Source of the DNA: Escherichia coli
GTDB taxonomy: Bacteria > Pseudomonadota > Gammaproteobacteria > Enterobacterales > Enterobacteriaceae
NCBI RefSeq assembly: GCF_013122565.1
Contig: NZ_CP053258.1
Length of the DNA stretch: 64,000 bases
Direction: 5' to 3' (one strand)
The notes beneath the pieces were generated by a model. That model saw nothing but the letters and a program-made list of their open reading frames with translations. It was not told the DNA's origin and searched no databases. The position numbers and the translations under genes were made by a program. This document shows positions 1-64,000 of the stretch, piece by piece. Within the stretch, counting starts at the first letter, position 1. Every line of letters begins with the position of its first letter.

Positions 1-60
1 GCGTAACTGGAGAACAGCGTTTTCGGTCATAAGAGAGCGTCGAAAAAACGCCATTGTCGC

Positions 61-91
61 AGAGGAGAAAACGGGGCACAAGATGCGCCCC
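61..91 (-). terminator. Putative intrinsic terminator downstream of trxC
   Basis: Hairpin GGGGC(73-77)/GCCCC(87-91) with 9-nt loop; on the minus strand it is followed by a U-rich stretch; lies just 3' of the trxC stop. Confidence 0.4.
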
Positions 92-98
92 GGTAAGA

Positions 99-518
99 TT
101 AAAGAGATTCGTTCAGCCAGCTATCAAACGGCGCTTTCGGTACTGCGCCATTAAGCATGTCGACAACCTGACCGTTTTTGAAAATCATGATCGTCGGTAT
201 ACTACGAATTCCAAAGCGGCTGCTTAATTCACGTTCAGCTTCGGTATTCACTTTCACAAAGCGCACTTTACCGCTACGCTCTTGCGCGACATCTTCAAAA
301 ATTGGTGCGAAATTACGGCAGGGGCCGCACCACGGTGCCCAGAAGTCGATCACCACAGGTAGATCATCTTTCAGCAATTTGTCGAGCGTTTCACCGGTCG
401 CATTAATCACCTCTCCGTCAAACAAGTCGTGACCGCAGCGTCCGCATTTTGCCGCATCTTCGATCCGATCGTCGGGAATGCGATTGATGGCCTGACAATG
501 GGTACAAACGGTATTCAT
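99..518 (-). CDS. trxC: Thioredoxin 2
   Basis: 139-aa ORF with N-terminal CxxC-x-CxxC zinc-finger motifs and WCGPC thioredoxin active site; length matches E. coli TrxC. Confidence 0.95.
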
Positions 519-724
519 AACTAACCTCGGGATGAGTAAGGAGACTTATCGGCAACGACGCCGGTATGTTTCTAATATGTTACATATTATCGGGGACATT
601 GTTCCAGACAACAATCTGTTTTATTCAATAGGTATGATAGTCGTAGGCTTTGGTACGAAATCATGGCGAACCGCGCGGACTTCGGGTAATCTGCGCGCTT
701 CGCGCAGCGCTGGGGGAGAAAAGC

Positions 725-1762
725 ATGAACGATGAAATGAAAGGTAAAAGCGGCAAGGTCAAAGTGATGTATGTCCGCAGTGATGATGATTCTGATAAAC
801 GTACCCACAACCCGCGTACCGGGAAAGGGGGCGGGCGTCCAGGAAAATCTCGTGCTGACGGTGGCCGTCGCCCCGCCCGCGATGACAAACAGAGTCAGCC
901 CCGTGACCGCAAGTGGGAAGAGTCGCCGTGGCGCACAGTTTCCCGCGCGCCGGGTGATGAGACGCCGGAAAAGGCCGATCACGGTGGTATCAGTGGTAAA
1001 AGTTTTATTGATCCGGAAGTGTTGCGTCGTCAGCGTGCGGAAGAAACCCGCGTCTACGGCGAAAACGCCTGTCAGGCACTGTTCCAGAGCCGCCCGGAAG
1101 CGATTGTTCGCGCCTGGTTTATTCAGAGTGTAACGCCGCGTTTTAAAGAAGCCTTGCGCTGGATGGCAGCAAACCGCAAAGCGTACCATGTGGTAGATGA
1201 AGCGGAATTGACAAAAGCGTCAGGCACGGAACATCACGGCGGCGTTTGCTTCCTGATCAAAAAGCGTAATGGCACAACTGTGCAGCAGTGGGTAAGCCAG
1301 GCAGGCGCGCAGGATTGTGTTCTGGCACTGGAAAACGAATCTAACCCGCATAACCTGGGTGGCATGATGCGCAGCTGTGCGCACTTCGGCGTGAAAGGTG
1401 TTGTGGTGCAGGATGCGGCACTGCTGGAGTCGGGTGCGGCTATCCGTACCGCAGAAGGCGGCGCAGAGCACGTTCAGCCGATTACTGGCGACAACATTGT
1501 TAACGTGCTGGATGATTTCCGTCAGGCGGGTTACACCGTAGTGACAACTTCCAGCGAGCAGGGGAAACCGCTGTTCAAAACCAGCCTGCCAGCGAAAATG
1601 GTACTGGTGCTGGGTCAGGAATATGAAGGGTTACCGGATGCCGCACGCGATCCGAACGATCTGCGCGTGAAGATTGACGGTACGGGCAACGTTGCCGGGC
1701 TGAATATCTCTGTTGCAACAGGCGTTTTGCTTGGTGAATGGTGGCGTCAGAATAAAGCCTGA
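725..1762 (+). CDS. yfiF: SpoU-family RNA 2'-O-methyltransferase (putative)
   Basis: ORF track 650..1762; ATG at 725 (MNDEMKGK...) gives 345 aa as in E. coli YfiF; basic Arg/Gly-rich N-terminus followed by SpoU methylase domain. Confidence 0.9.
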
Positions 1763-1769
1763 TAAATCA

Positions 1770-1800
1770 GCCGGGTGGCAACTCTGCCATCCGGCATTTT
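1770..1800. terminator. Bidirectional hairpin terminator between convergent yfiF and ung
   Basis: 11-bp stem gccgggtggca/tgccatccggc (one G-U) with loop actc, followed by ATTTT on plus strand and T-rich run on minus strand. Confidence 0.55.
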
Positions 1801-1809
1801 CCCGCAAAT

Positions 1810-2499
1810 TTACTCACTCTCTGCCGGTAATACTGGCATCCAGTCAATCGGCGTCTCGCCATGTTGTTCCAGCCACTGATTTGCCAGCACAAAATGGTTA
1901 CAGCCAAAGAATCCACGATGCGCAGAAAGCGGTGACGGATGCGGTGCTTTCAGTACGTGATGGCGTTGCTTATCTATAATCGCCCCTTTCTTTTGCGCAT
2001 GCGATCCCCACAACAAAAACACCACGCCTTCGCGATGCTGGTTAATCAGGCTGATCACTTTATCGGTGAAGGTTTCCCAGCCGAGGCTGGCGTGGGAATG
2101 CGCCTGACCTGCGCGTACCGTCAACACAGTATTGAGTAGCAGAACGCCCTGACGCGCCCAGCTTTCAAGATAACCATGATTAGGGCGGGTGAAGCCCGGA
2201 ATAGTATTTTCCAGCTCTTTATACATATTCAGCAGTGACGGAGGAGTGGCGATTCCGGGGCGAACGGAAAATGCCAGCCCATGCGCCTGTCCCGGTCCGT
2301 GATAAGGATCCTGGCCGAGAATCACCACTTTAACGTCACCCAACTCTGTAAAGCGGAACGCGTTAAAGACATCCTTTTGTGGCGGATAGATAGTGACGCC
2401 GGCCTGCCGCTCGCTGGCGACGGTCTGTAGGGTATTAAGAAAATAGGGTTGTTGCTTCTCTTCAGCCAGCACGTCATGCCAGGTTAATTCGTTTGCCAT
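1810..2499 (-). CDS. ung: Uracil-DNA glycosylase
   Basis: 229-aa [23 protein letters not shown]...; contains the GQDPYH active-site motif; length matches Ung. Confidence 0.97.
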
Positions 2500-2629
2500 C
2501 TCGCTCTCCCGCGAATCTTCAATCCGCCTAGCTTAACTGCTTCTTTCTACAGAACAAAATCATGCTCATTTTTTAGACTTAAACGAGTGCAAAAAAATGT
2601 AAATTGGTAAAATTTCACACCTGCATAAG

Positions 2630-2643
2630 TTGATGTAAAACAA
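2630..2643 (+). promoter_or_regulatory. FNR binding site (distal) in grcA promoter
   Basis: TTGATgtaaAACAA, 53 bp upstream of the proximal site; grcA (yfiD) is known to have FNR sites near -93.5 and -40.5. Confidence 0.6.
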
Positions 2644-2682
2644 TAAAATCCATTTGCGACCATACTTGATGTGTGGTTTTTA

Positions 2683-2696
2683 TTGATTTAAATCAA
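2683..2696 (+). promoter_or_regulatory. FNR binding site (proximal) in grcA promoter
   Basis: Perfect FNR consensus TTGAT-ttaa-ATCAA about 110 bp upstream of the grcA ATG. Confidence 0.7.
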
Positions 2697-2803
2697 AGAT
2701 TCAAGGGTGTTTGAGGAGTATATATACACTCAAGCAACAATGGTTTTACCAATTGGCCGCGACAGGCTGAACAAATCAAATAATTTTGCCGGGGAGGCAT
2801 CAC

Positions 2804-3187
2804 ATGATTACAGGTATCCAGATTACTAAAGCCGCTAACGACGATCTGCTGAACTCTTTCTGGCTGCTGGACAGCGAAAAAGGCGAAGCGCGTTGCATCG
2901 TTGCAAAAGCAGGTTATGCAGAAGATGAAGTGGTTGCAGTAAGCAAACTGGGTGACATTGAATACCGTGAAGTTCCAGTAGAAGTGAAACCAGAAGTTCG
3001 CGTTGAAGGTGGTCAACACCTGAACGTTAACGTTCTGCGTCGTGAAACTCTGGAAGATGCAGTTAAGCATCCGGAAAAATATCCGCAGCTGACCATCCGT
3101 GTATCCGGATATGCAGTTCGCTTTAACTCTCTGACTCCGGAACAGCAGCGCGACGTTATTGCTCGTACCTTTACTGAAAGCCTGTAA
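2804..3187 (+). CDS. grcA: Stress-induced alternate pyruvate formate-lyase subunit (glycyl-radical cofactor)
   Basis: ORF track 2786..3187; ATG at 2804 ([12 protein letters not shown]...) gives 127 aa; C-terminal glycyl-radical motif RVSGYAV. Confidence 0.95.
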
Positions 3188-3209
3188 GGCTTAAGTAGCA
3201 AGTTACTAA

Positions 3210-3240
3210 GCGGAAGAGGGCGACTTCTTCCGCTTTTTTT
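3210..3240. terminator. Bidirectional intrinsic terminator between grcA and eamB
   Basis: Stem gcggaaga/tcttccgc with 8-nt loop followed by a T7 run; A/T-rich on the other side. Confidence 0.7.
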
Positions 3241-3242
3241 CG

Positions 3243-3830
3243 TTAATAGAAAATGCGTACCGCGCAATAGACCAGCAACAGTGCAAGCACGATATTCAAC
3301 TGGCGACCATACTGGCGAAACAATCGCTGAAACAGATGCCCCGCCAGCGCCCAGCACACATTGCCAAACGTCCCAATCATCGCCAGCAAAACGCTGACGC
3401 CAACTACCCAGCTTAACGCCTGTGTTTGCGGCAGAACAAATGTCGACAGTGCCGTAACACCGTACAAAATGATTTTGACGTTCACAAACTGCAAAGCAAA
3501 GCTGGCCCAAAAACTGATTGGTTTTGTCTGAAGCCCGTCTTCCTTTGTTGGACTGGTAGCGATTTTCCACGCCAGCCAGACAATATATGCCGCTCCTGCC
3601 CAACTCAACAGATGCACTGCTGCCGGGTCGATAACAGCCAGTGAAAACGAAATGCCCGCACACAGCAACATGACGATTAAAAATCCCAGACTCATCCCTG
3701 CCAGCACGCGAGTACTCTGACGAAATCCGTGCGTTGTAGCTGAGCTAAGGGCGAGAATATTGTTCGGTCCTGGCGTCATGGCGGTAATCAGGGTGTAAGT
3801 CCAAAAAGCACTTAAAAGGGTCGGTGTCAC
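3243..3830 (-). CDS. eamB: Cysteine/O-acetylserine exporter (LysE/RhtB family)
   Basis: 195-aa hydrophobic ORF MTPTLLSAFWTYTLITAMTPGPNN...; matches EamB (YfiK). Confidence 0.93.
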   Translation of the reverse strand: MTPTLLSAFWTYTLITAMTPGPNNILALSSATTHGFRQSTRVLAGMSLGFLIVMLLCAGISFSLAVIDPAAVHLLSWAGAAYIVWLAWKIATSPTKEDGLQTKPISFWASFALQFVNVKIILYGVTALSTFVLPQTQALSWVVGVSVLLAMIGTFGNVCWALAGHLFQRLFRQYGRQLNIVLALLLVYCAVRIFY

Positions 3831-3932
3831 TTGTTATCTCCTCTGTTTTGGTAGACAGTACCCGACACGGAACATTTAAAAAAATGAATGTTTTTACATT
3901 CTAAATTCGATATTTTCGATAGGTTTGGGGTT

Positions 3933-4814
3933 ATGGATCTGCGCCGTTTTATTACGCTTAAAACCGTGGTGGAAGAGGGTTCCTTTTTGCGTGCTTCGCA
4001 AAAATTGTGCTGCACACAATCGACGGTGACTTTTCATATTCAGCAGCTTGAGCAGGAGTTCTCGGTACAGTTATTTGAGAAAATTGGCCGACGGATGTGC
4101 CTCACTCGCGAAGGTAAAAAGCTGCTGCCGCACATTTATGAACTCACCAGAGTGATGGATACCCTTCGTGAGGCTGCCAAAAAAGAGTCGGATCCGGACG
4201 GGGAGCTGCGCGTTGTTTCGGGCGAAACGTTGCTCTCTTACCGAATGCCGCAGGTGTTGCAGCGTTTTCGGCAACGCGCACCAAAAGTACGTTTATCGTT
4301 GCAGTCACTGAACTGTTACGTGATCCGTGATGCGCTACTGAATGATGAGGCCGATGTCGGAGTTTTTTATCGCGTAGGGAATGATGATGCTCTGAACCGA
4401 CGAGAGTTGGGTGAACAATCGCTGGTGCTGGTGGCTTCACCGCAAATTGCAGATGTCGATTTTACTGAGCCGGGAAGACATAACGCCTGTAGTTTTATAA
4501 TCAATGAACCGCAATGTGTCTTCCGGCAGATATTTGAGAGCACGCTGCGCCAGCGACGGATCACGGTGGAAAACACCATTGAGCTTATAAGTATCGAAAG
4601 CATCAAGCGTTGTGTCGCGGCGAATATCGGGGTCAGTTACTTACCGCGTTTTGCGGTGGTAAAAGAGTTGGAGTGCGGAGAATTAATTGAATTGCCTTTT
4701 GGCGAACAGTCGCAGACCATTACGGCAATGTGCGCACACCATGCTGGAAAAGCGGTTAGCCCGGCGATGCACACTTTTATTCAGTGTGTTGAAGAGAGTT
4801 TTGTGGCTGGATAA
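3933..4814 (+). CDS. yfiE: LysR-family transcriptional regulator
   Basis: ORF track 3888..4814; ATG at 3933 (MDLRRFITLKTVVEEGSF...) gives 293 aa; N-terminal HTH typical of LysR regulators; divergent from eamB. Confidence 0.9.
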   Translation: MDLRRFITLKTVVEEGSFLRASQKLCCTQSTVTFHIQQLEQEFSVQLFEKIGRRMCLTREGKKLLPHIYELTRVMDTLREAAKKESDPDGELRVVSGETLLSYRMPQVLQRFRQRAPKVRLSLQSLNCYVIRDALLNDEADVGVFYRVGNDDALNRRELGEQSLVLVASPQIADVDFTEPGRHNACSFIINEPQCVFRQIFESTLRQRRITVENTIELISIESIKRCVAANIGVSYLPRFAVVKELECGELIELPFGEQSQTITAMCAHHAGKAVSPAMHTFIQCVEESFVAG

Positions 4815-4872
4815 AAATAATGTCGGGATTAAACCCGGCATTTAACTTGTCGACAAAGTGCGCTTTATTCAT

Positions 4873-4970
4873 GCCGGATGCGGCGTGAACGCCTTATCCG
4901 GCCTACAAGATCGTGCAAATTCAATATATTGCATGAGCCACGTAGGCCTGATAAGCGTAGCGCATCAGGC
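4873..4970. repeat. BIME (two inverted REP elements)
   Basis: GCCGGATGCGGCGTGAACGCCTTATCCGGCCTAC and GTAGGCCTGATAAGCGTAGCGCATCAGGC, canonical REP palindromes between convergent yfiE and srmB. Confidence 0.9.
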
Positions 4971-5022
4971 AGTTTTGCGTTTGCCAGCACTTTTAATACC
5001 AGGCTTAAACCCGGCATTGAGA

Positions 5023-6357
5023 TTACTCTTCTGTCGTTTGCGGTGGCACGCCCGTTCCGCTTGGTTTACGGCGCTTACCAATATTTTTGGTGTCGCGATG
5101 GCGTTTTTTCACCCGCGGCTTCTCTTTCTCTTTAGCTTTTTTCTTCTCGGCGCGTTTTGCCAGTACTTTCTTCGATGGCTTGCCGGTCTGCTTCTCGCTT
5201 GGCGCACGCGTTTTCGGGCGTAACTCATCAATTACGCGAGCTTTAATTGGCTCTTCAATATAGCGACCAACTTTGCCCAGCAGCAGATGGTCATGGGCTT
5301 CTACCAGCGAAATTGCGGTGCCTTTACGACCGGCGCGCGCGGTACGTCCGATACGGTGCAAATAAGTATCGCCACTGCGCGGCATATCGAAGTTAAAGAC
5401 GTGGCTGACGTCAGGAATGTCGATACCGCGCGCGGCAACATCGGTTGCAACCAGTACGTTTACGCGACCTTCGGTCAAACGCTTGATCGCTTCGTTACGC
5501 TTGCCTTGTACCATCTCACCTTCGAGATAGCAGTTGTTGATGCCCGCTTCGCGCAGCCAGTTTGCCAGCTCATGCACACGTTCACGCTTACGCACAAACA
5601 CAATTGAGCGGGTCGCTTCCGGCTGTTTTAACAGATGCACCAGCAACGCGGTTTTATGCTCAAGATCATCGGCACGGTAATACCACTGATGAATTTTTTT
5701 GCGCTCACGGGTGGACGGATTGGCAGAAACTTCCACCGGATCTTCCAGCAGACGCTCGGCAAAGTCCTGAATCGCATCGCCTTCCAGCGTTGCCGAAAAG
5801 AGCAGGGTCTGTTTACGCCAGCGCGTTTCGCCAGCAATATGCTCGATATCCTGAGCGAAGCCCATATCCAGCATACGGTCTGCTTCGTCGAGGATCAGCG
5901 TTTCAACCGCGCGGCAATCGAAGTTCTCTTCTTTTATGTATTGCAGCAGACGTCCGGTCGTGGCGACCACGATGTCCTGATTTTCGCTGAACACTTCCGC
6001 GTGGTTCATATAGGCTACGCCGCCGGTGATGGTGGCGATATCCAGATGCGTATGTTTCGCCAGTTCGCGGGCATGATCGGCTACCTGCATCGCCAGCTCG
6101 CGAGTTGGGGTGAGGATCAAAATACGCGGCGGACCGGATTTCTTACGTGGGAAATCGAGCAGGTGCTGCAACGCTGGCAGCAGATACGCCGCCGTTTTAC
6201 CGGTGCCTGTCGGCGCAGAACCGAGTACATCACGGCCATCGAGCGCAGGCGGAATGGCGGCAGCCTGAATGGCGGTCGGGCGAGTGAAACCTTTATCCTG
6301 GAGGGCTTCCAGCAGGCTTTCGTCGAGTTCAAGTTCGGAAAAAGTCGTTACAGTCAT
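5023..6357 (-). CDS. srmB: ATP-dependent DEAD-box RNA helicase
   Basis: 444-aa ORF with DEAD-box helicase motifs ([25 protein letters not shown]) and a Lys/Arg-rich C-terminal tail. Confidence 0.96.
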
Positions 6358-6488
6358 GTTCTACCTCTGTGTGGGGCGCTGATTATAGACGTTACGGCTG
6401 CAATCTTCATCTGTTTGTATGGATATCGCTTCTCGGGTATTGTTCTCACCCGGTGCTATCGCCGTTTTTCCTGCAAGGTTTTATTTTC

Positions 6489-8842
<2,354 letters not shown>

Positions 8843-9130
8843 TTAATTTACTAAACACGGTTTGGTCAGCATAGCATCATGTTGTGCGAATAAACACCTG
8901 CTATTTTAATATTTGTTACAGTGGCTAAACACGCTGACGCAGGGCGGCGAGAAAAAGAGAAGTTACTGGCTGGTGGAGGATTAGGTGGTGAAATAAAAAG
9001 GCCGTTGGGTTACTCTTCAGGCAGTTAAATGGGCATTTCTACACAGATAATGCGATGTTCAGATTCTGTAGACTTATAATGATAGATAATGATCCGTCTA
9101 CAGCATGACAAACAAAAACAGATGCGTTAC

Positions 9131-9159
9131 GGAACTTTACAAAAACGAGACACTCTAAC
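9131..9159 (+). promoter_or_regulatory. Sigma-E-dependent rpoE promoter
   Basis: GGAACTT -35 element, 16-nt spacer, TCTAAC -10 element; matches the sigma-E consensus about 80 bp upstream of rpoE. Confidence 0.75.
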
Positions 9160-9240
9160 CCTTTGCTTGCTCAAATTGCAGCTAATGGAGTGGCGTTTCG
9201 ATAGCGCGTGGAAATTTGGTTTGGGGAGACTTTACCTCGG

Positions 9241-9816
9241 ATGAGCGAGCAGTTAACGGACCAGGTCCTGGTTGAACGGGTCCAGAAGGGAGATCAGAAA
9301 GCCTTTAACTTACTGGTAGTGCGCTATCAGCATAAAGTGGCGAGTCTGGTTTCCCGCTATGTGCCGTCGGGTGATGTTCCCGATGTGGTACAAGAAGCTT
9401 TTATTAAAGCCTATCGTGCGCTGGATTCGTTCCGGGGAGATAGCGCTTTTTATACATGGCTGTATCGGATTGCTGTAAATACAGCGAAAAATTACCTGGT
9501 TGCTCAGGGGCGTCGTCCACCTTCCAGTGATGTGGATGCCATTGAAGCTGAAAACTTCGAAAGTGGCGGCGCGTTGAAAGAAATTTCGAACCCTGAGAAC
9601 TTAATGTTGTCAGAAGAACTGAGACAGATAGTTTTCCGAACTATTGAGTCCCTCCCGGAAGATTTACGCATGGCAATAACCTTGCGGGAGCTGGATGGCC
9701 TGAGCTATGAAGAGATAGCCGCTATCATGGATTGTCCGGTAGGTACGGTGCGTTCACGTATCTTCCGAGCGAGGGAAGCTATTGATAACAAAGTTCAACC
9801 GCTTATCAGGCGTTGA
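9241..9816 (+). CDS. rpoE: RNA polymerase sigma-E factor (sigma-24)
   Basis: ORF track 9208..9816; ATG at 9241 (MSEQLTDQVLVERVQKGDQKAF...) gives 191 aa. Confidence 0.97.
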   Translation: MSEQLTDQVLVERVQKGDQKAFNLLVVRYQHKVASLVSRYVPSGDVPDVVQEAFIKAYRALDSFRGDSAFYTWLYRIAVNTAKNYLVAQGRRPPSSDVDAIEAENFESGGALKEISNPENLMLSEELRQIVFRTIESLPEDLRMAITLRELDGLSYEEIAAIMDCPVGTVRSRIFRAREAIDNKVQPLIRR

Positions 9817-9848
9817 CGATAGCGGGATACTGGATAAGGGTATTAGGC

Positions 9849-10499
9849 ATGCAGAAAGAACAACTTTCCGCTTTAATGGATGGCGAAACGCTGGATAGTG
9901 AGCTGCTTAACGAACTGGCTCATAACCCAGAAATGCAGAAAACCTGGGAAAGCTATCACTTAATCCGTGACTCAATGCGGGGTGATACTCCCGAGGTGCT
10001 CCATTTCGATATCTCTTCACGCGTGATGGCCGCCATTGAAGAAGAGCCAGTACGTCAACCGGCGACATTGATCCCGGAAGCCCAGCCTGCGCCGCATCAA
10101 TGGCAGAAAATGCCATTCTGGCAGAAAGTACGTCCGTGGGCGGCACAGCTTACCCAAATGGGCGTAGCCGCATGCGTATCGCTTGCAGTTATCGTTGGCG
10201 TCCAGCACTATAATGGACAATCTGAAACGTCCCAGCAGCCCGAAACGCCGGTATTTAATACACTGCCGATGATGGGTAAAGCCAGCCCGGTAAGCCTGGG
10301 AGTACCTTCTGAAGCGACCGCAAACAATGGTCAACAGCAGCAGGTACAGGAGCAGCGTCGTCGCATTAATGCAATGTTGCAGGATTACGAACTGCAACGC
10401 CGACTCCACTCTGAACAGCTTCAGTTTGAGCAGGCGCAAACCCAGCAAGCCGCTGTACAGGTGCCAGGAATTCAAACTTTAGGAACGCAATCGCAGTAA
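9849..10499 (+). CDS. rseA: Anti-sigma-E factor
   Basis: ORF track 9813..10499; ATG at 9849 (MQKEQLSALMDGETLD...) gives 216 aa; single central transmembrane segment; stop overlaps rseB start (TAATG). Confidence 0.95.
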   Translation: MQKEQLSALMDGETLDSELLNELAHNPEMQKTWESYHLIRDSMRGDTPEVLHFDISSRVMAAIEEEPVRQPATLIPEAQPAPHQWQKMPFWQKVRPWAAQLTQMGVAACVSLAVIVGVQHYNGQSETSQQPETPVFNTLPMMGKASPVSLGVPSEATANNGQQQQVQEQRRRINAMLQDYELQRRLHSEQLQFEQAQTQQAAVQVPGIQTLGTQSQ

Positions 10500-11455
10500 T
10501 GAAGCAACTTTGGTTTGCCATGTCATTAGTGACAGGTAGCCTGTTATTCTCTGCTAACGCCTCGGCCACTCCCGCGTCCGGGGCGTTATTACAGCAGATG
10601 AACCTGGCCAGTCAGTCACTGAATTACGAGCTGTCATTCATCAGCATCAATAAACAGGGTGTTGAGTCTCTGCGTTATCGACATGCACGCCTCGATAACC
10701 GTCCTCTTGCACAATTGTTGCAAATGGATGGCCCGCGCCGGGAAGTGGTACAGCGCGGCAATGAAATCAGCTATTTTGAACCGGGACTTGAACCGTTCAC
10801 GCTTAATGGCGATTACATTGTTGATTCTCTGCCATCGCTCATCTATACCGATTTCAAACGCCTTTCTCCTTACTACGACTTTATCTCCGTCGGGCGCACG
10901 CGTATTGCTGATCGTCTTTGCGAAGTTATTCGCGTGGTTGCCCGAGATGGTACACGCTACAGCTACATCGTGTGGATGGACACCGAATCGAAATTACCGA
11001 TGAGGGTTGATCTCCTTGATCGCGATGGTGAAACGCTGGAACAATTTCGCGTGATTGCTTTTAATGTCAATCAGGATATCAGCAGCAGTATGCAGACGCT
11101 GGCGAAGGCAAATTTGCCGCCGTTGCTTTCTGTTCCTGTAGGTGAAAAAGCTAAATTCAGCTGGACGCCAACCTGGTTGCCACAGGGTTTTAGCGAAGTT
11201 TCCAGTAGTCGACGTCCGCTACCGACGATGGACAACATGCCTATCGAATCACGTCTCTATTCCGACGGATTATTCAGCTTCTCGGTAAACGTTAACCGCG
11301 CTACGCCATCGAGCACCGATCAGATGTTGCGCACCGGACGCAGAACCGTCAGTACAAGCGTACGTGATAACGCCGAAATCACCATTGTCGGTGAACTGCC
11401 GCCGCAAACGGCGAAACGCATTGCCGAGAATATTAAGTTCGGGGCAGCGCAATGA
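10499..11455 (+). CDS. rseB: Sigma-E regulatory protein RseB (periplasmic)
   Basis: 318-aa ORF with N-terminal signal peptide MKQLWFAMSLVTGSLLFSANASA. Confidence 0.95.
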   Translation: MKQLWFAMSLVTGSLLFSANASATPASGALLQQMNLASQSLNYELSFISINKQGVESLRYRHARLDNRPLAQLLQMDGPRREVVQRGNEISYFEPGLEPFTLNGDYIVDSLPSLIYTDFKRLSPYYDFISVGRTRIADRLCEVIRVVARDGTRYSYIVWMDTESKLPMRVDLLDRDGETLEQFRVIAFNVNQDISSSMQTLAKANLPPLLSVPVGEKAKFSWTPTWLPQGFSEVSSSRRPLPTMDNMPIESRLYSDGLFSFSVNVNRATPSSTDQMLRTGRRTVSTSVRDNAEITIVGELPPQTAKRIAENIKFGAAQ

Positions 11456-11931
11456 TCAAAGAGTGGGCTACCGTCGTCTCCTGGCAAAACGGGCAGGCGC
11501 TGGTCAGTTGTGATGTTAAAGCCTCATGCAGCAGCTGCGCTTCACGCGCCGGTTGCGGTAGCCGCGTGTTGAATAAACTTGGCCCGCAAACCACGCATAC
11601 CATTGTCGTACCCTGTGATGAGCCGTTAGTGCCGGGGCAAAAAGTGGAATTGGGGATCGCCGAAGGCAGCCTGCTTAGCTCCGCATTACTGGTTTATATG
11701 TCGCCGCTGGTGGGATTATTCCTCATCGCTTCGCTATTTCAGCTACTCTTTGCTTCTGACGTCGCAGCATTATGTGGTGCTGTCCTCGGCGGTATTAGCG
11801 GGTTCCTGATTGCGCGTGGCTACTCGCGTAAGTTTGCTGCCCGGGCAGAATGGCAACCGATCATCTTAAGCGTGGCATTGCCGCCTGGCCTTGTGCGATT
11901 TGAAACATCTTCGGAAGACGCGAGCCAGTGA
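11452..11931 (+). CDS. rseC: Sigma-E regulatory protein RseC
   Basis: 159-aa ORF, ATGA overlap with rseB; cysteine-rich N-terminus and two hydrophobic segments. Confidence 0.93.
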   Translation: MIKEWATVVSWQNGQALVSCDVKASCSSCASRAGCGSRVLNKLGPQTTHTIVVPCDEPLVPGQKVELGIAEGSLLSSALLVYMSPLVGLFLIASLFQLLFASDVAALCGAVLGGISGFLIARGYSRKFAARAEWQPIILSVALPPGLVRFETSSEDASQ

Positions 11932-12128
11932 TTTCACTGGCTTTGTTGCATTTTGCATAACAAATGCGAGGACGTTTCCAGATACCACAATCCATACGGT
12001 ATGAACATTTCCTCGCCTCAATGTTGTAGTGTAGAATGCGGCGTTTCTATTAATACAGACGTTAAGCTCAGAACAGCGACTTCTAAAAGCCTGGTTAACC
12101 GGGCATTAAGGCACAATAATCATACTTT

Positions 12129-13928
<1,800 letters not shown>

Positions 13929-13943
13929 CCCTTAGGAGTTGGC

Positions 13944-14918
13944 ATGGCGAATATGTTTGCCCTGATTCTGGTGATTGCCACACTGGTGACGGGCATTTTA
14001 TGGTGCGTGGATAAATTCTTTTTCGCACCTAAACGGCGGGAACGTCAGGCAGCGGCGCAGGCGGCTGCCGGGGACTCACTGGATAAAGCAACGTTGAAAA
14101 AGGTTGCGCCGAAGCCTGGCTGGCTGGAAACCGGTGCTTCTGTATTTCCGGTGCTGGCTATCGTATTGATTGTGCGTTCGTTTATTTATGAACCGTTCCA
14201 GATCCCGTCAGGTTCGATGATGCCGACTCTGTTAATCGGTGATTTTATTCTGGTAGAGAAGTTTGCTTATGGCATTAAAGATCCTATCTACCAGAAAACG
14301 CTGATCGAAACCGGTCATCCTAAACGCGGCGATATCGTGGTCTTTAAATATCCGGAAGATCCAAAGCTTGATTACATCAAGCGCGCGGTTGGTTTACCAG
14401 GCGATAAAGTCACTTATGATCCGGTCTCAAAAGAGCTGACGATTCAACCGGGATGCAGTTCCGGCCAGGCATGTGAAAACGCGCTGCCGGTCACCTACTC
14501 AAACGTGGAACCGAGCGATTTCGTTCAGACCTTCTCACGCCGTAATGGTGGGGAAGCGACCAGCGGATTCTTTGAAGTGCCGAAAAACGAAACCAAAGAA
14601 AATGGAATTCGTCTTTCCGAGCGTAAAGAGACACTGGGTGATGTGACGCACCGAATTCTGACAGTGCCGATTGCGCAGGACCAGGTGGGGATGTATTACC
14701 AGCAGCCAGGGCAACAACTGGCAACCTGGATTGTTCCGCCGGGACAATACTTCATGATGGGCGACAACCGCGACAACAGCGCGGACAGCCGTTACTGGGG
14801 CTTTGTGCCGGAAGCGAATCTGGTCGGTCGGGCAACGGCTATCTGGATGAGCTTCGATAAGCAAGAAGGCGAATGGCCGACTGGTCTGCGCTTAAGTCGC
14901 ATTGGCGGCATCCATTAA
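13944..14918 (+). CDS. lepB: Signal peptidase I
   Basis: 324-aa ORF MANMFALILVIATLVTGILW...; catalytic SGSMMPTL motif. Confidence 0.97.
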   Translation: MANMFALILVIATLVTGILWCVDKFFFAPKRRERQAAAQAAAGDSLDKATLKKVAPKPGWLETGASVFPVLAIVLIVRSFIYEPFQIPSGSMMPTLLIGDFILVEKFAYGIKDPIYQKTLIETGHPKRGDIVVFKYPEDPKLDYIKRAVGLPGDKVTYDPVSKELTIQPGCSSGQACENALPVTYSNVEPSDFVQTFSRRNGGEATSGFFEVPKNETKENGIRLSERKETLGDVTHRILTVPIAQDQVGMYYQQPGQQLATWIVPPGQYFMMGDNRDNSADSRYWGFVPEANLVGRATAIWMSFDKQEGEWPTGLRLSRIGGIH

Positions 14919-14930
14919 TAGCCATCTTCG

Positions 14931-14971
14931 TTCACGTTGTCGCCGTTATGGCGACAACGTGAATTATTTAT
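14931..14971 (+). terminator. Intrinsic terminator after lepB
   Basis: Perfect 14-bp inverted repeat ttcacgttgtcgcc/ggcgacaacgtgaa (loop gttat) followed by TTATTTAT. Confidence 0.8.
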
Positions 14972-15062
14972 GAGATAAATCTCCCGTGGCTAACGACATC
15001 CCCCGTCGTTGTGTATAGAATATTCCCCCGAAGTTTAAGGTTGGCACCTCCAGGTTGCCACG

Positions 15063-15156
15063 GCACACGAAACAGCGTTGGTCCCCATATACCGGTAAAC
15101 TGAAACTGCAGCGAAGCAGTTAGCAGAACCATGTATATCAGGTCTGTTTCGTGTGC
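15063..15156 (+). promoter_or_regulatory. rnc leader long-range hairpin (likely the RNase III autoregulatory processing site)
   Basis: Perfect 13-bp complement gcacacgaaacag (15063-15075) / ctgtttcgtgtgc (15144-15156) closing an approximately 94-nt structured 5' UTR element ending 34 nt before the rnc ATG. Confidence 0.6.
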
Positions 15157-15159
15157 TGA

Positions 15160-16772
<1,613 letters not shown>

Positions 16773-16783
16773 GAGTCACTCCG

Positions 16784-17512
16784 ATGGAAGGCTGGCAGCG
16801 CGCATTTGTCCTGCATAGTCGCCCGTGGAGCGAAACCAGCCTGATGCTGGACGTCTTCACGGAGGAATCGGGTCGCGTGCGTCTGGTTGCCAAAGGCGCA
16901 CGCTCTAAACGCTCTACTCTGAAAGGTGCATTACAGCCTTTCACCCCTCTCTTGCTACGTTTCGGCGGGCGTGGTGAAGTCAAAACGCTGCGCAGTGCTG
17001 AAGCTGTCTCGCTGGCGCTGCCATTAAGCGGTATCACGCTTTACAGCGGTCTGTACATCAACGAACTTCTCTCCCGCGTACTGGAATACGAGACGCGCTT
17101 CTCTGAACTCTTTTTCGATTACTTACATTGCATTCAGTCTCTGGCCGGTGCCACTGGTACGCCAGAACCCGCGCTGCGCCGCTTTGAACTGGCACTGCTC
17201 GGGCATCTGGGCTATGGCGTCAATTTTACCCATTGTGCGGGTAGCGGCGAGCCGGTAGATGACACCATGACGTATCGTTATCGCGAAGAAAAAGGGTTTA
17301 TCGCAAGCGTCGTTATCGACAATAAAACGTTCACCGGAAGGCAGTTAAAAGCGTTAAACGCGCGGGAATTTCCTGACGCAGACACACTACGCGCCGCGAA
17401 ACGCTTTACCCGCATGGCGCTTAAGCCGTATCTTGGCGGTAAACCATTAAAGAGCAGGGAACTGTTCCGGCAGTTTATGCCTAAGCGAACGGTGAAAACA
17501 CATTATGAATGA
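16784..17512 (+). CDS. recO: DNA repair protein RecO
   Basis: 242-aa [34 protein letters not shown].... Confidence 0.95.
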
Positions 17513-17523
17513 TGAGGATTGTC

Positions 17524-18255
17524 ATGGCTGAATTACTGTTAGGCGTCAACATTGACCATATTGCAACGCTGCGTAACGCACGCGGTACTGCTTACCCGGA
17601 TCCGGTGCAGGCGGCGTTTATTGCTGAGCAGGCGGGAGCAGACGGCATTACCGTGCATTTACGTGAAGATCGCCGCCACATTACTGACCGCGATGTGCGC
17701 ATCCTGCGTCAGACGCTGGATACCCGCATGAATCTGGAGATGGCAGTGACCGAAGAGATGCTGGCGATCGCCGTTGAGACGAAGCCACATTTTTGCTGCC
17801 TGGTACCGGAAAAGCGTCAGGAAGTCACGACCGAAGGCGGCCTGGACGTCGCAGGGCAGCGTGACAAAATGCGAGATGCCTGCAAACGTCTGGCGGATGC
17901 CGGGATTCAGGTTTCTCTGTTTATCGACGCCGATGAAGAGCAGATCAAAGCTGCGGCAGAGGTTGGCGCACCGTTTATCGAGATCCACACTGGTTGCTAT
18001 GCTGATGCCAAAACTGACGCCGAACAGGCGCAAGAGCTGGCGCGTATCGCCAAAGCCGCGACCTTTGCCGCTAGTCTCGGTCTGAAAGTTAACGCTGGTC
18101 ACGGTCTGACCTATCACAACGTGAAAGCCATTGCCGCCATTCCTGAGATGCACGAACTGAATATCGGTCATGCCATTATTGGTCGTGCAGTGATGACCGG
18201 ACTGAAAGATGCGGTGGCAGAAATGAAGCGTCTGATGCTGGAAGCGCGTGGCTAA
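17524..18255 (+). CDS. pdxJ: Pyridoxine 5'-phosphate synthase
   Basis: ORF track 17509..18255; ATG at 17524 ([21 protein letters not shown]...) gives 243 aa. Confidence 0.95.
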
Positions 18256-18635
18256 TGGCAATATTAGGTTTAGGTACGGATATTGTGGAGATCGCTCGCA
18301 TAGAAGCGGTGATCGCCCGATCCGGTGATCGCCTGGCACGCCGCGTATTAAGCGATAACGAATGGGCAATCTGGAAAACGCACCACCAGCCGGTGCGTTT
18401 TCTGGCGAAGCGTTTTGCTGTGAAAGAAGCGGCGGCAAAAGCGTTTGGCACCGGGATCCGCAATGGTCTGGCGTTTAATCAATTTGAAGTATTCAATGAT
18501 GAGCTCGGCAAACCACGGCTACGGCTATGGGGGGAGGCATTAAAACTGGCGGAAAAGCTCGGCGTTGTAAATATGCATGTAACGCTGGCAGATGAACGCC
18601 ACTATGCTTGTGCCACGGTAATTATTGAAAGTTAA
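18255..18635 (+). CDS. acpS: Holo-[acyl-carrier-protein] synthase
   Basis: 126-aa [35 protein letters not shown]...; start overlaps pdxJ stop. Confidence 0.96.
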
Positions 18636-18654
18636 AAAAATACCGTTCTCTTTA

Positions 18655-18727
18655 TAAAGTAAAACCCCCGAACTGGTAAGGAACGGGGGTTTTACTTTAT
18701 TTTGTGCAGCACGCACCCTCAATGAGG
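18655..18727 (-). ncRNA. ohsC: OhsC antitoxin sRNA of the ShoB/OhsC type I toxin-antitoxin pair (ends approximate)
   Basis: Known to be encoded divergently upstream of shoB. Minus-strand RNA from about 18727 would begin with a 20-22-nt segment complementary to the shoB 5' UTR (18952-18973) and end at the bidirectional terminator; a CATAAT -10-like hexamer sits just upstream on the minus strand. Boundaries are inferred, not measured. Confidence 0.45.
18661..18700. terminator. Bidirectional intrinsic terminator (acpS on plus strand, candidate OhsC 3' end on minus strand)
   Basis: Perfect 10-bp stem aaaacccccg/cgggggtttt with 13-nt loop, flanked by A- and T-runs on both sides. Confidence 0.8.
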
Positions 18728-19044
18728 ATAATTATGGATCAGTGTGGTTATCTTTTACAAGCAACTTGCAATCTTTAGTATAAAAACTCGAGCCTTGACG
18801 AAGAAATCGATATTGATGGCAAGATTAACGTGACCGCCAATTCATAAGTACATTAAAATTGGCTTCGTTATTAGAGATTTTGCTGTGCTTTACACCATGC
18901 CACTGAATTCCCCCATTGAAACGAGTGGTGTCGTCAAAGCTCTGGTGTGGAGTGCAGCATGTACCCTCAATAACTCGCACGTTCAGTTTTGGGGAGATGT
19001 AAGGGCTAATCTGAACGGCTGCATTCCTTGTTTAAGGAAAAACG

Positions 19045-19125
19045 AATGACTGATTGCCGATACCTGATTAAACGGGTCATCAAAATCATCATTGCTGTTT
19101 TACAGCTGATCCTTCTGTTCTTATA
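19045..19125 (+). CDS. shoB: Small toxic membrane peptide ShoB (type I toxin)
   Basis: 26-codon ORF read directly from sequence, MTDCRYLIKRVIKIIIAVLQLILLFL, a hydrophobic single-helix peptide matching ShoB; absent from the ORF track because it is short. Confidence 0.85.
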
Positions 19126-19144
19126 ACACAAGGAAACGTACTTA

Positions 19145-19180
19145 AGGTGCGTCCGGTGAACCAGTCGGACGCGCCTTTAA
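19145..19180 (+). terminator. Putative terminator after shoB
   Basis: 10-bp stem ggtgcgtccg/cggacgcgcc (one G-U) with 10-nt loop, followed by TTTAATAA. Confidence 0.45.
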
Positions 19181-19319
19181 TAACTATAAATAAGTGTCTG
19201 GGCAGATACTATATAAATTAACTTAGTGAATGATTATGCCAATGTCATCAATCAAAAAAATATAATAGCGTTAAGGTTTCTCTATAAAATAATTAACACT
19301 CTACATCCAGAGTAGAATA

Positions 19320-19616
<297 letters not shown>

Positions 19617-19635
19617 TTATACGCGCATTCTTTAC

Positions 19636-20484
19636 TCAGACCAGTTTTTTCACCAGCGCTTCACTATGACGAATACGTTCTGGTGCCAGTTCCAGATCCT
19701 GCTGAATCAGCGCAATGAACAGCAAATCCGTTAACATTCCCTGCGCGTGACAAGCAGAGATTGAAGCACTGTTTGTCGCTTGTTCTTCGGCAATGGTATA
19801 CAGGCAATGAGAAGCACGCTGTTGCAGGGCATTGGGAGTAAAGCCGGTAATCGCCAGCACTTTTCCGCCCACTCGCAGCATCTCATCTGCTGCCAGGTTT
19901 AACTCGCGTCGTACACCGGTGTAAGAAATGGCTAATAACAGATCGTCAGGGGACGACGCCTGTACGGTAGCGAGTAGCGCATGCATATCGCGCACTGCGG
20001 CAGCATTGAAGCCAATCTTCATCAGCTTCCAGGCAAAGTTTTGCGCCACCAGACCCGAAGCGCCAATACCGGTCAGAATTATCCGCCGCGCAGAGCGCAA
20101 CATTGTTACGCATTCATGCAGTTTCTCTTCACTATTAACGTTTAGCGTTGCGTACATAGCGGCAGTATTTTCTTTAATCAGTTTTTCGCCGACCAGCCGT
20201 AACGGATCATCACCGCGGATTTGGTTATGAATGGGCACGGAGGGAGATTCCGGCTGGCTTGCCAGCGCTTCACTCAATGCTAACTTAAGCGCCGGAAAAC
20301 CTTTATAGCCGAGTTTTTGTGCGAACTTCACGACGCTGGACTGACTGACTCCGGCTTCGTTGGCCAGTTGCTGAGAGCTTAAATGGCGCGCCGTATCAGG
20401 TTGTAGCAGCAGATAATCCGCCAGTTTTTTATCACTCTGGGCAAGCCCCTGGTAACGCTGACGGATACGAAGTAAGCCGTTCAT
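19636..20484 (-). CDS. yfhH: RpiR/MurR-family transcriptional regulator (HTH plus SIS domain)
   Basis: ORF track 19636..20556; start at 20484 (MNGLLRIRQRYQGLAQSDKKLADY...) gives 282 aa. Confidence 0.88.
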   Translation of the reverse strand: MNGLLRIRQRYQGLAQSDKKLADYLLLQPDTARHLSSQQLANEAGVSQSSVVKFAQKLGYKGFPALKLALSEALASQPESPSVPIHNQIRGDDPLRLVGEKLIKENTAAMYATLNVNSEEKLHECVTMLRSARRIILTGIGASGLVAQNFAWKLMKIGFNAAAVRDMHALLATVQASSPDDLLLAISYTGVRRELNLAADEMLRVGGKVLAITGFTPNALQQRASHCLYTIAEEQATNSASISACHAQGMLTDLLFIALIQQDLELAPERIRHSEALVKKLV

Positions 20485-20692
20485 ATCTTTCCTCGCGATG
20501 AAATAGTGGCGACAACAGGCAATATGAGACAAACGCGAGTGAATTTTATATTCCATTGCCGCTAATTGCCATGAATTAAAAATTCCAGTTAGCCATGATG
20601 CGGTCGATTGTTGCCGGAAAAGTGATGATCTATCTGTTAGGCTATGTAGTAGCGAAAATTAATCAGGATGTTTCAGTCCAGAGGAGTATGGT

Positions 20693-21328
20693 TTGGCAAC
20701 TCACGAGCGTCGTGTGGTGTTTTTTGACTTAGATGGAACATTGCATCAGCAGGATATGTTCGGCAGTTTTTTGCGTTATTTACTGCGTCGCCAACCGCTG
20801 AATGCGTTGCTTGTCCTGCCGTTGTTGCCGATCATAGCCATTGCGTTATTGATAAAAGGCCGTGCGGCACGCTGGCCGATGAGTCTGCTTCTGTGGGGAT
20901 GCACTTTTGGTCACAATGAAGCGCGTTTGCAGGCGTTGCAGGCCGATTTCGTACGCTGGTTTCGTGACAATGTTACCGCCTTTCCGCTGGTTCAGGAGCG
21001 ATTAACCACCTACCTGTTAAGTTCCGATGCTGATATCTGGTTGATTACCGGCTCTCCGCAGCCGCTGGTTGAAGCGGTTTATTTTGATACGCCCTGGCTG
21101 CCGCGGGTTAATCTTATCGCCAGTCAGATTCAGCGTGGCTATGGTGGTTGGGTATTGACGATGCGTTGCCTCGGGCATGAGAAGGTCGCGCAACTGGAGC
21201 GTAAAATCGGCACGCCACTGCGGTTGTACAGTGGCTATAGCGACAGTAATCAGGACAATCCGCTGCTTTATTTCTGTCAGCATCGTTGGCGAGTAACCCC
21301 GCGCGGTGAACTCCAGCAACTGGAATAG
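20693..21328 (+). CDS. pgpC: Phosphatidylglycerophosphatase C (HAD-like)
   Basis: 211-aa ORF MATHERRVVFFDLDGTLHQQDMFGSF...; DxDGT HAD motif followed by hydrophobic segment. Confidence 0.9.
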   Translation: MATHERRVVFFDLDGTLHQQDMFGSFLRYLLRRQPLNALLVLPLLPIIAIALLIKGRAARWPMSLLLWGCTFGHNEARLQALQADFVRWFRDNVTAFPLVQERLTTYLLSSDADIWLITGSPQPLVEAVYFDTPWLPRVNLIASQIQRGYGGWVLTMRCLGHEKVAQLERKIGTPLRLYSGYSDSNQDNPLLYFCQHRWRVTPRGELQQLE

Positions 21329-21340
21329 AGTAAAGCATAG

Positions 21341-23442
<2,102 letters not shown>

Positions 23443-23607
23443 TTAGTTAATTCTCTGTGTCGTGCGCGTCCCAGCTTGAAAAAACGTAATAATAGTGAAA
23501 GGTTTACTCATAAATGAGCGGCATTTTGCGTAAACCTGCGCCAGATGGCAACTTATTACAGCCATTGGCGGCACGCGTTGCTAATTCACGATGGTGATTT
23601 TATTTCC

Positions 23608-23623
23608 ACGCAAACGGTTTCGT
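23608..23623 (+). promoter_or_regulatory. PurR operator (PUR box) in purL control region
   Basis: ACGCAAACGGTTTCGT, near-perfect match to the 16-bp PUR box palindrome, about 80 bp upstream of the purL ATG and adjacent to a TATAAT hexamer at 23641-23646. Confidence 0.7.
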
Positions 23624-23699
23624 CAGCGCATCAGATTCTTTATAATGACGCCCGTTTCCCCCCCTTGGGTACACCGAAAGCTTAGAAGACGAGAGACTT

Positions 23700-26600
23700 A
23701 TGATGGAAATTCTGCGTGGTTCGCCTGCATTGTCGGCATTCCGAATCAACAAACTGCTGGCACGTTTTCAGGCTGCCAGGCTCCCGGTTCACAATATTTA
23801 CGCCGAGTATGTCCATTTTGCTGACCTCAATGCGCCGTTAAACGATGATGAGCACGCACAACTTGAACGCCTGCTGAAATATGGCCCGGCACTCGCCAGC
23901 CACGCCCCGCAAGGCAAACTCCTGCTGGTGACCCCGCGTCCTGGCACCATCTCTCCCTGGTCTTCGAAAGCGACCGATATTGCCCATAACTGCGGGCTAC
24001 AACAGGTAAACCGCCTTGAGCGCGGCGTTGCTTACTATATAGAAGCCGGTACGCTGACCAATGAACAATGGCAGCAGGTTACCGCTGAACTGCACGACCG
24101 CATGATGGAAACGGTCTTTTTTGCTTTAGATGATGCAGAGCAGTTGTTTGCCCACCATCAACCGACTCCGGTTACCAGCGTTGATTTGCTGGGGCAGGGC
24201 CGTCAGGCGCTGATCGACGCTAACCTGCGTCTTGGCCTGGCTCTGGCGGAAGATGAAATTGACTATCTGCAGGATGCTTTCACAAAGCTTGGTCGTAACC
24301 CGAACGACATCGAGCTGTATATGTTCGCTCAGGCGAACTCTGAGCACTGCCGCCACAAAATTTTTAATGCCGACTGGATTATCGACGGTGAACAGCAGCC
24401 GAAATCGCTGTTTAAGATGATCAAAAACACCTTCGAAACCACGCCGGATCACGTTCTCTCTGCTTATAAAGATAACGCCGCCGTAATGGAAGGTTCTGAA
24501 GTGGGCCGCTACTTTGCTGACCACGAAACGGGCCGCTACGATTTCCATCAGGAACCGGCGCATATCCTGATGAAAGTTGAAACTCACAACCACCCGACGG
24601 CGATTTCTCCGTGGCCGGGTGCGGCGACCGGTTCCGGCGGTGAAATCCGCGATGAAGGTGCCACCGGGCGCGGCGCAAAGCCGAAAGCGGGTCTGGTTGG
24701 TTTCTCCGTTTCCAACCTGCGAATTCCTGGCTTCGAACAGCCGTGGGAAGAAGATTTCGGTAAGCCTGAGCGCATTGTCACCGCGCTGGACATCATGACC
24801 GAAGGCCCGCTGGGCGGCGCGGCGTTTAACAACGAATTTGGTCGTCCGGCTCTGAATGGCTACTTCCGTACTTATGAAGAAAAAGTGAACAGCCACAACG
24901 GCGAAGAGCTGCGCGGTTATCACAAACCGATCATGCTGGCGGGCGGGATCGGCAACATTCGCGCCGATCACGTACAAAAAGGCGAGATCAACGTCGGTGC
25001 GAAGCTGGTCGTTCTCGGCGGCCCGGCAATGAACATCGGTCTTGGCGGCGGAGCGGCGTCTTCCATGGCGTCAGGTCAGTCTGATGCCGACCTCGACTTT
25101 GCTTCCGTACAGCGCGACAACCCGGAGATGGAGCGTCGCTGCCAGGAAGTGATCGACCGTTGCTGGCAGCTTGGTGATGCCAACCCAATCCTGTTTATCC
25201 ACGACGTCGGCGCTGGCGGTCTTTCTAACGCGATGCCGGAACTGGTGAGCGACGGCGGGCGCGGCGGTAAATTTGAACTGCGCGATATTCTAAGCGACGA
25301 ACCGGGCATGAGCCCGCTGGAAATCTGGTGTAACGAATCCCAGGAACGCTACGTGCTGGCGGTTGCTGCCGATCAATTACCGCTGTTTGACGAACTGTGT
25401 AAGCGTGAGCGCGCGCCATACGCGGTGATTGGTGAAGCGACCGAAGAACTGCATCTTTCTCTGCACGATCGTCATTTTGATAATCAGCCGATCGATCTGC
25501 CGCTGGACGTCCTGCTTGGTAAAACGCCGAAGATGACCCGCGATGTACAAACGCTGAAAGCGAAGGGCGATGCGCTGGTCCGTGAAGGGATCACCATTGC
25601 AGACGCGGTGAAACGCGTACTGCATCTGCCGACCGTGGCGGAGAAAACTTTCCTGGTGACCATCGGTGACCGCAGCGTAACCGGCATGGTGGCGCGCGAT
25701 CAGATGGTGGGGCCGTGGCAGGTGCCGGTCGCTAACTGCGCGGTCACTACCGCCAGCCTCGACAGCTACTACGGTGAAGCGATGGCGATTGGCGAGCGTG
25801 CGCCGGTTGCGCTGCTGGATTTCGCCGCCTCTGCCCGTCTGGCGGTCGGTGAAGCGTTAACCAATATTGCCGCAACACAGATTGGCGATATCAAACGCAT
25901 CAAACTTTCCGCCAACTGGATGGCGGCGGCAGGCCACCCTGGTGAAGATGCGGGCCTGTATGAAGCCGTTAAAGCCGTGGGCGAAGAGCTTTGTCCGGCG
26001 CTGGGCCTGACGATCCCGGTGGGTAAAGACTCCATGTCGATGAAAACCCGCTGGCAGGAAGGTAACGAAGAGCGTGAAATGACGTCGCCGCTGTCGCTGG
26101 TGATTTCTGCATTTGCCCGCGTGGAAGATGTACGTCACACCATCACGCCGCAGCTTTCTACCGAAGATAACGCACTGCTGCTGATTGATTTGGGCAAAGG
26201 CAATAACGCGCTGGGCGCAACGGCGCTGGCGCAGGTTTATCGTCAGCTTGGCGACAAACCGGCAGATGTACGCGATGTCGCGCAACTGAAAGGCTTCTAT
26301 GACGCGATTCAGGTGCTGGTTGCACAGCGTAAGCTGCTCGCATACCACGACCGCTCTGATGGCGGCCTGCTGGTAACGCTGGCGGAAATGGCCTTTGCTG
26401 GTCATTGCGGCATTGACGCAGATATCGCCTCTCTGGGTGACGATCGCCTGGCGGCGTTGTTTAACGAAGAACTGGGGGCGGTGATTCAGGTTCGTGCCGC
26501 TGACCGTGAAGCGGTCGAGTCCGTACTGGCACAGCATGGGCTTGCTGATTGCGTCCATTATGTTGGGCAGGCGGTTTCCGGTGACCGTTTTGTGATTACC

Positions 26601-27587
26601 GCCAATGGGCAGACTGTATTCAGCGAAAGCCGCACTACGTTGCGTGTCTGGTGGGCAGAAACTACCTGGCAGATGCAGCGCCTGCGTGACAACCCGGAGT
26701 GTGCCGATCAGGAGCATCAGGCGAAATATAACGACGCCGATCCGGGCCTGAATGTAAAACTGTCGTTCGATATCAACGAAGATGTGGCAGCACCGTATAT
26801 TGCCACTGGCGCACGTCCGAAAGTTGCCGTACTGCGTGAGCAGGGCGTGAACTCGCATGTTGAAATGGCGGCAGCTTTCCACCGTGCGGGCTTTGATGCT
26901 ATCGACGTGCATATGAGCGACCTGCTGACTGGACGCACGGGACTGGAGGATTTCCACGCCCTGGTCGCGTGCGGCGGTTTCTCCTACGGTGATGTACTGG
27001 GTGCCGGTGAAGGTTGGGCGAAGTCTATCCTGTTCAATGACCGTGTACGCGATGAGTTTGCAACCTTCTTCCATCGTCCGCAAACGCTGGCGCTGGGGGT
27101 ATGTAACGGTTGCCAGATGATGTCTAACCTGCGCGAACTGATCCCAGGTAGTGAGTTGTGGCCACGTTTTGTGCGCAATACCTCCGATCGCTTTGAAGCG
27201 CGTTTCAGCCTGGTTGAAGTAACCCAAAGCCCGTCTCTGCTGTTGCAGGGGATGGTGGGCTCGCAAATGCCGATTGCTGTCTCTCATGGTGAAGGGCGCG
27301 TGGAAGTGCGTGATGCGGCGCATCTGGCGGCACTGGAAAGCAAAGGGCTGGTGGCACTGCGCTATGTCGATAACTTCGGCAAAGTCACTGAAACCTACCC
27401 GGCTAACCCGAACGGTTCACCGAACGGTATTACGGCGGTTACGACTGAAAGCGGTCGAGTTACCATTATGATGCCGCACCCGGAACGTGTTTTCCGTACT
27501 GTCAGCAACTCCTGGCATCCGGAAAACTGGGGCGAGGATGGCCCATGGATGCGCATTTTCCGCAATGCGCGTAAGCAGTTGGGGTAA
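23700..27587 (+). CDS. purL: Phosphoribosylformylglycinamidine synthase
   Basis: 1295-aa [26 protein letters not shown]...; large single-chain FGAM synthase with C-terminal glutaminase domain. Confidence 0.98.
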
Positions 27588-27610
27588 GTCGTCAGCCCAT
27601 TGGTTTTGCA

Positions 27611-27641
27611 GCCCGGATGAGGCATTCACGCCGCATCCGGC
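27611..27641. repeat. REP element downstream of purL
   Basis: GCCCGGATGAGGCATTCACGCCGCATCCGGC, canonical REP palindrome. Confidence 0.85.
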
Positions 27642-27664
27642 ATTAAGCACCAACCACTATCATA

Positions 27665-27690
27665 AGCTCCCAACTCCGGGAGCTTTTTTG
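27665..27690 (+). terminator. Intrinsic terminator downstream of purL
   Basis: Stem agctccc/gggagct with 6-nt loop followed by TTTTTTG. Confidence 0.75.
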
Positions 27691-27708
27691 TGTCTGTAAA
27701 TCACGACA
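27691..27708 (+). promoter_or_regulatory. GlrR (QseF) binding site 1 upstream of glmY
   Basis: TGTC-N10-GACA (tgtctgtaaatcacgaca), the NtrC-family GlrR recognition pattern. Confidence 0.7.
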
Positions 27709-27723
27709 ATGGGTGGTTTGCCG

Positions 27724-27741
27724 TGTCGCTTTTTGGTGACA
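27724..27741 (+). promoter_or_regulatory. GlrR (QseF) binding site 2 upstream of glmY
   Basis: TGTC-N10-GACA (tgtcgctttttggtgaca). Confidence 0.75.
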
Positions 27742-27786
27742 CATAACTGATTGATTTTACTGAAATCTAATAAGTTTATCTTAAGT

Positions 27787-27804
27787 TGTCTCTTTTTGGC
27801 GACA
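27787..27804 (+). promoter_or_regulatory. GlrR (QseF) binding site 3 upstream of glmY
   Basis: TGTC-N10-GACA (tgtctctttttggcgaca), about 100 bp upstream of the sigma-54 promoter, typical enhancer distance. Confidence 0.75.
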
Positions 27805-27893
27805 CAGTGGCTGAATTACATTCAAATAGCGAAGAAGCCATAAATCCCTCAAAGCAGCGTATAATCAGTACGTTACCAAACTATTTTCTTTAT

Positions 27894-27909
27894 TGGCACA
27901 GTTACTGCA
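27894..27909 (+). promoter_or_regulatory. Sigma-54 (-24/-12) promoter of glmY
   Basis: TGGCACagttaCTGCA: GG at 27895-27896 and GC at 27907-27908 with exact 10-nt spacing; a sigma-70 promoter is known to overlap it. Confidence 0.8.
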
Positions 27910-27920
27910 TAATAGTAAGC

Positions 27921-28104
27921 AGTGGCTCATTCACCGACTTATGTCAGCCCCTTCGGGACGTGCTACATAAAATTCGAATGACGCACAACAAGGTGCCTGC
28001 CGTCCAACTTCTGATATCAGCGTAGCTATATCAACCATCGGGCGAAACGTCGAGTTAGGCACCGCCTTATTCCATAACAAAGCCGGGTAATTCCCGGCTT
28101 TGTT
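27921..28104 (+). ncRNA. glmY: GlmY small RNA (ends approximate)
   Basis: Transcript from about 12 nt downstream of the -12 element (AGUGGCUCAUUCACCGACUUAUGUCAGCCCC...) to a terminator hairpin at 28078-28102; location between purL and glrK matches GlmY. Confidence 0.8.
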
Positions 28105-28110
28105 GTATCT
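28078..28110 (+). terminator. GlmY intrinsic terminator (leaky; glrK lies immediately downstream)
   Basis: Stem aaagccggg/cccggcttt with loop taattc, followed by GTTGTATCTG. Confidence 0.7.
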
Positions 28111-28162
28111 GAACTTCCCCTCGGTTAGCATCAGGCTATTCGCGTCTGACGAGAGTAACACC

Positions 28163-29590
28163 TTGAAACGCTGGCCCGTTTTTCCCCGCTCATTACGACA
28201 ACTGGTAATGCTGGCATTTTTGCTGATTCTGCTGCCCCTGTTGGTGCTGGCATGGCAAGCCTGGCAAAGCCTGAATGCGCTTAGCGACCAGGCGGCGCTG
28301 GTCAACCGCACCACGCTTATCGATGCCCGGCGCAGTGAAGCGATGACCAACGCGGCGCTGGAGATGGAGCGTAGCTACCGTCAGTATTGCGTGCTGGATG
28401 ACCCTACGCTTGCGAAGGTTTATCAAAGCCAGCGCAAGCGTTACAGCGAAATGCTCGATGCCCACGCAGGCGTACTGCCAGACGATAAACTTTACCAGGC
28501 ATTGCGTCAGGATTTGAACAATCTGGCCCAACTTCAGTGTAACAACAGTGGTCCCGATGCTGCCGCCGCCGCGCGTCTTGAAGCCTTTGCCAGTGCCAAT
28601 ACCGAAATGGTGCAGGCCACGCGCACAGTGGTGTTCTCTCGTGGGCAGCAACTTCAGCGTGAAATCGCCGAACGTGGGCAATATTTTGGTTGGCAATCGC
28701 TGGTGCTATTTCTGGTGAGTCTGGTGATGGTGCTACTTTTCACGCGGATGATTATCGGGCCGGTGAAAAATATTGAACGGATGATCAATCGGTTGGGGGA
28801 AGGGCGTTCTCTGGGCAATAGCGTTTCGTTCAGTGGACCGAGCGAGTTACGCTCGGTTGGGCAACGTATTCTTTGGTTAAGTGAGCGCCTGTCATGGCTG
28901 GAATCCCAACGCCATCAATTTTTAAGACATTTATCTCATGAATTAAAAACGCCACTGGCGAGTATGCGCGAGGGCACTGAATTACTGGCCGATCAGGTTG
29001 TCGGGCCGCTTACGCCAGAGCAAAAAGAGGTGGTGAGCATTCTTGATAGCAGCAGCCGCAATTTGCAAAAACTGATCGAACAACTGCTTGATTACAACCG
29101 TAAACAGGCGGACAGTGCGGTGGAACTGGAGAATGTTGAATTAGCACCGCTGGTGGAGACAGTGGTTTCTGCTCATAGCCTGCCCGCACGGGCTAAAATG
29201 ATGCATACCGACGTCGATCTCAAAGCAACAGCTTGCCTGGCGGAGCCAATGCTGCTGATGAGCGTACTGGATAATCTTTACTCCAATGCGGTGCACTACG
29301 GGGCTGAATCCGGTAACATTTGCCTTCGCAGCAGTTTACATGGTGCGCGGGTTTATATTGATGTCATCAATACAGGCACACCCATTCCGCAAGAGGAACG
29401 CGCCATGATCTTCGAACCCTTTTTTCAGGGAAGCCACCAGCGAAAAGGGGCGGTGAAGGGCAGCGGTCTGGGATTAAGCATTGCCAGGGATTGTATTCGC
29501 CGTATGCAAGGGGAACTGTATCTGGTCGACGAGAGCGGGCAAGACGTTTGTTTCCGCATTGAATTGCCGTCGTCGAAAAACACGAAATAA
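28163..29590 (+). CDS. glrK: Sensor histidine kinase GlrK (QseE)
   Basis: ORF track 28100..29590; the 475-aa form (KRWPVFPRSLRQLVMLAFLLILLPLLV...) would start at the TTG at 28163; two transmembrane segments, H-box HELKTPLASM and ATP-binding domain. Confidence 0.9.
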   Translation: MKRWPVFPRSLRQLVMLAFLLILLPLLVLAWQAWQSLNALSDQAALVNRTTLIDARRSEAMTNAALEMERSYRQYCVLDDPTLAKVYQSQRKRYSEMLDAHAGVLPDDKLYQALRQDLNNLAQLQCNNSGPDAAAAARLEAFASANTEMVQATRTVVFSRGQQLQREIAERGQYFGWQSLVLFLVSLVMVLLFTRMIIGPVKNIERMINRLGEGRSLGNSVSFSGPSELRSVGQRILWLSERLSWLESQRHQFLRHLSHELKTPLASMREGTELLADQVVGPLTPEQKEVVSILDSSSRNLQKLIEQLLDYNRKQADSAVELENVELAPLVETVVSAHSLPARAKMMHTDVDLKATACLAEPMLLMSVLDNLYSNAVHYGAESGNICLRSSLHGARVYIDVINTGTPIPQEERAMIFEPFFQGSHQRKGAVKGSGLGLSIARDCIRRMQGELYLVDESGQDVCFRIELPSSKNTK

Positions 29591-29754
29591 TGCTAACAGC
29601 CTATCCCATCAGGCTATTTTATTTGCCAGTTCGGCCCCGGGCAGTGCTCGAAATCCTCACGTACGACGTGTACGCTCTGGTTTCTCCGCACGGTCCATGT
29701 CCAAACTGCCTGCAACAATTATGCCCACTGGGAAAGGCTTTAAGTCTGGTGAAT

Positions 29755-30468
29755 ATGCGACACATTTTTCAACGATTATTGCCCCGACGGCTGTGGCTGG
29801 CAGGGCTGCCATGTCTGGCATTGCTGGGTTGCGTGCAGAGTCACAATAAGCCAGCCATTAATACGCCAGCAGAAGAAAAAATTCCGGTTTATCAACTGGC
29901 TGACTATCTTTCTACTGAATGTAGCGACATCTGGGCGCTGCAAGGTAAATCAACCGAAACCAATCCGCTTTACTGGCTGCGGGCGATGGATTGTGCTGAT
30001 CGTTTAATGCCTGCGCAGTCGCGTCAGCAAGCTCGCCAATATGACGACGGCAGCTGGCAAAATACCTTTAAACAAGGGATTTTGCTCGCCGACGCCAAAA
30101 TTACGCCGTATGAGCGCCGCCAGCTGGTCGCGCGTATTGATGAGTTAAGTACCGAGATCCCGGCACAGGTTCGCCCTCTGTATCAACTCTGGCGCGACGG
30201 TCAGGCGCTGCAACTGCAACTGGCGGAAGAGCGCCAACGCTACGGCAAGCTCCAGCAATCCAGCGACAGCGAGCTGGATACATTGCGCCAGCAACATCAC
30301 GTTCTACAGCAGCAACTGGAACTCACCACCCGCAAGCTGGAAAACCTGACCGATATTGAACGCCAGCTCTCGACCCGCAAACCGGCTGGAAATTTCTCGC
30401 CGGATACGCCGCACGAGGGTGAAAAGCCCGCGCCATCCACCCATGAGGTCACTCCTGATGAGCCATAA
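29755..30468 (+). CDS. qseG: Outer-membrane lipoprotein QseG (YfhG), accessory to GlrK
   Basis: ORF track 29590..30468; ATG at 29755 (MRHIFQRLLPRRLWLAGLPCLALLGCVQSH...) gives 237 aa with lipoprotein signal peptide and lipobox LLGC; coiled-coil C-terminus. Confidence 0.88.
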   Translation: MRHIFQRLLPRRLWLAGLPCLALLGCVQSHNKPAINTPAEEKIPVYQLADYLSTECSDIWALQGKSTETNPLYWLRAMDCADRLMPAQSRQQARQYDDGSWQNTFKQGILLADAKITPYERRQLVARIDELSTEIPAQVRPLYQLWRDGQALQLQLAEERQRYGKLQQSSDSELDTLRQQHHVLQQQLELTTRKLENLTDIERQLSTRKPAGNFSPDTPHEGEKPAPSTHEVTPDEP

Positions 30469-31792
30469 ACCTGCGCATTTATTATTGGTCGATGACGATC
30501 CGGGATTGCTGAAACTGCTTGGCCTGCGCCTGACCAGCGAAGGCTACAGTGTGGTCACGGCGGAAAGTGGCGCTGAAGGATTACGGGTACTGAATCGCGA
30601 AAAAGTAGATTTAGTTATCAGCGACCTGCGGATGGATGAAATGGACGGTATGCAGCTGTTTGCTGAAATCCAGAAAGTGCAGCCGGGAATGCCGGTAATT
30701 ATCCTTACCGCGCATGGTTCTATTCCCGATGCCGTTGCAGCAACACAGCAGGGCGTTTTTAGTTTCCTCACCAAGCCTGTCGATAAAGACGCGCTATATC
30801 AGGCAATTGACGATGCGCTGGAACAATCCGCGCCAGCCACCGACGAACGCTGGCGCGAGGCGATTGTCACCCGCAGCCCGCTGATGCTGCGTTTGCTGGA
30901 ACAGGCGCGGCTGGTGGCGCAATCAGACGTCAGCGTTTTGATTAACGGCCAGAGCGGCACCGGGAAAGAGATTTTCGCCCAGGCTATCCACAACGCCAGC
31001 CCGCGCAATAGCAAACCATTTATTGCTATTAACTGTGGCGCATTGCCCGAGCAATTGCTGGAGTCGGAGCTGTTTGGTCATGCGCGTGGCGCGTTTACTG
31101 GCGCTGTCAGCAATCGCGAAGGTTTATTCCAGGCGGCGGAAGGCGGTACGCTATTTCTCGATGAGATTGGCGATATGCCCGCACCGTTGCAGGTCAAACT
31201 GCTGCGCGTGTTGCAGGAGCGTAAAGTGCGCCCGCTGGGCAGTAACCGCGATATTGATATCGACGTGCGGATTATTTCCGCCACTCACCGCGACCTGCCA
31301 AAAGCGATGGCGCGCGGGGAATTCCGTGAAGATCTCTATTACCGCCTCAACGTTGTCAGCCTGAAAATTCCGGCTCTGGCGGAGCGCACAGAAGATATTC
31401 CGCTACTGGCAAATCACCTGTTGCGCCAGGCGGCAGAGCGACATAAACCGTTTGTCCGCGCGTTCTCCACCGATGCGATGAAACGCCTGATGACTGCGAG
31501 CTGGCCGGGTAATGTACGCCAGTTGGTCAACGTGATTGAACAGTGCGTGGCGCTGACCTCATCTCCGGTGATTAGTGATGCATTAGTAGAGCAGGCGCTG
31601 GAGGGCGAAAACACGGCGCTGCCAACCTTTGTCGAAGCGCGTAATCAGTTTGAACTCAACTATTTGCGTAAGCTGCTGCAAATCACCAAAGGTAACGTCA
31701 CCCATGCGGCGAGAATGGCGGGGCGCAACCGGACAGAATTTTATAAACTGCTTTCCCGACACGAGCTGGATGCAAACGATTTCAAGGAATGA
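30458..31792 (+). CDS. glrR: Sigma-54-dependent response regulator GlrR (QseF)
   Basis: ORF track 30356..31792; ATG at 30458 ([18 protein letters not shown]...) gives 444 aa; receiver domain, AAA+ sigma-54 activation domain with GAFTGA motif, C-terminal HTH; overlaps qseG by 11 nt. Confidence 0.95.
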
Positions 31793-31816
31793 ATTGGCGT
31801 TATGTGTTACGTTTAG

Positions 31817-32191
<375 letters not shown>

Positions 32192-32203
32192 ACCGCGTCA
32201 AGG

Positions 32204-32235
32204 GTTGCCGGATGTTTCCATCCGGCAACATCAAA
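32204..32235. terminator. Bidirectional hairpin terminator between glnB and hmp
   Basis: Perfect 11-bp stem gttgccggatg/catccggcaac with loop tttc between the convergent stop codons. Confidence 0.65.
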
Positions 32236-33426
32236 TCACAGCACCTTATGCGGGCCAAAGCATTCGTAATGAATGTTTTCCTGCTTCACGCCCAGATCCA
32301 CTAACTGTTTCGCGGCAAACTGCATGAAGCCAACCGGGCCGCAGAGATAGAACTGCATTGTCGGATCGCTGAACGCACCTTCCAGTTTGCTCAAATCCAT
32401 CAGACCTTCGCTATCAAACTGACCTTTAGCGCGATCGGCTTCGCTCGGCTGACGATACCAGGTGTGCGCGGTAAAGCGCGGCAGTGACTGCCCCAGTTCC
32501 TTAACTTCATCGGCAAAGGCGTGAACATCGCCATTTTCTGCCGCATGGAACCAGTTCACTTGTGCTGTGTGGCCTGCTTTTGCCAGCGTGTCGAGCATTG
32601 CCAGCATTGGCGTTTGACCGACACCGGCAGAGATTAACGTCACTGGTGTGTCATCGGCCACAGCCATAAAGAAATCACCTGCCGGAGCGACCAGTTTCAC
32701 GACATCGCCAACATTGGCGTGATTGTGCAACCAGTTGGATACCTGCCCGCCATCTTCGCGTTTCACCGCAATACGATAGCCTTTGCCATCCGGTTTGCGA
32801 GTCAAAGAGTACTGACGAATTTCCTGATGCGGGAAACCTTCCGGCTTCAGCCAGACGCCGAGATATTGCCCCGGACGGTATTCTGCCACTGCGCCACCGT
32901 CGACCGGCTCCAGTTCGAAGCTGGTGATAAGCGCGCTGCGCGGTGTTTTAGCCACAATGCGGAAATCGCGAGTACCTTCCCAACCACCGGCTTTGCTGGC
33001 GTTTTCGTTATAGATTTCCGCCTCGCGATTGATAAATACATTAGCCAGTACGCCATAGGCTTTACCCCACGCGTCCAGCACTTCCTGCCCCGGGCTGAAC
33101 ATTTCGTCCAGCGTTGCCAACAGGTGTTCACCGACGATGTTGTACTGTTCCGGTTTGATCTGGAAACTGGTGTGCTTCTGCGCGATTTTTTCTACCGCTG
33201 GCAGCAGCGCAGGCAGGTTTTCAATATTACTGGCGTAGGCGGCAATAGCGTTAAACAGGGCTTCACGTTGATCGCCATTACGCTGGTTACTCATGTTAAA
33301 AATTTCTTTGAGTTCTGGGTTATGAGTAAACATACGGTCGTAGAAATGGGCGGTTAACTTTGGCCCCGTTTCCACCAGTAAAGGGATGGTGGCTTTTACT
33401 GTAGCGATGGTTTGAGCGTCAAGCAT
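32236..33426 (-). CDS. hmp: Flavohemoprotein (nitric oxide dioxygenase)
   Basis: ORF track 32236..33447; ATG at 33426 ([17 protein letters not shown]...) gives 396 aa; N-terminal globin plus FAD/NAD reductase domain. Confidence 0.96.
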
Positions 33427-33452
33427 ATGGTCTTCCTTTTTTTGCATCTTAA

Positions 33453-33475
33453 TTGATGTATCTCAAATGCATCTT
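33453..33475 (-). promoter_or_regulatory. NsrR operator in hmp promoter
   Basis: Minus-strand AAGATGCATTTgAGATACATCAA, an 11-1-11 imperfect inverted repeat resembling the NsrR consensus, 27 bp upstream of the hmp ATG. Confidence 0.6.
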
Positions 33476-33621
33476 ATAAAAAATAGCCCTGCAATGTAAA
33501 TGGTTCTTTGGTGTTTTTCAGAAAGAATGTGATGAAGTGAAAAATTTGCATCACAAACCTGAAAAGAAATCCGTTTCCGGTTGCAAGCTCTTTATTCTCC
33601 AAAGCCTTGCGTAGCCTGAAG

Positions 33622-33637
33622 GTAATCGTTTGCGTAA
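33622..33637 (-). promoter_or_regulatory. Possible PurR box in glyA control region
   Basis: Minus-strand ACGCAAACGATTACCT: first half-site perfect, second half-site weak; glyA is a known PurR regulon member. Confidence 0.35.
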
Positions 33638-33753
33638 ATTCCTTTGTCAAGACCTGTTATCGCACAATGATTCGGTTATACTGTTCGCCGTTGTCCAACA
33701 GGACCGCCTATAAAGGCCAAAAATTTTATTGTTAGCTGAGTCAGGAGATGCGG

Positions 33754-35007
33754 ATGTTAAAGCGTGAAATGAACATTGCCGATTATGATGCCGAACTGTG
33801 GCAGGCTATGGAGCAGGAAAAAGTACGTCAGGAAGAGCACATCGAACTGATCGCCTCCGAAAACTACACCAGCCCGCGCGTAATGCAGGCGCAGGGTTCT
33901 CAGCTGACCAACAAATATGCTGAAGGTTATCCGGGCAAACGCTACTACGGCGGTTGCGAGTATGTTGATATTGTTGAACAACTGGCGATCGATCGTGCGA
34001 AAGAACTGTTCGGCGCTGACTACGCTAACGTCCAGCCGCACTCCGGCTCCCAGGCTAACTTTGCGGTCTACACCGCGCTGCTGGAACCAGGTGATACCGT
34101 TCTGGGTATGAACCTGGCGCATGGCGGTCACCTGACTCACGGTTCTCCGGTTAACTTCTCCGGTAAACTGTACAACATCGTTCCTTACGGTATTGATGCT
34201 ACCGGTCATATCGACTACGCCGATCTGGAAAAACAAGCCAAAGAACACAAGCCGAAAATGATTATCGGTGGTTTCTCTGCATATTCCGGCGTGGTTGACT
34301 GGGCGAAAATGCGTGAAATCGCTGACAGCATCGGTGCTTACCTGTTTGTTGATATGGCGCACGTTGCGGGCCTGGTTGCTGCTGGCGTCTACCCGAACCC
34401 GGTTCCTCATGCTCACGTTGTTACTACCACCACTCACAAAACCCTGGCGGGTCCGCGCGGCGGCCTGATCCTGGCGAAAGGTGGTAGCGAAGAGCTGTAC
34501 AAAAAACTGAACTCTGCCGTTTTCCCTGGTGGTCAGGGCGGTCCGTTGATGCACGTAATCGCCGGTAAAGCGGTTGCTCTGAAAGAAGCGATGGAGCCTG
34601 AGTTCAAAACTTACCAGCAGCAGGTCGCTAAAAACGCTAAAGCGATGGTAGAAGTGTTCCTGGAACGCGGCTACAAAGTGGTTTCCGGCGGTACTGATAA
34701 CCATCTGTTCCTGGTTGATCTGGTAGATAAAAACCTGACCGGTAAAGAAGCAGACGCCGCTCTGGGCCGTGCTAACATCACCGTCAACAAAAACAGCGTA
34801 CCGAACGATCCGAAGAGCCCGTTTGTGACCTCCGGTATTCGCGTGGGTACTCCGGCAATTACGCGTCGCGGCTTCAAAGAAGCAGAAGCGAAAGAACTGG
34901 CTGGCTGGATGTGTGACGTGCTGGACAGCATCAATGATGAAGCCGTTATCGAGCGCATCAAAGGTAAAGTTCTCGACATCTGCGCACGTTACCCGGTTTA
35001 CGCATAA
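33754..35007 (+). CDS. glyA: Serine hydroxymethyltransferase
   Basis: ORF track 33748..35007; ATG at 33754 ([22 protein letters not shown]...) gives 417 aa; PLP-lysine motif [14 protein letters not shown]. Confidence 0.98.
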
Positions 35008-35050
35008 GCGAAACGGTGATTTGCTGACAATGTGCTCGTTGTTCATGTTG

Positions 35051-35144
35051 GATGCGGCATGAACACCTTCTCAGGCCTACAAAATCTTGCAAATTCAATA
35101 TACTGCAATCTCCGTGTAGGCCTGATAAGCGCAGCGCATCAGGC
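35051..35144. repeat. BIME (two inverted REP elements) between glyA and yphH
   Basis: GATGCGGCATGAACACCTTCTCAGGCCTAC and GTAGGCCTGATAAGCGCAGCGCATCAGGC. Confidence 0.85.
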
Positions 35145-35204
35145 AATTTTTCGTTTATGATCATCAAGGCTTCCTTCGGGAAGCCTTTCTACGTTATCGC
35201 GCCA

Positions 35205-36398
35205 TCAAATCTGTCGTAACTGCGTCTCAACATACAAATAGCCAATTCCCAGCACCTGTTGTGCGCGGCTTAATTGCCCGAAGCCAATTTGCGTCGCTTT
35301 CACGCTCGGTCCTTCGTCGCGGTCGAACGGGTTAAATCCTGTCTGGCGAATAATGGTATTAAGCCAGTGCTCACCAAAGGCACAACTGCGACCGTACAAC
35401 CAAATCTGATTAATATTGAGGATGTTGAGGAAGTTATACAGACTCAAACCAATGGCATTGGCACTGCGGTCAACCCAGCTGGTGATCCACGGTTCTCCAC
35501 TCTGCCAGGCAGCGATTAACTGCGCGGTTGTCAGTTTTTCAGGATCAAGTTGAGTATTAACCGGTTGTGATTTTAGCCATACCCGCGCCTGTTTTTTTAA
35601 TGCACTTAACGAGGCGACGGTTTCCAGGCAGCCGTAACGTCCACAGTCGCAGACGACGCCATCCGTATTAACGATGGTGTGACCAATCTGTCCGCTACCA
35701 TACAAACTGCCGCGATAAATTTGCTCGTTAATCACGAACGACGAGCCAATGCCGTAATCAACGTTGATCACGCAGAAATCCCGTTCCTGCGAATTATTTT
35801 GCCATTTTTCCGCCAGCGCCAGCATCACGCAGTCATTATCGACCATCACCCGAATGCCCAGCTTCTCTTCCAGCAGATATTTCACCTCAACCGGCGTTGT
35901 CCACGGCGCTTGCGGCATGGTTTGCGACACTCCAGTCACTGGATCAACCTGACCGTGGATTGCCAGCGCCAGATTGATGGTGCGGTCCGGCCACAATTTA
36001 CGGTGGCGATGCCAGCATTTTTCGATTTCGGACAGCAGCGCCTGCGGCGTCGGTGCATCAATCTGTAAATACTCAAATTCACCTTTCGGACTTAAACAAG
36101 CATTAGCAACCTGACACTCAATACTGGTGGGCGTCACGTTCAGGCACAGCGTCCAGTCACCTTCCGGCGCAATCAGCCATGTACCGCTACTATGCCCGCG
36201 CGTCTGGCTTTCATCGTCGATATTCACCACCCGTTTTTCGCTTTCCAGTTCCTGCAAAATATTACTGACTGCCGGAATCGAAATTTGCGCCAGCCGGGCC
36301 AGCGTTGATTTATTGGCGCGCTTTTGCCGGTACAGCAGTTCCAGAATCACGCATTTGTTATGGTGGCGAATCTGTTGATTGTTAATGCAGGCTCTCAT
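35205..36398 (-). CDS. yphH: ROK-family (NagC/Mlc-like) transcriptional regulator
   Basis: ORF track 35205..36404 (399 aa); N-terminal HTH, ROK sugar-kinase-like fold with Cys-rich zinc motif CDCGRYGC. Start set at the second Met (36398) on remembered length; this is uncertain. Confidence 0.85.
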   Translation of the reverse strand: MRACINNQQIRHHNKCVILELLYRQKRANKSTLARLAQISIPAVSNILQELESEKRVVNIDDESQTRGHSSGTWLIAPEGDWTLCLNVTPTSIECQVANACLSPKGEFEYLQIDAPTPQALLSEIEKCWHRHRKLWPDRTINLALAIHGQVDPVTGVSQTMPQAPWTTPVEVKYLLEEKLGIRVMVDNDCVMLALAEKWQNNSQERDFCVINVDYGIGSSFVINEQIYRGSLYGSGQIGHTIVNTDGVVCDCGRYGCLETVASLSALKKQARVWLKSQPVNTQLDPEKLTTAQLIAAWQSGEPWITSWVDRSANAIGLSLYNFLNILNINQIWLYGRSCAFGEHWLNTIIRQTGFNPFDRDEGPSVKATQIGFGQLSRAQQVLGIGYLYVETQLRQI

Positions 36399-36515
36399 CT
36401 TCACTAAACCTTGTTTAGTTAATTGCGTGATTATTCCGCGAAAACATTGCCAGATTGTTCAATACACTGCCACAAATCTTTTAATTCAGTATGTCTTGTT
36501 AATATTGAGGGCACC

Positions 36516-39500
36516 ATGACTCCAGTAAAAGTGTGGCAAGAGCGCGTTGAGATCCCGACCTATGAAACCGGGCCGCAGGATATACATCCCATGTTCCTCG
36601 AAAATCGCGTTTATCAGGGATCGTCCGGCGCGGTTTATCCCTACGGCGTGACCGATACGCTGAGCGAGCAGAAAACCCTGAAATCCTGGCAGGCGGTGTG
36701 GCTGGAAAACGACTACATCAAAGTGATGATCCTGCCGGAATTGGGCGGTCGGGTGCATCGAGCATGGGATAAAGTGAAACAGCGCGATTTTGTCTATCAC
36801 AATGAAGTCATTAAACCTGCGCTGGTGGGGCTGCTGGGACCGTGGATCTCCGGCGGGATTGAGTTTAACTGGCCGCAACACCATCGCCCGACCACCTTTA
36901 TGCCCGTTGATTTCACCCTCGAAGCCCATGAAGACGGCGCACAGACGGTGTGGGTAGGCGAAACGGAGCCGATGCATGGTTTACAGGTGATGACAGGTTT
37001 CACCCTGCGCCCTGACCGGGCGGCGCTGGAAATCGCCAGCCGCGTCTATAACGGCAACGCCACGCCGCGTCATTTCTTGTGGTGGGCCAACCCGGCAGTG
37101 AAAGGGGGGGAAGGGCATCAGAGCGTCTTCCCGCCGGATGTAACGGCGGTGTTTGATCACGGCAAACGGGCCGTCTCCGCTTTCCCTATCGCCACCGGCA
37201 CTTACTACAAAGTGGACTACTCCGCTGGAGTGGACATTTCTCGCTATAAAAATGTGCCTGTTCCAACCTCATATATGGCCGAAAAATCGCAGTACGATTT
37301 TGTCGGCGCGTGGTGTCACGATGAAGATGGCGGTTTGCTGCACGTTGCCAACCACCATATTGCGCCAGGTAAAAAACAGTGGAGTTGGGGACACAGTGAA
37401 TTTGGCCAGGCGTGGGATAAGAGCCTAACTGATAATAACGGCCCGTATATCGAACTGATGACCGGTATTTTTGCCGATAACCAGCCCGATTTTACCTGGC
37501 TTGATGCTTACGAAGAGAAGCGTTTTGAGCAGTATTTCCTGCCTTATCATTCTTTGGGCATGGTGCAAAATGCCTCCCGCGATGCGGTGATAAAACTCCA
37601 GCGTAGTGAGCGGGGGATTGAGTGGGGGCTGTATGCCATCTCTCCGTTGAACGGATACCGCCTGGCGATCCGCGAAATCGGCAAATGCAACGCGTTACTT
37701 GATGATGCCGTGGCACTGATGCCTGCGACCGCCATCCAGGGCGTGTTGCACGGTATCAATCCTGAAAGGCTGACCATTGAGCTCTCTGATGCCGACGGCA
37801 ATATTGTACTGAGTTATCAGGAACATCAGCCGCAAGAGTTGCCGTTGCCGGACGTCGCCAAAGCGCCACTGGCAGCACAAGACATTACCAGTACAGATGA
37901 AGCCTGGTTTATCGGTCAGCATCTGGAGCAATATCATCACGCGAGCCGTTCACCGTTCGATTACTACCTGCGCGGCGTGGCGCTGGATCCGCTGGATTAC
38001 CGCTGTAACCTGGCGCTGGCGATGCTGGAGTATAACCGCGCAGATTTCCCGCAAGCGGTGGCGTATGCCACTCAGGCTCTGAAACGCGCACATGCGCTGA
38101 ACAAAAATCCGCAGTGCGGACAGGCGAGTTTGATTCGCGCCAGTGCTTACGAACGTCAGGGACAATATCAACAAGCCGAAGAGGATTTCTGGCGTGCGGT
38201 CTGGAGCGGCAACAGTAAAGCCGGAGGCTATTATGGTCTGGCACGACTGGCGGCGCGTAATGGTAACTTCGACGCGGGTCTGGATTTTTGCCAACAAAGT
38301 CTTCGCGCCTGCCCAACCAATCAGGAAGTGCTTTGCCTGCATAATCTGCTGCTGGTGTTAAGTGGTCGTCAGGACAACGCGCGTTTGCAGCGCGAGAAAC
38401 TGCTGCGCGATTATCCGCTGAACGCCACTCTGTGGTGGCTGAACTGGTTCGATGGTCGTAGCGAATCAGCTCTCGCGCAGTGGCGCGGTCTGTGTCAGGG
38501 ACGCGACGTTAACGCCCTGATGACCGCCGGGCAACTGATTAACTGGGGAATGCCCACCCTGGCGGCAGAGATGCTGAACGCACTGGACTGCCAGCGCACG
38601 CTGCCGCTTTACCTGCAAGCCAGCTTGCTGCCGAAAGCCGAACGTGGCGAACTGGTCGCAAAAGCCATTGATGTCTTCCCGCAGTTTGTCCGTTTCCCGA
38701 ATACGCTGGAAGAAGTGGCGGCGCTGGAGAGTATTGAAGAGTGCTGGTTTGCTCGCCATTTACTGGCCTGCTTCTACTACAACAAACGTAGCTACAACAA
38801 AGCCATTGCCTTATGGCAACGTTGCGAAGAGATGTCGCCGGAGTTTGCCGACGGCTGGCGCGGGTTAGCGATCCATGCGTGGAATAAGCAACACGATTAT
38901 GAGCTGGCCGCGCGTTATCTTGATAATGCTTATCAGCTTGCGCCGCAGGATGCACGTCTGCTTTTCGAACGGGATTTGCTTGATAAGTTAAGTGGAGCCA
39001 CACCGGAGAAACGACTGGCGCGTCTGGAAAATAATCTGGAAATTGCGCTGAAACGCGACGACATGACCGCAGAACTGCTCAATTTGTGGCATCTCACGGG
39101 GCAGGCAGACAAAGCGGCGGACATTCTCGCCACGCGCAAATTCCACCCGTGGGAAGGCGGGGAAGGGAAGGTCACCAGTCAGTTTATCCTCAACCAGTTA
39201 TTACGCGCCTGGCAGCATCTTGATGCCAGACAGCCGCAGCAGGCCAGCGAACTGCTTCATGCCGCGCTGCATTATCCGGAGAATTTAAGCGAAGGCCGTT
39301 TACCGGGGCAAACTGATAACGACATCTGGTTCTGGCAGGCGATATGCGCCAACGCGCAGGGCGATGAAACTGAAGCGACGCGTTGTTTACGTCTGGCGGC
39401 GACTGGCGATCGCACCATTAACATTCACAGTTATTACAACGATCAGCCGGTTGATTATCTCTTCTGGCAAGGAATGGCGCTGCGACTGCTGGGCGAACAA

Positions 39501-39797
39501 CAAATCGCACAGCAACTGTTTAGTGAAATGAAACAGTGGGCGCAAGAGATGGCGAAAACCAGTATCGAAGCGGATTTCTTTGCCGTCTCGCAACCTGACT
39601 TGTTGTCGCTGTATGGCGATTTACAACAGCAGCATAAAGAAAAATGCCTGATGGTGGCGATGCTGGCGTCCGCGGGACTCGGGGAGGTTGCGCAATATGA
39701 GTCTGCTCGCGCTGAATTGACGGCGATTAATCCGGCCTGGCCGAAAGCGGCATTATTCACCACTGTGATGCCTTTTATTTTTAACTACGTTCACTAA
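36516..39797 (+). CDS. yphG: Large uncharacterised protein with C-terminal TPR-like repeats
   Basis: ORF track 36423..39797; ATG at 36516 preceded by GAGGG RBS gives 1093 aa; no signal peptide evident; function unknown. Confidence 0.85.
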   Translation: MTPVKVWQERVEIPTYETGPQDIHPMFLENRVYQGSSGAVYPYGVTDTLSEQKTLKSWQAVWLENDYIKVMILPELGGRVHRAWDKVKQRDFVYHNEVIKPALVGLLGPWISGGIEFNWPQHHRPTTFMPVDFTLEAHEDGAQTVWVGETEPMHGLQVMTGFTLRPDRAALEIASRVYNGNATPRHFLWWANPAVKGGEGHQSVFPPDVTAVFDHGKRAVSAFPIATGTYYKVDYSAGVDISRYKNVPVPTSYMAEKSQYDFVGAWCHDEDGGLLHVANHHIAPGKKQWSWGHSEFGQAWDKSLTDNNGPYIELMTGIFADNQPDFTWLDAYEEKRFEQYFLPYHSLGMVQNASRDAVIKLQRSERGIEWGLYAISPLNGYRLAIREIGKCNALLDDAVALMPATAIQGVLHGINPERLTIELSDADGNIVLSYQEHQPQELPLPDVAKAPLAAQDITSTDEAWFIGQHLEQYHHASRSPFDYYLRGVALDPLDYRCNLALAMLEYNRADFPQAVAYATQALKRAHALNKNPQCGQASLIRASAYERQGQYQQAEEDFWRAVWSGNSKAGGYYGLARLAARNGNFDAGLDFCQQSLRACPTNQEVLCLHNLLLVLSGRQDNARLQREKLLRDYPLNATLWWLNWFDGRSESALAQWRGLCQGRDVNALMTAGQLINWGMPTLAAEMLNALDCQRTLPLYLQASLLPKAERGELVAKAIDVFPQFVRFPNTLEEVAALESIEECWFARHLLACFYYNKRSYNKAIALWQRCEEMSPEFADGWRGLAIHAWNKQHDYELAARYLDNAYQLAPQDARLLFERDLLDKLSGATPEKRLARLENNLEIALKRDDMTAELLNLWHLTGQADKAADILATRKFHPWEGGEGKVTSQFILNQLLRAWQHLDARQPQQASELLHAALHYPENLSEGRLPGQTDNDIWFWQAICANAQGDETEATRCLRLAATGDRTINIHSYYNDQPVDYLFWQGMALRLLGEQQIAQQLFSEMKQWAQEMAKTSIEADFFAVSQPDLLSLYGDLQQQHKEKCLMVAMLASAGLGEVAQYESARAELTAINPAWPKAALFTTVMPFIFNYVH

Positions 39798-39893
39798 ACC
39801 CTATTAACTGTAATATTTGAGCGGCACGCGCTGCCGCTCATCACAAAATAATTAGAATAAGCCGTTGTTAATAAAAACCCTACAGGAGGCTCT

Positions 39894-40877
39894 ATGCCTA
39901 AAAAAATGAGAACAACCCGTAATCTATTATTAATGGCTACGCTATTAGGTAGCGCTTTATTTGCCAGGGCTGCGGATAAAGAAATGACCATTGGCGCAAT
40001 ATACCTTGATACTCAGGGATATTACGCTGGAGTGCGTCAGGGCGTTCAGGATGCGGCAAAAGATTCTTCAGTACAGGTACAGTTAATTGAAACTAACGCC
40101 CAGGGTGATATTTCGAAAGAAAGTACCTTTGTTGATACCCTCGTGGCGCGTAATGTCGATGCTATTATTTTATCGGCAGTGTCTGAAAATGGCAGTAGCC
40201 GTACCGTTCGTCGCGCCAGTGAAGCGGGTATTCCGGTGATTTGCTACAACACCTGTATTAATCAAAAGGGTGTCGATAAATATGTCTCGGCATATCTGGT
40301 GGGTGACCCGCTGGAATTTGGTAAAAAACTGGGTAACGCTGCCGCCGATTATTTTATTGCCAACAAAATTGACCAGCCGAAAATTGCCGTCATCAATTGC
40401 GAAGCCTTTGAAGTTTGTGTGCAACGACGTAAAGGGTTTGAAGAAGTATTAAAAGCCCGCGTTCCCGGCGCGCAAATTGTCGCTAATCAGGAAGGGACTG
40501 TTTTAGATAAAGCGATTTCCGTTGGTGAAAAACTAATTATCTCTACGCCGGATCTCAACGCCATTATGGGAGAATCGGGCGGTGCGACACTCGGCGCGGT
40601 AAAAGCGGTACGTAATCAAAATCAGGCAGGAAAAATTGCCGTTTTCGGTTCGGATATGACAACCGAAATTGCTCAGGAGCTGGAAAACAATCAGGTGCTG
40701 AAAGCGGTAGTGGATATTTCCGGTAAGAAAATGGGCAATGCTGTTTTCGCGCAAACATTGAAGGTTATCAATAAACAAGCCGACGGTGAAAAAGTGATTC
40801 AGGTGCCAATCGATCTCTATACCAAAACGGAAGACGGTAAACAGTGGCTGGCAACGCACGTTGATGGTCTGCCCTAA
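39894..40877 (+). CDS. yphF: ABC transporter periplasmic sugar-binding protein (RbsB-like)
   Basis: 327-aa ORF with signal peptide MPKKMRTTRNLLLMATLLGSALFARA and periplasmic-binding-protein fold. Confidence 0.88.
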   Translation: MPKKMRTTRNLLLMATLLGSALFARAADKEMTIGAIYLDTQGYYAGVRQGVQDAAKDSSVQVQLIETNAQGDISKESTFVDTLVARNVDAIILSAVSENGSSRTVRRASEAGIPVICYNTCINQKGVDKYVSAYLVGDPLEFGKKLGNAAADYFIANKIDQPKIAVINCEAFEVCVQRRKGFEEVLKARVPGAQIVANQEGTVLDKAISVGEKLIISTPDLNAIMGESGGATLGAVKAVRNQNQAGKIAVFGSDMTTEIAQELENNQVLKAVVDISGKKMGNAVFAQTLKVINKQADGEKVIQVPIDLYTKTEDGKQWLATHVDGLP

Positions 40878-40899
40878 TCGCTGATTCGCAGAGGTCCCT

Positions 40900-42411
40900 A
40901 TGTTCACGGCAACAGAGGCAGTCCCGGTAGCAAAAGTGGTGGCAGGAAATAAGCGTTATCCCGGCGTCGTTGCGTTGGATAACGTTAACTTCACGCTCAA
41001 TAAAGGCGAGGTTCGTGCGCTGTTAGGCAAAAACGGCGCGGGCAAATCGACCCTCATTCGAATGCTTACCGGTAGCGAACGTCCGGATAGCGGTGATATC
41101 TGGATTGGCGAGACGCGACTGGAAGGCGACGAAGCTACGCTGACTCGCCGTGCCGCTGAACTGGGGGTTCGTGCGGTTTATCAGGAGTTAAGTCTGGTGG
41201 AAGGGCTGACGGTGGCGGAAAACCTCTGCCTCGGTCAGTGGCCCCGCCACAACGGCATGATTGATTACCTGCAAATGGCGCAGGATGCCCAACGTTGCTT
41301 ACAGGCGCTGGGCGTTGACGTTAGTCCTGAACAACTTGTTTCAACACTAAGCCCGGCGCATAAGCAGCTGGTGGAAATTGCGCGGGTGATGAAGGGCGAG
41401 CCGCGCGTGGTCATTCTTGATGAACCTACCAGTTCGCTTGCGAGTGCGGAAGTTGAACTGGTGATCAGCGCGGTGAAAAAGATGTCGGCACTGGGCGTGG
41501 CGGTGATTTATGTCAGCCACCGGATGGAAGAAATTCGCCGCATTGCCTCCTGTGCCACCGTTATGCGCGACGGGCAGGTGGCTGGCGATGTGATGCTCGA
41601 AAACACTTCCACGCATCATATTGTGTCGCTAATGCTAGGGCGCGATCACGTTGATATTGCGCCGGTTGCACCTCAGGAAATTGTGGATCAGGCCGTGCTG
41701 GAAGTCCGTGCGTTACGCCATAAGCCCAAGCTGGAGGATATCAGTTTTACGCTACGTCGTGGCGAAGTGCTCGGCATTGCTGGTCTGCTGGGGGCAGGGC
41801 GCAGTGAATTGCTAAAGGCGATAGTTGGGCTGGAGACATATGAACAGGGCGAAATTGTTATCAACGGCGAGAAAATCACTCGCCCCGATTACGGCGACAT
41901 GCTGAAACGCGGCATTGGCTATACGCCAGAAAACCGCAAAGAAGCGGGGATCATTCCCTGGTTGGGCGTTGACGAAAATACAGTGCTGACCAATCGGCAA
42001 AAAATCAGCGCCAACGGTGTGCTGCAATGGTCCACCATCCGCCGCCTGACCGAAGAGGTGATGCAGCGGATGACGGTCAAGGCCGCCAGTAGTGAAACGC
42101 CCATCGGTACGCTTTCTGGCGGCAATCAGCAAAAAGTGGTGATCGGTCGTTGGGTCTATGCCGCCAGCCAGATTTTGTTGCTCGACGAGCCAACGCGCGG
42201 CGTCGATATCGAAGCCAAACAGCAGATTTACCGTATTGTCCGTGAGCTGGCTGCCGAAGGAAAAAGCGTGGTGTTTATCTCCAGTGAAGTGGAGGAGTTG
42301 CCGCTGGTGTGTGACCGCATCCTGTTATTACAGCACGGCACGTTCTCGCAGGAGTTTCACGCTCCGGTCAATGTGGATGAGCTGATGTCCGCCATTCTGT
42401 CTGTGCACTGA
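40900..42411 (+). CDS. yphE: ABC transporter ATP-binding protein with duplicated ATPase domains (RbsA/MglA-like)
   Basis: 503-aa ORF with two Walker A motifs (GKNGAGKST, GLLGAGRSE) and two LSGGxQ signature motifs. Confidence 0.9.
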   Translation: MFTATEAVPVAKVVAGNKRYPGVVALDNVNFTLNKGEVRALLGKNGAGKSTLIRMLTGSERPDSGDIWIGETRLEGDEATLTRRAAELGVRAVYQELSLVEGLTVAENLCLGQWPRHNGMIDYLQMAQDAQRCLQALGVDVSPEQLVSTLSPAHKQLVEIARVMKGEPRVVILDEPTSSLASAEVELVISAVKKMSALGVAVIYVSHRMEEIRRIASCATVMRDGQVAGDVMLENTSTHHIVSLMLGRDHVDIAPVAPQEIVDQAVLEVRALRHKPKLEDISFTLRRGEVLGIAGLLGAGRSELLKAIVGLETYEQGEIVINGEKITRPDYGDMLKRGIGYTPENRKEAGIIPWLGVDENTVLTNRQKISANGVLQWSTIRRLTEEVMQRMTVKAASSETPIGTLSGGNQQKVVIGRWVYAASQILLLDEPTRGVDIEAKQQIYRIVRELAAEGKSVVFISSEVEELPLVCDRILLLQHGTFSQEFHAPVNVDELMSAILSVH

Positions 42412-42434
42412 TGAATTTTACCGAGGAACCTAAG

Positions 42435-43433
42435 ATGTCTGCTTCGTCATTACCATTGCCGCAGGGCAAGAGCGTCTCGCTCAAACTATTTGTCAGTCGC
42501 CATATTAATGAGATCGGTTTGCTGGTGGTGATTGCCATTCTTTATCTGGTCTTCTCCCTGAACGCGCCTGGCTTTATCTCATTGAATAACCAGATGAACG
42601 TGCTGCGCGATGCCGCCACCATTGGGATTGCCGCCTGGGCGATGACGCTGATTATTATCTCCGGTGAAATTGATGTCAGCGTTGGGCCGATGGTGGCTTT
42701 TGTCTCGGTGTGCCTGGCATTTTTGCTGCAATTTGAAGTTCCGCTGGCGGTGGCGTGTCTGCTGGTGTTGCTGTTAGGCGCGCTGATGGGAACGCTGGCC
42801 GGGGTGCTGCGCGGCGTGTTTAACGTACCAAGTTTCGTTGCCACACTGGGGCTGTGGAGCGCCCTGCGCGGAATGGGGCTGTTTATGACCAACGCACTGC
42901 CAGTGCCGATTGACGAAAACGAGGTGCTGGACTGGCTGGGCGGACAATTTCTCGGTGTGCCGGTATCCGCGCTGATCATGATGGTGCTGTTTGCGCTGTT
43001 TGTGTTCATTAGCCGAAAAACCGCCTTCGGGCGCTCGGTTTTTGCCGTTGGCGGTAATGCCACGGCGGCGCAGTTGTGCGGTATTAACGTTCGTCGGGTA
43101 CGCATTCTTATCTTTACCCTTTCGGGATTATTAGCGGCGGTGACCGGCATTTTGTTGGCGGCGCGCCTCGGTTCTGGTAACGCAGGTGCCGCAAACGGTC
43201 TGGAGTTTGACGTCATCGCCGCGGTCGTGGTCGGCGGTACGGCACTTTCCGGTGGTCGCGGCTCGTTGTTCGGTACGCTGCTTGGCGTACTGGTGATTAC
43301 GCTAATCGGTAACGGTCTGGTGCTGCTCGGGATTAACTCCTTTTTCCAGCAGGTGGTGCGCGGCGTCATCATCGTGGTGGCGGTGCTGGCGAATATCTTG
43401 CTGACCCAGCGTAGCAGTAAAGCGAAACGCTAA
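42435..43433 (+). CDS. yphD: ABC transporter permease (RbsC-like)
   Basis: ORF track 42411..43433; ATG at 42435 with GAGGAA RBS gives 332 aa; multi-pass hydrophobic protein. Confidence 0.88.
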   Translation: MSASSLPLPQGKSVSLKLFVSRHINEIGLLVVIAILYLVFSLNAPGFISLNNQMNVLRDAATIGIAAWAMTLIIISGEIDVSVGPMVAFVSVCLAFLLQFEVPLAVACLLVLLLGALMGTLAGVLRGVFNVPSFVATLGLWSALRGMGLFMTNALPVPIDENEVLDWLGGQFLGVPVSALIMMVLFALFVFISRKTAFGRSVFAVGGNATAAQLCGINVRRVRILIFTLSGLLAAVTGILLAARLGSGNAGAANGLEFDVIAAVVVGGTALSGGRGSLFGTLLGVLVITLIGNGLVLLGINSFFQQVVRGVIIVVAVLANILLTQRSSKAKR

Positions 43434-43498
43434 ACCTTAACGCCCCTGGCGCGGGTGCGGCAGGGATGAAAATTAATCGTATTGTTAATGAGGGATTT

Positions 43499-44560
43499 AT
43501 GAAAACGATGCTGGCAGCTTATTTACCAGGAAATTCGACCGTCGATCTGCGGGAAGTTGCGGTGCCGACGCCGGGGATTAACCAGGTACTGATCAAAATG
43601 AAATCCTCCGGGATTTGCGGAAGCGATGTCCACTATATCTACCATCAACACCGCGCCACGGCGGCGGCGCCCGATAAACCGTTATACCAGGGCTTTATCA
43701 ACGGTCATGAGCCGTGCGGGCAAATTGTGGCGATGGGGCAAGGCTGCCGCCATTTTAAAGAGGGCGACCGCGTGCTGGTGTATCACATTTCTGGCTGTGG
43801 TTTTTGCCCGAACTGCCGTCGCGGTTTTCCTATATCTTGTACTGGCGAAGGAAAAGCGGCTTACGGCTGGCAGCGTGACGGCGGTCATGCCGAATATCTG
43901 CTGGCGGAAGAAAAAGATCTGATCCTCCTGCCGGATGCGCTGAGCTACGAAGATGGTGCGTTTATCAGTTGCGGCGTTGGCACGGCCTATGAAGGGATTT
44001 TACGCGGCGAAGTTTCCGGCAGCGATAACGTGCTGGTGGTCGGTCTGGGGCCGGTCGGCATGATGGCGATGATGCTGGCGAAAGGTCGCGGTGCAAAACG
44101 GATCATCGGCGTTGATATGCTGCCGGAACGTCTGGCGATGGCAAAACAGTTAGGGGTGATGGATCACGGTTATTTAGCGACCACCGAAGGTCTGCCGCAG
44201 ATAATTGCTGAACTTACCCACGGTGGCGCGGATGTTGCGCTCGATTGTTCCGGTAATGCCGCAGGTCGCTTGCTGGCACTGCAATCCACTGCTGACTGGG
44301 GGCGGGTGGTTTACATTGGTGAAACCGGAAAAGTGGAATTCGAGGTCAGCGCCGATCTGATGCACCATCAACGGCGGATTATTGGCTCCTGGGTGACCAG
44401 TCTGTTCCATATGGAAAAATGCGCCCACGATTTGACTGACTGGAAGCTGTGGCCGCGTAACGCCATTACCCATCGCTTCTCGCTGGAACAGGCAGGTGAT
44501 GCCTATGCGCTGATGGCGAGCGGCAAATGCGGGAAAGTTGTGATTAACTTCCCGGATTAA
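43499..44560 (+). CDS. yphC: Zinc-dependent alcohol/polyol dehydrogenase (MDR family)
   Basis: ORF track 43466..44560; ATG at 43499 (MKTMLAAYLPGN...) gives 353 aa; GHEPCG zinc motif and GLGPVG NAD-binding motif. Confidence 0.88.
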   Translation: MKTMLAAYLPGNSTVDLREVAVPTPGINQVLIKMKSSGICGSDVHYIYHQHRATAAAPDKPLYQGFINGHEPCGQIVAMGQGCRHFKEGDRVLVYHISGCGFCPNCRRGFPISCTGEGKAAYGWQRDGGHAEYLLAEEKDLILLPDALSYEDGAFISCGVGTAYEGILRGEVSGSDNVLVVGLGPVGMMAMMLAKGRGAKRIIGVDMLPERLAMAKQLGVMDHGYLATTEGLPQIIAELTHGGADVALDCSGNAAGRLLALQSTADWGRVVYIGETGKVEFEVSADLMHHQRRIIGSWVTSLFHMEKCAHDLTDWKLWPRNAITHRFSLEQAGDAYALMASGKCGKVVINFPD

Positions 44561-44571
44561 GGAGTTAGCGG

Positions 44572-45444
44572 ATGACCATCTATACCTTATCCCACGGGTC
44601 GCTAAAGCTGGGCGTTTCTGACCAGGGCGGCGTAATCGAAGGCTTCTGGCGCGATACGACGCCGCTCTTACGTCCTGGTAAAAAAAACGGTGTGGCAACC
44701 GATGCCTCCTGTTTTCCGCTGGTGCCGTTTGCAAACCGGGTGAGCGGTAACCGTTTTGTCTGGCAGGGGCGTGAGTATCAACTGCAACCGAATGTTGAAT
44801 GGGATGCGCACTATCTGCACGGCGATGGCTGGCTGGTCGAGTGGCAATGTGTCTCGCACAGCGATGATAGTTTGTGTCTGGTGTATGAACATCGCAGCGG
44901 TGTCTATCACTATCGGGTAAGTCAGGCGTTTCATTTAACGGCGGATACGCTGACGGTGACGCTCTCTGTCACCAATCAAGGGGCAGAGACGCTGCCATTT
45001 GGTACCGGCTGGCATCCTTATTTTCCGTTGTCGCCGCAAACGCGGATTCAGGCACAGGCGAGCGGTTACTGGCTGGAGCGGGAGCAGTGGCTGGCGGGTG
45101 AGTTTTGCGAGCAGCTACCGCAAGAATTGGATTTTAACCAGCTCGCGCCGTTGCCGCGCCAGTGGGTGAACAATGGTTTTGCCGGATGGAATGGTCAGGC
45201 CCGCATCGAGCAGCCGCAGGAGGGTTATGCCATCATCATAGAAACGACGCCATCTGCACCGTGTTATTTCATCTTTGTTTCCGACCCGGCGTTTGATAAA
45301 GGATATGCGTTTGATTTCTTCTGTCTGGAGCCGATGAGCCATGCGCCGGATGACCATCATCGCCCGGAAGGGGGGGACCTCATTGCGCTTGCGCCGGGGG
45401 AATCAACAACCTCAGAGATGTCGTTGCGGGTAGAGTGGCTGTAA
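44572..45444 (+). CDS. yphB: Aldose 1-epimerase family protein (mutarotase-like)
   Basis: 290-aa ORF MTIYTLSHGSLKLGVSDQGGVIEGFW.... Confidence 0.85.
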   Translation: MTIYTLSHGSLKLGVSDQGGVIEGFWRDTTPLLRPGKKNGVATDASCFPLVPFANRVSGNRFVWQGREYQLQPNVEWDAHYLHGDGWLVEWQCVSHSDDSLCLVYEHRSGVYHYRVSQAFHLTADTLTVTLSVTNQGAETLPFGTGWHPYFPLSPQTRIQAQASGYWLEREQWLAGEFCEQLPQELDFNQLAPLPRQWVNNGFAGWNGQARIEQPQEGYAIIIETTPSAPCYFIFVSDPAFDKGYAFDFFCLEPMSHAPDDHHRPEGGDLIALAPGESTTSEMSLRVEWL

Positions 45445-45454
45445 TTTATAAAAT

Positions 45455-45484
45455 GCCGGATAAGGCGTTCACGCCGCATCCGGC
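45455..45484. repeat. REP element between yphB and yphA
   Basis: GCCGGATAAGGCGTTCACGCCGCATCCGGC canonical REP palindrome. Confidence 0.85.
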
Positions 45485-45491
45485 ATCTTTC

Positions 45492-45914
45492 CTAACGGCG
45501 ATCGAGAGAAATTGCCCCCGGCCCGGTAATTGCCAATAGCAAGAACGCGCCAGCGATACTGACATTCTTCCAGAAATTAATCATATTTGGCCCGACGGCA
45601 TCGCCGGTCATATCCCAGTAATGGTGACCAATCACCGCCGTACCCAGCGTGTAGAAAATAAACAGTACCGCCAGCGGACGGGTGAAAAAGCCAAGCACGA
45701 TTAATATCGCGGCGGGCACTTCCATAACTACCGCAATAATCGCTGCCAGCATCGGCATCGGTGCGCCCAGCGAGGCCATATATTGGACCGTACCGTCAAA
45801 GCCCATCATTTTGGGAAAACCAAAAATAATGAAAATTAGGACCACGGCGATACGGGCAATTAATAACAAAACGGGGCGGGCAGCACCAAAATCAAAATAA
45901 CGTAGTGAGTTCAT
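45492..45914 (-). CDS. yphA: DoxX-family inner membrane protein
   Basis: ORF track 45492..45959; ATG at 45914 ([28 protein letters not shown]...) gives 140 aa; four hydrophobic segments. Confidence 0.85.
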
Positions 45915-46010
45915 AACCAATCCCTTTGCAAGATAATGTGATTTAAACGTAATACACACTCTGGTACCTCGCCACGCCCCAAGCGTTGAGATATTCGCTA
46001 ATTATCCTGG

Positions 46011-47222
<1,212 letters not shown>

Positions 47223-48035
47223 TTAAAGATCCAGCCCAGCCGCTACGTGGCGAATGCCGCGAATCGCTAAACCCGCATCAGCGTTGATCATCACACCGCT
47301 TAATGCGCGATTATTGCGCCGCGATGCCAACATCACATACGGACCCGTAAAATCAGCCGGTTGCGGGAAAAATTGCAGCGGTAAAATGGCGGCAATTTTC
47401 TCCGGCGTCAGAGACTGCATTATTGAGGTTTCACTTTGCCCGAGCGCCTGTGGGCCGCGCAGGTCGCTGGCCATACCACAAGGGCCGACGCCATTCACCC
47501 GTACTTTCGGAGCCAGTTCATAAGCCAGTTGGCGAATAAGTCCGGTTGCGGCATGTTTACTGGCGGTGTACAGCGGGCCACCGCCGCCGGGATACCAGGC
47601 GGCATTTGATAGTGTGAAAATCATGCTGCCTTCACCGGCGATTAACGCCGGAGCGCAGGCTTTTGCACCCAGCAGGTAACCGAGTACGTTGACGTTAAAC
47701 AGCTCGTGGAAGCCGGTTTCGAGCGTCTCTGCGGGAGTATTAACCAGTGAGGCATTGTGATCCCAGATGCCCGCATTGCCGATAAAACAATCCAGCTTGC
47801 CGGAACGAGTCAGGATCTGATCGACCGCGCGTTGATAATCGGCATAACAGGTCACGTTGCCTTCCACCGCCAGAATATGTTCACCAAATCGCTGACGCAG
47901 ACTGGCGACTTTCGCCGCCGACAGTTCCAGCGTGGCAACCTGCGCGCCTTCTTCGATAAATCGCTCGACCAGCGCCAGCCCTAATCCCGATCCGCCGCCG
48001 GTAATAAAAATGGACTCGTTATGCAGATCGCTCAT
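47223..48035 (-). CDS. hcaB: 3-phenylpropionate-dihydrodiol dehydrogenase (SDR family)
   Basis: 270-aa ORF with TGGGSGLG cofactor-binding motif. Confidence 0.93.
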
Positions 48036-48351
48036 GGCTGCGCCTCCGGTAAGTCGATGAAAATGTCACCACCTTCAACGTGTACTGGATAAGTGGTGAG
48101 CGGATCGGTGGCGGGCAGGCATAACGCTTTCCCCGTTTTCAGGCAAAAACTGGCGGCGTGTAGCGGGCACTCCACCGTGGCGTCATCTTCCAGATACCCT
48201 TCTGACATAGACGCATTACCATGGCTGCAACGATCGTTAATGGCATAAAACTCGCCGCCAACGTTGAACAGGGCGATGACGGGCGAGGTATCGATCCGGA
48301 GAGCCTCACCCTCCGGCACATCCGCAACGGGACACGCATAAATTCGATTCA

Positions 48352-48352
<1 letters not shown>
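48032..48352 (-). CDS. hcaC: Rieske-type ferredoxin of 3-phenylpropionate dioxygenase
   Basis: 106-aa ORF with Rieske CxH...CxxH motifs (CSHGN, CPLHA). Confidence 0.93.
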
Positions 48353-50264
<1,912 letters not shown>

Positions 50265-50363
50265 CTATTTTTGTGCCATAAGGATGTTGCTGGTTGGTTG
50301 CTAATATGTGAAATAGTTAATTTCTACCAGCTGAGACGTTTTTTCGATAACAAGGGGAAGGTG

Positions 50364-51254
50364 ATGGAACTACGACATTTACGCTATTTCGTCGCAGTGG
50401 CGCAGGCACTGAACTTTACCCGTGCGGCGGAAAAACTGCATACCTCACAGCCTTCGTTAAGCAGCCAGATCCGCGATCTTGAAAACTGTGTCGGTGTTCC
50501 GTTACTGGTGAGGGATAAGCGCAAAGTCGCGTTGACGGCGGCGGGAGAATGTTTTCTCCAGGACGCGCTGGCAATCCTCGAACAAGCGGAAAATGCCAAA
50601 TTACGGGCGCGGAAAATTGTTCAGGAAGACAGACAATTAACCATTGGCTTTGTGCCATCGGCGGAAGTGAATTTACTGCCAAAAGTATTACCGATGTTTC
50701 GTCTCAGACAGCCAGACACCTTGATTGAGCTGGTGAGTTTAATCACCACGCAACAGGAGGAAAAAATTCGCCGTGGTGAACTCGACGTCGGCTTAATGCG
50801 CCATCCTGTTTATAGCCCGGAGATTGATTATCTGGAGCTTTTTGACGAACCATTAGTGGTGGTGTTACCGGTTGATCACCCTTTAGCACATGAAAAAGAG
50901 ATCACCGCCGCGCAACTGGATGGCGTGAATTTCGTCAGTACCGATCCGGCGTATTCCGGTTCGCTTGCGCCGATCGTTAAAGCGTGGTTTGCGCAAGAAA
51001 ACAGCCAGCCAAATATCGTCCAGGTGGCAACGAATATTCTGGTGACCATGAATCTGGTGGGCATGGGGCTGGGCGTCACTTTGATACCCGGTTATATGAA
51101 TAATTTTAATACCGGGCAGGTTGTTTTTCGTCCCATTGCCGGAAATGTGCCTTCCATTGCTTTACTGATGGCGTGGAGGAAAGGGGAGATGAAGCCGGCA
51201 TTACGCGATTTCATCGCCATTGTGCAGGAACGTTTGGCAAGCGTAACGGCATAA
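50364..51254 (+). CDS. hcaR: LysR-family activator of the hca operon
   Basis: ORF track 50271..51254; ATG at 50364 (MELRHLRYFVAVAQALNFTRAAEKLH...) gives 296 aa; divergent from hcaE. Confidence 0.93.
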   Translation: MELRHLRYFVAVAQALNFTRAAEKLHTSQPSLSSQIRDLENCVGVPLLVRDKRKVALTAAGECFLQDALAILEQAENAKLRARKIVQEDRQLTIGFVPSAEVNLLPKVLPMFRLRQPDTLIELVSLITTQQEEKIRRGELDVGLMRHPVYSPEIDYLELFDEPLVVVLPVDHPLAHEKEITAAQLDGVNFVSTDPAYSGSLAPIVKAWFAQENSQPNIVQVATNILVTMNLVGMGLGVTLIPGYMNNFNTGQVVFRPIAGNVPSIALLMAWRKGEMKPALRDFIAIVQERLASVTA

Positions 51255-51413
51255 TTACGCATTATTTTTGCAACATGCGTCGCGGATCGCAGTTTTTTAG
51301 TGCTTGTGAACTGGCGTTACAGACATCGGGAAGCAGACTCGAATATTCTTATTTTTCAACTTGCACCAACATTCGATTAACCCCAGACTAACGCCTCCTG
51401 ACGGGAGGGACTC

Positions 51414-52553
51414 ATGGTTTTGCAATCCACGCGCTGGTTGGCGCTCGGCTATTTCACATACTTTTTTAGTTACGGCATTTTTCTACCTTTCTGGAGCGTC
51501 TGGCTTAAAGGGATTGGTTTAACGCCAGAAACCATCGGCCTGTTATTGGGGGCGGGTCTGGTTGCCCGTTTCCTCGGGAGTTTGCTCATCGCGCCCCGCG
51601 TCAGCGATCCTTCTCGCCTGATTTCCGCCTTGCGCGTGCTGGCACTGCTGACACTTCTCTTTGCTGTCGCCTTCTGGGCGGGGGGGCACGTAGCGTGGCT
51701 GATGCTGGTGATGATTGGCTTTAACCTTTTTTTCTCACCGCTGGTACCGTTGACCGATGCACTGGCGAATACGTGGCAAAAGCAGTTCCCGCTTGATTAC
51801 GGCAAAGTGCGACTGTGGGGCTCGGTGGCGTTTGTCATTGGCTCGGCGCTGACGGGCAAACTGGTCACTATGTTTGATTATCGGGTGATCCTCGCGCTGT
51901 TGACGTTGGGCGTGGCATCCATGCTGCTCGGCTTTCTCATCCGTCCGACGATTCAGCCACAAGGGGCAAGCCGCCAGCAGGAGAGCACCGGTTGGTCAGC
52001 GTGGTTGGCGCTGGTTCGCCAGAACTGGCGCTTTCTGGCCTGCGTTTGTTTATTGCAGGGGGCACATGCGGCCTATTACGGTTTTAGCGCCATTTACTGG
52101 CAGGCCGCTGGCTACTCGGCCTCGGCGGTGGGGTATTTGTGGTCGCTGGGCGTGGTGGCGGAAGTCATTATCTTTGCGCTGAGTAATAAACTTTTCCGCC
52201 GTTGTAGTGCACGCGATATGCTGTTGATCTCGGCGATTTGCGGCGTAGTGCGCTGGGGCATTATGGGAGCAACTACGGCGTTGCCGTGGTTGATAGTGGT
52301 GCAAATTCTGCATTGCGGCACCTTCACGGTCTGCCACCTGGCCGCCATGCGTTATATTGCTGCTCGCCAGGGTAGCGAAGTTATCCGTTTACAGGCGGTT
52401 TACTCTGCCGTCGCGATGGGCGGCAGTATCGCTATCATGACCGTTTTCGCCGGTTTCCTGTATCAATATCTGGGCCACGGCGTGTTCTGGGTGATGGCGC
52501 TGGTGGCGCTTCCGGCAATGTTTTTGCGCCCGAAAGTTGTTCCCTCATGCTGA
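51414..52553 (+). CDS. hcaT: MFS transporter (putative 3-phenylpropionate permease)
   Basis: 379-aa 12-TM-like hydrophobic ORF; 3' end overlaps csiE 3' end by 9 bp. Confidence 0.9.
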   Translation: MVLQSTRWLALGYFTYFFSYGIFLPFWSVWLKGIGLTPETIGLLLGAGLVARFLGSLLIAPRVSDPSRLISALRVLALLTLLFAVAFWAGGHVAWLMLVMIGFNLFFSPLVPLTDALANTWQKQFPLDYGKVRLWGSVAFVIGSALTGKLVTMFDYRVILALLTLGVASMLLGFLIRPTIQPQGASRQQESTGWSAWLALVRQNWRFLACVCLLQGAHAAYYGFSAIYWQAAGYSASAVGYLWSLGVVAEVIIFALSNKLFRRCSARDMLLISAICGVVRWGIMGATTALPWLIVVQILHCGTFTVCHLAAMRYIAARQGSEVIRLQAVYSAVAMGGSIAIMTVFAGFLYQYLGHGVFWVMALVALPAMFLRPKVVPSC

Positions 52554-53825
52554 TTCGAGCATTTTGCGGATCTGCTCCTGTTGATGTGTTGTCAGCGTCA
52601 GGTCCGTATAGATCAGCGGTGGTGAAAAGAGCGGTAACGGCATGGCGTAAGGCGCAATAATCAATGCTGCGCCGCGCGGAGCGCCTGTCTGCAAAAATGC
52701 CTTTACCGACATATGCTTAATGTTGAGCGGCAGTAACGTTAGTTCGCGTAACTGCTGCTCAATCTGCGCTTCTCGCTCGCTATCATTCCCGGTCAGTAGA
52801 ATAATCTGTTTTTCATGCAGATCGTTTTCCTGCATTAGCCAGGCACCGAAAATCACCGCGACCAGACCACTTTCCTCATCAGAAAGATGGACGCCGTATT
52901 CACTTTCAAATCCGGTCAACGCCGCGCGGGTGGTGCGCACCAGGCGTGGGTACAGTCTGGAGAACTCTTCCGGCAGGGTGTTATCAATACCGATGGCAAA
53001 CAAACTGCGATTTAACGCCTGGGCGAGGTGGGTATAAAGCTGATCGCATAACCCCTGTTCATCATAAAAACGAACATTTCCCAGCTCACGAAAATGGTTT
53101 ACCAGACGTTTGATAGACTGACGCAATTGTTTGTCCCGCTGATGCGCATCCCGGAGTGGATCGGGAACCCGCAACATGGAAAAAAGTAATGCCATAAACA
53201 GTGGCTCATCAGGCGGTACAGGCTGGAGCGCCCGACGCTGCCAGTGGCGTCCAATTTCCTGCGCTACTTGAAATTCAAGGCAGGATTCCGCCCAGCGACG
53301 TTGGAGCGGATTAAACTGAGGCGTAATTCCAGCGTGGTGTTGCAGCAAACAATATTGCAGATACAGACACAGGAAATGAATATCGCGCGATTCAAAGCGT
53401 TTTTGCAGCCGTCGGGAGCAGAGATTCACTAACGCTTGTAGATTGGTATCGTCGTAAAAGTTACGCGCAATTCCGCGCCGCTTCAGTTCACTCTTCAGGG
53501 CGGGGGTGAATTGGCTGGTAATAAATGACGGACACAGACGGAAACCACGTCGTAGCCAGTGAAATAAACACAAACGTTGGTTAAGCACTGTACCTTCAAC
53601 CCGGTAGCTACCGTCATAACCAGTCGTCAGTGTGAGTTGATGATAGCGCAGGATCTCCCGTCCTGTTTCGCTGATATCAAGACTGGCAATATCATCATCC
53701 ACACCATTAAGCTCGCTGAAGGTTGCCATGGTGGCGGTCAACCCCGGCTGAAAGAGCGTCAGCAAGATCTGGCAGCGGCGCTGGGGAGCCGAAAGGACAG
53801 ATGGTGGAGCAAGCGTAGGCATCAT
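52545..53825 (-). CDS. csiE: Stationary-phase-inducible protein CsiE (PRD-containing)
   Basis: ORF track 52545..53846; ATG at 53825 (MMPTLAPPSVLSAPQRRCQILLTLFQ...) gives 426 aa. Confidence 0.9.
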   Translation of the reverse strand: MMPTLAPPSVLSAPQRRCQILLTLFQPGLTATMATFSELNGVDDDIASLDISETGREILRYHQLTLTTGYDGSYRVEGTVLNQRLCLFHWLRRGFRLCPSFITSQFTPALKSELKRRGIARNFYDDTNLQALVNLCSRRLQKRFESRDIHFLCLYLQYCLLQHHAGITPQFNPLQRRWAESCLEFQVAQEIGRHWQRRALQPVPPDEPLFMALLFSMLRVPDPLRDAHQRDKQLRQSIKRLVNHFRELGNVRFYDEQGLCDQLYTHLAQALNRSLFAIGIDNTLPEEFSRLYPRLVRTTRAALTGFESEYGVHLSDEESGLVAVIFGAWLMQENDLHEKQIILLTGNDSEREAQIEQQLRELTLLPLNIKHMSVKAFLQTGAPRGAALIIAPYAMPLPLFSPPLIYTDLTLTTHQQEQIRKMLESA

Positions 53826-54015
53826 CTGTAGATCTCCCATAAGCATAATTGATAAGAATAGCTAAAGTTTGCTCAGGGAAATGGCGAAGTGAATGCTAAT
53901 CATCAGAAATGTTGGCAAGCGTCACAGAATTTTTCTCATCTTAAACTGTTCTGACCAGTGGATTAGCATGTCTTAAGGTGGTTTTGTGAATGATTATCGC
54001 GCTAGCGATCATGGG

Positions 54016-54870
54016 TTAGTTCTGCGGATTCAACGCGCTAAGGATAAAGTCCACCATCTGTTCGCGATAAACATCGCCGTGACGATCGGAAAAAGCATCA
54101 ATGTGTTCGCCATCCGGGATTAGGATCAACCGTTTTGGCTCTTTTGCCAGGCTATACAACTTTTCGCTGTGCTGCCATGGGATAACGTGATCAGCTTTAC
54201 CATGTATAAGTAAAAGCGGGATCGGGCTGACGCTGGCGATGTAATTTTCGCCGCTGTAACTCTCATCAAGTAAGTAGCCACTGCCGGGGATCATCTGGTT
54301 GGCGATGGTTGCATAAGAGGCAAATGTGGAGTCGAGGATCACCGCACGTATGCCTTCACGATCACCCTGACCAATAACAGCAAGAATATTCGCCCCGCCA
54401 ATACTCTGCCCGAACAGCACCAGCCGTTGTGGGTTTACATCACTGCGATGGCGCACCACATTGATGGCGCTTTGCGTATCGTCCAGCAATCCGGCCTGGG
54501 ACGGCGTGCCTTTTGATTTACCAAACCCGCGATAATCAAACATAAAAACGTTGAAATTACGCTCGGGTAACCAACTGACCAGCGGCCAGTGGGCGGACAT
54601 ATTTCCGGCATTGCCGTGAGCATGAATGATGGTTGCGATGGCGTTGTCAGCAGGGCCCGTCGAAGAAGGGATAAACCAGCCTTGCAGACGAGTACCGTCC
54701 TTAGCCGTAAATTCGACGGATTCCGCCGACCATGGGTCGGGACCGTAAATTTTATCGTCAGGATAATAGAAGAAGTTGATGGCAACGCGCGGCACTAAAT
54801 AAACGCAGAAGGCAACAACAAAGAGAATAAACAGAATTTTGGGAACGCGTTTGTTCACTGGCAGTGCCAT
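54016..54870 (-). CDS. yfhR: Alpha/beta-hydrolase (S9 peptidase-like) membrane-anchored protein
   Basis: ORF track 54016..54897; ATG at 54870 (MALPVNKRVPKILFILFVVAF...) gives 284 aa; GQSIGG nucleophile-elbow motif. Confidence 0.88.
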   Translation of the reverse strand: MALPVNKRVPKILFILFVVAFCVYLVPRVAINFFYYPDDKIYGPDPWSAESVEFTAKDGTRLQGWFIPSSTGPADNAIATIIHAHGNAGNMSAHWPLVSWLPERNFNVFMFDYRGFGKSKGTPSQAGLLDDTQSAINVVRHRSDVNPQRLVLFGQSIGGANILAVIGQGDREGIRAVILDSTFASYATIANQMIPGSGYLLDESYSGENYIASVSPIPLLLIHGKADHVIPWQHSEKLYSLAKEPKRLILIPDGEHIDAFSDRHGDVYREQMVDFILSALNPQN

Positions 54871-55014
54871 AACCTTTCCTTGCGACTTCTTTATCATCCA
54901 TTAATCGGGGAAAGATGGTGGGAGAGTGACGAAAGAAAGTAAAGCGGTGAGGAAGTATTTCGGAATAGCGCCTGAAAGGCGAGGGCGGGTGAGTGATATC
55001 ACCCGCCTGAGTCA

Positions 55015-55818
55015 TTAACGCTTCAGAGCGTCGCTTAACTCGTCACGCATGTTCGCCAGCATGGCTTTAACAACACGCGGGTTACCAGCAACGATGTTAC
55101 CGGTCAGCATATAGTTATGACCACCGGTGAAGTCGCTGACGATGCCGCCCGCTTCACGAACCAGCAGCTCGCCTGCAGCGAAGTCCCACGGGCGCAGACC
55201 GATTTCAAAGAAACCGTCAACACGACCCGCAGCGACGTAAGCCAGATCCAGCGCCGCAGAACCGGTACGACGGAAGTCTGCACATTCGTTGAACAGTTTG
55301 CCGACGATGTTGATGTAGGTAGTGGCGTACTGTTTTGCTTTGAACGGGAAGCCGGTCGCCAGAATAGTACCGTCGAGATCGCGAGCGGTGCTGCCGCGCA
55401 GACGGTAGCCGTTCAGCTGTGCGCCCTGACCGCGAGTGGCGGTGAACAGTTCGTTACGCATAGGATCGTATACCACAGCAACTTCGGTGCGGCCTTTGAT
55501 ACGAACGGCGATAGATACCGCGAAGTGCGGCAGACGTTTGATAAAGTTGGTAGTGCCATCCAGTGGATCGATAACCCATTGAACATCCTGATCAGTACCT
55601 TCAAGTTCACCGCTTTCTTCGGTGATGATGGTGTGCTGTGGGTAAGATTTACGAATCGTGTCGATAATCACCGCTTCGGCAGCTTTATCTACGTTGGTCA
55701 CGAAATCGTTACTGCCTTTCTGGCTCGCTTCTACAGCGTCCGGGGTTTCATAGTTTTTGGCAATTAAATTACCCGCCTTGCGCGCTGCGCGCACGGCGAT
55801 GTTCAGCATCGGATGCAT
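55015..55818 (-). CDS. suhB: Inositol monophosphatase / NusA-interacting protein SuhB
   Basis: 267-aa ORF MHPMLNIAVRAARKAGNLIAKNYE... with IMPase motifs DPLDGT and WDFAAG. Confidence 0.96.
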   Translation of the reverse strand: MHPMLNIAVRAARKAGNLIAKNYETPDAVEASQKGSNDFVTNVDKAAEAVIIDTIRKSYPQHTIITEESGELEGTDQDVQWVIDPLDGTTNFIKRLPHFAVSIAVRIKGRTEVAVVYDPMRNELFTATRGQGAQLNGYRLRGSTARDLDGTILATGFPFKAKQYATTYINIVGKLFNECADFRRTGSAALDLAYVAAGRVDGFFEIGLRPWDFAAGELLVREAGGIVSDFTGGHNYMLTGNIVAGNPRVVKAMLANMRDELSDALKR

Positions 55819-55936
55819 CGGTCTCTCTCACTGGATGTTAAAGAACGGGAAAACGGCGCAGATTATAGCAGCGAGATCGGCATCTGTCTTCGTTTTATGA
55901 TAAGATGCGCTAATAATCTTTAGACGAAGAAAGACA

Positions 55937-56674
55937 ATGCTGCAAAATATTCGAATTGTGCTGGTGGAGACGTCACACACCGGCAATATGGGTTCTGTTG
56001 CCCGTGCCATGAAAACAATGGGATTAACCAATCTGTGGCTGGTTAATCCACTGGTGAAACCCGACTCCCAGGCGATTGCCCTGGCAGCAGGGGCCAGCGA
56101 TGTGATTGGTAATGCTCACATCGTCGATACGCTCGACGAAGCGTTAGCCGGTTGTAGCCTGGTGGTGGGCACCAGCGCACGCTCCCGCACGCTGCCGTGG
56201 CCGATGCTCGACCCGCGCGAATGCGGTCTGAAAAGCGTCGCTGAAGCGGCAAATACCCCGGTGGCGCTGGTTTTTGGTCGCGAGCGTGTTGGCTTGACCA
56301 ATGAAGAGTTGCAGAAATGCCATTATCATGTCGCGATTGCCGCGAACCCGGAATACAGCTCGCTGAACCTGGCGATGGCGGTGCAGGTTATTGCCTATGA
56401 AGTGCGTATGGCCTGGCTGGCAACTCAGGAAAACGGCGAGCAGGTCGAGCATGAAGAGACGCCATATCCGCTGGTCGATGATCTGGAGCGTTTTTATGGT
56501 CATCTCGAACAAACGCTGCTGGCAACCGGTTTTATTCGTGAAAACCATCCGGGGCAGGTGATGAATAAACTGCGACGTCTGTTTACCCGTGCGCGCCCGG
56601 AAAGCCAGGAATTGAATATCCTGCGCGGGATTCTGGCTTCTATAGAGCAGCAGAATAAAGGTAATAAGGCCTGA
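55937..56674 (+). CDS. trmJ: tRNA (cytidine/uridine-2'-O)-methyltransferase TrmJ
   Basis: 245-aa [33 protein letters not shown]..., SpoU/TrmH-class methyltransferase; divergent from suhB. Confidence 0.93.
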
Positions 56675-56700
56675 GGGCTAAGCCAGATAAATGCACGGAC

Positions 56701-56748
56701 GGTCCCCTCGCCCCTTCGGGGAGAGGGTTAGGGTGAGGGGAAGAGGCC
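56701..56748. repeat. GC-rich imperfect-palindrome intergenic element (possibly a small repeat family member)
   Basis: GGTCCCCTCGCCCCTTCGGGGAGAGGGTTAGGGTGAGGGGAAGAGGCC: stem CCCTCGCCCC/GGGGAGAGGG around a TTC loop plus flanking GGG/CCC tracts; resembles what I remember of enterobacterial Box C-type elements but the family assignment is unverified. Confidence 0.35.
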
Positions 56749-56841
56749 AGCGCTAATGCGAATAATTGCCCTCAACCCGCCCATGGTCTGGAAGGACAAC
56801 AGGTACAAACGCCACGATAAAAAAATGGCACTGAAGGTTAA

Positions 56842-56891
56842 ATACCCGACTAAATCAGTCAAGTAAATAGTTGACCAATTTACTCGGGAAT
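56842..56891 (+). promoter_or_regulatory. Two adjacent type-1 IscR binding sites in the iscR promoter (autoregulation)
   Basis: ATACCCGACTAAATCAGTCAAGTAAAT and ATAGTTGACCAATTTACTCGGGAAT, followed by TTGACC at 56899-56904, about 80-130 bp upstream of iscR. Confidence 0.6.
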
Positions 56892-56974
56892 GTCAGACTT
56901 GACCCTGCTATGCAATACCCCCACTTTTACAATAAAAAACCCCGGGCAGGGGCGAGTTTGAGGTGAAGTAAGAC

Positions 56975-57463
56975 ATGAGACTGACATCTAAAGGGCGCTA
57001 TGCCGTGACCGCAATGCTTGACGTTGCGCTCAACTCTGAAGCGGGCCCGGTACCGTTGGCTGATATTTCCGAACGTCAGGGAATTTCCCTTTCTTATCTG
57101 GAACAACTGTTTTCCCGTCTGCGTAAAAATGGTCTGGTTTCCAGCGTACGTGGACCAGGCGGTGGTTATCTGTTAGGCAAAGATGCCAGCAGCATCGCCG
57201 TTGGCGAAGTGATTAGCGCCGTTGACGAATCTGTAGATGCCACCCGTTGTCAGGGTAAAGGCGGCTGCCAGGGCGGCGATAAATGCCTGACCCACGCGCT
57301 GTGGCGTGATTTGAGCGACCGTCTCACCGGTTTTCTCAACAACATTACTTTAGGCGAACTGGTTAATAACCAGGAAGTGCTGGATGTGTCTGGTCGTCAG
57401 CATACTCACGACGCACCACGCACACGCACACAAGACGCGATCGACGTTAAGTTACGCGCTTAA
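56975..57463 (+). CDS. iscR: Fe-S cluster-responsive transcriptional regulator IscR
   Basis: 162-aa [49 protein letters not shown]..., Rrf2 family with three cluster-ligand cysteines. Confidence 0.97.
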
Positions 57464-57574
57464 TAAAAAGAATTCAGAATCAGGCCGGGGCGTATCGCGC
57501 TCCGTAAACACGGTCGTACATCCAGCCGGTAGCCTGATTCCTTGCATTGAGTGATGTACGGAGTTTATAGAGCA

Positions 57575-58789
57575 ATGAAATTACCGATTTATCTCGACTA
57601 CTCCGCAACCACGCCGGTGGACCCGCGTGTTGCCGAGAAAATGATGCAGTTTATGACGATGGACGGAACCTTTGGTAACCCGGCCTCCCGTTCTCACCGT
57701 TTCGGCTGGCAGGCTGAAGAAGCGGTAGATATCGCCCGTAATCAGATTGCCGATCTGGTCGGCGCAGATCCGCGTGAAATCGTCTTTACCTCTGGTGCAA
57801 CCGAATCTGACAACCTGGCGATCAAAGGTGCAGCCAACTTTTATCAGAAAAAAGGCAAGCACATCATCACCAGCAAAACCGAACACAAAGCAGTACTGGA
57901 TACCTGCCGTCAGCTGGAGCGCGAAGGTTTTGAAGTCACCTACCTGGCACCGCAGCGTAACGGCATTATCGACCTGAAAGAACTTGAAGCAGCGATGCGT
58001 GACGACACCATCCTCGTGTCCATCATGCACGTAAATAACGAAATCGGCGTGGTGCAGGATATCGCGGCTATCGGCGAAATGTGCCGTGCTCGTGGCATTA
58101 TCTATCACGTTGATGCAACCCAGAGCGTGGGCAAACTGCCTATCGACCTGAGCCAGTTGAAAGTTGACCTGATGTCTTTCTCCGGTCACAAAATCTATGG
58201 CCCGAAAGGTATCGGTGCGCTGTATGTGCGTCGTAAACCGCGCGTACGCATCGAAGCGCAAATGCACGGCGGCGGTCACGAGCGCGGTATGCGTTCCGGC
58301 ACTCTGCCTGTTCACCAGATCGTCGGTATGGGCGAAGCCTATCGCATCGCAAAAGAAGAGATGGCGACCGAGATGGAACGTCTGCGCGGCCTGCGTAACC
58401 GTCTGTGGAACGGCATCAAAGATATCGAAGAAGTTTACCTGAACGGTGACCTCGAACACGGTGCGCCGAACATTCTCAACGTCAGCTTTAACTACGTTGA
58501 AGGTGAGTCGCTGATTATGGCGCTGAAAGACCTCGCGGTTTCTTCCGGTTCCGCCTGTACGTCAGCAAGCCTCGAACCGTCCTACGTGCTGCGCGCGCTG
58601 GGGCTGAACGACGAGCTGGCACATAGCTCTATCCGTTTCTCTTTAGGTCGTTTTACTACTGAAGAAGAGATCGACTACACCATCGAGTTAGTTCGTAAAT
58701 CCATCGGTCGTCTGCGTGACCTTTCTCCACTGTGGGAAATGTACAAGCAGGGCGTGGATCTGAACAGCATCGAATGGGCTCATCATTAA
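57575..58789 (+). CDS. iscS: Cysteine desulfurase IscS
   Basis: ORF track 57551..58789; ATG at 57575 ([19 protein letters not shown]...) gives 404 aa; PLP-lysine [12 protein letters not shown] and active-site loop SSGSACTS. Confidence 0.98.
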
Positions 58790-58816
58790 TCGGTATCGGA
58801 ATCAGGAGAATTTATA

Positions 58817-59203
58817 ATGGCTTACAGCGAAAAAGTTATCGACCATTACGAGAATCCGCGTAACGTGGGTTCCTTTGACAACAACGACGAGAACGTCGGC
58901 AGCGGCATGGTGGGTGCACCGGCCTGTGGCGACGTGATGAAGTTGCAGATTAAAGTCAACGATGAAGGTATCATTGAAGACGCGCGTTTTAAAACTTACG
59001 GCTGCGGTTCTGCTATCGCTTCCAGCTCCCTGGTCACCGAATGGGTGAAAGGGAAGTCTCTCGACGAAGCGCAGGCGATCAAAAACACCGATATTGCTGA
59101 AGAACTTGAACTGCCGCCGGTGAAAATTCACTGTTCTATTCTGGCAGAAGACGCGATCAAAGCCGCCATTGCGGACTATAAAAGCAAACGTGAAGCAAAA
59201 TAA
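58817..59203 (+). CDS. iscU: Fe-S cluster scaffold protein IscU
   Basis: 128-aa ORF MAYSEKVIDHYENPRNVGSF... with conserved Cys ligands and LPPVK motif. Confidence 0.98.
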   Translation: MAYSEKVIDHYENPRNVGSFDNNDENVGSGMVGAPACGDVMKLQIKVNDEGIIEDARFKTYGCGSAIASSSLVTEWVKGKSLDEAQAIKNTDIAEELELPPVKIHCSILAEDAIKAAIADYKSKREAK

Positions 59204-59219
59204 GAGTTGAGGTTTGGTT

Positions 59220-59543
59220 ATGTCGATTACACTTAGCGACAGTGCAGCAGCGCGAGTAAATACCTTTCTGGCTAACCGTGGCAAAGGGTTTGGCCTGCGT
59301 CTGGGCGTGAGAACCTCCGGATGTTCAGGTATGGCTTATGTACTGGAATTTGTTGACGAACCGACGCCGGAAGACATCGTGTTTGAAGACAAAGGCGTGA
59401 AAGTCGTGGTCGATGGCAAAAGCCTGCAATTTCTGGACGGTACGCAGCTGGACTTCGTAAAAGAAGGCCTGAACGAAGGGTTTAAATTCACCAACCCGAA
59501 CGTTAAAGATGAGTGTGGTTGCGGCGAAAGCTTCCACGTTTGA
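59220..59543 (+). CDS. iscA: Fe-S cluster assembly A-type carrier IscA
   Basis: ORF track 59214..59543 (TTG); ATG at 59220 ([17 protein letters not shown]...) gives 107 aa; C-terminal CGCGESF motif. Confidence 0.96.
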
Positions 59544-59638
59544 TGCGCATACCGATAACCCCACCGTGGTCGCCTGCGCGTGGGGTTTGTTTTACCTGAT
59601 TCGCCGTTATCGCGGCGGATCGCAGCCCTGAGAATGTT

Positions 59639-60154
59639 ATGGATTACTTCACCCTCTTTGGCTTGCCTGCCCGTTATCAACTCGATACCCAGGCACTGAG
59701 CCTGCGTTTTCAGGATCTACAACGTCAGTATCATCCTGATAAATTCGCCAGCGGAAGCCAGGCGGAACAACTCGCCGCCGTACAGCAATCTGCAACCATT
59801 AACCAGGCATGGCAAACGCTGCGTCATCCGTTAATGCGCGCGGAATATTTGCTTTCTTTGCACGGCTTTGATCTCGCCAGCGAGCAGCATACTGTGCGCG
59901 ACACCGCGTTCCTGATGGAACAGCTGGAACTGCGCGAAGAACTGGACGAGATCGAACAGGCGAAAGATGAAGCGCGGCTGGAAAACTTTATCAAACGTGT
60001 GAAAAAGATGTTTGATACCCGCCATCAGTTGATGGTTGAACAGTTAGACAACGAGACGTGGGACGCGGCGGCGGATACCGTGCGTAAGCTGCGTTTTCTC
60101 GATAAACTGCAAAGCAGTGCCGAACAACTCGAAGAAAAACTGCTCGATTTTTAA
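59639..60154 (+). CDS. hscB: Co-chaperone HscB (J-domain)
   Basis: 171-aa [39 protein letters not shown]... with HPD J-domain motif. Confidence 0.96.
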
Positions 60155-60170
60155 TTTCTGGAAGCTAAAC

Positions 60171-62021
60171 ATGGCCTTATTACAAATTAGTGAACCTGGT
60201 TTGAGTGCTGCGCCGCATCAGCGTCGTCTGGCGGCCGGTATTGACCTGGGCACAACCAACTCGCTGGTGGCGACAGTGCGCAGCGGTCAGGCCGAAACGT
60301 TAGCCGACCATGAAGGCCGTCACCTGCTGCCATCTGTTGTTCACTATCAACAGCAAGGGCATTCGGTGGGTTATGACGCGCGTACTAATGCAGCGCTCGA
60401 TACCGCCAACACAATTAGTTCTGTTAAACGCCTGATGGGACGCTCACTGGCTGATATCCAGCAACGCTATCCGCATCTGCCTTATCAATTCCAGGCCAGC
60501 GAAAACGGCCTGCCGATGATTGAAACGGCGGCGGGGCTGCTGAACCCGGTGCTCGTTTCTGCGGACATCCTCAAAGCACTGGCGGCGCGGGCAACTGAAG
60601 CCCTGGCAGGCGAGCTGGATGGTGTAGTTATCACCGTTCCGGCGTACTTTGACGATGCCCAGCGTCAGGGCACCAAAGACGCGGCGCGTCTGGCGGGCCT
60701 TCACGTCCTGCGCTTACTTAACGAACCGACCGCTGCGGCTATCGCCTACGGGCTGGATTCCGGTCAGGAAGGCGTGATCGCCGTTTATGACCTCGGTGGC
60801 GGGACGTTTGATATTTCCATTCTGCGCTTAAGTCGCGGCGTGTTTGAAGTGCTGGCAACCGGCGGTGATTCCGCGCTCGGCGGCGATGATTTCGACCATC
60901 TGCTGGCGGATTACATTCGTGAGCAGGCGGGCATTCCTGATCGTAGCGATAACCGCGTTCAGCGTGAACTGCTGGATGCCGCCATTGCAGCCAAAATCGC
61001 GCTGAGCGATGCGGACTCCGTGACCGTTAACGTTGCGGGCTGGCAGGGCGAAATCAGCCGTGAACAATTCAATGAACTGATCGCGCCACTGGTAAAACGA
61101 ACCTTACTGGCCTGTCGTCGCGCGCTGAAAGACGCGGGTGTAGAAGCTGATGAAGTGCTGGAAGTGGTGATGGTGGGCGGTTCTACTCGCGTGCCGCTAG
61201 TGCGTGAACGGGTAGGCGAATTTTTCGGTCGTCCACCGCTGACTTCCATCGACCCGGATAAAGTCGTCGCTATTGGCGCGGCGATTCAGGCGGATATTCT
61301 GGTGGGTAACAAGCCAGACAGCGAAATGCTGCTGCTTGATGTGATCCCACTGTCGCTGGGCCTCGAAACGATGGGCGGCCTGGTGGAGAAAGTGATTCCG
61401 CGTAATACCACTATTCCGGTGGCCCGCGCTCAGGATTTCACCACCTTTAAAGATGGTCAGACGGCGATGTCTATCCATGTAATGCAGGGTGAGCGTGAAC
61501 TGGTACAGGACTGCCGCTCGCTGGCGCGTTTTGCGCTGCGTGGTATCCCGGCGTTACCGGCTGGCGGAGCGCATATTCGCGTAACGTTCCAGGTTGATGC
61601 CGACGGTCTTTTGAGCGTGACGGCGATGGAGAAATCCACCGGCGTTGAGGCGTCTATTCAGGTCAAACCGTCTTACGGTCTGACCGATAGAGAAATCGCT
61701 TCGATGATCAAAGACTCAATGAGCTATGCCGAGCAGGACGTAAAAGCCCGAATGCTGGCAGAACAAAAAGTAGAAGCGGCGCGTGTGCTGGAAAGTCTGT
61801 ACGGCGCGCTGGCTGCTGATGCCGCGCTGTTAAGCGCCGCAGAACGTCAGGTCATTGACGATGCTGCCGCTCACCTGAGTGAAGTGGCGCAGGGCGATGA
61901 TGTTGACGCCATCGAACAAGCGATTAAAAACGTAGACAAACAAACCCAGGATTTCGCCGCTCGCCGCATGGACCAGTCGGTTCGTCGTGCGCTGAAAGGC
62001 CATTCCGTGGACGAGGTTTAA
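60171..62021 (+). CDS. hscA: Hsp70-type chaperone HscA
   Basis: ORF track 60117..62021; ATG at 60171 ([31 protein letters not shown]...) gives 616 aa. Confidence 0.97.
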
Positions 62022-62022
62022 T

Positions 62023-62358
62023 ATGCCAAAGATTGTTATTTTGCCTCATCAGGATCTCTGCCCTGATGGCGCTGTTCTGGAAGCTAATAGCGGTGAAACC
62101 ATTCTCGACGCAGCTCTGCGTAACGGTATCGAGATTGAACACGCCTGTGAAAAATCCTGTGCTTGCACCACCTGCCACTGCATCGTTCGTGAAGGTTTTG
62201 ACTCGCTGCCGGAAAGCTCAGAGCAGGAAGACGACATGCTGGACAAAGCCTGGGGACTGGAGCCGGAAAGCCGTTTAAGCTGCCAGGCGCGCGTCACCGA
62301 CGAAGATTTAGTGGTCGAAATCCCGCGTTACACTATCAACCATGCGCGTGAGCATTAA
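62023..62358 (+). CDS. fdx: [2Fe-2S] ferredoxin of the isc operon
   Basis: 111-aa [56 protein letters not shown].... Confidence 0.97.
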
Positions 62359-62369
62359 CAGAGGTTAGT

Positions 62370-62570
62370 ATGGGACTTAAGTGGACCGATAGCCGCGAAA
62401 TTGGCGAAGCACTGTACGATGCGTATCCCGATCTTGATCCGAAAACGGTTCGATTCACCGATATGCATCAGTGGATTTGCGATCTGGAAGATTTCGACGA
62501 CGACCCGCAGGCATCCAACGAGAAAATCCTCGAAGCGATTTTGTTAGTCTGGCTGGACGAAGCCGAGTAA
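62370..62570 (+). CDS. iscX: Fe-S assembly protein IscX
   Basis: 66-aa acidic [50 protein letters not shown].... Confidence 0.95.
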
Positions 62571-62747
62571 TTTCCGCGTCATGCTTCACGCCGCAGATGC
62601 GTTGGCTGCGCTCGTTCACCCCAGTCACATAGTTATCTATGCTCCTGGGGCTTCACTCACTTGCCGCCTTCCTGCAACGCGAATCATTTAGCGGAAAAAT
62701 CCTGGGGCTGCCAACTGGCGGCCCTTTTACAAAGAAGGATAACTAAA

Positions 62748-64000
62748 ATGACAGAAGCGATGAAAATTACCCTCTCTACCCAACCTGCCGACGCGCGCTG
62801 GGGAGAAAAAGCAACTTACAGCATTAATAATGACGGCATTACCCTGCATTTGAACGGGGCAGACGATCTGGGGCTGATCCAGCGTGCGGCGCGCAAAATT
62901 GACGGTCTGGGCATCAAACATGTTCAGCTAAGCGGTGAAGGCTGGGATGTGGATCGCTGCTGGGCATTCTGGCAAGGTTACAAAGCCCCGAAAGGCACGC
63001 GTAAAGTGGAGTGGCCGGATCTGGACGATGCCCAGCGCCAGGAACTGGATAACCGCCTGATGATCATCGACTGGGTGCGTGACACCATCAACGCACCGGC
63101 GGAAGAGCTGGGGCCATCGCAACTGGCACAGCGTGCTGTTGATCTGATCAGCAACGTCGCAGGCGATCGTGTGACTTATCGGATCACCAAAGGTGAAGAT
63201 CTGCGTGATCAAGGTTATATGGGGCTGCACACTGTCGGGCGCGGTTCAGAACGTTCTCCGGTATTGCTGGCGCTGGATTACAACCCAACTGGCGATAAAG
63301 AAGCACCGGTGTACGCGTGCCTGGTTGGTAAAGGCATCACTTTTGATTCCGGCGGCTACAGCATCAAACAGACTGCGTTTATGGACTCGATGAAGTCGGA
63401 CATGGGCGGCGCGGCAACGGTTGCCGGGGCGCTGGCATTTGCCATTACGCGCGGACTGAACAAGCGCGTGAAGCTGTTCCTCTGCTGTGCGGATAACCTG
63501 ATTAGCGGCAATGCGTTCAAGCTGGGCGATATCATCACCTATCGCAACGGTAAAAAAGTTGAAGTGATGAACACTGATGCCGAAGGGCGTCTGGTGCTGG
63601 CCGATGGTCTGATTGATGCCAGTGCGCAGAAACCGGAACTGATCATTGATGCGGCGACCCTCACCGGGGCGGCGAAAACCGCGCTGGGTAATGATTATCA
63701 TGCGCTGTTCAGTTTTGACGATGCGCTGGCCGGTCGCTTGCTGGCGAGTGCCGCGCAGGAGAACGAACCATTCTGGCGTCTGCCGCTGGCGGAATTCCAC
63801 CGCAGCCAGCTGCCGTCTAACTTTGCCGAACTGAACAATACCGGAAGCGCGGCGTACCCGGCAGGCGCGAGCACGGCGGCGGGCTTCCTGTCGCACTTTG
63901 TTGAGAACTATCAGCAAGGCTGGCTGCATATCGACTGCTCGGCGACTTACCGTAAAGCGCCGGTTGAACAGTGGTCTGCGGGTGCTACGGGACTTGGTGT
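62748..64000 (+). CDS. pepB: Peptidase B (M17 leucyl aminopeptidase family); 3' end truncated by window edge
   Basis: ATG at 62748 read directly ([55 protein letters not shown]...); ORF runs open to the end of the window; M17 motif NTDAEGRL visible. Confidence 0.9.

What the first reader, a model, noticed from the sequence alone, without database searches (positions are those of the whole stretch)
2630..2696. Tandem FNR sites spaced 53 bp apart upstream of grcA
A perfect TTGAT-N4-ATCAA and a second TTGAT-N4-AACAA site centred about 53 bp (five helical turns) apart are visible directly. The unusual dual-site arrangement is known to give both activation and down-modulation by FNR at this promoter.
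Basis: partly seen in the sequence, partly recalled or inferred. Interest (0 to 1): 0.2.

Follow-up and report, generated by a model that had tools for sequence, protein, structure and literature searches.

The report
Known tandem FNR sites, grcA promoter
These are the two well-studied binding sites for the oxygen sensor FNR in front of the E. coli grcA (yfiD) gene: the near site switches the gene on without oxygen and the far, weaker site turns it back down, so the finding is correct but is textbook-level knowledge.

Summary
TTGATTTAAATCAA (2683-2696, perfect) and TTGATGTAAAACAA (2630-2643, one mismatch) have centres 53 bp apart in the ung/grcA intergenic region of an E. coli chromosome. This region is identical to K-12 MG1655 except for one base outside both sites. 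With the transcription start of record at window 2730, the sites lie at -40.5 and -93.5. These are the published FNR I and FNR II sites of the yfiD promoter (Green et al. 1998; Marshall et al. 2001).

Both sites appear in the FNR ChIP-seq site table of Myers et al. 2013 at coordinates that map base-for-base onto the window. A 2023 study mutated the G and C of FNR II, or deleted the site, on this same sequence. Both changes gave much stronger anaerobic expression.

My additions:
- In 64 Enterobacterales species the pair is present in 62. The spacing is 53 bp in 58 and 52 bp in 4, although the spacer sequence diverges.
- The upstream site keeps the same non-consensus base in 56 of 62.
- Within E. 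coli, polymorphisms avoid both sites.
- Pasteurellaceae have a different tandem layout, 42-44 bp apart.

Verdict: real, correctly interpreted, already known, low interest.

The parts
2630..2643 (.). FNR II: upstream, weaker FNR site TTGATGTAAAACAA, centred at -93.5. It is the down-modulating site.
   Evidence: Sequence. One mismatch to the consensus. Myers Table S6 site 2714632, PatSer 13.87, under an FNR ChIP-seq peak. Own PWM 16.2 bits, rank 3 in the window. Present in 62 of 64 Enterobacterales loci, with the non-consensus A at position 11 in 56 of 62. Invariant in the E. coli variants examined. Point mutations at 2632 and 2641 raise anaerobic expression.
2683..2696 (.). FNR I: perfect-consensus FNR site TTGATTTAAATCAA, centred at -40.5. 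It is the class II activating site.
   Evidence: The only perfect match in the window, against 0.06 expected. Myers Table S6 site 2714579, PatSer 17.25, the highest score in the part of the table read. Stated position -40.5 and 'activated'. The core TTGA...TCAA is invariant in all 62 paired Enterobacterales loci.
2719..2724 (+). Probable -10 hexamer TATATA of the grcA promoter (inferred).
   Evidence: It lies at -11 to -6 from the TSS of record. TATA at 2719-2722 is at least 95% conserved across 65 sequences. There is no -35-like hexamer, and the sigma-70 consensus scan finds no complete promoter, as expected for an activator-dependent promoter.
2730..2730 (+). Transcription start site of record for grcA/yfiD.
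   Evidence: Derived from Park et al. 2013. Their ArcA site 2714524-2714555 has the sequence of window 2720-2751 and is given as -10/+22. This agrees with -40.5 in Myers et al. and with a sigma-70 ChIP-seq peak at 2714546, which is window 2729.
2720..2751 (.). ArcA site predicted from ChIP-seq (Park et al. 2013), overlapping the -10 and TSS.
   Evidence: sequence TGGTAAAACCATTGTTGCTTGAGTGTATATAT is the reverse complement of window 2720-2751. ArcA ChIP peaks were reported at 2714537 and 2714570.
2739..2754 (.). Conserved palindrome AATGGTTTTACCAATT at +10 to +25, resembling a PdhR box (ATTGGTnnnACCAAT, 1 mismatch; the consensus is from my own knowledge).
   Evidence: Strongly conserved block in the 65-sequence alignment. 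PdhR is reported to repress yfiD. The assignment of this element to PdhR is my inference.
2804..3187 (+). grcA (yfiD) coding sequence, 127 aa plus stop: the autonomous glycyl radical cofactor.
   Evidence: ORF. Annotation of matching E. coli records. 571 confirmed relatives in genome contigs.
3208..3235 (+). Intrinsic terminator after grcA.
   Evidence: 12-pair stem with 6 G-C pairs followed by a T run.

Best explanation
This is the grcA (yfiD) promoter of E. coli with its two published FNR operators. Without oxygen, dimeric [4Fe-4S] FNR binds the perfect site FNR I at -40.5. That site overlaps the missing -35 element, and FNR there activates RNA polymerase as a class II activator. When active FNR is abundant (strict anaerobiosis) a second dimer also fills the weaker, one-mismatch site FNR II at -93.5. 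FNR II is five helical turns upstream on the same DNA face, and its occupation lowers promoter output. The promoter is therefore most active at intermediate FNR activity, under microaerobic conditions, when the GrcA protein is needed to rescue oxygen-damaged pyruvate formate-lyase. ArcA and PdhR add further control. What is shown: site identity, positions, in vivo FNR occupancy, FNR-dependent activation, and relief of down-modulation when FNR II is mutated or deleted (all from published data mapped onto this sequence), plus the evolutionary conservation of both sites and their spacing (computed here). What is inferred: that the lower PWM score of FNR II means lower affinity, and that this is why the imperfection is conserved. 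The protein contacts by which upstream FNR represses are still described as unknown.
For: Sequence identity with K-12. Both sites lie under the FNR ChIP-seq peak in Myers Table S6, with scores 17.25 and 13.87. The ChIP peak centre 2714607 corresponds to window 2668, between the two sites. The stated position is -40.5 and yfiD is 'Activated + + +'. The TSS at window 2730 follows from Park et al., and a sigma-70 peak lies at window 2729. Literature statements support down-regulation from -93.5, the microaerobic maximum and FNR (+/-) control. FNR II point mutants and the deletion gave much higher anaerobic output on primers matching this sequence. On synthetic promoters an upstream FNR site represses when it lies between -85 and -95. 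Phylogenetic footprint: 62 of 64 Enterobacterales species have the pair, with spacing of 53 bp in 58 and 52 bp in 4. Over the same loci the distance from FNR I to the ATG ranges from 102.5 to 159.5, and spacer identity is only about 20-60%. Position 11 of FNR II is the non-consensus A in 56 of 62. Polymorphisms within E. coli avoid both sites.
Against: The primary papers (Green 1998, Marshall 2001, Wyborn 2002, Barnard 2003) were not readable here, so the mechanistic details come from titles and secondary summaries. The TSS used by Myers and by Park probably traces to the same primary mapping, and I found no accessible base-resolution dRNA-seq value. ChIP-seq reports one peak for the locus, so separate occupancy of the two sites is not resolved. 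Park et al. score the ArcA effect on yfiD as negative, with a site at -10/+22, whereas older work reported activation through interference with FNR, so the ArcA layer is unsettled. The mechanism of repression from the upstream site is stated to be unknown.
Confidence: 0.95

Rival explanations
1. The upstream site (2630-2643) serves the divergent ung promoter rather than grcA. FNR bound there would activate or repress uracil-DNA glycosylase transcription.
For: ung is divergent, with its start codon at 2499, 137 bp from the centre of FNR II. Myers et al. label the ChIP peak 'yfiD/ung'.
Against: ung is absent from the table of FNR-dependent operons (Table S8: 'ung' 0 occurrences), while yfiD is listed as activated. 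Mutating or deleting FNR II changes grcA promoter output on fragments that lack ung. The 53-bp register to FNR I is conserved, whereas the sequence toward ung diverges. No sigma-70-like promoter was detected on either strand in the region.
Confidence: 0.03
2. The upstream element is mainly an operator for another protein (ArcA or IHF), and the resemblance to an FNR site is secondary. Down-modulation would come from that protein or from DNA bending.
For: Both predicted FNR sites overlap IHF ChIP-chip enrichment. ArcA ChIP peaks fall in this intergenic region. ArcA is said to act at yfiD by disrupting FNR binding. The N4 spacer and the flanks of FNR II (2626-2652) are more conserved than FNR recognition alone requires.
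Against: The ArcA site predicted from ChIP-seq is at -10/+22, not at -93.5. The published mutations that relieve repression hit exactly the G and C that FNR reads in each half-site. The 1998 title attributes the effect to the AR1 face of FNR. Synthetic tandem FNR promoters reproduce repression from -85 to -95.
Confidence: 0.07
3. The second site is a chance near-match in AT-rich intergenic DNA with no function.
For: One-mismatch matches do occur elsewhere in the window: 8 in total, 2.1 expected.
Against: Conserved in 62 of 64 Enterobacterales species at a fixed 52-53 bp spacing despite a diverged spacer. Invariant within E. coli while neighbouring bases vary. Mutational evidence.
Confidence: 0.01

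Closest known systems
E. coli K-12 yfiD (grcA) promoter with FNR I (-40.5) and FNR II (-93.5) (Green, Baldwin & Richardson 1998; Marshall et al. 2001)
   Same: It is the same locus. The sequence is identical from ung to grcA except for one base at window 2623. Both sites, the spacing, the -10 and the TSS are the same.
   Different: Nothing functional. The window comes from a non-K-12 E. coli lineage: the best matches are 99.8% identical over 501 bp, and most E. coli genomes are 95-99% identical.
Synthetic tandem FNR promoters FF(-n)FF(-41.5) derived from melR (Barnard, Green & Busby 2003)
   Same: A class II FNR site plus a second upstream FNR site. Repression occurs when the upstream site lies between -85 and -95, and -93.5 falls in that zone.
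   Different: Those are engineered promoters with two consensus sites. Here the upstream site is naturally weaker, and the downstream site is at -40.5 rather than -41.5.
Other E. coli promoters with two predicted FNR sites under one ChIP peak (cydA 52 bp apart, ompW 45 bp apart, ydfZ overlapping)
   Same: Two FNR-type sites close together under one ChIP-seq peak. The cydA spacing of 52 bp is almost the same.
   Different: From my own knowledge, the cydA sites mediate repression and sit at different positions relative to the start. yfiD is described as unusual in being an FNR-activated promoter with a second site.
CRP-dependent promoters with tandem sites where upstream CRP represses (CC(-122.5)CC(-61.5), guaB)
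   Same: A CRP/FNR-family activator bound upstream reduces the output of a promoter that is activated from a proximal site.
   Different: For CRP the effect works through AR1 contact with alpha-CTD. For yfiD the same paper states that alpha-CTD is not involved.

Membership tests
Class II FNR-activated promoter | A 14-bp site matching TTGAT-N4-ATCAA | tested here: met
   Perfect match at 2683-2696, the only one in 64 kb. Top PWM score in the window and the top PatSer score in the part of Myers Table S6 that I read.
Class II FNR-activated promoter | Site centred near -41.5 relative to the transcription start, overlapping the -35 region | tested here: met
   The centre at 2689.5 and the TSS of record at 2730 give -40.5. 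A sigma-70 ChIP peak lies at window 2729. The TSS value is taken from published tables and was not remeasured.
Class II FNR-activated promoter | Weak or absent -35 hexamer with a recognisable -10 | tested here: met
   Positions -35 to -30 read AAAGAT, 0 of 6 matches to TTGACA. No complete sigma-70 promoter was found by the scan. The conserved TATA at 2719-2722 is in the right place for a -10.
Class II FNR-activated promoter | FNR occupancy in vivo and FNR-dependent expression | not testable with these tools
   Taken from published data mapped onto the window: an FNR ChIP-seq/ChIP-chip peak at 2714607 and 'yfiD Activated + + +' in Table S8.
Tandem-FNR promoter down-modulated from an upstream site (yfiD type) | A second FNR site upstream, in the -85 to -95 zone, on the same helical face | tested here: met
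   The site at 2630-2643 is centred at -93.5, 53 bp (5.05 turns) upstream of FNR I.
Tandem-FNR promoter down-modulated from an upstream site (yfiD type) | The upstream site is weaker than the activating site, so it fills only at high FNR activity | tested here: inconclusive
   PWM scores are lower for FNR II (13.87 against 17.25; 16.2 against 21.5 bits), and the non-consensus base is conserved in 56 of 62 species. Affinity itself was not measured here.
Tandem-FNR promoter down-modulated from an upstream site (yfiD type) | Removing or mutating the upstream site raises anaerobic expression | not testable with these tools
   Published: yfiD-m (2632 G to T, 2641 C to A) and yfiD-P1 (2670-2747) are much stronger than wild type under strict anaerobiosis. 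The primers were checked against the window sequence.

The most novel reading that the evidence does not exclude
The deliberately weak upstream site and its fixed spacing may form a conserved FNR-dosage (microaerobic band-pass) module. It is kept across Enterobacterales: 62 of 64 species have the pair, 53 bp apart in 58, and 56 of 62 share the same non-consensus base. A re-registered form, with sites at about -89.5 and -47.5 and 42-44 bp apart, seems to exist in Pasteurellaceae. The contacts by which FNR represses from -85 to -95 are still unknown. Natural variants therefore give a comparative handle on that mechanism: the four species with 52-bp spacing, the two Pantoea loci with no detectable FNR II, and the Pasteurellaceae layout.
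Probability: 0.4. Interest if true: 0.3.

Novelty: already known. Interest (0 to 1): 0.07.

Why it matters
The finding adds nothing new about E. coli, because the yfiD/grcA promoter has been a model for dual-site FNR control since 1998. Its use here is as a positive control: a tool-less reading of raw sequence correctly recognised a real, experimentally characterised regulatory architecture at exact coordinates. That supports the published microaerobic tuning model and points to natural variants that could help resolve the unknown repression mechanism.

Tried and rejected
- **Primary papers.** Green 1998, Marshall 2001, Thomason 2015 and Barnard 2003 are not held, so the mechanism rests on titles and secondary summaries.
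- **Independent TSS.** I searched the Cappable-seq supplements for the expected TSS coordinates and found nothing. The held files may be truncated.
- **Frame error.** My first attempt at the GrcA query used the wrong frame because the ATG is at 2804, not 2805. I corrected it.
- **Third TTGAT at 2667-2671.** I considered it as an extra FNR half-site and rejected it. Its right half does not match, its column conservation is low, and it is TCGAT in some E. coli strains.
- **Terminator-like hairpin at 2658-2678.** The scan flagged it. I rejected it because it lies upstream of the TSS, falls in the polymorphic spacer without clear compensatory changes, and such hits are expected by chance (0.9 per region).
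- **ArcA overlapping FNR II.** I considered this as the reason for the extra conservation. The ChIP-seq-predicted ArcA site is at -10/+22 instead.
- **CRP instead of FNR.** I rejected this because the half-sites are TTGAT rather than GTGA, and the locus is an FNR ChIP target.

Full report
**Observation.** The window region 2000-3500 contains the divergent genes ung (minus strand, 1810-2499) and grcA/yfiD (plus strand, 2804-3187). In the 304-bp intergenic region, TTGATGTAAAACAA lies at 2630-2643 and TTGATTTAAATCAA at 2683-2696.

The perfect palindrome TTGAT-N4-ATCAA occurs once in the window against 0.06 expected. With one mismatch allowed there are 8 matches against 2.1 expected, and only these two are neighbours. 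I built a position weight matrix from 61 FNR sites that Myers et al. 2013 found under ChIP-seq peaks, leaving out the yfiD pair. It ranks the proximal site first in the window (21.5 bits) and the distal site third (16.2 bits). Shuffled sequence gave on average 0.15 sites at or above the distal score.

**Source and transferability.** The 501 bases around the sites match 5,425 of 5,426 complete E. coli genomes. An alignment with K-12 MG1655 shows identity from the ung start to the grcA start, apart from one base at window 2623, seven bases upstream of the distal site. Experiments done in K-12 therefore apply to this sequence.

**Mapping to published data.** Table S6 of Myers et al. 2013 (PMC3688515) lists two predicted FNR sites, both marked as lying at an FNR ChIP-seq peak labelled yfiD/ung. 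They are 2714579 TTGATTTAAATCAA (PatSer 17.25, the highest value in the part of the table I read) and 2714632 TTGTTTTACATCAA (13.87).

Park et al. 2013 (PMC3798270) give an ArcA site at 2714524-2714555 with a sequence that is the reverse complement of window 2720-2751. That fixes the mapping as U00096.2 coordinate = 2717275 minus window position. Under this mapping the two Myers sites fall exactly on 2683-2696 and 2630-2643.

Park et al. state that their site spans -10 to +22, so the transcription start of record is window 2730. The two FNR sites are then centred at -40.5 and -93.5. Myers et al. also give -40.5 and classify yfiD as directly FNR-activated. The FNR ChIP peak centre (2714607) maps to window 2668, between the two sites. 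A sigma-70 ChIP-seq peak (2714546) maps to window 2729. I used only the position of that peak, not its aerobic or anaerobic label.

TATATA at 2719-2724 is correctly placed for a -10 element. No -35-like hexamer exists, and the consensus promoter scan finds no complete sigma-70 promoter. That is what an activator-dependent class II promoter looks like.

**Function.**
- Later papers summarise the upstream site as lowering expression even when the activating site is occupied.
- They say the promoter is more active microaerobically than under strict anaerobiosis, citing Marshall et al. 2001.
- They say alpha-CTD is not involved.
- They list yfiD as FNR (+/-), ArcA (+), PdhR (-).
- On synthetic promoters an upstream FNR site represses when placed between -85 and -95, and the exact mechanism is described as unknown.

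A 2023 study (PMC10208419) rebuilt three versions with primers that I could align to the window. The wild type spans about 2620-2747. The mutant has G to T at 2632 and C to A at 2641, one change in each half-site of the distal operator. The deletion spans 2670-2747. Under strict anaerobiosis the wild type was classed as too weak, whereas the mutant gave the strongest signal of all promoters tested and the deletion was also strong.

**New comparative evidence.** A scan of one genome per species with the GrcA protein returned 80 loci, of which 64 are Enterobacterales and 16 Pasteurellaceae.
- Among the Enterobacterales, 62 have two FNR-type sites with at least 8 of 10 core positions. The spacing is 53 bp in 58 and 52 bp in 4. 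Two Pantoea loci show only the proximal site.
- The distance from the proximal site to the start codon varies from 102.5 to 159.5 bp across the same loci, so indels are tolerated nearby but not between the sites.
- In a 65-sequence alignment, identity to the window is at least 95% at the core positions of both sites and at TATA 2719-2722, but only about 20-60% across most of the spacer.
- The distal site keeps the non-consensus A at position 11 in 56 of 62 loci, and only 4 have the consensus T. This fits selection for a weaker site. One caveat is that I selected sites by a score threshold.
- Within E. coli, an 81-base query covering both sites is only 90-95% identical in about 1,985 genomes. 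Representative variants show the differences clustered at 2653-2676 and 2573-2590, while both sites and their spacing are unchanged.

**Rivals.**
- *Regulation of ung by the distal site.* This is not supported. ung is absent from the FNR-dependent operon table, and the effect of the site is seen on fragments without ung.
- *A primary role for ArcA or IHF at the distal site.* This cannot be fully excluded as an overlay, because IHF enrichment overlaps the locus and ArcA is reported to interfere with FNR there. However, the predicted ArcA site is at the start site, and the relieving mutations hit the bases that FNR reads.
- *Chance.* This is excluded by the conservation.

**Limits.** I could not read the primary papers or obtain a base-resolution start site from an independent dataset. 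The start used by the two genome-scale studies probably derives from the same original mapping.

**Verdict.** The finding is real, exactly located and correctly interpreted. It is the published yfiD/grcA dual-FNR promoter, so it is already known and of low interest.

Noticed in passing
window 33453-33466: TTGATGTATCTCAA is the second-best FNR PWM hit in the window (17.1 bits). It lies in the hmp/glyA intergenic region, about 30 bp upstream of the hmp start codon. Myers Table S6 lists the same sequence (2683817, glyA/hmp) as a predicted site without a ChIP-seq peak. From my own knowledge, this is the known FNR operator that represses hmp.
   Followed up: partly
window 2739-2754 (and 2720-2751): The palindrome AATGGTTTTACCAATT at +10 to +25 in the grcA 5' UTR is highly conserved. 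It resembles a PdhR box and overlaps the ArcA site that Park et al. predicted at -10/+22. Park et al. score the ArcA effect on yfiD as negative, whereas older literature reports activation, so the ArcA role looks unsettled.
   Followed up: partly
L045, L051-L053, L055-L057, L059, L064, L069, L071, L076, L078-L081 (upstream of grcA, about 200 nt before position 1501): Pasteurellaceae grcA promoters differ. They have a sigma-70-like -35 (TTGAAA-type) and an extended -10 (TGnTAAAAT). Relative to a start inferred only from that -10, FNR-type sites lie at about -89.5 (strong) and -47.5 (variable, 7-10 of 10 core positions), 42-44 bp apart. In three loci the sites are at -100.5 and -57.5. The upstream site again falls in or near the -85 to -95 zone.
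   Followed up: partly
window 2573-2590 and 2653-2676: There are two polymorphism hot spots within E. coli in the ung/grcA intergenic region. About 1,985 genomes are only 90-95% identical over 2622-2702. The changes flank the FNR sites but avoid them.
   Followed up: yes
window 2528-2547 and 2555-2560: Moderately to strongly conserved blocks (GCTTAACTGCTTCTTTC and CAAAAT) lie 30-60 bp upstream of the ung start codon across Enterobacterales. They may be the ung promoter or 5' UTR. I did not identify them.
   Followed up: no
L050 and L065 (Pantoea sp. IMH, Pantoea sp. WMus005): These are the only two of 64 Enterobacterales loci where no upstream FNR II-type site (at least 8 of 10) was found 45-60 bp from the proximal site. 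They may be natural losses of the down-modulating operator.
   Followed up: no
window 2658-2678: A terminator-like hairpin (8 pairs followed by a T run) sits in the spacer between the two FNR sites, upstream of the TSS. It is polymorphic without clear compensatory changes and is most likely chance.
   Followed up: partly
window 2601-2607: AATTGGT, a PdhR-type half-site, lies about 125 bp upstream of the TSS with moderate conservation. No matching second half is present.
   Followed up: no

What the first reader, a model, noticed from the sequence alone, without database searches (positions are those of the whole stretch)
4829..5018. 14-bp direct repeat flanking the yfiE-srmB BIME
TTAAACCCGGCATT occurs at 4829-4842 and again at 5005-5018, bracketing the two REP palindromes (4873-4970). 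Short direct repeats flanking a REP cluster could mark a duplication created on insertion or expansion of the BIME. Alternatively each copy may be part of the terminator hairpin of one of the two convergent genes.
Basis: seen in the sequence. Interest (0 to 1): 0.25.

Follow-up and report, generated by a model that had tools for sequence, protein, structure and literature searches.

The report
Terminator hairpin duplicated around BIME-1 insertion
The 14-base repeat is the intact part of a 25-base copy of the srmB/yfiE terminator hairpin that was duplicated when a 151-base BIME-1 repeat element landed there; strains without the element carry one hairpin, and the same footprint brackets many other BIME-1 copies, which gives a clue to how these elements insert.

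Summary
TTAAACCCGGCATT is exact at 4829-4842 and 5005-5018. It is the conserved 3' part of a 25-nt direct repeat (4818-4842 / 4994-5018, 21/25 identical). Each copy is a 9-bp-stem hairpin.

The repeats bracket a complete 151-bp BIME-1 (A-Y-L-Z1-B, 4843-4993).

- Of 5,426 complete E. coli genomes, 2,524 carry this filled allele.
- About 45% carry an allele exactly 176 bp shorter, with one perfect hairpin (TAATGCCGGGCTTAAACCCGGCATT) in a 32-bp spacer.
- E. albertii, Citrobacter and most other Enterobacteriaceae sampled also have a single hairpin, so the empty state is ancestral.
- Two strains carry the predicted products of recombination between the two copies.
- One Escherichia species has two BIME-1 units and three hairpins.

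The pattern is general. Nine of 15 other complete BIME-1 loci show a locus-specific hairpin duplicated at both ends. Four of four informative loci have single-hairpin empty alleles.

I infer structure-directed insertion with staggered breaks at the two feet of the hairpin. The enzyme is not shown. I found no description of this footprint in the papers I could read, but key 1990s papers were not available.

The parts
3888..4814 (+). yfiE (LysR-family regulator), stop codon TAA at 4812-4814
   Evidence: ORF list. LysR-family matches, all below the equivalog cut-offs. RefSeq annotation of matching genomes names it yfiE.
4818..4842 (.). Copy 1 of the duplicated terminator hairpin, TAATGTCGGGATTAAACCCGGCATT. 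Arms 4819-4827 and 4834-4842, loop 4828-4833. It differs from the ancestral hairpin by C>T at 4823 and C>A at 4828. It keeps the A-run on its left, which is the U-run of the - strand transcript.
   Evidence: RNA fold -17.0 kcal/mol on + and -9.3 on - (51-nt contexts).
4829..4842 (+). First copy of the reported exact 14-mer (5 loop bases plus the right arm of hairpin copy 1)
4843..4872 (+). Left external motif of the BIME-1 (called 'A' here from memory of the Gilson/Bachellier nomenclature), TAACTTGTCGACAAAGTGCGCTTTATTCAT. It is a diverged form of the consensus (T)CAGATTGTTGACAAAGTGCGC.
   Evidence: Homology with other BIME-1 copies starts at 4847. Consensus of 20 left ends.
4873..4906 (+). Y-type palindromic unit (REP), GCCGGATGCGGCGTGAACGCCTTATCCGGCCTAC
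   Evidence: The same unit is found in all sampled BIME-1 copies. It is the IS1397 insertion site in IAI39 and CB6837.
4907..4941 (+). L linker of BIME-1 with an IHF-site-like ATTCAATATATTG (one mismatch to WATCAANNNNTTR, a consensus recalled from memory). It coincides with the Rfam ES036/CssrF match at 4907-4949.
   Evidence: exact L core. (RF02751, 49.9 bits against a gathering score of 37.6). IHF binding was not tested.
4942..4970 (+). Z1-type palindromic unit (REP) in inverted orientation, GTAGGCCTGATAAGCGTAGCGCATCAGGC
   Evidence: It is interrupted by IS621 in the O121 strain WL1277, where the match to the window ends at 4945.
4971..4993 (+). Right external motif of the BIME-1 ('B'), AGTTTTGCGTTTGCCAGCACTTT. 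It is a diverged form of the consensus GCGTTTGTCATCAGTCTCA and an inverted repeat of the left motif.
   Evidence: Homology with other copies runs to 4998. Consensus of 19 right ends.
4994..5018 (.). Copy 2 of the duplicated terminator hairpin, TAATACCAGGCTTAAACCCGGCATT. Arms 4995-5003 and 5010-5018. It differs from the ancestral hairpin by G>A at 4998 and 5001. It lies 4 nt from the srmB stop codon.
   Evidence: RNA fold -15.9 kcal/mol on - and -7.1 on +.
5005..5018 (+). Second copy of the reported exact 14-mer
5023..6357 (-). srmB (DEAD-box RNA helicase), stop codon at 5023-5025

Best explanation
What is shown. The ancestral yfiE-srmB spacer was about 32 bp. It held one palindromic stem-loop, TAATGCCGGGCTTAAACCCGGCATT, with an A-run on one side and a T-rich tail on the other. 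This is the intrinsic terminator of srmB and a hairpin at the 3' end of yfiE. A complete 151-bp BIME-1 (left motif, Y REP, IHF-type linker, Z1 REP, right motif) was inserted there once. The whole stem-loop was duplicated in direct orientation, giving hairpin-BIME-1-hairpin. The reported 14-mer is the stretch of the two copies that has not mutated since. The two copies then served as substrates for recombination or slippage. That produced precise loss of the element in HH97 and Z1322HEC0006 and tandem gain in Escherichia sp. E1V33 (two units, three hairpins).

What is inferred. Insertion is directed by DNA structure, not sequence. The target palindrome is opened as a hairpin on each strand. One break is made at the equivalent foot of the hairpin on each strand, so the breaks are staggered by the length of the palindrome. 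The element is joined in and gap filling copies the hairpin, giving a target-site duplication as long as the hairpin. The REP-associated Y1 transposase (TnpA-REP/RAYT) is the obvious candidate enzyme, but nothing here shows that. My estimates: duplication coupled to BIME-1 insertion about 0.9; staggered breaks at the hairpin feet about 0.4; RAYT as the enzyme about 0.3.
For: - Empty alleles: 2,524 of 5,426 genomes carry the 551-bp filled allele. About 45% of sampled rows carry a 375-bp allele, shorter by exactly the 176-bp repeat spacing. These alleles hold one perfect palindrome.
- Polarity: E. albertii, E. coli L006, Citrobacter species with yfiE (spacer 16-19 bp) and most of the other Enterobacteriaceae loci sampled have a single hairpin right after the srmB stop.
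- Terminator: in the empty allele the hairpin followed by ATTTTTATCC passes the terminator scan on the srmB strand.
- Complete element: the closest paralogous BIME-1 (fepA-entD) matches 4847-4998 at 90%. The insert therefore equals a whole BIME-1 and the repeats start at its ends.
- Single origin: the window/K-12 type, the 24A16CRGN010/IAI39 type, and the MOD1-EC7003 and E1V33 alleles all share the same junctions.
- Later recombination between the copies: the synthetic 81-nt excision product matched HH97 at 100%. Z1322HEC0006 carries the copy1/copy2 chimera TAATGTCGGGCTTAAACCCGGCATT. E1V33 has a 384-bp spacer, which is 32 + 2x176.
- Generality: of the 16 contexts with both ends recognisable (15 distinct loci), 10 (9 distinct loci) have left and right flanks that align as direct repeats, with at most 1.25% of cross-locus pairs scoring as high (null mean 5.5, 99th percentile 8.3; observed 8.5-23). 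In every case the repeat is a hairpin touching the element ends. The direct alignment score beats the inverted score in 9 of 10. Spacing is 168-177 bp.
- Empty sites at three more loci hold one hairpin: metE-ysgA, fbp and rutG-ymdF.
- Element termini are inverted repeats ending ...CAATCTGA / ...CAGTCTCA.
- TnpA-REP cuts only single-stranded DNA, on both strands of a BIME, and supercoil-driven extrusion has been proposed as a source of single strands (PMC3333891).
Against: - No enzyme or intermediate was observed. The staggered-break model is inferred from the footprint alone.
- IS200/IS605-type Y1 transposases, the relatives of RAYT, insert without sizeable target duplications (PMC2817692).
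- About 40% of complete BIME-1 copies sampled show no flank duplication, or a hairpin on one side only: tsx-yajD, glyA, fepA-entD. Either the footprint decays or not every insertion makes it.
- The BIME-1 sample came from one exact-match pattern in metagenome contigs. It favours little-diverged copies, and some contigs are from Escherichia relatives rather than E. coli.
- Within E. coli both flank haplotypes (GTGGCTGGATAA and TTGCCGGGATAA) occur in filled and in empty alleles. I cannot say which empty alleles are ancestral and which are secondary losses beyond the two proven cases.
- In the window's allele neither copy passes the simple terminator scan, so termination after insertion is not established.
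Confidence: 0.8

Rival explanations
1. Replicative template switching rather than transposase cuts. A fork stalled at the terminator palindrome lets the nascent strand copy a BIME-1 from elsewhere. The strand then re-anneals upstream of the hairpin it had already copied, which duplicates the hairpin.
For: Palindromes are known sites of stalling and template switching (general knowledge). At this locus the hairpin arm AATGCCGGG shares ATGCCGG with the head of the Y REP (CATGCCGGATG), and the right junction shares TAAT with the BIME-1 end. Direct repeats of a palindrome are also inverted repeats, and the outer arms of the two copies pair in the single-strand fold.
Against: The duplicated hairpins at other loci (CGGGTGG.., GCGGCGC.., CCCGCAGAGCGGG, AACGCCGGAGCAATCCGGCGTT) have no resemblance to REP heads or BIME-1 ends. 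Microhomology therefore cannot be the general guide. The inserted unit is always the same complete element with the same termini, which looks like defined ends rather than variable switch points.
Confidence: 0.12
2. The filled state is the original E. coli state. The repeats are simply where deletions happened, so the single-copy alleles are all secondary and the repeat says nothing about insertion.
For: Deletion between the copies does happen (HH97 and Z1322HEC0006). [quoted passage not shown] The filled allele also occurs in two non-coli Escherichia species.
Against: This does not explain how two copies of a locus-specific hairpin arose. E. albertii, Citrobacter and the wider family have one hairpin. 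None of the five possible recombinants of the present type I copies gives the common empty-site sequence GCGC at the four variable positions (sequence logic). Most empty alleles therefore are not recent deletions of that allele.
Confidence: 0.05
3. Chance or convergence. Two convergent genes each evolved a similar GC-rich terminator hairpin independently, and the 14-mer identity is coincidental.
For: GCCGGG...CCCGGC hairpins are common terminators in this family. A similar hairpin sits next to the tsx-yajD BIME-1.
Against: The 14/14 exact and 21/25 overall match includes the asymmetric loop. The length difference from the empty alleles is exactly 176 bp. The pattern recurs with unrelated hairpin sequences at nine loci.
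Confidence: 0.01
4. Two steps. The hairpin was first duplicated in tandem for unrelated reasons, and a BIME-1 later inserted between the two copies.
For: None directly. It cannot be formally excluded for a single locus.
Against: No sampled allele had two hairpins without a BIME-1; the observed spans were 375 or 551 bp plus IS-bearing variants. The same arrangement at nine or more loci with the element ends abutting the repeats would need the same coincidence each time.
Confidence: 0.02

Closest known systems
BIME-1 (also called RIP or RIB): Y REP, L linker with an IHF site, Z1 REP (Gilson 1991; Bachellier 1994; Boccard & Prentki 1993; Oppenheim 1993; summarised in PMC3333891 and PMC1187871)
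   Same: The insert 4843-4993 has the full architecture and about 90% identity to other copies. It is extragenic, sits between convergent genes, and is present or absent among strains, as reported for BIME-1. It is a target of the REP-specific IS1397 and IS621.
   Different: The feature at issue is a 20-25 bp direct duplication of the target hairpin at both ends. No description of BIME-1 that I could read mentions it. [quoted passage not shown]
REPIN/RAYT system (REP doublets mobilised by a Y1 HUH transposase; Nunvar 2010, Bertels & Rainey 2011, Ton-Hoang 2012)
   Same: The element is a REP doublet forming a long hairpin, non-autonomous and single-copy per site. Excision events are known. The candidate enzyme acts on hairpins in single-stranded DNA, on both strands.
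   Different: The related IS200/IS605 transposition leaves no sizeable target duplication (PMC2817692). The in vivo insertion mechanism of REPs is described as unknown (PMC3333891; preprint 10.64898/2026.03.23.713779). RAYT involvement was not tested here.
MITEs with terminal inverted repeats and target-site duplications (ERIC/IRU, Correia and others; PMC3184786)
   Same: Terminal inverted repeats, a flanking direct duplication, empty sites with one copy, and folding into a long stem-loop.
   Different: MITE duplications are short and of fixed length (typically 2-9 bp), set by a DDE transposase. Here the duplication varies from about 16 to 25 bp and equals a structural unit, the whole hairpin.
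REPs inserted within palindromes (Thermomicrobium roseum GTAG-23, Halothiobacillus neapolitanus CGTC-1; PMC3733652)
   Same: REP-type elements are associated with a palindromic target.
   Different: There the element splits one palindrome, so the arms flank it as inverted repeats. Here the complete palindrome is present twice in direct orientation.
Deletion and amplification between short direct repeats that flank a palindrome (slipped misalignment, largely RecA-independent; for example PMC5426353)
   Same: It explains the precise 176-bp losses (HH97, Z1322HEC0006) and the two-unit array in E1V33.
   Different: It accounts for what happened after the repeats existed, not for their origin.

Membership tests
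BIME-1 (RIP/RIB) | One Y and one Z1 palindromic unit in inverted, tail-to-tail orientation | tested here: met
   Y unit 4873-4906 and Z1 unit 4942-4970. Inverted-repeat pairs I1-I3. Exact Y consensus match.
BIME-1 (RIP/RIB) | Long conserved L linker carrying an IHF consensus | tested here: inconclusive
   The L core GTGCAAATTCAATATATTGCA is exact and shared by all 32 sampled contexts. The IHF-like ATTCAATATATTG has one mismatch to WATCAANNNNTTR. Binding cannot be tested here.
BIME-1 (RIP/RIB) | Conserved external motifs outside both REPs and homology to other genomic copies | tested here: met
   90% identity to the fepA-entD copy over 4847-4998. End consensus from 19-20 loci.
BIME-1 (RIP/RIB) | [quoted passage not shown] | tested here: met
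   It lies between the stop codons of convergent yfiE and srmB.
Mobile element with target-site duplication (MITE-like behaviour) | Direct repeat at both ends that is single-copy in the empty site | tested here: met
   for this locus. for three further loci.
Mobile element with target-site duplication (MITE-like behaviour) | Terminal inverted repeats | tested here: met
   The family consensus ends GTCAACAATCTGA / GTCATCAGTCTCAA are inverted repeats. In the window copy they are diverged.
Mobile element with target-site duplication (MITE-like behaviour) | Short duplication of fixed length set by a DDE transposase | tested here: not met
   The aligned length of the duplicated segment is 14-25 bp and differs by locus, tracking the hairpin. 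I therefore do not file it as a classical MITE.
REPIN mobilised by RAYT (TnpA-REP) | REP doublet with GTAG/CTAC tags able to fold as one long hairpin | tested here: met
   CCTAC ... GTAGG at 4902-4906 / 4942-4946. Single-strand fold -42.6 kcal/mol, z = -4.8.
REPIN mobilised by RAYT (TnpA-REP) | Dependence of movement on the cognate RAYT | not testable with these tools
   No rayT gene was looked for in this window. This needs genetics or biochemistry.
Intrinsic (Rho-independent) terminator | GC-rich stem-loop directly followed by a U-run on the transcribed strand | tested here: inconclusive
   Met by the single hairpin of the empty allele on the srmB strand. In the window's filled allele no site passes the scan: copy 2 has lost the U-run, and copy 1 keeps it but has a C.A mismatch on that strand.

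The most novel reading that the evidence does not exclude
BIME-1 elements, and perhaps REP doublets in general, integrate by recognising a DNA shape rather than a sequence. Any terminator-type palindrome can be a target. The breaks fall at the two feet of the extruded hairpin, so the whole hairpin is duplicated. This hairpin-length footprint would be the first in vivo signature of how REP/BIME elements insert. It would also explain three things: why they sit at 3' ends of genes, why they are so easily lost and amplified, and why insertion need not destroy termination (the A-run stays with one copy and the T-run with the other).
Probability: 0.35. Interest if true: 0.7.

Novelty: new variant of a known kind. 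Interest (0 to 1): 0.5.

Why it matters
REP/BIME elements are the most abundant repeats in E. coli, yet papers up to 2026 say their insertion mechanism in vivo is unknown. A reproducible footprint constrains that mechanism and makes it testable. The footprint has three parts: the whole target hairpin duplicated, a single copy in empty sites, and recombinant excision products. A defined test follows directly: a terminator hairpin as target, in strains with or without rayT. The result also has practical value. It explains a common presence/absence polymorphism of about 175 bp between E. coli strains. It shows that the flanking repeats drive both precise loss and tandem gain. It shows that insertion separates a terminator's hairpin from its U-run, which may change 3'-end formation of srmB and yfiE. 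For this particular locus taken alone, the finding is a tidy but modest example.

Tried and rejected
- Strand-specific selection on the two copies. In the window allele each copy keeps G.U pairing only in the RNA of the adjacent gene (-17.0 against -9.3, and -15.9 against -7.1 kcal/mol). In the second haplotype (L090) copy 1 has TT>CC, which preserves pairing in the opposite transcript. With three transitions the chance expectation is about 1 in 8. I do not claim selection.\n- TnpA-REP C|T cleavage sites as the element boundary. Both ends carry TCT two to three bases from the end. But the bases beyond it (TCA/TGA) are absent from empty sites, so the boundary is not at C|T.\n- Hairpin loop inversion as a mechanistic clue. 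At the fbp locus both copies have the loop inverted relative to the one empty allele examined. This is not seen at the other three loci, so it is probably an unrelated polymorphism.\n- katE-chbG as a fifth empty-site test. Strains without the BIME-1 have an unrelated spacer there, so it is uninformative.\n- Annotation look-up. The copy of NC_000913.3 available here lists no repeat features at the locus.\n- Literature. Six full-text searches and ten papers read found no description of hairpin duplication at BIME-1 ends. Bachellier 1997 (PMC1207841), Gilson 1991 (PMC333889) and Boccard & Prentki 1993 (PMC413762) are not held, so prior description cannot be excluded.\n- Rfam. The hits ES036/CssrF and naRNA4 are families built on BIME/REP sequence, not independent evidence of an sRNA here.

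Full report
**1. The observation**

TTAAACCCGGCATT is present exactly at 4829-4842 and 5005-5018 and nowhere else in the window. At up to two mismatches there are four hits against 0.63 expected, and no shuffle of 100 reaches four.

One of the extra hits is on the opposite strand and overlaps the first copy (4819-4832). That shows each copy is half of a palindrome. The repeat finder extends the match to 25 nt:
- copy 1, 4818-4842: TAATGTCGGGATTAAACCCGGCATT
- copy 2, 4994-5018: TAATACCAGGCTTAAACCCGGCATT

The copies are 21/25 identical with a start-to-start spacing of 176. Each is a hairpin with 9-nt arms and a 6-nt loop.

The flanking genes are convergent. A LysR-family gene that RefSeq calls yfiE runs 3888-4814 on the + strand. 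srmB runs 5023-6357 on the - strand. Copy 1 begins 3 nt after the yfiE stop. Copy 2 ends 4 nt before the srmB stop.

**2. What lies between the copies**

Positions 4843-4993 (151 bp) form a complete BIME-1:
- a left external motif (4843-4872)
- a Y palindromic unit (4873-4906)
- the L linker with an IHF-like site (4907-4941)
- a Z1 unit in inverted orientation (4942-4970)
- a right external motif (4971-4993)

The nearest paralogous copy in genomes that lack this one (fepA-entD) matches 4847-4998 at 90%. So the insert is a whole element and the repeats begin where the element ends. Rfam's ES036/CssrF family matches the linker. That family is BIME-1 sequence.

**3. Empty sites and polarity**

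Among 5,426 complete E. coli genomes, 2,524 hold the full 551-bp query region. In an evenly spaced sample of the ranking, about 45% of rows show a 375-bp span, exactly 176 bp shorter.

Five such alleles were aligned. Each has a 32-34-bp spacer (32 bp in four of them) with one perfect palindrome, (T/C)AATGCCGGGCTTAAACCCGGCATT.

Loci fetched from 80 species by SrmB homology gave the following:
- E. albertii has the same single hairpin.
- Citrobacter species that have yfiE have one ATGCCGGGC...GCCCGGCAT hairpin in a 16-19-bp spacer.
- Most other Enterobacteriaceae sampled have one A-run/GC-stem/T-run hairpin directly after srmB.

The single hairpin is therefore ancestral, and the hairpin-BIME-1-hairpin arrangement is derived. 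In the empty allele the hairpin followed by ATTTTTATCC passes a terminator scan on the srmB strand.

**4. Later history of the locus**

Filled alleles come in two haplotypes with identical junctions, so there was one insertion.
- Type I (the window and K-12) makes up nearly all filled genomes; 2,446 are at least 99% identical over the 201-bp core.
- Type II is rare (24A16CRGN010, IAI39, and Escherichia sp. MOD1-EC7003). Its copy 2 reads AATTCCGGG...CCCGGAATT. This is a G>T change in one arm matched by C>A in the other. MOD1-EC7003 has only the first change.

Escherichia sp. E1V33 has a 384-bp spacer (32 + 2x176) with two BIME-1 units and three perfect hairpins.

The type I copies differ at four positions. 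Recombination between them can therefore give only five products, and none equals the ancestral sequence. I searched for the most likely product, copy 1 joined to the srmB flank. It matched strain HH97 at 100% over 81 nt. Strain Z1322HEC0006 carries the chimera TAATGTCGGGCTTAAACCCGGCATT.

So the repeats mediate both precise loss and tandem gain of the 176-bp unit. In single-stranded form the outer arms of the two copies can also pair with each other around the element.

**5. The pattern is general**

An exact-pattern scan for the BIME-1 core in metagenome contigs gave 120 stretches, 104 of them usable instances falling into 32 genomic contexts.
- In 16 contexts (15 distinct loci) both element ends are recognisable.
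- In 10 of these (9 distinct loci) the 45 bp outside the left end and outside the right end align as a direct repeat, with at most 1.25% of the 240 cross-locus pairs scoring as high. The null had mean 5.5, 99th percentile 8.3 and maximum 11.5. Observed scores were 8.5-23.
- Every such repeat is a locus-specific hairpin abutting the element, in the form hairpin|(T)CAGATTG...CAGTCTCA|hairpin. One further case (L113) is evident by eye.
- The direct alignment beats the inverted one in 9 of 10 loci, with one tie.
- Start-to-start spacing is 168-177 bp.

Empty alleles with one hairpin were found at all three further loci where the comparison was possible:

| Locus | Empty allele | Filled allele |
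|---|---|---|
| metE-ysgA | one copy of CCGGGTGGTATTACCACCCGG | two copies of ACGGGTGG.GTT.CCACCCG |
| fbp | one copy of AACGCCGGATTGCTCCGGCGTT | two identical 22-mers |
| rutG-ymdF | CFT073, one copy | K-12 type, two copies |

At katE-chbG the strains without the element have an unrelated spacer, so that locus is uninformative.

The A-run stays with the left copy and the T-run with the right copy. About 40% of complete copies show no duplication or a hairpin on one side only, for example tsx-yajD, glyA (in this window) and fepA-entD.

**6. Mechanism**

The following is shown. A complete BIME-1 is associated with a direct duplication of the whole target stem-loop. The unduplicated state is ancestral. 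The duplicates recombine.

The following is inferred. A duplication whose length follows the hairpin (aligned length about 14-25 bp, different at each locus) is what staggered breaks at the two feet of a palindrome would give after gap filling. That points to recognition of structure, not sequence.

The element ends are inverted repeats. TnpA-REP cleaves only single-stranded DNA, does so on both strands of a BIME, and could use extruded structures (PMC3333891). It is therefore a reasonable candidate, but nothing here tests it. Its IS200/IS605 relatives do not make sizeable target duplications (PMC2817692).

A template-switching route is the main rival. The lack of any shared microhomology among the different target hairpins argues against it.

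**7. Comparison with what is known**

The element is an ordinary BIME-1. Presence/absence of BIME-1 among strains is known (PMC1187871, citing Bachellier 1997), and so is REP targeting by IS1397 and IS621.

I could not find the hairpin-length flanking duplication described anywhere.
- Reviews state that REPs lack MITE signatures (PMC3184786).
- Mechanism papers call insertion unresolved (PMC3333891; PMC3337134; preprint 10.64898/2026.03.23.713779).
- The nearest precedent, REPs lying inside a palindrome in two other species (PMC3733652), is a different geometry.
- The key 1990s papers were not available to me, so an earlier description remains possible.

**8. Verdict**

The finding is real. 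As a single locus it is a modest, well-explained feature of a known element. Its value is that it exemplifies a reproducible insertion footprint of BIME-1 that bears on an open mechanistic question.

Scores: interest 0.5; novelty, new variant of a known kind.

Noticed in passing
L091-L210 (metagenome contigs); e.g. L119:11492-12063, L123:1142-1840, L102:2564-3262, L113:2645-3343: Many BIME-1 copies elsewhere in Escherichia genomes are bracketed by a duplicated, locus-specific terminator-like hairpin. L119 has a perfect 22-23-nt duplicate. L113 has a duplicate of about 35 nt that includes an A-run.
   Followed up: yes
L088 (E. coli IAI39, NC_011750.1 2888356-2889289) and L216 (CB6837): IS1397 (IS3 family) is inserted in the loop of the Y palindromic unit of this same yfiE-srmB BIME-1. 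This fits its reported specificity for palindromic units.
   Followed up: partly
L215 (E. coli O121 WL1277, NZ_CP193494.1 1348035-1352730); also O126:H45 MIN10 (H38): IS621 (IS110 family) lies between yfiE and srmB. The match to the window ends at 4945, inside the Z1 unit. So two different REP-targeting IS elements have hit this one BIME-1 in different lineages.
   Followed up: partly
L009 (Escherichia sp. E1V33, NZ_RHJI01000021.1), downstream of srmB: Tandem array of two nearly identical BIME-1 units separated and flanked by three perfect copies of the hairpin (spacer 384 bp = 32 + 2x176).
   Followed up: partly
L217 (HH97, NZ_CP116409.1) and L218 (Z1322HEC0006, NZ_CP148573.1), positions about 428-452: These empty alleles carry the derived substitutions of copy 1 (TAATGTCGGGATT...) or a copy1/copy2 chimera (TAATGTCGGGCTT...). 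They are secondary precise deletions of the BIME-1, one genome each out of 5,426.
   Followed up: yes
L090 (24A16CRGN010) and L088 (IAI39), hairpin copy 2: A paired change (G>T in the left arm, C>A in the right arm) keeps a perfect palindrome, AATTCCGGG...CCCGGAATT. Escherichia sp. MOD1-EC7003 (L008) has only the first change. This is either selection on the hairpin or palindrome-templated correction.
   Followed up: no
window 35017-35188: A second, more diverged BIME-1 lies downstream of the 419-aa ORF ending at 35007 (probably glyA, by its C-terminal sequence). It is followed on the right only by a hairpin, AAGGCTTCCTTCGGGAAGCCTT (35167-35188). There is no matching copy on the left.
   Followed up: partly
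window 45451-45484 (- strand) and 27629-27641 (- strand): A lone Y-type REP lies between an A-run and a T-rich tail (AAAATGCCGGATAAGGCGTTCACGCCGCATCCGGCATCTTT). A further REP head match lies at 27629-27641. No flanking duplication is evident at the first; the second was not examined.
   Followed up: no
window 4907-4949 (+): The Rfam family ES036 (CssrF 'sRNA', RF02751) matches above its gathering score, but the match is the L linker of BIME-1. That family therefore appears to describe a repeated-element segment.
   Followed up: no
L089 (E. coli BS-04, NZ_CP172819.1), inside the Z1 unit: A run of about 100 T interrupts the BIME-1 at the start of Z1. It is probably an assembly or sequencing artefact.
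   Followed up: no
L214 against L119 (fbp downstream hairpin): The hairpin loop is inverted (GGATTGCTCC against GGAGCAATCC) between the empty allele and both copies of the filled allele. This was not seen at the other three loci.
   Followed up: no
NZ_CP026085.1 ('DH5alpha', hit H177): This record, labelled DH5alpha (4.83 Mb), has the empty yfiE-srmB allele, whereas K-12 strains carry the BIME-1. The strain label may be wrong.
   Followed up: no

What the first reader, a model, noticed from the sequence alone, without database searches (positions are those of the whole stretch)
9066..9103. Inverted repeat enclosing a tandem ATAATGAT repeat in the rpoE upstream region
CTGTAGAC (9066-9073) and its exact complement GTCTACAG (9096-9103) flank 22 nt containing two direct copies of ATAATGAT (9076-9083, 9086-9093), about 140 bp upstream of the rpoE ATG and 30 bp upstream of the sigma-E-dependent promoter. 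The arrangement looks like a protein-binding operator or a promoter element sequestered in a hairpin. I cannot assign it to a specific regulator from sequence alone.
Basis: seen in the sequence. Interest (0 to 1): 0.3.

Follow-up and report, generated by a model that had tools for sequence, protein, structure and literature searches.

The report
rpoE P5 promoter and rseD start
The repeat pattern is real, but it is the core of an already mapped internal promoter of the E. coli stress sigma factor gene rpoE, together with the start codon of its annotated leader gene rseD; the one less ordinary point is that the two inverted arms stay complementary across related genera, which suggests a small RNA hairpin.

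Summary
CTGTAGAC (9066-9073) and GTCTACAG (9096-9103) flank two ATAATGAT copies (9076-9083, 9086-9093) in the E. coli nadB-rpoE spacer, which is identical to K-12 here.

- The first copy holds a perfect -10 hexamer, TATAAT (9075-9080). Published 5' ends, the -153 "P5" start and a SMRT-Cappable-seq triphosphate end at MG1655 2710165, fall at A9088, 7 nt downstream.
- The second copy holds GATAAT (9085-9090), with a further capped start at about 9099. It also holds the ATG (9089) of the annotated leader gene rseD. P5 mRNA is therefore essentially leaderless for rseD.
- The right arm is rseD codons 3-5.

No evidence supports a protein operator. The Fur-box resemblance is at background level (11/19). 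The perfect tandem repeat exists only in Escherichia.

The arms are not chance. In 46 distinct Enterobacteriaceae sequences they change sequence but stay complementary. That fits a stem-loop in the longer P1-P4 transcripts better than a sequence-specific operator. The strand and the function are unresolved.

Verdict: known promoter plus known ORF start, with an apparently undescribed conserved stem. Interest is low to moderate.

The parts
9066..9073 (+). Left arm of the inverted repeat (CTGTAGAC); -22 to -15 relative to the P5 start
   Evidence: Complementarity to the right arm is kept across Enterobacteriaceae with compensatory changes.
9096..9103 (+). Right arm of the inverted repeat (GTCTACAG); +9 to +16 of P5 mRNA; lies within rseD codons 3-5 (CGT CTA CAG)
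9056..9061 (+). 5' half of a weaker outer helix (UG-U-UCA), predicted to pair with 9106-9110
   Evidence: RNA folds and duplexfold. Other genera have outer helices of different sequence and register, for example Enterobacter TATCGTG/CGCGATG.
9106..9110 (+). 3' half of the outer helix (UGACA)
9076..9083 (+). Direct repeat copy 1 (ATAATGAT); overlaps the P5 -10 hexamer and an ATG at 9079
9086..9093 (+). Direct repeat copy 2 (ATAATGAT); overlaps the second -10-like hexamer, the P5 start and the rseD ATG
   Evidence: The copy is a perfect match to copy 1 only in Escherichia.
9075..9080 (+). -10 hexamer TATAAT of rpoE promoter P5 (6 of 6 to consensus, no -35 partner)
   Evidence: Present in 15 of 17 Enterobacteriaceae found without bias toward it. 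The best -35 candidate matches at most 3 of 6. Seven nt separate the hexamer from the mapped start.
9088..9088 (+). Transcription start of P5 (published -153; MG1655 2710165, reverse strand), 1 nt before the rseD ATG
   Evidence: Review of Klein 2016 (PMC8103513). SMRT-Cappable-seq Supplementary Data 2 (PMC6131387). Coordinate map.
9085..9090 (+). Second -10-like hexamer GATAAT (5 of 6)
   Evidence: It lies 8 nt upstream of the extra capped 5' end at about 9099.
9099..9099 (+). Additional capped 5' end (MG1655 2710154, reverse strand), inside the right arm
   Evidence: SMRT-Cappable-seq Supplementary Data 2. Position is accurate to about 1 nt.
9089..9244 (+). rseD, the 51-aa rpoE leader peptide; its TGA overlaps the rpoE ATG (ATGA)
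   Evidence: ORF list. RefSeq annotation in E. coli genomes and MG1655 b4725.
9079..9108 (+). Nine-codon ORF from the first ATG (MIDNDPSTA, then stop). This ATG is kept in 40 of 46 distinct sequences, but the ORF end is not conserved.
   Evidence: There is a weak 3-nt periodicity of variability in this frame.
9073..9100 (-). Minus-strand promoter-like arrangement TAGACG-16-TATAAG pointing toward nadB. It uses the complement of the right arm as a -35-like hexamer.
   Evidence: These are the hexamers listed for the nadB direction in a RpoD genomic SELEX table (PMC3946193). No start on that strand appears in the SMRT-Cappable-seq operon list.
9011..9023 (+). P4 -10 (TACTCT 9011-9016) and P4 start (9023/9024; published -218). 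The nearest upstream promoter whose RNA contains both arms.
9131..9165 (+). Sigma-E-dependent promoter P6 (GGAACTT-N16-TCTAA) with its start near 9165; downstream of the element and not part of it

Best explanation
The 38-bp element is three overlapping things in the E. coli rseD-rpoE control region.

(1) DNA level (shown). The two ATAATGAT copies are tandem -10 elements of an internal sigma-70-type promoter. TATAAT (9075-9080) fires at A9088, which is the published promoter P5 at -153. GATAAT (9085-9090) accounts for a second capped start near 9099. There is no usable -35, so this is a -10-only, minor promoter.

(2) Coding level (shown by annotation, with translation inferred). The second copy supplies the ATG (9089) of the leader gene rseD, whose stop overlaps the rpoE ATG. 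P5 mRNA therefore begins 1 nt before that AUG and is effectively leaderless for rseD. The right arm is rseD codons 3-5.

(3) RNA level (inferred). Transcripts from the upstream promoters P1-P4 (P4 starts at 9023) contain both arms. In these the arms pair into an 8-bp stem, extended by a weaker outer helix, that closes a 22-nt AU-rich loop carrying both AUGs. Both arms fall within the region a 30S subunit must occupy at the rseD AUG, and there is no Shine-Dalgarno sequence. The stem most likely limits or tunes initiation at rseD on long transcripts, and through translational coupling part of rpoE translation, or alters their stability. P5 transcripts lack the left arm and escape this.

The arms are not a sequence-specific protein operator.
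For: Identity of the locus.
- The spacer is 100% identical to E. coli genomes, and identical to MG1655 from 8934 to 9245.
- rseD is annotated exactly at 9089-9244.

Promoter.
- A review of Klein et al. 2016 gives rpoE starts at -381, -327, -218, -153 and -75.
- An independent triphosphate-end data set lists rpoE-operon starts at MG1655 2710229/30, 2710165, 2710154 and 2710088. These map to window 9023/4, 9088, 9099 and 9165.
- TATAAT sits 7 nt upstream of 9088.
- GACTTATAATGA is the best-conserved block of the upstream region in 17 Enterobacteriaceae retrieved through RpoE, not through this motif.

Stem.
- Different genera carry different but complementary arms. Examples are GTAGAC/GTCTAC, ACAGAC/GTCTGT, AGCGGA/TCCGCT, CGCGAAA/TTTCGCG, CCACGA/TCGTGG or TTGTGG, and CAACGGGAC/GTCC-AC-CGTTG.
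- On an unfitted MAFFT alignment of 46 distinct sequences, 69% of cells pair, against 27-42% when partners are slid. The covariation score is 0.223 against 0.147 in shuffles (0 of 500 reach it).
- On the model-fitted alignment, 81.5% of cells pair and the score is 0.285 against 0.170. Four of 6 pairs show double-sided changes.
- In every one of the 46 sequences the two flanks pair better than the average shuffled flank (p 0.000-0.23).
- The hairpin is in the minimum-free-energy fold of both the isolated segment and the whole P4 leader.
Against: - RNAalifold finds no consensus structure on the MAFFT alignment.
- The single-sequence z-score is modest: -1.85, with 8 of 200 shuffles folding as well.
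- The innermost pairs (GAC/GTC) are conserved in sequence rather than covarying. Several double changes may trace to few evolutionary events, and the shuffle control ignores phylogeny.
- Sense and antisense strands fold equally well (mean -12.6 against -13.1 kcal/mol, Wilcoxon p 0.32). The data therefore do not show that the sense RNA is the folding species.
- The metagenome sequences were selected for ACTTATAATNA, so loop conservation in that set is circular.
- Full-length rseD starting in the loop exists only in Escherichia, a few unnamed metagenome lineages, Citrobacter and one other lineage. A role in rseD initiation cannot explain stem conservation in Enterobacter or in the unnamed lineage L114.
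- The primary papers (Klein 2016, Yakhnin 2017) could not be read. What they say about P5, its sigma factor or this dyad is unknown to me.
- Leaderless translation of rseD is not demonstrated.
Confidence: 0.6

Rival explanations
1. Dyad operator. A dimeric repressor or activator binds the two arms, 30 bp centre to centre on the same DNA face. It controls P5 by covering its -10 and start site, possibly also reading the 10-bp-phased AATGA repeats.
For: - The arms bracket the -10 and the start, the classic geometry for repression.
- The inner GAC/GTC is conserved in sequence.
- An A-AA-GA motif recurs at a 10-nt offset in most genera, 6 of 8 matches being typical.
- P5 lacks a -35, so it might need a factor.
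Against: - The outer arm positions switch to unrelated but complementary sequences, which a fixed DNA-reading head would not tolerate.
- The arms are 22 bp apart.
- No known motif fits: Fur scores 11 of 19, and 444 sites in the window score as well or better.
- The spacings required for LexA, CRP or QseF (TGT-N12-ACA) are not met, by inspection.
- The accessible reviews name no regulator for P5.
Confidence: 0.1
2. Symmetry of a bidirectional promoter. The -10 region reads TATAAT on the top strand and TATAAG on the bottom strand. The complement of the right arm serves as a -35-like TAGACG for a leftward (nadB-direction, antisense) promoter. The dyad would be a by-product of two opposed promoters.
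For: - TAGACG-16-TATAAG lies on the minus strand at 9100 to 9073.
- A RpoD-holoenzyme genomic SELEX study lists the rpoE/nadB spacer as a binding site. It gives essentially these hexamers (printed as TAGACT-16-TATAAG) for the nadB direction.
- CTTATAAT, not just TATAAT, is conserved.
- From my own knowledge, not checked here: Warman et al. 2021 describe bidirectional promoters that arise from -10 symmetry as common in E. coli.
Against: - No forward-strand start near MG1655 2710186 appears in the SMRT-Cappable-seq operon list, where nadB starts at 2710391. That list only holds transcripts covering a gene, so the absence is weak evidence.
- The left arm has no role in this model, and compensatory changes between arms are not predicted by it.
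- In Enterobacter the -35-like hexamer is only CAGACC.
- The SELEX hexamers are the authors' sequence pick, not a mapped start.
Confidence: 0.1
3. No function for the dyad. The element is just the P5 -10 region and the rseD start. The arms are a chance 8-bp inverted repeat in an AT-rich spacer, and apparent conservation reflects shared ancestry.
For: - 8-bp inverted repeats are frequent, with 99 in this window.
- RNAalifold gives nothing.
- The z-score is modest.
- The shuffle controls do not correct for phylogeny.
Against: - Arms of unrelated sequence remain complementary in at least about 10 distinct arm types.
- All 46 flank-pairing tests fall below p 0.25.
- Slid-partner controls, which keep relatedness, give far lower pairing and covariation.
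- The surrounding spacer between P4 and the element is otherwise poorly conserved.
Confidence: 0.15
4. A conserved mini-ORF. The ATG inside TATAATGA (9079) opens a short leader peptide (M-x-D/E-N-D/E-x-S...). Its translation on long transcripts, from a start codon displayed in the hairpin loop, is the selected feature.
For: - This ATG is present in 40 of 46 distinct sequences.
- Variability at positions +10 to +18 is concentrated at third codon positions of this frame: entropy 1.1-1.6 against 0.2 at second positions.
- In Citrobacter and one other lineage this ATG is the start of the full rseD-like ORF coupled to rpoE.
Against: - Only about three codons show the pattern. The same columns are equally well explained as a second -10-like hexamer (GAnAAT) and the P5 start.
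- ORF length ranges from 9 to 63 codons with no conserved stop.
- There is no Shine-Dalgarno sequence.
- The ATG is fixed anyway by TATAAT plus the selection pattern used.
Confidence: 0.05

Closest known systems
rpoE promoter P5 of E. coli K-12 (Klein et al. 2016, J Biol Chem 291:22999; read only through reviews PMC8103513, PMC6358824 and PMC8745692)
   Same: A start at -153 relative to the rpoE ATG maps to window 9088, 7 nt after TATAAT. An independent capped-5'-end data set finds the same base (MG1655 2710165). The window is identical to K-12 here.
   Different: Nothing differs in sequence. The accessible texts treat P5 as a minor promoter and do not mention the flanking dyad, the tandem -10 copies or the second start at about 9099. 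Whether the primary paper does is unknown.
rseD (ORF51), the rpoE leader peptide translationally coupled to rpoE (Yakhnin et al. 2017, J Bacteriol 199:e00484-17; abstract recalled from my own knowledge, annotation b4725 seen)
   Same: The ORF at 9089-9244 is the annotated rseD. Its ATG is inside repeat copy 2 and its codons 3-5 form the right arm.
   Different: Two points are derived here, not taken from that work. The rseD AUG sits 1 nt after the P5 start, which makes the mRNA leaderless. The AUG also lies in the loop of a conserved stem on longer mRNAs. The full-length ORF is limited to Escherichia, Citrobacter, one other genome lineage and several unnamed metagenome lineages.
Leaderless mRNAs produced by a promoter that starts at or next to the AUG (lambda cI from PRM, Tn1721 tetR; established knowledge)
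   Same: The transcription start is 0-1 nt from an AUG, there is no Shine-Dalgarno sequence, and the same ORF is also present on longer, leadered transcripts from upstream promoters (as cI is from PRE).
   Different: Translation of rseD from the P5 transcript has not been shown. The start leaves a 1-nt leader.
5'-UTR stem-loops that mask or display a translation start (generic cis-regulatory mRNA hairpins)
   Same: A stem conserved by compensatory change encloses start codons, and both arms lie within the ribosome footprint.
   Different: The loop is large (22 nt), the stem is short, there is no Rfam family, and no ligand, sRNA or protein partner is known. The loop sequence doubles as a DNA promoter element.
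Fur box (GATAATGATAATCATTATC; established consensus)
   Same: It shares the words GATAAT and ATAATGAT.
   Different: The best match is 11 of 19, a score reached or exceeded at 444 sites in the 64-kb window. The match is not conserved in other genera.

Membership tests
Sigma-70-type promoter (rpoE P5) | -10 hexamer close to TATAAT | tested here: met
   TATAAT at 9075-9080, 6 of 6. Kept in 15 of 17 Enterobacteriaceae retrieved independently of it.
Sigma-70-type promoter (rpoE P5) | -35 hexamer close to TTGACA, 16-18 bp upstream | tested here: not met
   The best candidates match 0-2 of 6 at spacers 15-18, and 3 of 6 at spacer 19. The consensus scan finds no full promoter. There is no TG extended -10. 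This is a -10-only promoter.
Sigma-70-type promoter (rpoE P5) | Primary (triphosphate) 5' end 5-9 nt downstream of the -10 | tested here: met
   The published -153 start and the SMRT-Cappable-seq start at 2710165 both map to 9088, 7 nt after the hexamer. This was tested by mapping literature data onto the sequence, not by experiment.
Sigma-70-type promoter (rpoE P5) | Dependence on the sigma-70 holoenzyme | not testable with these tools
   A RpoD holoenzyme SELEX peak lies in the spacer but is not resolved to this site. The sigma assignment for P5 in Klein 2016 could not be read.
Dyad-symmetric protein operator | Half-site sequence conserved among relatives | tested here: not met
   Only the inner GAC/GTC is conserved. 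The outer 3-5 positions change to unrelated complementary sequences.
Dyad-symmetric protein operator | Match to a known regulator's motif | tested here: not met
   Fur scores 11 of 19, which is background. The QseF spacing TGT-N12-ACA is absent. The LexA and CRP spacings are absent by inspection.
Dyad-symmetric protein operator | Protein footprint or shift | not testable with these tools
   No binding data for this segment appear in the accessible papers.
Conserved cis-acting RNA stem-loop in a 5' UTR | Both arms present on one natural transcript | tested here: met
   P4 starts at 9023/4, and P1-P3 start further upstream. These sense transcripts include 9056-9110.
Conserved cis-acting RNA stem-loop in a 5' UTR | Base pairs maintained by compensatory substitutions | tested here: met
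   Four of 6 pairs (fitted alignment) or 6 of 8 pairs (MAFFT alignment) show double-sided changes. Covariation scores are 0.285 against 0.170 and 0.223 against 0.147, with 0 of 500 shuffles reaching them. Slid controls score lower. Caveat: this is not a phylogeny-aware test.
Conserved cis-acting RNA stem-loop in a 5' UTR | Thermodynamic stability above shuffled background | tested here: inconclusive
   The E. coli z-score is -1.85. Flank-pairing p values are 0.000-0.23 in 46 sequences. RNAalifold finds no consensus.
Conserved cis-acting RNA stem-loop in a 5' UTR | Strand specificity (G-U tolerated, A-C not) | tested here: inconclusive
   Sense and antisense fold equally well, with 53 against 67 G-U pairs.
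Conserved cis-acting RNA stem-loop in a 5' UTR | Membership of a curated RNA family | tested here: not met
   No Rfam match at or near its gathering score was found at E up to 10.
Leaderless mRNA | Transcription start at or within a few nt of the AUG, with no Shine-Dalgarno sequence | tested here: met
   The start is at 9088 and the rseD AUG at 9089.
Leaderless mRNA | Translation initiates on the 5'-terminal AUG | not testable with these tools
   This needs toeprinting or reporter fusions.
Intrinsic terminator | GC-rich stem, short loop, U tract | tested here: not met
   The scan finds none in 8800-9260. The loop is 22 nt and the downstream tract is A-rich.
Bidirectional promoter | Opposed -10 elements and a start on each strand | tested here: inconclusive
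   The minus strand carries TAGACG-16-TATAAG. No minus-strand (nadB-direction) start appears in the one accessible list, which cannot detect short antisense RNAs.

The most novel reading that the evidence does not exclude
The dyad is a conserved RNA stem-loop of the long (P1-P4) rpoE leader, and its loop doubles, at the DNA level, as an internal promoter. Promoter choice would then decide how the leader ORF is initiated. On long transcripts the start is structured and lacks a Shine-Dalgarno sequence. On P5 transcripts, which lack the left arm, initiation is leaderless. This would add a promoter-specific translational layer to sigma-E synthesis through rseD-rpoE coupling. In genera without full-length rseD, the same stem would serve another role in the leader, such as stability, Rho access or a mini-ORF.
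Probability: 0.25. Interest if true: 0.45.

Novelty: already known. Interest (0 to 1): 0.25.

Why it matters
rpoE encodes the essential envelope-stress sigma factor of E. coli, and its synthesis is controlled at many levels. Placing this repeat pattern on the mapped P5 promoter and the rseD start removes it as a mystery. It also removes any need for an unknown regulator.

Two points may be worth a specialist's attention. First, P5 starts 1 nt before the rseD AUG. Second, the flanking arms are kept complementary across Enterobacteriaceae. If the stem acts in the long leaders, it links promoter choice (the RpoS-, RpoN/QseF- and RcsB-driven upstream promoters against P5 and sigma-E-driven P6) to how efficiently rseD, and through coupling rpoE, is translated. 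That would be a modest refinement of a well-studied circuit, not a new kind of system.

Tried and rejected
- **Fur box.** The words GATAATGAT suggested Fur. The best match is 11 of 19, with 337 sites in the window scoring the same and 107 scoring higher, and it is not conserved elsewhere. Rejected.
- **QseF enhancer site** (TGT-N12-ACA). The arms give TGT-N30-ACA. Rejected by spacing.
- **Known RNA family.** The Rfam scan at E up to 10 gave only noise.
- **Intrinsic terminator or full sigma-70 consensus promoter.** None was found.
- **Sense-strand RNA proven by G-U pairs.** My first reading of individual sequences suggested this. A paired sense/antisense comparison showed no asymmetry, so the claim was dropped.
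- **RNAalifold consensus.** It returned an empty structure on the MAFFT alignment. Register shifts and the 22-nt loop defeat it, so I relied on explicit pair counts and per-sequence flank pairing instead.
- **rseD coding constraint as the reason for right-arm conservation.** Rejected, because the long ORF is absent in most genera that keep the stem.
- **Primary papers.** Klein 2016 and Yakhnin 2017 are not held.
- **Other start-site data.** Supplements of the Cappable-seq and E. coli/Klebsiella start-site papers held no rows for this locus.
- **Element outside Enterobacteriaceae.** No covariance-model hit in 14 non-Enterobacteriaceae Enterobacterales loci, including Pantoea, Serratia, Rahnella, Edwardsiella, Morganella, Photorhabdus and Xenorhabdus.
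Full report
**Locus.** The window around the finding is the E. coli nadB-rpoE spacer.
- nadB is on the minus strand (7211-8833).
- rpoE starts at ATG 9241 and ends at 9816, followed by rseA, rseB, rseC and lepA.
- The 408-bp spacer is 100% identical to an O157:H7 genome and is present once in 5425 of 5426 complete E. coli genomes.
- From 8934 to 9245 it is base-for-base identical to K-12 MG1655 with no indels. K-12 literature coordinates therefore transfer directly: MG1655 position = 2710012 - (window position - 9241).

**Observation.**
- The arms are CTGTAGAC (9066-9073) and GTCTACAG (9096-9103), 22 nt apart.
- ATAATGAT occurs at 9076-9083 and 9086-9093.
- The dyad extends imperfectly to 9063-9083 / 9086-9106, 16 of 21.

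As bare sequence statistics it is only mildly unusual.
- The window holds 99 perfect 8-bp inverted repeats with loops of 3-40 nt, against about 46 in simulations.
- An inverted repeat enclosing an 8-nt direct repeat occurs only here, with 0.05 expected per window.

**What the loop is at the DNA level.** A review summarising Klein et al. 2016 gives six rpoE promoters, with starts at -381 (P1), -327 (P2 and P3), -218 (P4), -153 (P5) and -75 (P6, sigma-E dependent).
- -153 is window 9088, the A directly before ATG 9089.
- An independent data set that enriches triphosphate 5' ends (SMRT-Cappable-seq, Supplementary Data 2) lists starts for the rpoE operon on the reverse strand. They are at 2710229/2710230, 2710165, 2710154 and 2710088, which map to window 9024/9023, 9088, 9099 and 9165.
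- P4, P5 and P6 are thus reproduced to the base or within 1 nt. The end at 9088 is a primary start, not a processing product.
- TATAAT (9075-9080) lies 7 nt upstream of 9088 and is a perfect -10 hexamer.
- GATAAT in the second repeat copy (9085-9090) lies 8 nt upstream of the additional start at about 9099.
- No acceptable -35 exists for either hexamer, with at most 3 of 6 matches. These are -10-only starts, which fits P5 not being listed among the major promoters.

The tandem ATAATGAT repeat is therefore best read as two -10 regions 10 bp apart, giving two starts 11 nt apart.

**What the loop is at the coding level.** The ORF 9089-9244 is annotated in RefSeq as rseD, the rpoE leader peptide (b4725 in MG1655).
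- Its ATG is inside repeat copy 2.
- Its codons 3-5 (CGT CTA CAG) contain the right arm.
- Its TGA overlaps the rpoE ATG.
- P5 mRNA begins 1 nt before that AUG and there is no Shine-Dalgarno sequence upstream. P5 mRNA is therefore effectively leaderless for rseD. This follows from the coordinates; translation itself was not tested.
- The rseD start lies upstream of the sigma-E P6 start (9165). The main stress-induced transcript cannot encode full-length RseD.

**Conservation.** RpoE was used to fetch loci from one genome per species.
- In the 17 Enterobacteriaceae obtained, GACTTATAATGA is the best-conserved block between the P4 -10 (conserved GTTACTCT) and the sigma-E promoter.
- Fourteen other Enterobacterales lack the element by eye and by covariance-model search. 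They include Pantoea, Serratia, Rahnella, Tatumella, Edwardsiella, Morganella, Photorhabdus and Xenorhabdus.
- A DNA-pattern scan of metagenome contigs, anchored on the -10 block and the sigma-E -35 and leaving the arms free, added variants. Together these gave 46 distinct sequences.
- Within E. coli the 70 nt around the element are identical in 5398 of 5425 genomes.

**The arms.** The arms are not conserved as sequence but as a pair.
- Escherichia, Citrobacter and related unnamed metagenome lineages (for example L160): GTAGAC/GTCTAC.
- Enterobacter: ACAGAC/GTCTGT or CAGAC/GTCTG, plus a 7-bp outer helix TATCGTG/CGCGATG.
- Other lineages: AGCGGA/TCCGCT, CGCGAAA/TTTCGCG, and CCACGA/TCGTGG with a TTGTGG variant.
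- The unnamed metagenome lineage L114: CAACGGGAC/GTCC-AC-CGTTG.
- Another lineage: GTTTGCAGA/TTTTGCGAAC.

Three counts support pairing.
- On the unfitted MAFFT alignment, the 8 E. coli pairs are formed in 69% of cells, against 27-42% when partners are slid. The covariation score is 0.223 against 0.147 in shuffles (0 of 500 as high) and at most 0.106 when slid.
- After realignment to a covariance model with the inner 6 pairs, 81.5% of cells pair and the score is 0.285 against 0.170. Pair types include CG 22 / UA 13 / UG 2, and AU 33 / GC 5 / GU 4 / CG 1.
- A register-free test, pairing the 21 nt left of the -10 block with the 28 nt right of it against shuffles of the right flank, gives p between 0.000 and 0.23 in all 46 sequences.

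I conclude that complementarity is under selection.

There are limits to this conclusion.
- RNAalifold returns no consensus.
- The single-sequence z-score is -1.85.
- The inner GAC/GTC does not covary.
- The shuffle control ignores phylogeny.
- The metagenome set was selected on the loop sequence.

**Which molecule folds.** Compensatory change argues against a sequence-reading protein and for nucleic-acid pairing.
- The only documented RNAs carrying both arms are the sense transcripts from P1-P4. In the P4 leader the hairpin spans +34 to +88 and is part of the minimum-free-energy fold.
- I first thought that G-U pairs proved a sense-strand RNA. A paired comparison shows sense and antisense fold equally well, so that argument was withdrawn.
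- The RNA reading is the most plausible but is not demonstrated.

**Likely mechanism (inferred).** On long transcripts the left arm lies at -23 to -16 and the right arm at +8 to +15 relative to the rseD AUG. Both lie inside the region a 30S subunit covers.
- With no Shine-Dalgarno sequence, the stem should restrain or tune initiation at rseD. Through the ATGA overlap it would also affect part of rpoE translation.
- P5 transcripts lack the left arm and present the AUG at the 5' end.
- This cannot be the whole story. A long rseD ORF starting in the loop exists only in Escherichia and the unnamed metagenome lineages L146 and L160 (second AUG), and in Citrobacter and one other lineage (first AUG). 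Enterobacter, the unnamed lineage L114 and others keep the stem but have only 7-34-codon ORFs.
- A role in leader stability, Rho access or a mini-ORF is equally open. A weak 3-nt periodicity in the frame of the first AUG is noted but is equally explained by the second -10-like hexamer.

**Rivals.**
- Operator: not supported. The half-sites are not conserved, the tandem repeat is perfect only in Escherichia and 4-7 of 8 elsewhere, and Fur resemblance is at background.
- Bidirectional promoter: the minus strand reads TAGACG-16-TATAAG within the dyad. Essentially these hexamers (printed as TAGACT-16-TATAAG) are listed for the nadB direction in a RpoD SELEX table. No start on that strand is in the accessible list, and the model does not predict covariation.
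- Chance: unlikely given.

**Novelty.** The promoter (P5) and the ORF (rseD) are published and annotated, so the feature as flagged is already known. I could not read the two primary papers. I therefore cannot say whether they describe the dyad, the second start or the leaderless arrangement; none of the reviews I could read mentions them. The conserved stem is, at most, a new member of a familiar kind, a 5'-leader hairpin around a start codon.

**Verdict.** The mechanism is known for the promoter and ORF part and inferred for the stem. Interest is 0.25.

Noticed in passing
window 8838-8859 and 8912-8933 (also TAAACA at 8892-8897): Two copies of a 22-nt repeat carry TGTTTA-N6-TAAACA (8840-8857) and TGTTAC-N6-TAAACA (8914-8931). 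From my own knowledge these look like NadR operator boxes for the divergent nadB gene.
   Followed up: partly
window 8860-8862: The published nadB start (MG1655 2710391, window 8862 on the minus strand) lies 2 nt from rpoE P1 (-381, window 8860). The two genes appear to start back to back.
   Followed up: partly
window 9033-9053: A second small hairpin (GCAUUUCU-acac-AGAuAAUGC) lies 10 nt after the P4 start. The TTTCT...AGAAA dyad recurs in Enterobacter, Citrobacter and other genera, so the P4 leader may carry two conserved stem-loops.
   Followed up: partly
window 9045-9052: A third copy of AGATAATG, identical to 9084-9091, gives another GATAAT -10-like hexamer at 9046-9051. No start is listed downstream of it.
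   Followed up: no
window 9010-9017: GTTACTCT, containing the likely P4 -10 (TACTCT, 6 nt before the 9023 start), is almost invariant in Enterobacteriaceae. It is also present in several Pantoea loci.
   Followed up: partly
window 9108-9120: An A-rich tract (ACAAACAAAAACA) directly upstream of the sigma-E -35 GGAACTT (9131-9137) is highly conserved. It may be an UP-like element of P6 rather than part of the hairpin.
   Followed up: no
window 9089 versus 9165, and ATG 9185: The rseD start codon lies 76 nt upstream of the sigma-E-dependent P6 start. P6 mRNA therefore cannot encode the 51-aa RseD. The only in-frame AUG on it (9185) would give a 19-aa peptide (MEWRFDSAWKFGLGRLYLG) that still ends in the ATGA overlap.
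   Followed up: partly
L021 and L024 (Rahnella, Serratia), about 150-165 nt upstream of rpoE: At the position corresponding to the E. coli element, these Yersiniaceae have a different short hairpin (CCGTG-N7-CACGG in Rahnella; an imperfect version in Serratia), with no TATAAT in the loop. It follows a conserved CATGTTAGCCTAA block.
   Followed up: no
L135 (metagenome E. coli-like contig): In this variant the spacing between the -10 block and the rpoE ATG is 2 nt shorter (164 against 166 nt). The rseD frame therefore runs past the rpoE ATG, giving 75 codons. This is either a natural variant that breaks the ATGA coupling or an assembly error.
   Followed up: no

What the first reader, a model, noticed from the sequence alone, without database searches (positions are those of the whole stretch)
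15063..15156. Long-range perfect 13-bp pairing in the rnc leader
gcacacgaaacag and ctgtttcgtgtgc, 68 nt apart, would close an extended stem-loop ending 34 nt before the rnc start codon. This fits the known autoregulation in which RNase III cleaves a structure in its own 5' UTR.
Basis: partly seen in the sequence, partly recalled or inferred. Interest (0 to 1): 0.25.

Follow-up and report, generated by a model that had tools for sequence, protein, structure and literature searches.

The report
Known RNase III self-regulation hairpin (rncO)
The 13-bp pairing is real and forms the base of the long central hairpin of rncO, the well-known structure in the E. coli rnc mRNA leader that RNase III cuts to limit its own production, so this is an ordinary, already described feature.

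Summary
GCACACGAAACAG (15063-15075) and CTGTTTCGTGTGC (15144-15156) are perfectly complementary and 68 nt apart. Two flanking pairs extend the helix to 15 bp (15061-15075 / 15144-15158). The window is E. coli lepA-lepB-rnc-era-recO, and the lepB-rnc intergenic region is identical to K-12 MG1655. Rfam RF00552 (rncO) matches 15030-15244 end to end at 258.8 bits (gathering score 43). In 73 distinct Enterobacteriaceae leaders the helix is always present: 11 of the 13 pairs never change and one swaps A-U for C-G. The spacing between the arms ranges from 17 to 92 nt, which argues for an RNA structure rather than a DNA site. Reviews confirm that RNase III cleaves this 5' UTR hairpin and that RNase E-dependent decay follows. 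The exact published cut positions could not be read, because the primary papers are not held. One side result: most genera carry a compact 47-50-nt hairpin, and E. coli's 56-nt apical domain is a lineage-specific expansion. Verdict: already known, low interest.

The parts
14993..15021 (+). rnc operon sigma-70-type promoter: -35 ACGACA (14993-14998), 17-nt spacer, -10 TAGAAT (15016-15021)
   Evidence: Consensus scan, 9 of 12 matches. TAACGACAT and TATAGAAT are conserved in all leaders long enough to include them. Consistent with a TSS at 15030.
15030..15244 (+). rncO, the complete cis-regulatory leader element: 160-nt 5' UTR plus the first 55 nt of rnc
   Evidence: Rfam RF00552 at 258.8 bits against a gathering score of 43, E 1e-61, model positions 1-214 of 214. 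The 5' UTR is stated to be nt 1-160, which puts +1 at 15030.
15042..15060 (+). Stem-loop I (7 bp, 5'-proximal hairpin)
   Evidence: Rfam consensus and MFE of 15040-15190. Five of 7 pairs change on both sides across 73 leaders.
15061..15075 (+).
   Evidence: Pair probability 0.93-1.00. Conserved in 73 leaders.
15076..15143 (+). Upper part of stem-loop II: 2x2 internal loop (15076-77 / 15142-43), conserved UUGG/UCAG helix (15078-81 / 15138-41) and a lineage-specific apical domain (15082-15137)
   Evidence: Fold. UUGG/UCAG pairs are kept in 71-73 of 73 leaders for three of the pairs and 66 of 73 for the fourth. The apical domain is absent in most genera and of unrelated sequence in Raoultella and Phytobacter.
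15144..15158 (+).
   Evidence: Leader nt 129 (15158) is the end of the RNase III-cleavable reporter fragment.
15159..15189 (+). Conserved A/U-rich linker between stem II and the rnc start codon, predicted largely unpaired. G-N-A-U-U at 15158-15162 is a candidate RNase E entry site (inference).
   Evidence: Unpaired in the Rfam consensus and in the centroid fold. Highly conserved columns. The RNase E role comes from reviews; the specific motif is my inference.
15190..15870 (+). rnc coding sequence (RNase III, 226 aa); its stop overlaps the era start at 15867
   Evidence: ORF list. RefSeq annotation of identical E. coli sequence.
15210..15229 (+). Stem-loop III (8 bp, inside rnc codons 7-14)
   Evidence: Rfam consensus. 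95.7% of cells paired but no compensatory change, and conservation is confounded by coding constraint.

Best explanation
The two 13-mers are the core of the 15-bp lower helix of stem-loop II of rncO, the post-transcriptional 'operator' in the 5' leader of the E. coli rnc-era-recO mRNA. Transcription starts at about 15030. The nascent leader folds into stem-loop I (15042-15060) and then the long irregular stem-loop II (15061-15158), which this helix closes. While the leader is intact, these 5' structures protect the mRNA. When free RNase III is plentiful it binds stem-loop II as a double-stranded RNA substrate and cleaves it. That removes the protective 5' structures and leaves a monophosphorylated, unstructured 5' end, which RNase E attacks, so rnc and era expression fall. 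When RNase III is occupied by abundant substrates such as pre-rRNA, less leader is cut and more enzyme is made. Shown here: the helix exists, dominates the fold, is conserved, and belongs to rncO. Taken from the literature: the cleavage and the decay pathway. Inferred: that the cut lies in or at the top of this 15-bp helix.
For: Rfam RF00552 matches full length at 258.8 bits, with these arms as model positions 32-46 and 114-128. The MFE and centroid folds use the helix, z = -3.0. All 15 pairs have probability 0.93-1.00 in five contexts, up to 671 nt and including read-through from lepB. The sequence is identical to K-12 MG1655 across the intergenic region and present in 5425 of 5426 complete E. 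coli genomes. In 73 distinct leaders from about 25 Enterobacteriaceae genera the stem II core is 97.5% paired, against 31-47% for slid controls. One pair switches between C-G (37) and A-U (29), and the arm spacing varies from 17 to 92 nt while complementarity is kept. G.U and U.G pairs are valid only for the + strand RNA, and the minus strand scores only 23.9 bits. All 14 tested homologous loci hit rncO at 150-231 bits. Literature: cleavage of the 5' UTR hairpin followed by RNase E decay; nt 1-129 is sufficient for RNase III cleavage in vivo.
Against: Twelve of the 19 core pairs never vary, so covariation support for this particular helix rests on a single compensatory pair, and invariance alone does not prove pairing. 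The exact cleavage nucleotides were not verified. The MFE of the isolated 215-nt element replaces stems I and III with long-range pairing, although stem II is unchanged. A 13-bp inverted repeat somewhere in a shuffled 64-kb window is not rare (14%).
Confidence: 0.96

Rival explanations
1. A chance inverted repeat with no function.
For: Shuffled windows contain at least one perfect 13-mer inverted repeat within 150 nt in 14% of trials.
Against: It is conserved in all 73 distinct leaders across about 25 genera despite 17-92 nt of variable spacer. It shows a compensatory A-U/C-G swap, matches a curated family at 258.8 bits and has pair probabilities of at least 0.93.
Confidence: 0.01
2. A DNA-level element: a palindromic operator for a dimeric DNA-binding protein, or a cruciform, controlling rnc transcription.
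For: Both arms are strongly conserved in sequence, not just in complementarity (11 of the 13 pairs invariant), as expected for a sequence-specific binding site.
Against: The distance between half-sites ranges from 17 to 92 bp between genera, which is incompatible with one dimeric DNA-binding geometry. The element lies 32-129 nt downstream of the TSS. The flanking G.U, and the U.G/G.U pairs of the UUGG/UCAG extension, are valid only in + strand RNA. [quoted passage not shown]
Confidence: 0.01
3. An intrinsic terminator or attenuator hairpin that prematurely stops transcription ahead of rnc.
For: It is a very stable hairpin (-40.9 kcal/mol arm to arm) in a 5' leader.
Against: No U-tract follows the 3' arm (CUGAAUUGUUGAC). 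The terminator scan finds only the lepB terminator at 14930-14964. At 98 nt, stem II is far larger than an intrinsic terminator hairpin.
Confidence: 0.01
4. The helix acts mainly as a 5' stabiliser, a structural barrier to RNase E and 5'-end-dependent decay. RNase III cleavage occurs in the upper, lineage-specific part of stem II rather than in this helix.
For: From memory of Matsunaga 1996 (not re-read), the intact leader structures stabilise the mRNA when RNase III is absent. E. coli has enough additional duplex above the 2x2 loop to host a site.
Against: Most genera lack the upper domain entirely yet keep the 15-bp helix almost invariant. There the only duplex long enough for RNase III, about 21 positions against the roughly 24 of canonical in vivo sites, is dominated by this helix. 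A cut above an intact 15-bp duplex would leave the new 5' end base-paired, which conflicts with the 'unstructured 5' end' described. This rival refines the best explanation rather than replacing it.
Confidence: 0.15

Closest known systems
rncO (Rfam RF00552; Matsunaga, Simons & Simons 1996, RNA 2:1228; Bardwell et al. 1989, EMBO J 8:3401)
   Same: The same element: identical sequence to K-12, full-length model match, same position upstream of rnc, same three stem-loops.
   Different: Nothing differs for the E. coli sequence. What this analysis adds is that across Enterobacteriaceae the conserved core is a compact hairpin of about 47-50 nt, and the E. coli apical domain is one of at least three sequence-unrelated expansions. 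I could not check whether this has been published.
RNase III site in the rpsO-pnp leader (PNPase autoregulation)
   Same: RNase III cleaves a long 5' leader hairpin and cleavage starts rapid decay of the downstream mRNA.
   Different: A different gene and an unrelated sequence. In pnp the regulator proper is PNPase acting after the RNase III cut, whereas in rnc the cutting enzyme is itself the regulated product.
Phage T7 R1.1-type RNase III processing signals
   Same: Irregular hairpins of about two helical turns, interrupted by an internal loop near the scissile bonds. The compact rncO form (15 bp, 2x2 loop, 4 bp, loop) has this overall shape.
   Different: T7 sites mature and often stabilise mRNAs, while rncO cleavage destabilises. 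No sequence relationship was tested.
rne 5' UTR (RNase E autoregulation)
   Same: A ribonuclease senses its own free activity through a structured element in its own 5' UTR and adjusts the decay of its own mRNA.
   Different: A different enzyme (single-strand-specific RNase E), a different structure, and no sequence or structural homology.

Membership tests
rncO (Rfam RF00552) | Covariance-model score at or above the curated gathering score (43 bits), over the full model | tested here: met
   258.8 bits, E 1e-61, model positions 1-214 of 214, window 15030-15244, + strand.
rncO (Rfam RF00552) | Located in the 5' leader of rnc, starting at the rnc operon transcription start and running into the first codons of rnc | tested here: met
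   rnc ATG at 15190 in the lepB-rnc-era context. A 160-nt 5' UTR puts +1 at 15030, where the model match starts. A promoter-like site lies at 14993-15021.
rncO (Rfam RF00552) | Three stem-loops (I, II, III), with II a long irregular hairpin | tested here: met
   CM alignment. Stem II forms in every fold, P at least 0.93. Stem I is supported by covariation (5 of 7 pairs). Stem III is 95.7% paired but lies in coding sequence. Caveat: the MFE of the isolated 215-nt RNA replaces I and III with long-range pairs.
rncO (Rfam RF00552) | Stem-loop II is cleaved by RNase III in vivo and in vitro | not testable with these tools
   Literature on the identical K-12 sequence: the hairpin in the 5' UTR is cleaved, and a reporter with nt 1-129 is cleaved in vivo. 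Nucleotide positions were not retrievable.
rncO (Rfam RF00552) | Cleavage lowers rnc-era mRNA stability (negative autoregulation) | not testable with these tools
   Stated, citing Bardwell 1989 and Matsunaga 1996.
Canonical E. coli RNase III hairpin substrate | About two helical turns of mostly paired duplex (11 + 2 + 11 positions around a 2-nt staggered cut) | tested here: met
   E. coli stem II has 15 bp, a 2x2 loop, and then 5 bp, 5 bp, 3 bp, 3 bp and 6 bp helices separated by small loops and bulges. Compact forms have about 21 positions. The geometry is from Altuvia 2018.
Canonical E. coli RNase III hairpin substrate | Base-pair preferences at the proximal, middle and distal boxes, and G-C/C-G between the two cuts | not tested
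   The scoring matrix (Altuvia 2018, Fig. 5 and Table S4) is not held as text, so no position could be scored.

The most novel reading that the evidence does not exclude
The E. coli form of rncO stem-loop II is not the ancestral or typical one. Its tip would have been expanded independently at least three times (Escherichia/Citrobacter/Salmonella, Raoultella, and Phytobacter/Kosakonia sp. S29) and partly lost again (C. youngae L005). Such expansions could alter how RNase III docks and so set a different autoregulatory set-point in each lineage. The near-invariance of the helix sequence, while the adjacent stem I covaries freely, would then reflect sequence-specific recognition by RNase III, or use of the 3' arm as the RNase E entry site after cleavage.
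Probability: 0.3. Interest if true: 0.3.

Novelty: already known. Interest (0 to 1): 0.08.

Why it matters
This is the textbook case of a ribonuclease measuring its own free activity through a structure in its own mRNA, and it also sets the level of the essential GTPase Era. Confirming it here adds no new biology for E. coli. It does show that the first-stage reader recognised a real regulatory RNA from sequence alone. That points to the lower helix as the place to look for recognition determinants, and it suggests a minimal natural substrate for RNase III studies.

Tried and rejected
**Cleavage nucleotides.**
- Matsunaga 1996 (PMC1369450), Bardwell 1989 (PMC401487), Court 2013 (PMC6311387) and Hauk 2023 (by DOI) are not held.
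- Altuvia 2018 Table S2, which lists the rnc sites, and the supplements of the rnc fitness-landscape paper are not held as text.
- The Gordon 2017 supplements list no rnc-leader site.
- A whole-word search for 'rncO' mostly returned isocyanate (RNCO) chemistry.
- The p19 dsRNA-capture paper does not mention the rnc leader.

**Predicting the cut from the in vivo rules.** I did not score stem II against the Altuvia rules, because the position matrix exists only in a figure and a supplement.

**Other readings rejected.**
- Terminator or attenuator: there is no U-tract.
- DNA operator: the half-site spacing is variable and the wobble pairs are RNA-only.
- Minus-strand RNA: 23.9 bits, below the gathering score, and explained by the near-symmetry of a hairpin.
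- The 92-aa minus-strand ORF 14968-15246 has nothing to support it.
- The mir-2001 match at 14931-14963 (20.1 bits against a gathering score of 74) is just the lepB terminator hairpin.

Full report
**Observation.** The window around the finding reads ...CACGGCACACGAAACAGCGUUGG...AUCAGGUCUGUUUCGUGUGCUGAAUUG.... The two 13-mers lie at 15063-15075 and 15144-15156. They are perfectly complementary with 68 nt between them (pair I5). The rnc ATG is at 15190, 34 nt beyond the last arm base. Two more pairs, G15062.U15157 and C15061-G15158, extend the helix to 15 bp.

Length alone is only mildly unusual. Dinucleotide-preserving shuffles of the 64-kb window give a mean of 0.24 perfect 13-mer inverted-repeat seeds within 150 nt, and 14% of shuffles have at least one. 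Only two other non-palindromic repeats of this class occur in the real window. Both are terminator-like hairpins directly 3' of genes: lepB at 14931-14963 and acpS at 18654-18700.

**Context.** The ORFs are lepA, lepB, rnc, era, recO, pdxJ and acpS. The 401 nt around the finding are 100% identical to many E. coli genomes and occur in 5425 of 5426 complete genomes, between lepB and rnc. The lepB-rnc intergenic region plus the first 60 nt of rnc is identical to K-12 MG1655, so the published K-12 experiments apply to this exact sequence. A promoter-like site lies at 14993-15021 (ACGACA, 17 nt, TAGAAT), and a terminator-like hairpin follows lepB at 14930-14964. A recent paper gives the rnc 5' UTR as nt 1-160, which places +1 at 15030.

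**Identity.** A scan against Rfam gives RF00552, rncO, at 15030-15244 on the + strand: 258.8 bits against a gathering score of 43, E 1e-61, covering model positions 1-214 of 214. Stem-loop I is 15042-15060, and stem-loop III is 15210-15229, inside the first codons of rnc. The minus strand scores 23.9 bits, below threshold, which is simply what a near-symmetric hairpin gives.

The MFE and centroid folds of 15040-15190 both use the helix (-50.6 kcal/mol, z = -3.0, no shuffle as stable). Partition-function calculations give each of the 15 pairs a probability of 0.93-1.00 in five contexts: the 160-nt UTR, the 215-nt element, +1 to +371, +1 to +671, and a read-through transcript from lepB. The arms are therefore not captured by alternative local helices. 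Before the 3' arm has been transcribed, the 5' arm forms only a weak local hairpin. In the isolated 215-nt RNA the MFE replaces stems I and III with long-range pairs, but stem II is unaffected.

**Comparative evidence.** Using the RNase III protein as the query, so that the leader itself played no part in selection, I fetched 80 Enterobacteriaceae rnc loci. They give 73 distinct leaders. The 15-nt arms are found in all of them. On alignment A1 the stem II core (15 bp plus the UUGG/UCAG helix) is 97.5% paired, against 31-47% for the whole 34-pair structure when the 3' partners are slid by 1-3 columns.

- Twelve of the 19 core pairs never vary.
- Pair A15074-U15145 alternates between C-G (37 sequences) and A-U (29), with 7 C.U intermediates.
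- Pair 15062/15157 is G.U (60), A-U (8) or unpaired (5).
- Three positions tolerate a single mismatch in 5-9 sequences.

Covariation support for this helix is therefore thin, resting on one compensatory pair. The adjacent stem I, in contrast, covaries freely, with 5 of 7 pairs changed on both sides. The near-invariance of both arms thus reflects strong constraint, not lack of divergence.

The arm-to-arm distance is 17-22 nt in most genera, 34 in one Citrobacter youngae, and 58-92 in others. Complementarity kept across so variable a spacer, together with wobble pairs that are valid only on the + strand, argues for an RNA helix and against a DNA site. Rfam's rncO model recognises all 14 representative loci tested at 150-231 bits, including the compact forms.

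**Mechanism.** The held literature agrees on the pathway. [quoted passage not shown] This creates a monophosphorylated, unstructured 5' end that RNase E recognises, and the message decays. Titration of the scarce enzyme by abundant substrates such as pre-rRNA relieves the repression. A guide-RNA reporter carrying rnc leader nt 1-129 is cleaved by RNase III in vivo.

I could not retrieve the nucleotide positions of the cuts. Matsunaga 1996, Bardwell 1989, Court 2013, Hauk 2023 and the relevant supplements are not held.

My inference is that the cut lies in or at the top of the 15-bp helix, for two reasons. First, compact-form species have about 21 duplex positions in total, 15 of them in this helix, against the roughly 24 positions (11 + 2 + 11) of canonical in vivo sites. 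Second, a cut above an intact 15-bp duplex would not leave the 'unstructured' 5' end described. This step is inferred, not shown.

**Comparison with known systems, and novelty.** This is rncO itself, not a relative of it. Every feature of membership that can be tested here is met, and the functional features are documented for the identical K-12 sequence. The finding is already known.

The one thing that may add to the record is comparative. The typical enterobacterial stem-loop II is a 47-50-nt hairpin: 15 bp, a 2x2 loop, UUGG/UCAG, and a loop of about 5 nt. The apical domains fall into at least three groups:

- The E. coli, C. amalonaticus and C. sedlakii domains are related to each other (z = 6-9).
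- The Salmonella and C. freundii-complex domains are weakly related to those (z = 2-5).
- The Raoultella (79 nt) and Phytobacter/Kosakonia sp. S29 (62 nt) domains are unrelated to them and to each other (z below 3).

Whether these expansions change regulation is unknown. I could not check whether this has been described before.

**Verdict.** The feature is already known, and interest is low.

Noticed in passing
window 15082-15137; loci L001-L080 at about 1340-1470: The apical part of rncO stem-loop II is highly plastic. The arm spacing is 17-22 nt in most genera (a compact hairpin) but 58-92 nt in Escherichia/Citrobacter/Salmonella, Intestinirhabdus, Raoultella and Phytobacter/Kosakonia sp. 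S29. At least three of these insert classes are unrelated in sequence.
   Followed up: partly
L005 against L006 (both named Citrobacter youngae): The arm spacing is 34 nt in strain CCUG 30791 but 63 nt in ATCC 29220, an apparent recent partial deletion of the apical domain within one named species.
   Followed up: no
window 15158-15162: G-N-A-U-U directly 3' of stem II (G invariant; A, U, U at least 90% conserved in 73 leaders) fits the RNase E RN|WUU preference as I recall it from Chao et al. 2017. It is a candidate RNase E entry site after the RNase III cut. Untested.
   Followed up: no
window 14930-14964: A 16-bp perfect hairpin with a 3-nt loop and a TATTTAT tail, 12 nt after the lepB stop codon. 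It is the likely lepB terminator, upstream of the rnc promoter. Rfam's weak mir-2001 match here is spurious.
   Followed up: partly
window 18654-18700: A 17-bp perfect inverted repeat (ATAAAGTAAAACCCCCG / CGGGGGTTTTACTTTAT, 13-nt loop) lies 19 nt after the acpS stop. It looks like a terminator, possibly bidirectional.
   Followed up: no
L069 (CACSKA010000009.1): The record is titled 'Chryseobacterium sp. 18061' but encodes an RNase III 97% identical to E. coli's, with a typical enterobacterial rncO leader. The assembly is probably contaminated or mislabelled.
   Followed up: no
L075 3109-3200 (Klebsiella oxytoca): Rfam RF02902 (AaHKsRNA22, Aggregatibacter sRNA 22) matches at 48.5 bits (gathering score 39.8) just downstream of era. 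In E. coli era and recO are only 11 nt apart.
   Followed up: no
L022 about 1385-1400 (Enterobacter sp. BIGb0383): A 9-nt insertion, in a locally divergent stretch just after the predicted transcription start, is unique among the 73 leaders.
   Followed up: no
window 14968-15246, minus strand: A 92-aa ATG ORF lies antisense to the whole rnc leader. Nothing supports it and it is most likely spurious.
   Followed up: no
window 19909-19926 and 35753-35772: Two 15-16-nt near-perfect palindromes (TCGTACACCGGTGTA.. and CGTAATCAACGTTGAT..) were reported by the repeat scan. They were not examined.
   Followed up: no

What the first reader, a model, noticed from the sequence alone, without database searches (positions are those of the whole stretch)
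23608..23623. Near-consensus PUR box at purL and a weaker candidate at glyA in the same window
ACGCAAACGGTTTCGT upstream of purL is an almost perfect PurR operator. A half-consensus site (ACGCAAACGATTACCT, minus strand 33622-33637) lies in the glyA control region. Both genes are established PurR regulon members, so the motif calls are probably real, but the glyA site is weak enough that its position should be checked.
Basis: partly seen in the sequence, partly recalled or inferred. Interest (0 to 1): 0.15.

Follow-up and report, generated by a model that had tools for sequence, protein, structure and literature searches.

The report
Known PurR operators at purL, glyA, glnB

Summary
Both motif calls are real and already known. 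ACGCAAACGGTTTCGT sits exactly at 23608-23623, 77 bp before the purL ATG. The glyA motif exists, but at 33620-33635, not 33622-33637. Both 16-mers are the ones listed for purL and glyA in the E. coli K-12 PurR ChIP-chip table (Cho 2011), and both are in the RegulonDB PurR site list. The three control regions in the window are 100% identical to K-12.

A weight matrix built from 26 other ChIP-supported sites scores purL at 22.1 bits and glyA at 21.5 bits. The next best hit in the window scores 12-14 bits. About 0.002-0.02 hits this strong are expected per 64 kb.

The glyA site is therefore not weak. Its 3 mismatches to the ideal palindrome are the commonest value among the 28 published sites. Its ChIP signal was higher than purL's.

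In Enterobacteriaceae loci from other species, the purL box was found in 71 of 71 and the glyA box in 58 of 58, at the same positions.

A third RegulonDB PurR 16-mer lies at 31770-31785, in the last codons of glrR and 68 bp before glnB. It is kept only in Escherichia and some Citrobacter.

Novelty: none. Interest: low.

The parts
23608..23623 (.). purL PurR operator (PUR box), ACGCAAACGGTTTCGT
   Evidence: Sequence read. It scores 22.1 bits on a leave-out matrix, with P = 4e-8. It is identical to the purL motif in Cho 2011 Table 1. It is present in 71 of 71 Enterobacteriaceae loci, identical in 63, and is the most conserved 16-bp window of the 200 bp upstream.
23641..23646 (+). purL -10-like hexamer TATAAT. 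The -35 position, 17 bp upstream (23618-23623), falls inside the PUR box.
   Evidence: Read. The hexamer is invariant across 70 distinct upstream sequences. The start site was not verified, so the geometry is inferred.
23700..27587 (+). purL coding sequence (phosphoribosylformylglycinamidine synthase)
   Evidence: ORF; annotation of the matching E. coli record.
33620..33635 (.). glyA PurR operator, AGGTAATCGTTTGCGT on + (ACGCAAACGATTACCT on -)
   Evidence: Sequence read. It scores 21.5 bits, with P = 3e-8. It is identical to the glyA motif of Cho 2011 and to a RegulonDB-listed site. A PUR box is present at -121 to -136 from the ATG in 58 of 58 loci. The right half is nearly invariant and the left half varies at low-information positions.
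33644..33682 (+). Conserved glyA core-promoter block: TTGTCA 33644-33649, CTGTTA 33654-33659, TATACT 33677-33682
   Evidence: Conservation profile and alignment. The consensus scan found TTGTCA paired with a poorly conserved AATGAT. Which hexamers are actually used was not resolved.
33754..35007 (+). glyA coding sequence (serine hydroxymethyltransferase)
31770..31785 (.). glnB PurR operator, ATGCAAACGATTTCAA on + (TTGAAATCGTTTGCAT on -). It lies inside the last codons of glrR, 68 bp before the glnB ATG.
   Evidence: Third best matrix hit in the window at 12.4-14.2 bits, with P = 5.6e-6, or 0.0014 expected per 250 bp. The same 16-mer is in the RegulonDB PurR list. glnB is a published PurR target that ChIP-chip did not detect. 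It is kept in 14 of 80 loci (window, K-12-like E. coli, other Escherichia species and some Citrobacter).
31853..32191 (+). glnB coding sequence (PII)

Best explanation
The 16-bp imperfect palindromes at 23608-23623 and 33620-33635 are the operators through which the LacI-family purine repressor PurR controls purL and glyA in E. coli. A PurR dimer loaded with hypoxanthine or guanine recognises the two half-sites around the central CpG. This is established knowledge of the family.

At purL the operator covers the -35 position of a promoter with a consensus TATAAT. Bound PurR should therefore keep RNA polymerase off the promoter. The geometry is read from the sequence; the occlusion step is inferred.

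At glyA the operator ends 8 bp upstream of the conserved core-promoter block. It lies between that block and conserved upstream boxes that resemble MetR sites. Bound PurR probably lowers transcription modestly, by hindering upstream polymerase contacts or activator contacts rather than by covering the -10/-35 elements (inferred).

A third, lower-scoring PurR site at 31770-31785, inside the end of glrR, is the published glnB operator.

Together the three sites tie purine synthesis, one-carbon supply and a nitrogen signal protein to the purine pool.
For: Identity to published sites:
- Exact sequence identity with the purL and glyA motif instances inside PurR ChIP-chip peaks in K-12.
- All three 16-mers are in the RegulonDB PurR site list.
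- The glyA site carries 'confirmed' evidence in RegulonDB.
- Deleting purR raises glyA mRNA and protein, and PurR binds a glyA promoter fragment in gel-shift and microscale thermophoresis (MST) assays (PMC6658569).
- The control regions are 100% identical to K-12, with a consistent coordinate offset.

Statistics:
- The independent matrix gives 22.1 and 21.5 bits, against a random 64-kb maximum of 15.7 +/- 1.9.
- Exact P values are 3-4e-8.

Conservation:
- The purL box is in 71 of 71 related loci and the glyA box in 58 of 58, at fixed distance from the ATG.
- Mean identity within the box is 0.99 (purL) and 0.93 (glyA), against 0.72-0.74 for the rest of each upstream region.
- The positions that vary between species (4 in purL; 3, 4 and 7 in glyA) include the lowest-information PUR-box position, position 4.

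Mechanism: Cho et al. state that PurR sites generally lie in the -35/-10 region and act on initiation.
Against: - The primary footprint papers (Steiert 1990 and 1992, Lorenz 1996, He 1993) are not in the library, so protected bases were not read directly.
- Transcription start sites could not be retrieved, because the supplement tables were truncated. Operator-to-promoter distances therefore rest on conserved hexamers only.
- At glyA the hexamer assignment is ambiguous: TTGTCA and TATACT are 27 bp apart.
- ChIP-chip peaks are several hundred bp wide, and the motif inside each was placed by a motif scan, not by protection.
- The correlation between variability across species and matrix information is only suggestive (rho -0.48, p = 0.06 for glyA).
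- The glnB site was not detected by ChIP-chip. Its score alone is at chance level for 64 kb (0.36 expected).
Confidence: 0.95

Rival explanations
1. The matches are chance resemblances to the PUR-box consensus and have no function.
For: By mismatch count alone, 0.51 hits are expected per 64 kb, and 15 of 100 shuffles give 2 or more.
Against: - Matrix scores are 6 bits above the random 64-kb maximum, with 0.002-0.02 such hits expected.
- Both hits fall in the control regions of two known regulon genes.
- Both are conserved in every related locus examined.
- Both are identical to sites under ChIP peaks.
Confidence: 0.01
2. The boxes are conserved mainly for another reason. One possibility is that they are promoter or upstream elements. 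Another is that they are operators of a different LacI-family protein such as RbsR, the closest PurR paralog with a similar motif. In either case PurR binding would be secondary.
For: - PurR arose from RbsR and kept its motif (PMC4052901).
- The purL box overlaps the -35 position, and the glyA box abuts a strongly conserved promoter block, so promoter constraint contributes to conservation.
- 28 of 315 windows in the glyA spacer are at least as conserved as the box.
Against: - PurR ChIP enrichment at both loci responds to adenine.
- Deleting purR raises glyA expression, and PurR binds the glyA fragment in vitro.
- The glyA left half changes between genera yet keeps high PurR matrix scores of 15-23 bits. 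That fits selection for PurR binding rather than for a fixed promoter sequence.
Confidence: 0.04
3. The glyA site is bound but has little regulatory consequence: occupancy without meaningful control.
For: - 57% of PurR-bound genes showed no significant expression change in Cho 2011. I did not see whether glyA was among the responders.
- The operator lies upstream of the core promoter, not over it.
Against: - Deleting purR increased glyA mRNA and GlyA protein.
- RegulonDB lists footprint, site-mutation and ChIP as evidence types for PurR sites and rates the glyA site 'confirmed' by cross-validation.
- The box is kept in 58 of 58 species across many genera.
Confidence: 0.1

Closest known systems
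E. coli K-12 purL PurR operator (RegulonDB; Cho 2011: U00096.2 2,693,642-2,693,657)
   Same: Identical 16-mer, and the whole mltF-purL spacer is identical. Same position relative to purL.
   Different: Nothing detected. The window is another E. coli strain, at most 98.9% identical to the database genomes over the wider region.
E. coli K-12 glyA PurR operator (RegulonDB 'confirmed'; Cho 2011: 2,683,648-2,683,663)
   Same: Identical 16-mer, and the whole hmp-glyA spacer is identical.
   Different: Nothing detected.
E. coli K-12 glnB PurR operator (He, Choi and Zalkin 1993, as curated in RegulonDB)
   Same: The 16-mer TTGAAATCGTTTGCAT of the RegulonDB list occurs here 68 bp before glnB. The region is identical to K-12.
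   Different: The list does not name the genes. Assigning this 16-mer to glnB rests on its location here and on glnB being a curated target. It lies in coding sequence and is poorly conserved, unlike the other two sites.
Strong pur-gene operators such as purT, purF and purHD
   Same: Same 16-bp palindrome with a central CG. The matrix scores of purL and glyA (about 21-22 bits) fall among the pur-gene operators, which span 19-25 bits.
   Different: The glyA operator lies upstream of the core promoter rather than between -35 and -10, where Cho et al. place 44% of sites.
RbsR operators (the paralogous LacI-family repressor)
   Same: Related palindromic motif with a central CG. PurR is described as retaining the RbsR motif.
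   Different: Different ligand logic: RbsR binds DNA without its ligand, while PurR needs a corepressor. RbsR binding at these sites was not tested.

Membership tests
PurR operator (PUR box) of the enterobacterial PurR regulon | 16-bp imperfect palindrome with a central CpG that matches the PurR motif well above chance | tested here: met
   purL scores 22.1 bits and glyA 21.5 bits on a matrix built without them. Exact P is 3-4e-8, and 0.002-0.02 such hits are expected per 64 kb. Mismatches to the ideal palindrome are 2 and 3.
PurR operator (PUR box) of the enterobacterial PurR regulon | Located in the control region of a gene of the purine, one-carbon or nitrogen set regulated by PurR | tested here: met
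   The boxes lie 77 bp before the purL ATG and 119 bp before the glyA ATG, in non-coding spacers. Both genes are listed as PurR targets.
PurR operator (PUR box) of the enterobacterial PurR regulon | Occupied by PurR in vivo or in vitro in a corepressor-dependent way | not testable with these tools
   Literature only. ChIP-chip peaks over both sites are stronger with adenine. PurR binds the glyA promoter in gel-shift and microscale thermophoresis (MST) assays. RegulonDB rates the glyA site 'confirmed'. These data apply base for base, because the regions are identical to K-12.
PurR operator (PUR box) of the enterobacterial PurR regulon | Conserved at the orthologous position in related species that have PurR | tested here: met
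   The purL box is in 71 of 71 loci and the glyA box in 58 of 58. The boxes are more conserved than the rest of their spacers. Presence of purR in those genomes was not checked. PurR orthologs are reported throughout Enterobacteriales.
PurR operator (PUR box) of the enterobacterial PurR regulon | Footprinted bases coincide with the 16-mer | not tested
   The primary footprint papers are not held. Only the curated RegulonDB sequence could be compared, and it matches.
glnB PurR operator | Matches the PurR motif above chance and is conserved | tested here: inconclusive
   It scores 12.4-14.2 bits. That gives 0.36 expected per 64 kb but 0.0014 per 250 bp upstream region. It is identical to a RegulonDB-listed site. 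It is kept in only 14 of 80 loci, is lost in the two Salmonella loci, and was not seen by ChIP-chip.

The most novel reading that the evidence does not exclude
PurR control of glnB may have been kept across Enterobacteriaceae by operator turnover.

Escherichia and some Citrobacter carry the box inside the last codons of glrR. Fifty other loci (Enterobacter, Kosakonia, Kluyvera, Lelliottia and others) lack it. They instead carry a different PUR-like palindrome, GAGCAAyCGrTTACGm, in the glrR-glnB spacer, 33-61 bp before glnB and just after a TATGAT -10-like hexamer.

The two arrangements are almost mutually exclusive: 1 locus has both and 14 have neither. The positions that vary in the second palindrome (1, 7, 10, 16) are low-information PUR-box positions.

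Whether PurR binds the second palindrome is untested. It may already be catalogued in comparative-genomics resources that I could not consult.
Probability: 0.3. Interest if true: 0.25.

Novelty: already known. Interest (0 to 1): 0.05.

Why it matters
It matters little for discovery. The finding re-identifies two curated PurR operators in a stretch of E. coli whose control regions are identical to K-12.

The useful outcomes are corrective:
- The glyA coordinates need a 2-base shift.
- The glyA box should be treated as a standard-strength site. Judging sites by distance from an idealised palindrome is misleading, because the palindrome overstates specificity at positions 2, 4 and 7.
- The window holds a third known PurR site, at glnB.

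The only mildly open point is whether PurR control of glnB moved to a different operator in other enterobacterial genera.

Tried and rejected
- Primary footprint papers: Steiert 1990 (PMC213358 and PubMed id), Steiert 1992, Lorenz and Stauffer 1996, and He 1993 (PMC204761) are all not held.
- Start-site tables: the supplements of Kim 2012 and the Cappable-seq paper were truncated before 2.68 Mb, so no glyA or purL start site was obtained.
- Full-text search for promoter names (glyAp, purLp, glnBp) returned only glutamine-binding-protein papers.
- Simple mismatch search with shuffles does not by itself separate the glyA hit from chance. It was replaced by a leave-out weight matrix.
- Rfam scan: no RNA family overlaps either control region, so an RNA-element reading of the palindromes was dropped.
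- Other matrix hits in the window (27078, 5202, 38049, 47674 and others, 9-12 bits) are at chance level and lie inside genes. They were not pursued.
- The consensus promoter scan did not report the purL promoter. Its glyA call used a poorly conserved -10, so it was used only as a guide.

Full report
**What is in the sequence**

The window carries mltF (-), purL (+, 23700-27587), glmY, glrK/qseE, qseG, glrR, glnB (+, 31853-32191), hmp (-) and glyA (+, ATG at 33754). The gene order comes from the ORF list and the annotation of matching E. coli records.

The region is E. coli proper. It is 98.7-98.9% identical to the best database genomes and 91-95% identical to other Escherichia species.

ACGCAAACGGTTTCGT is at 23608-23623, exactly as reported.

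The glyA motif is AGGTAATCGTTTGCGT on the + strand, which is ACGCAAACGATTACCT on the - strand.

**Is it more than chance?**

Counting mismatches to the ideal palindrome is a poor test. About 0.51 hits with 3 or fewer mismatches are expected per 64 kb, and 15 of 100 shuffles gave two or more.

I therefore built a weight matrix from the 26 other motif instances in the K-12 PurR ChIP-chip table (PMC3159470 Table 1), leaving out purL and glyA. Results:

| Sequence | Score (bits) |
|---|---|
| purL box | 22.1 |
| glyA box | 21.5 |
| Next best hit in the window | 12.4 |
| Random 64-kb maximum | 15.7 +/- 1.9 |

The mean number of random hits as good as glyA was 0.005-0.02. Exact P values from the score distribution are 4e-8 and 3e-8 per position, or 0.002-0.003 expected per 64 kb.

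**Identity with published sites**

- Cho et al. list ACGAAACCGTTTGCGT for purL (2,693,642-657) and AGGTAATCGTTTGCGT for glyA (2,683,648-663). These are the same 16-mers.
- Both also appear in the RegulonDB list of known PurR sites reproduced in PMC2585596 Table 2.
- The mltF-purL spacer, the hmp-glyA spacer and the glrR-glnB junction of the window are 100% identical to K-12 MG1655.
- The K-12 (NC_000913.3) positions of the purL and glyA boxes both differ from Cho's by 1978 bp. That is a single consistent offset between genome versions.
- RegulonDB's evidence paper names glyA among the PurR sites raised to 'confirmed' by cross-validating footprint, site-mutation and ChIP evidence (PMC3548332).
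- A later study found higher glyA mRNA and protein in a purR deletion. It also found PurR binding to a 212-bp glyA promoter fragment by gel shift and microscale thermophoresis (MST) (PMC6658569).

I could not read the original footprint papers. The agreement is therefore with the curated site sequence, not with protected bases that I inspected.

**Is the glyA site weak?**

No.

- On the independent matrix it equals purL: 21.5 against 22.1 bits. On a strand-symmetric version it scores 21.1-21.5 against 20.8.
- Its three departures from the ideal palindrome are at positions 2, 4 and 7 in Cho's orientation. At those positions the 28 published sites are themselves mixed: G at position 2 in 13 of 28, T at position 4 in 8 of 28, and T at position 7 in 3 of 28.
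- Three mismatches is the commonest value among the 28 sites. Seven sites are closer to the ideal and twelve are further.
- In ChIP-chip the glyA region reached log2 2.08 with adenine and 1.13 without. purL reached 1.88 with adenine and was not called without it. Peak height is not affinity, but it does not suggest a weak site.

**Conservation**

One scan of species-representative genomes with GlrK returned 80 Enterobacteriaceae loci (78-99% GlrK identity). Where the contig extends far enough, each spans purL to glyA.

- *purL box.* The best matrix hit upstream of purL is the same box in 71 of 71 loci. It is identical in 63 and carries one change in 8. That change falls at the lowest-information position of the motif. 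The box lies 90-107 bp before the ATG.
- *glyA box.* A box is present in 58 of 58 loci, 121-136 bp before the ATG. CGTTTGCGT is almost invariant. The left half varies (AGGTAAT, AGCCAAT, AGGAAAA, AGGTAAA, ACGTAAT) while scores stay at 15-23 bits.
- *Compared with the flanks.* Mean identity to the window sequence is 0.99 in the purL box and 0.93 in the glyA box, against 0.72-0.74 elsewhere in the spacers. The purL box is the single most conserved 16-bp window of its region. The glyA box is matched or exceeded by 28 of 315 windows, mostly the adjacent promoter block.
- *Variability against information content.* The rank correlation between variability across species and motif information is in the expected direction but only suggestive (rho -0.48, p = 0.06 for glyA).

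**How it most likely works**

PurR is a LacI-family repressor. It binds DNA only when loaded with hypoxanthine or guanine (and established knowledge).

*At purL.* An invariant TATAAT lies at 23641-23646. The -35 position, 17 bp upstream, falls at 23618-23623, inside the box. The simplest mechanism is exclusion of RNA polymerase, in line with Cho's statement that PurR sites generally lie in the -35/-10 region. The start site itself was not verified.

*At glyA.* The box ends 8 bp before a fully conserved TTGTCAAGACCTGTTATCGC block. A conserved TATACT follows at 33677-33682. TTGTCA and TATACT are 27 bp apart, so they cannot both belong to one standard promoter. The consensus scan paired TTGTCA with AATGAT, which is poorly conserved.

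Whichever hexamers are used, the box centre lies roughly 50-62 bp upstream of the likely start. That places it downstream of conserved TGAA-type boxes (33537-33580) that resemble MetR sites.

I infer that PurR dampens transcription here by interfering with upstream polymerase or activator contacts. That would fit modest repression. My recollection of about two-fold repression comes from the 1990 paper and was not verified here.

**A third site**

The next best matrix hit is ATGCAAACGATTTCAA at 31770-31785, scoring 12.4-14.2 bits. It overlaps the last codons of glrR (L D A N D F K E stop) and ends 68 bp before the glnB ATG.

- Its reverse complement, TTGAAATCGTTTGCAT, is in the RegulonDB PurR list.
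- glnB is a curated PurR target that ChIP-chip failed to detect.
- The score alone is at chance level for 64 kb (0.36 expected), but it is unlikely within a 250-bp upstream region (0.0014 expected).
- It is kept in 14 of 80 sequences compared (the window and 79 related loci): the window, the K-12-like E. coli record, other Escherichia species and part of Citrobacter. It is degraded in the two Salmonella loci (ATGCGAATGATTTCAA, 1.3 bits).
- Fifty other loci instead carry a different PUR-like palindrome, GAGCAAyCGrTTACGm, in the glrR-glnB spacer just after TATGAT. Only one locus has both, and 14 have neither.

This pattern would fit operator turnover. It is untested and may already be catalogued elsewhere.

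**Comparison with what is known, and verdict**

All three sites are members of the E. coli PurR regulon as already curated. Sequence, position and context are identical to K-12. Nothing departs from the known system, so the finding is already known and of low interest.

The corrections are:
- a 2-base coordinate shift for glyA;
- the removal of 'weak' from the description of the glyA site;
- the addition of the glnB site.

Noticed in passing
window 31770-31785: A third PurR 16-mer, the published glnB operator, lies inside the last codons of glrR. It is identical to a RegulonDB PurR site, yet ChIP-chip did not detect PurR at glnB.
   Followed up: yes
L021, L035, L049, L060 and about 46 other loci, 33-61 bp before the glnB ATG: A different PUR-like palindrome, GAGCAAyCGrTTACGm (9-14 bits), sits in the glrR-glnB spacer just after TATGAT. 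It occurs in genera that lack the Escherichia-type glnB box, and the two are almost mutually exclusive. This may be operator turnover.
   Followed up: partly
window 27921-28068 (+): The GlmY small RNA gene lies between purL and glrK (Rfam RF00128, 147 bits). Other Rfam hits in the window: AsrC 11416-12247 (-), rncO 15030-15244 (+), ohsC 18656-18720 (-), iscRS 57464-57573 (+), ES036 4907-4949 (+).
   Followed up: no
window 23516-23552: A strongly conserved non-coding block lies upstream of the purL box. It coincides with a minus-strand promoter-like pair (TTGCCA, 17 bp spacer, CAAAAT) pointing at mltF, so it is probably the mltF promoter.
   Followed up: no
window 33537-33580 and 33447-33480: The hmp-glyA spacer has two further conserved blocks. 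One holds TGAA-type boxes that resemble MetR sites. The other is an inverted repeat over the hmp promoter that resembles the NsrR site. Both identifications rest on memory only.
   Followed up: no
window 33644-33682: The conserved TTGTCA and the conserved TATACT of the glyA promoter region are 27-28 bp apart, too far for one standard sigma-70 promoter. It is unresolved which hexamers are used and what the other conserved one does.
   Followed up: partly
window 23650-23699: The purL leader, including a C-rich run (GTTTCCCCCCCTTGGG, about 23655-23670), is well conserved across genera. No Rfam family matches it.
   Followed up: no
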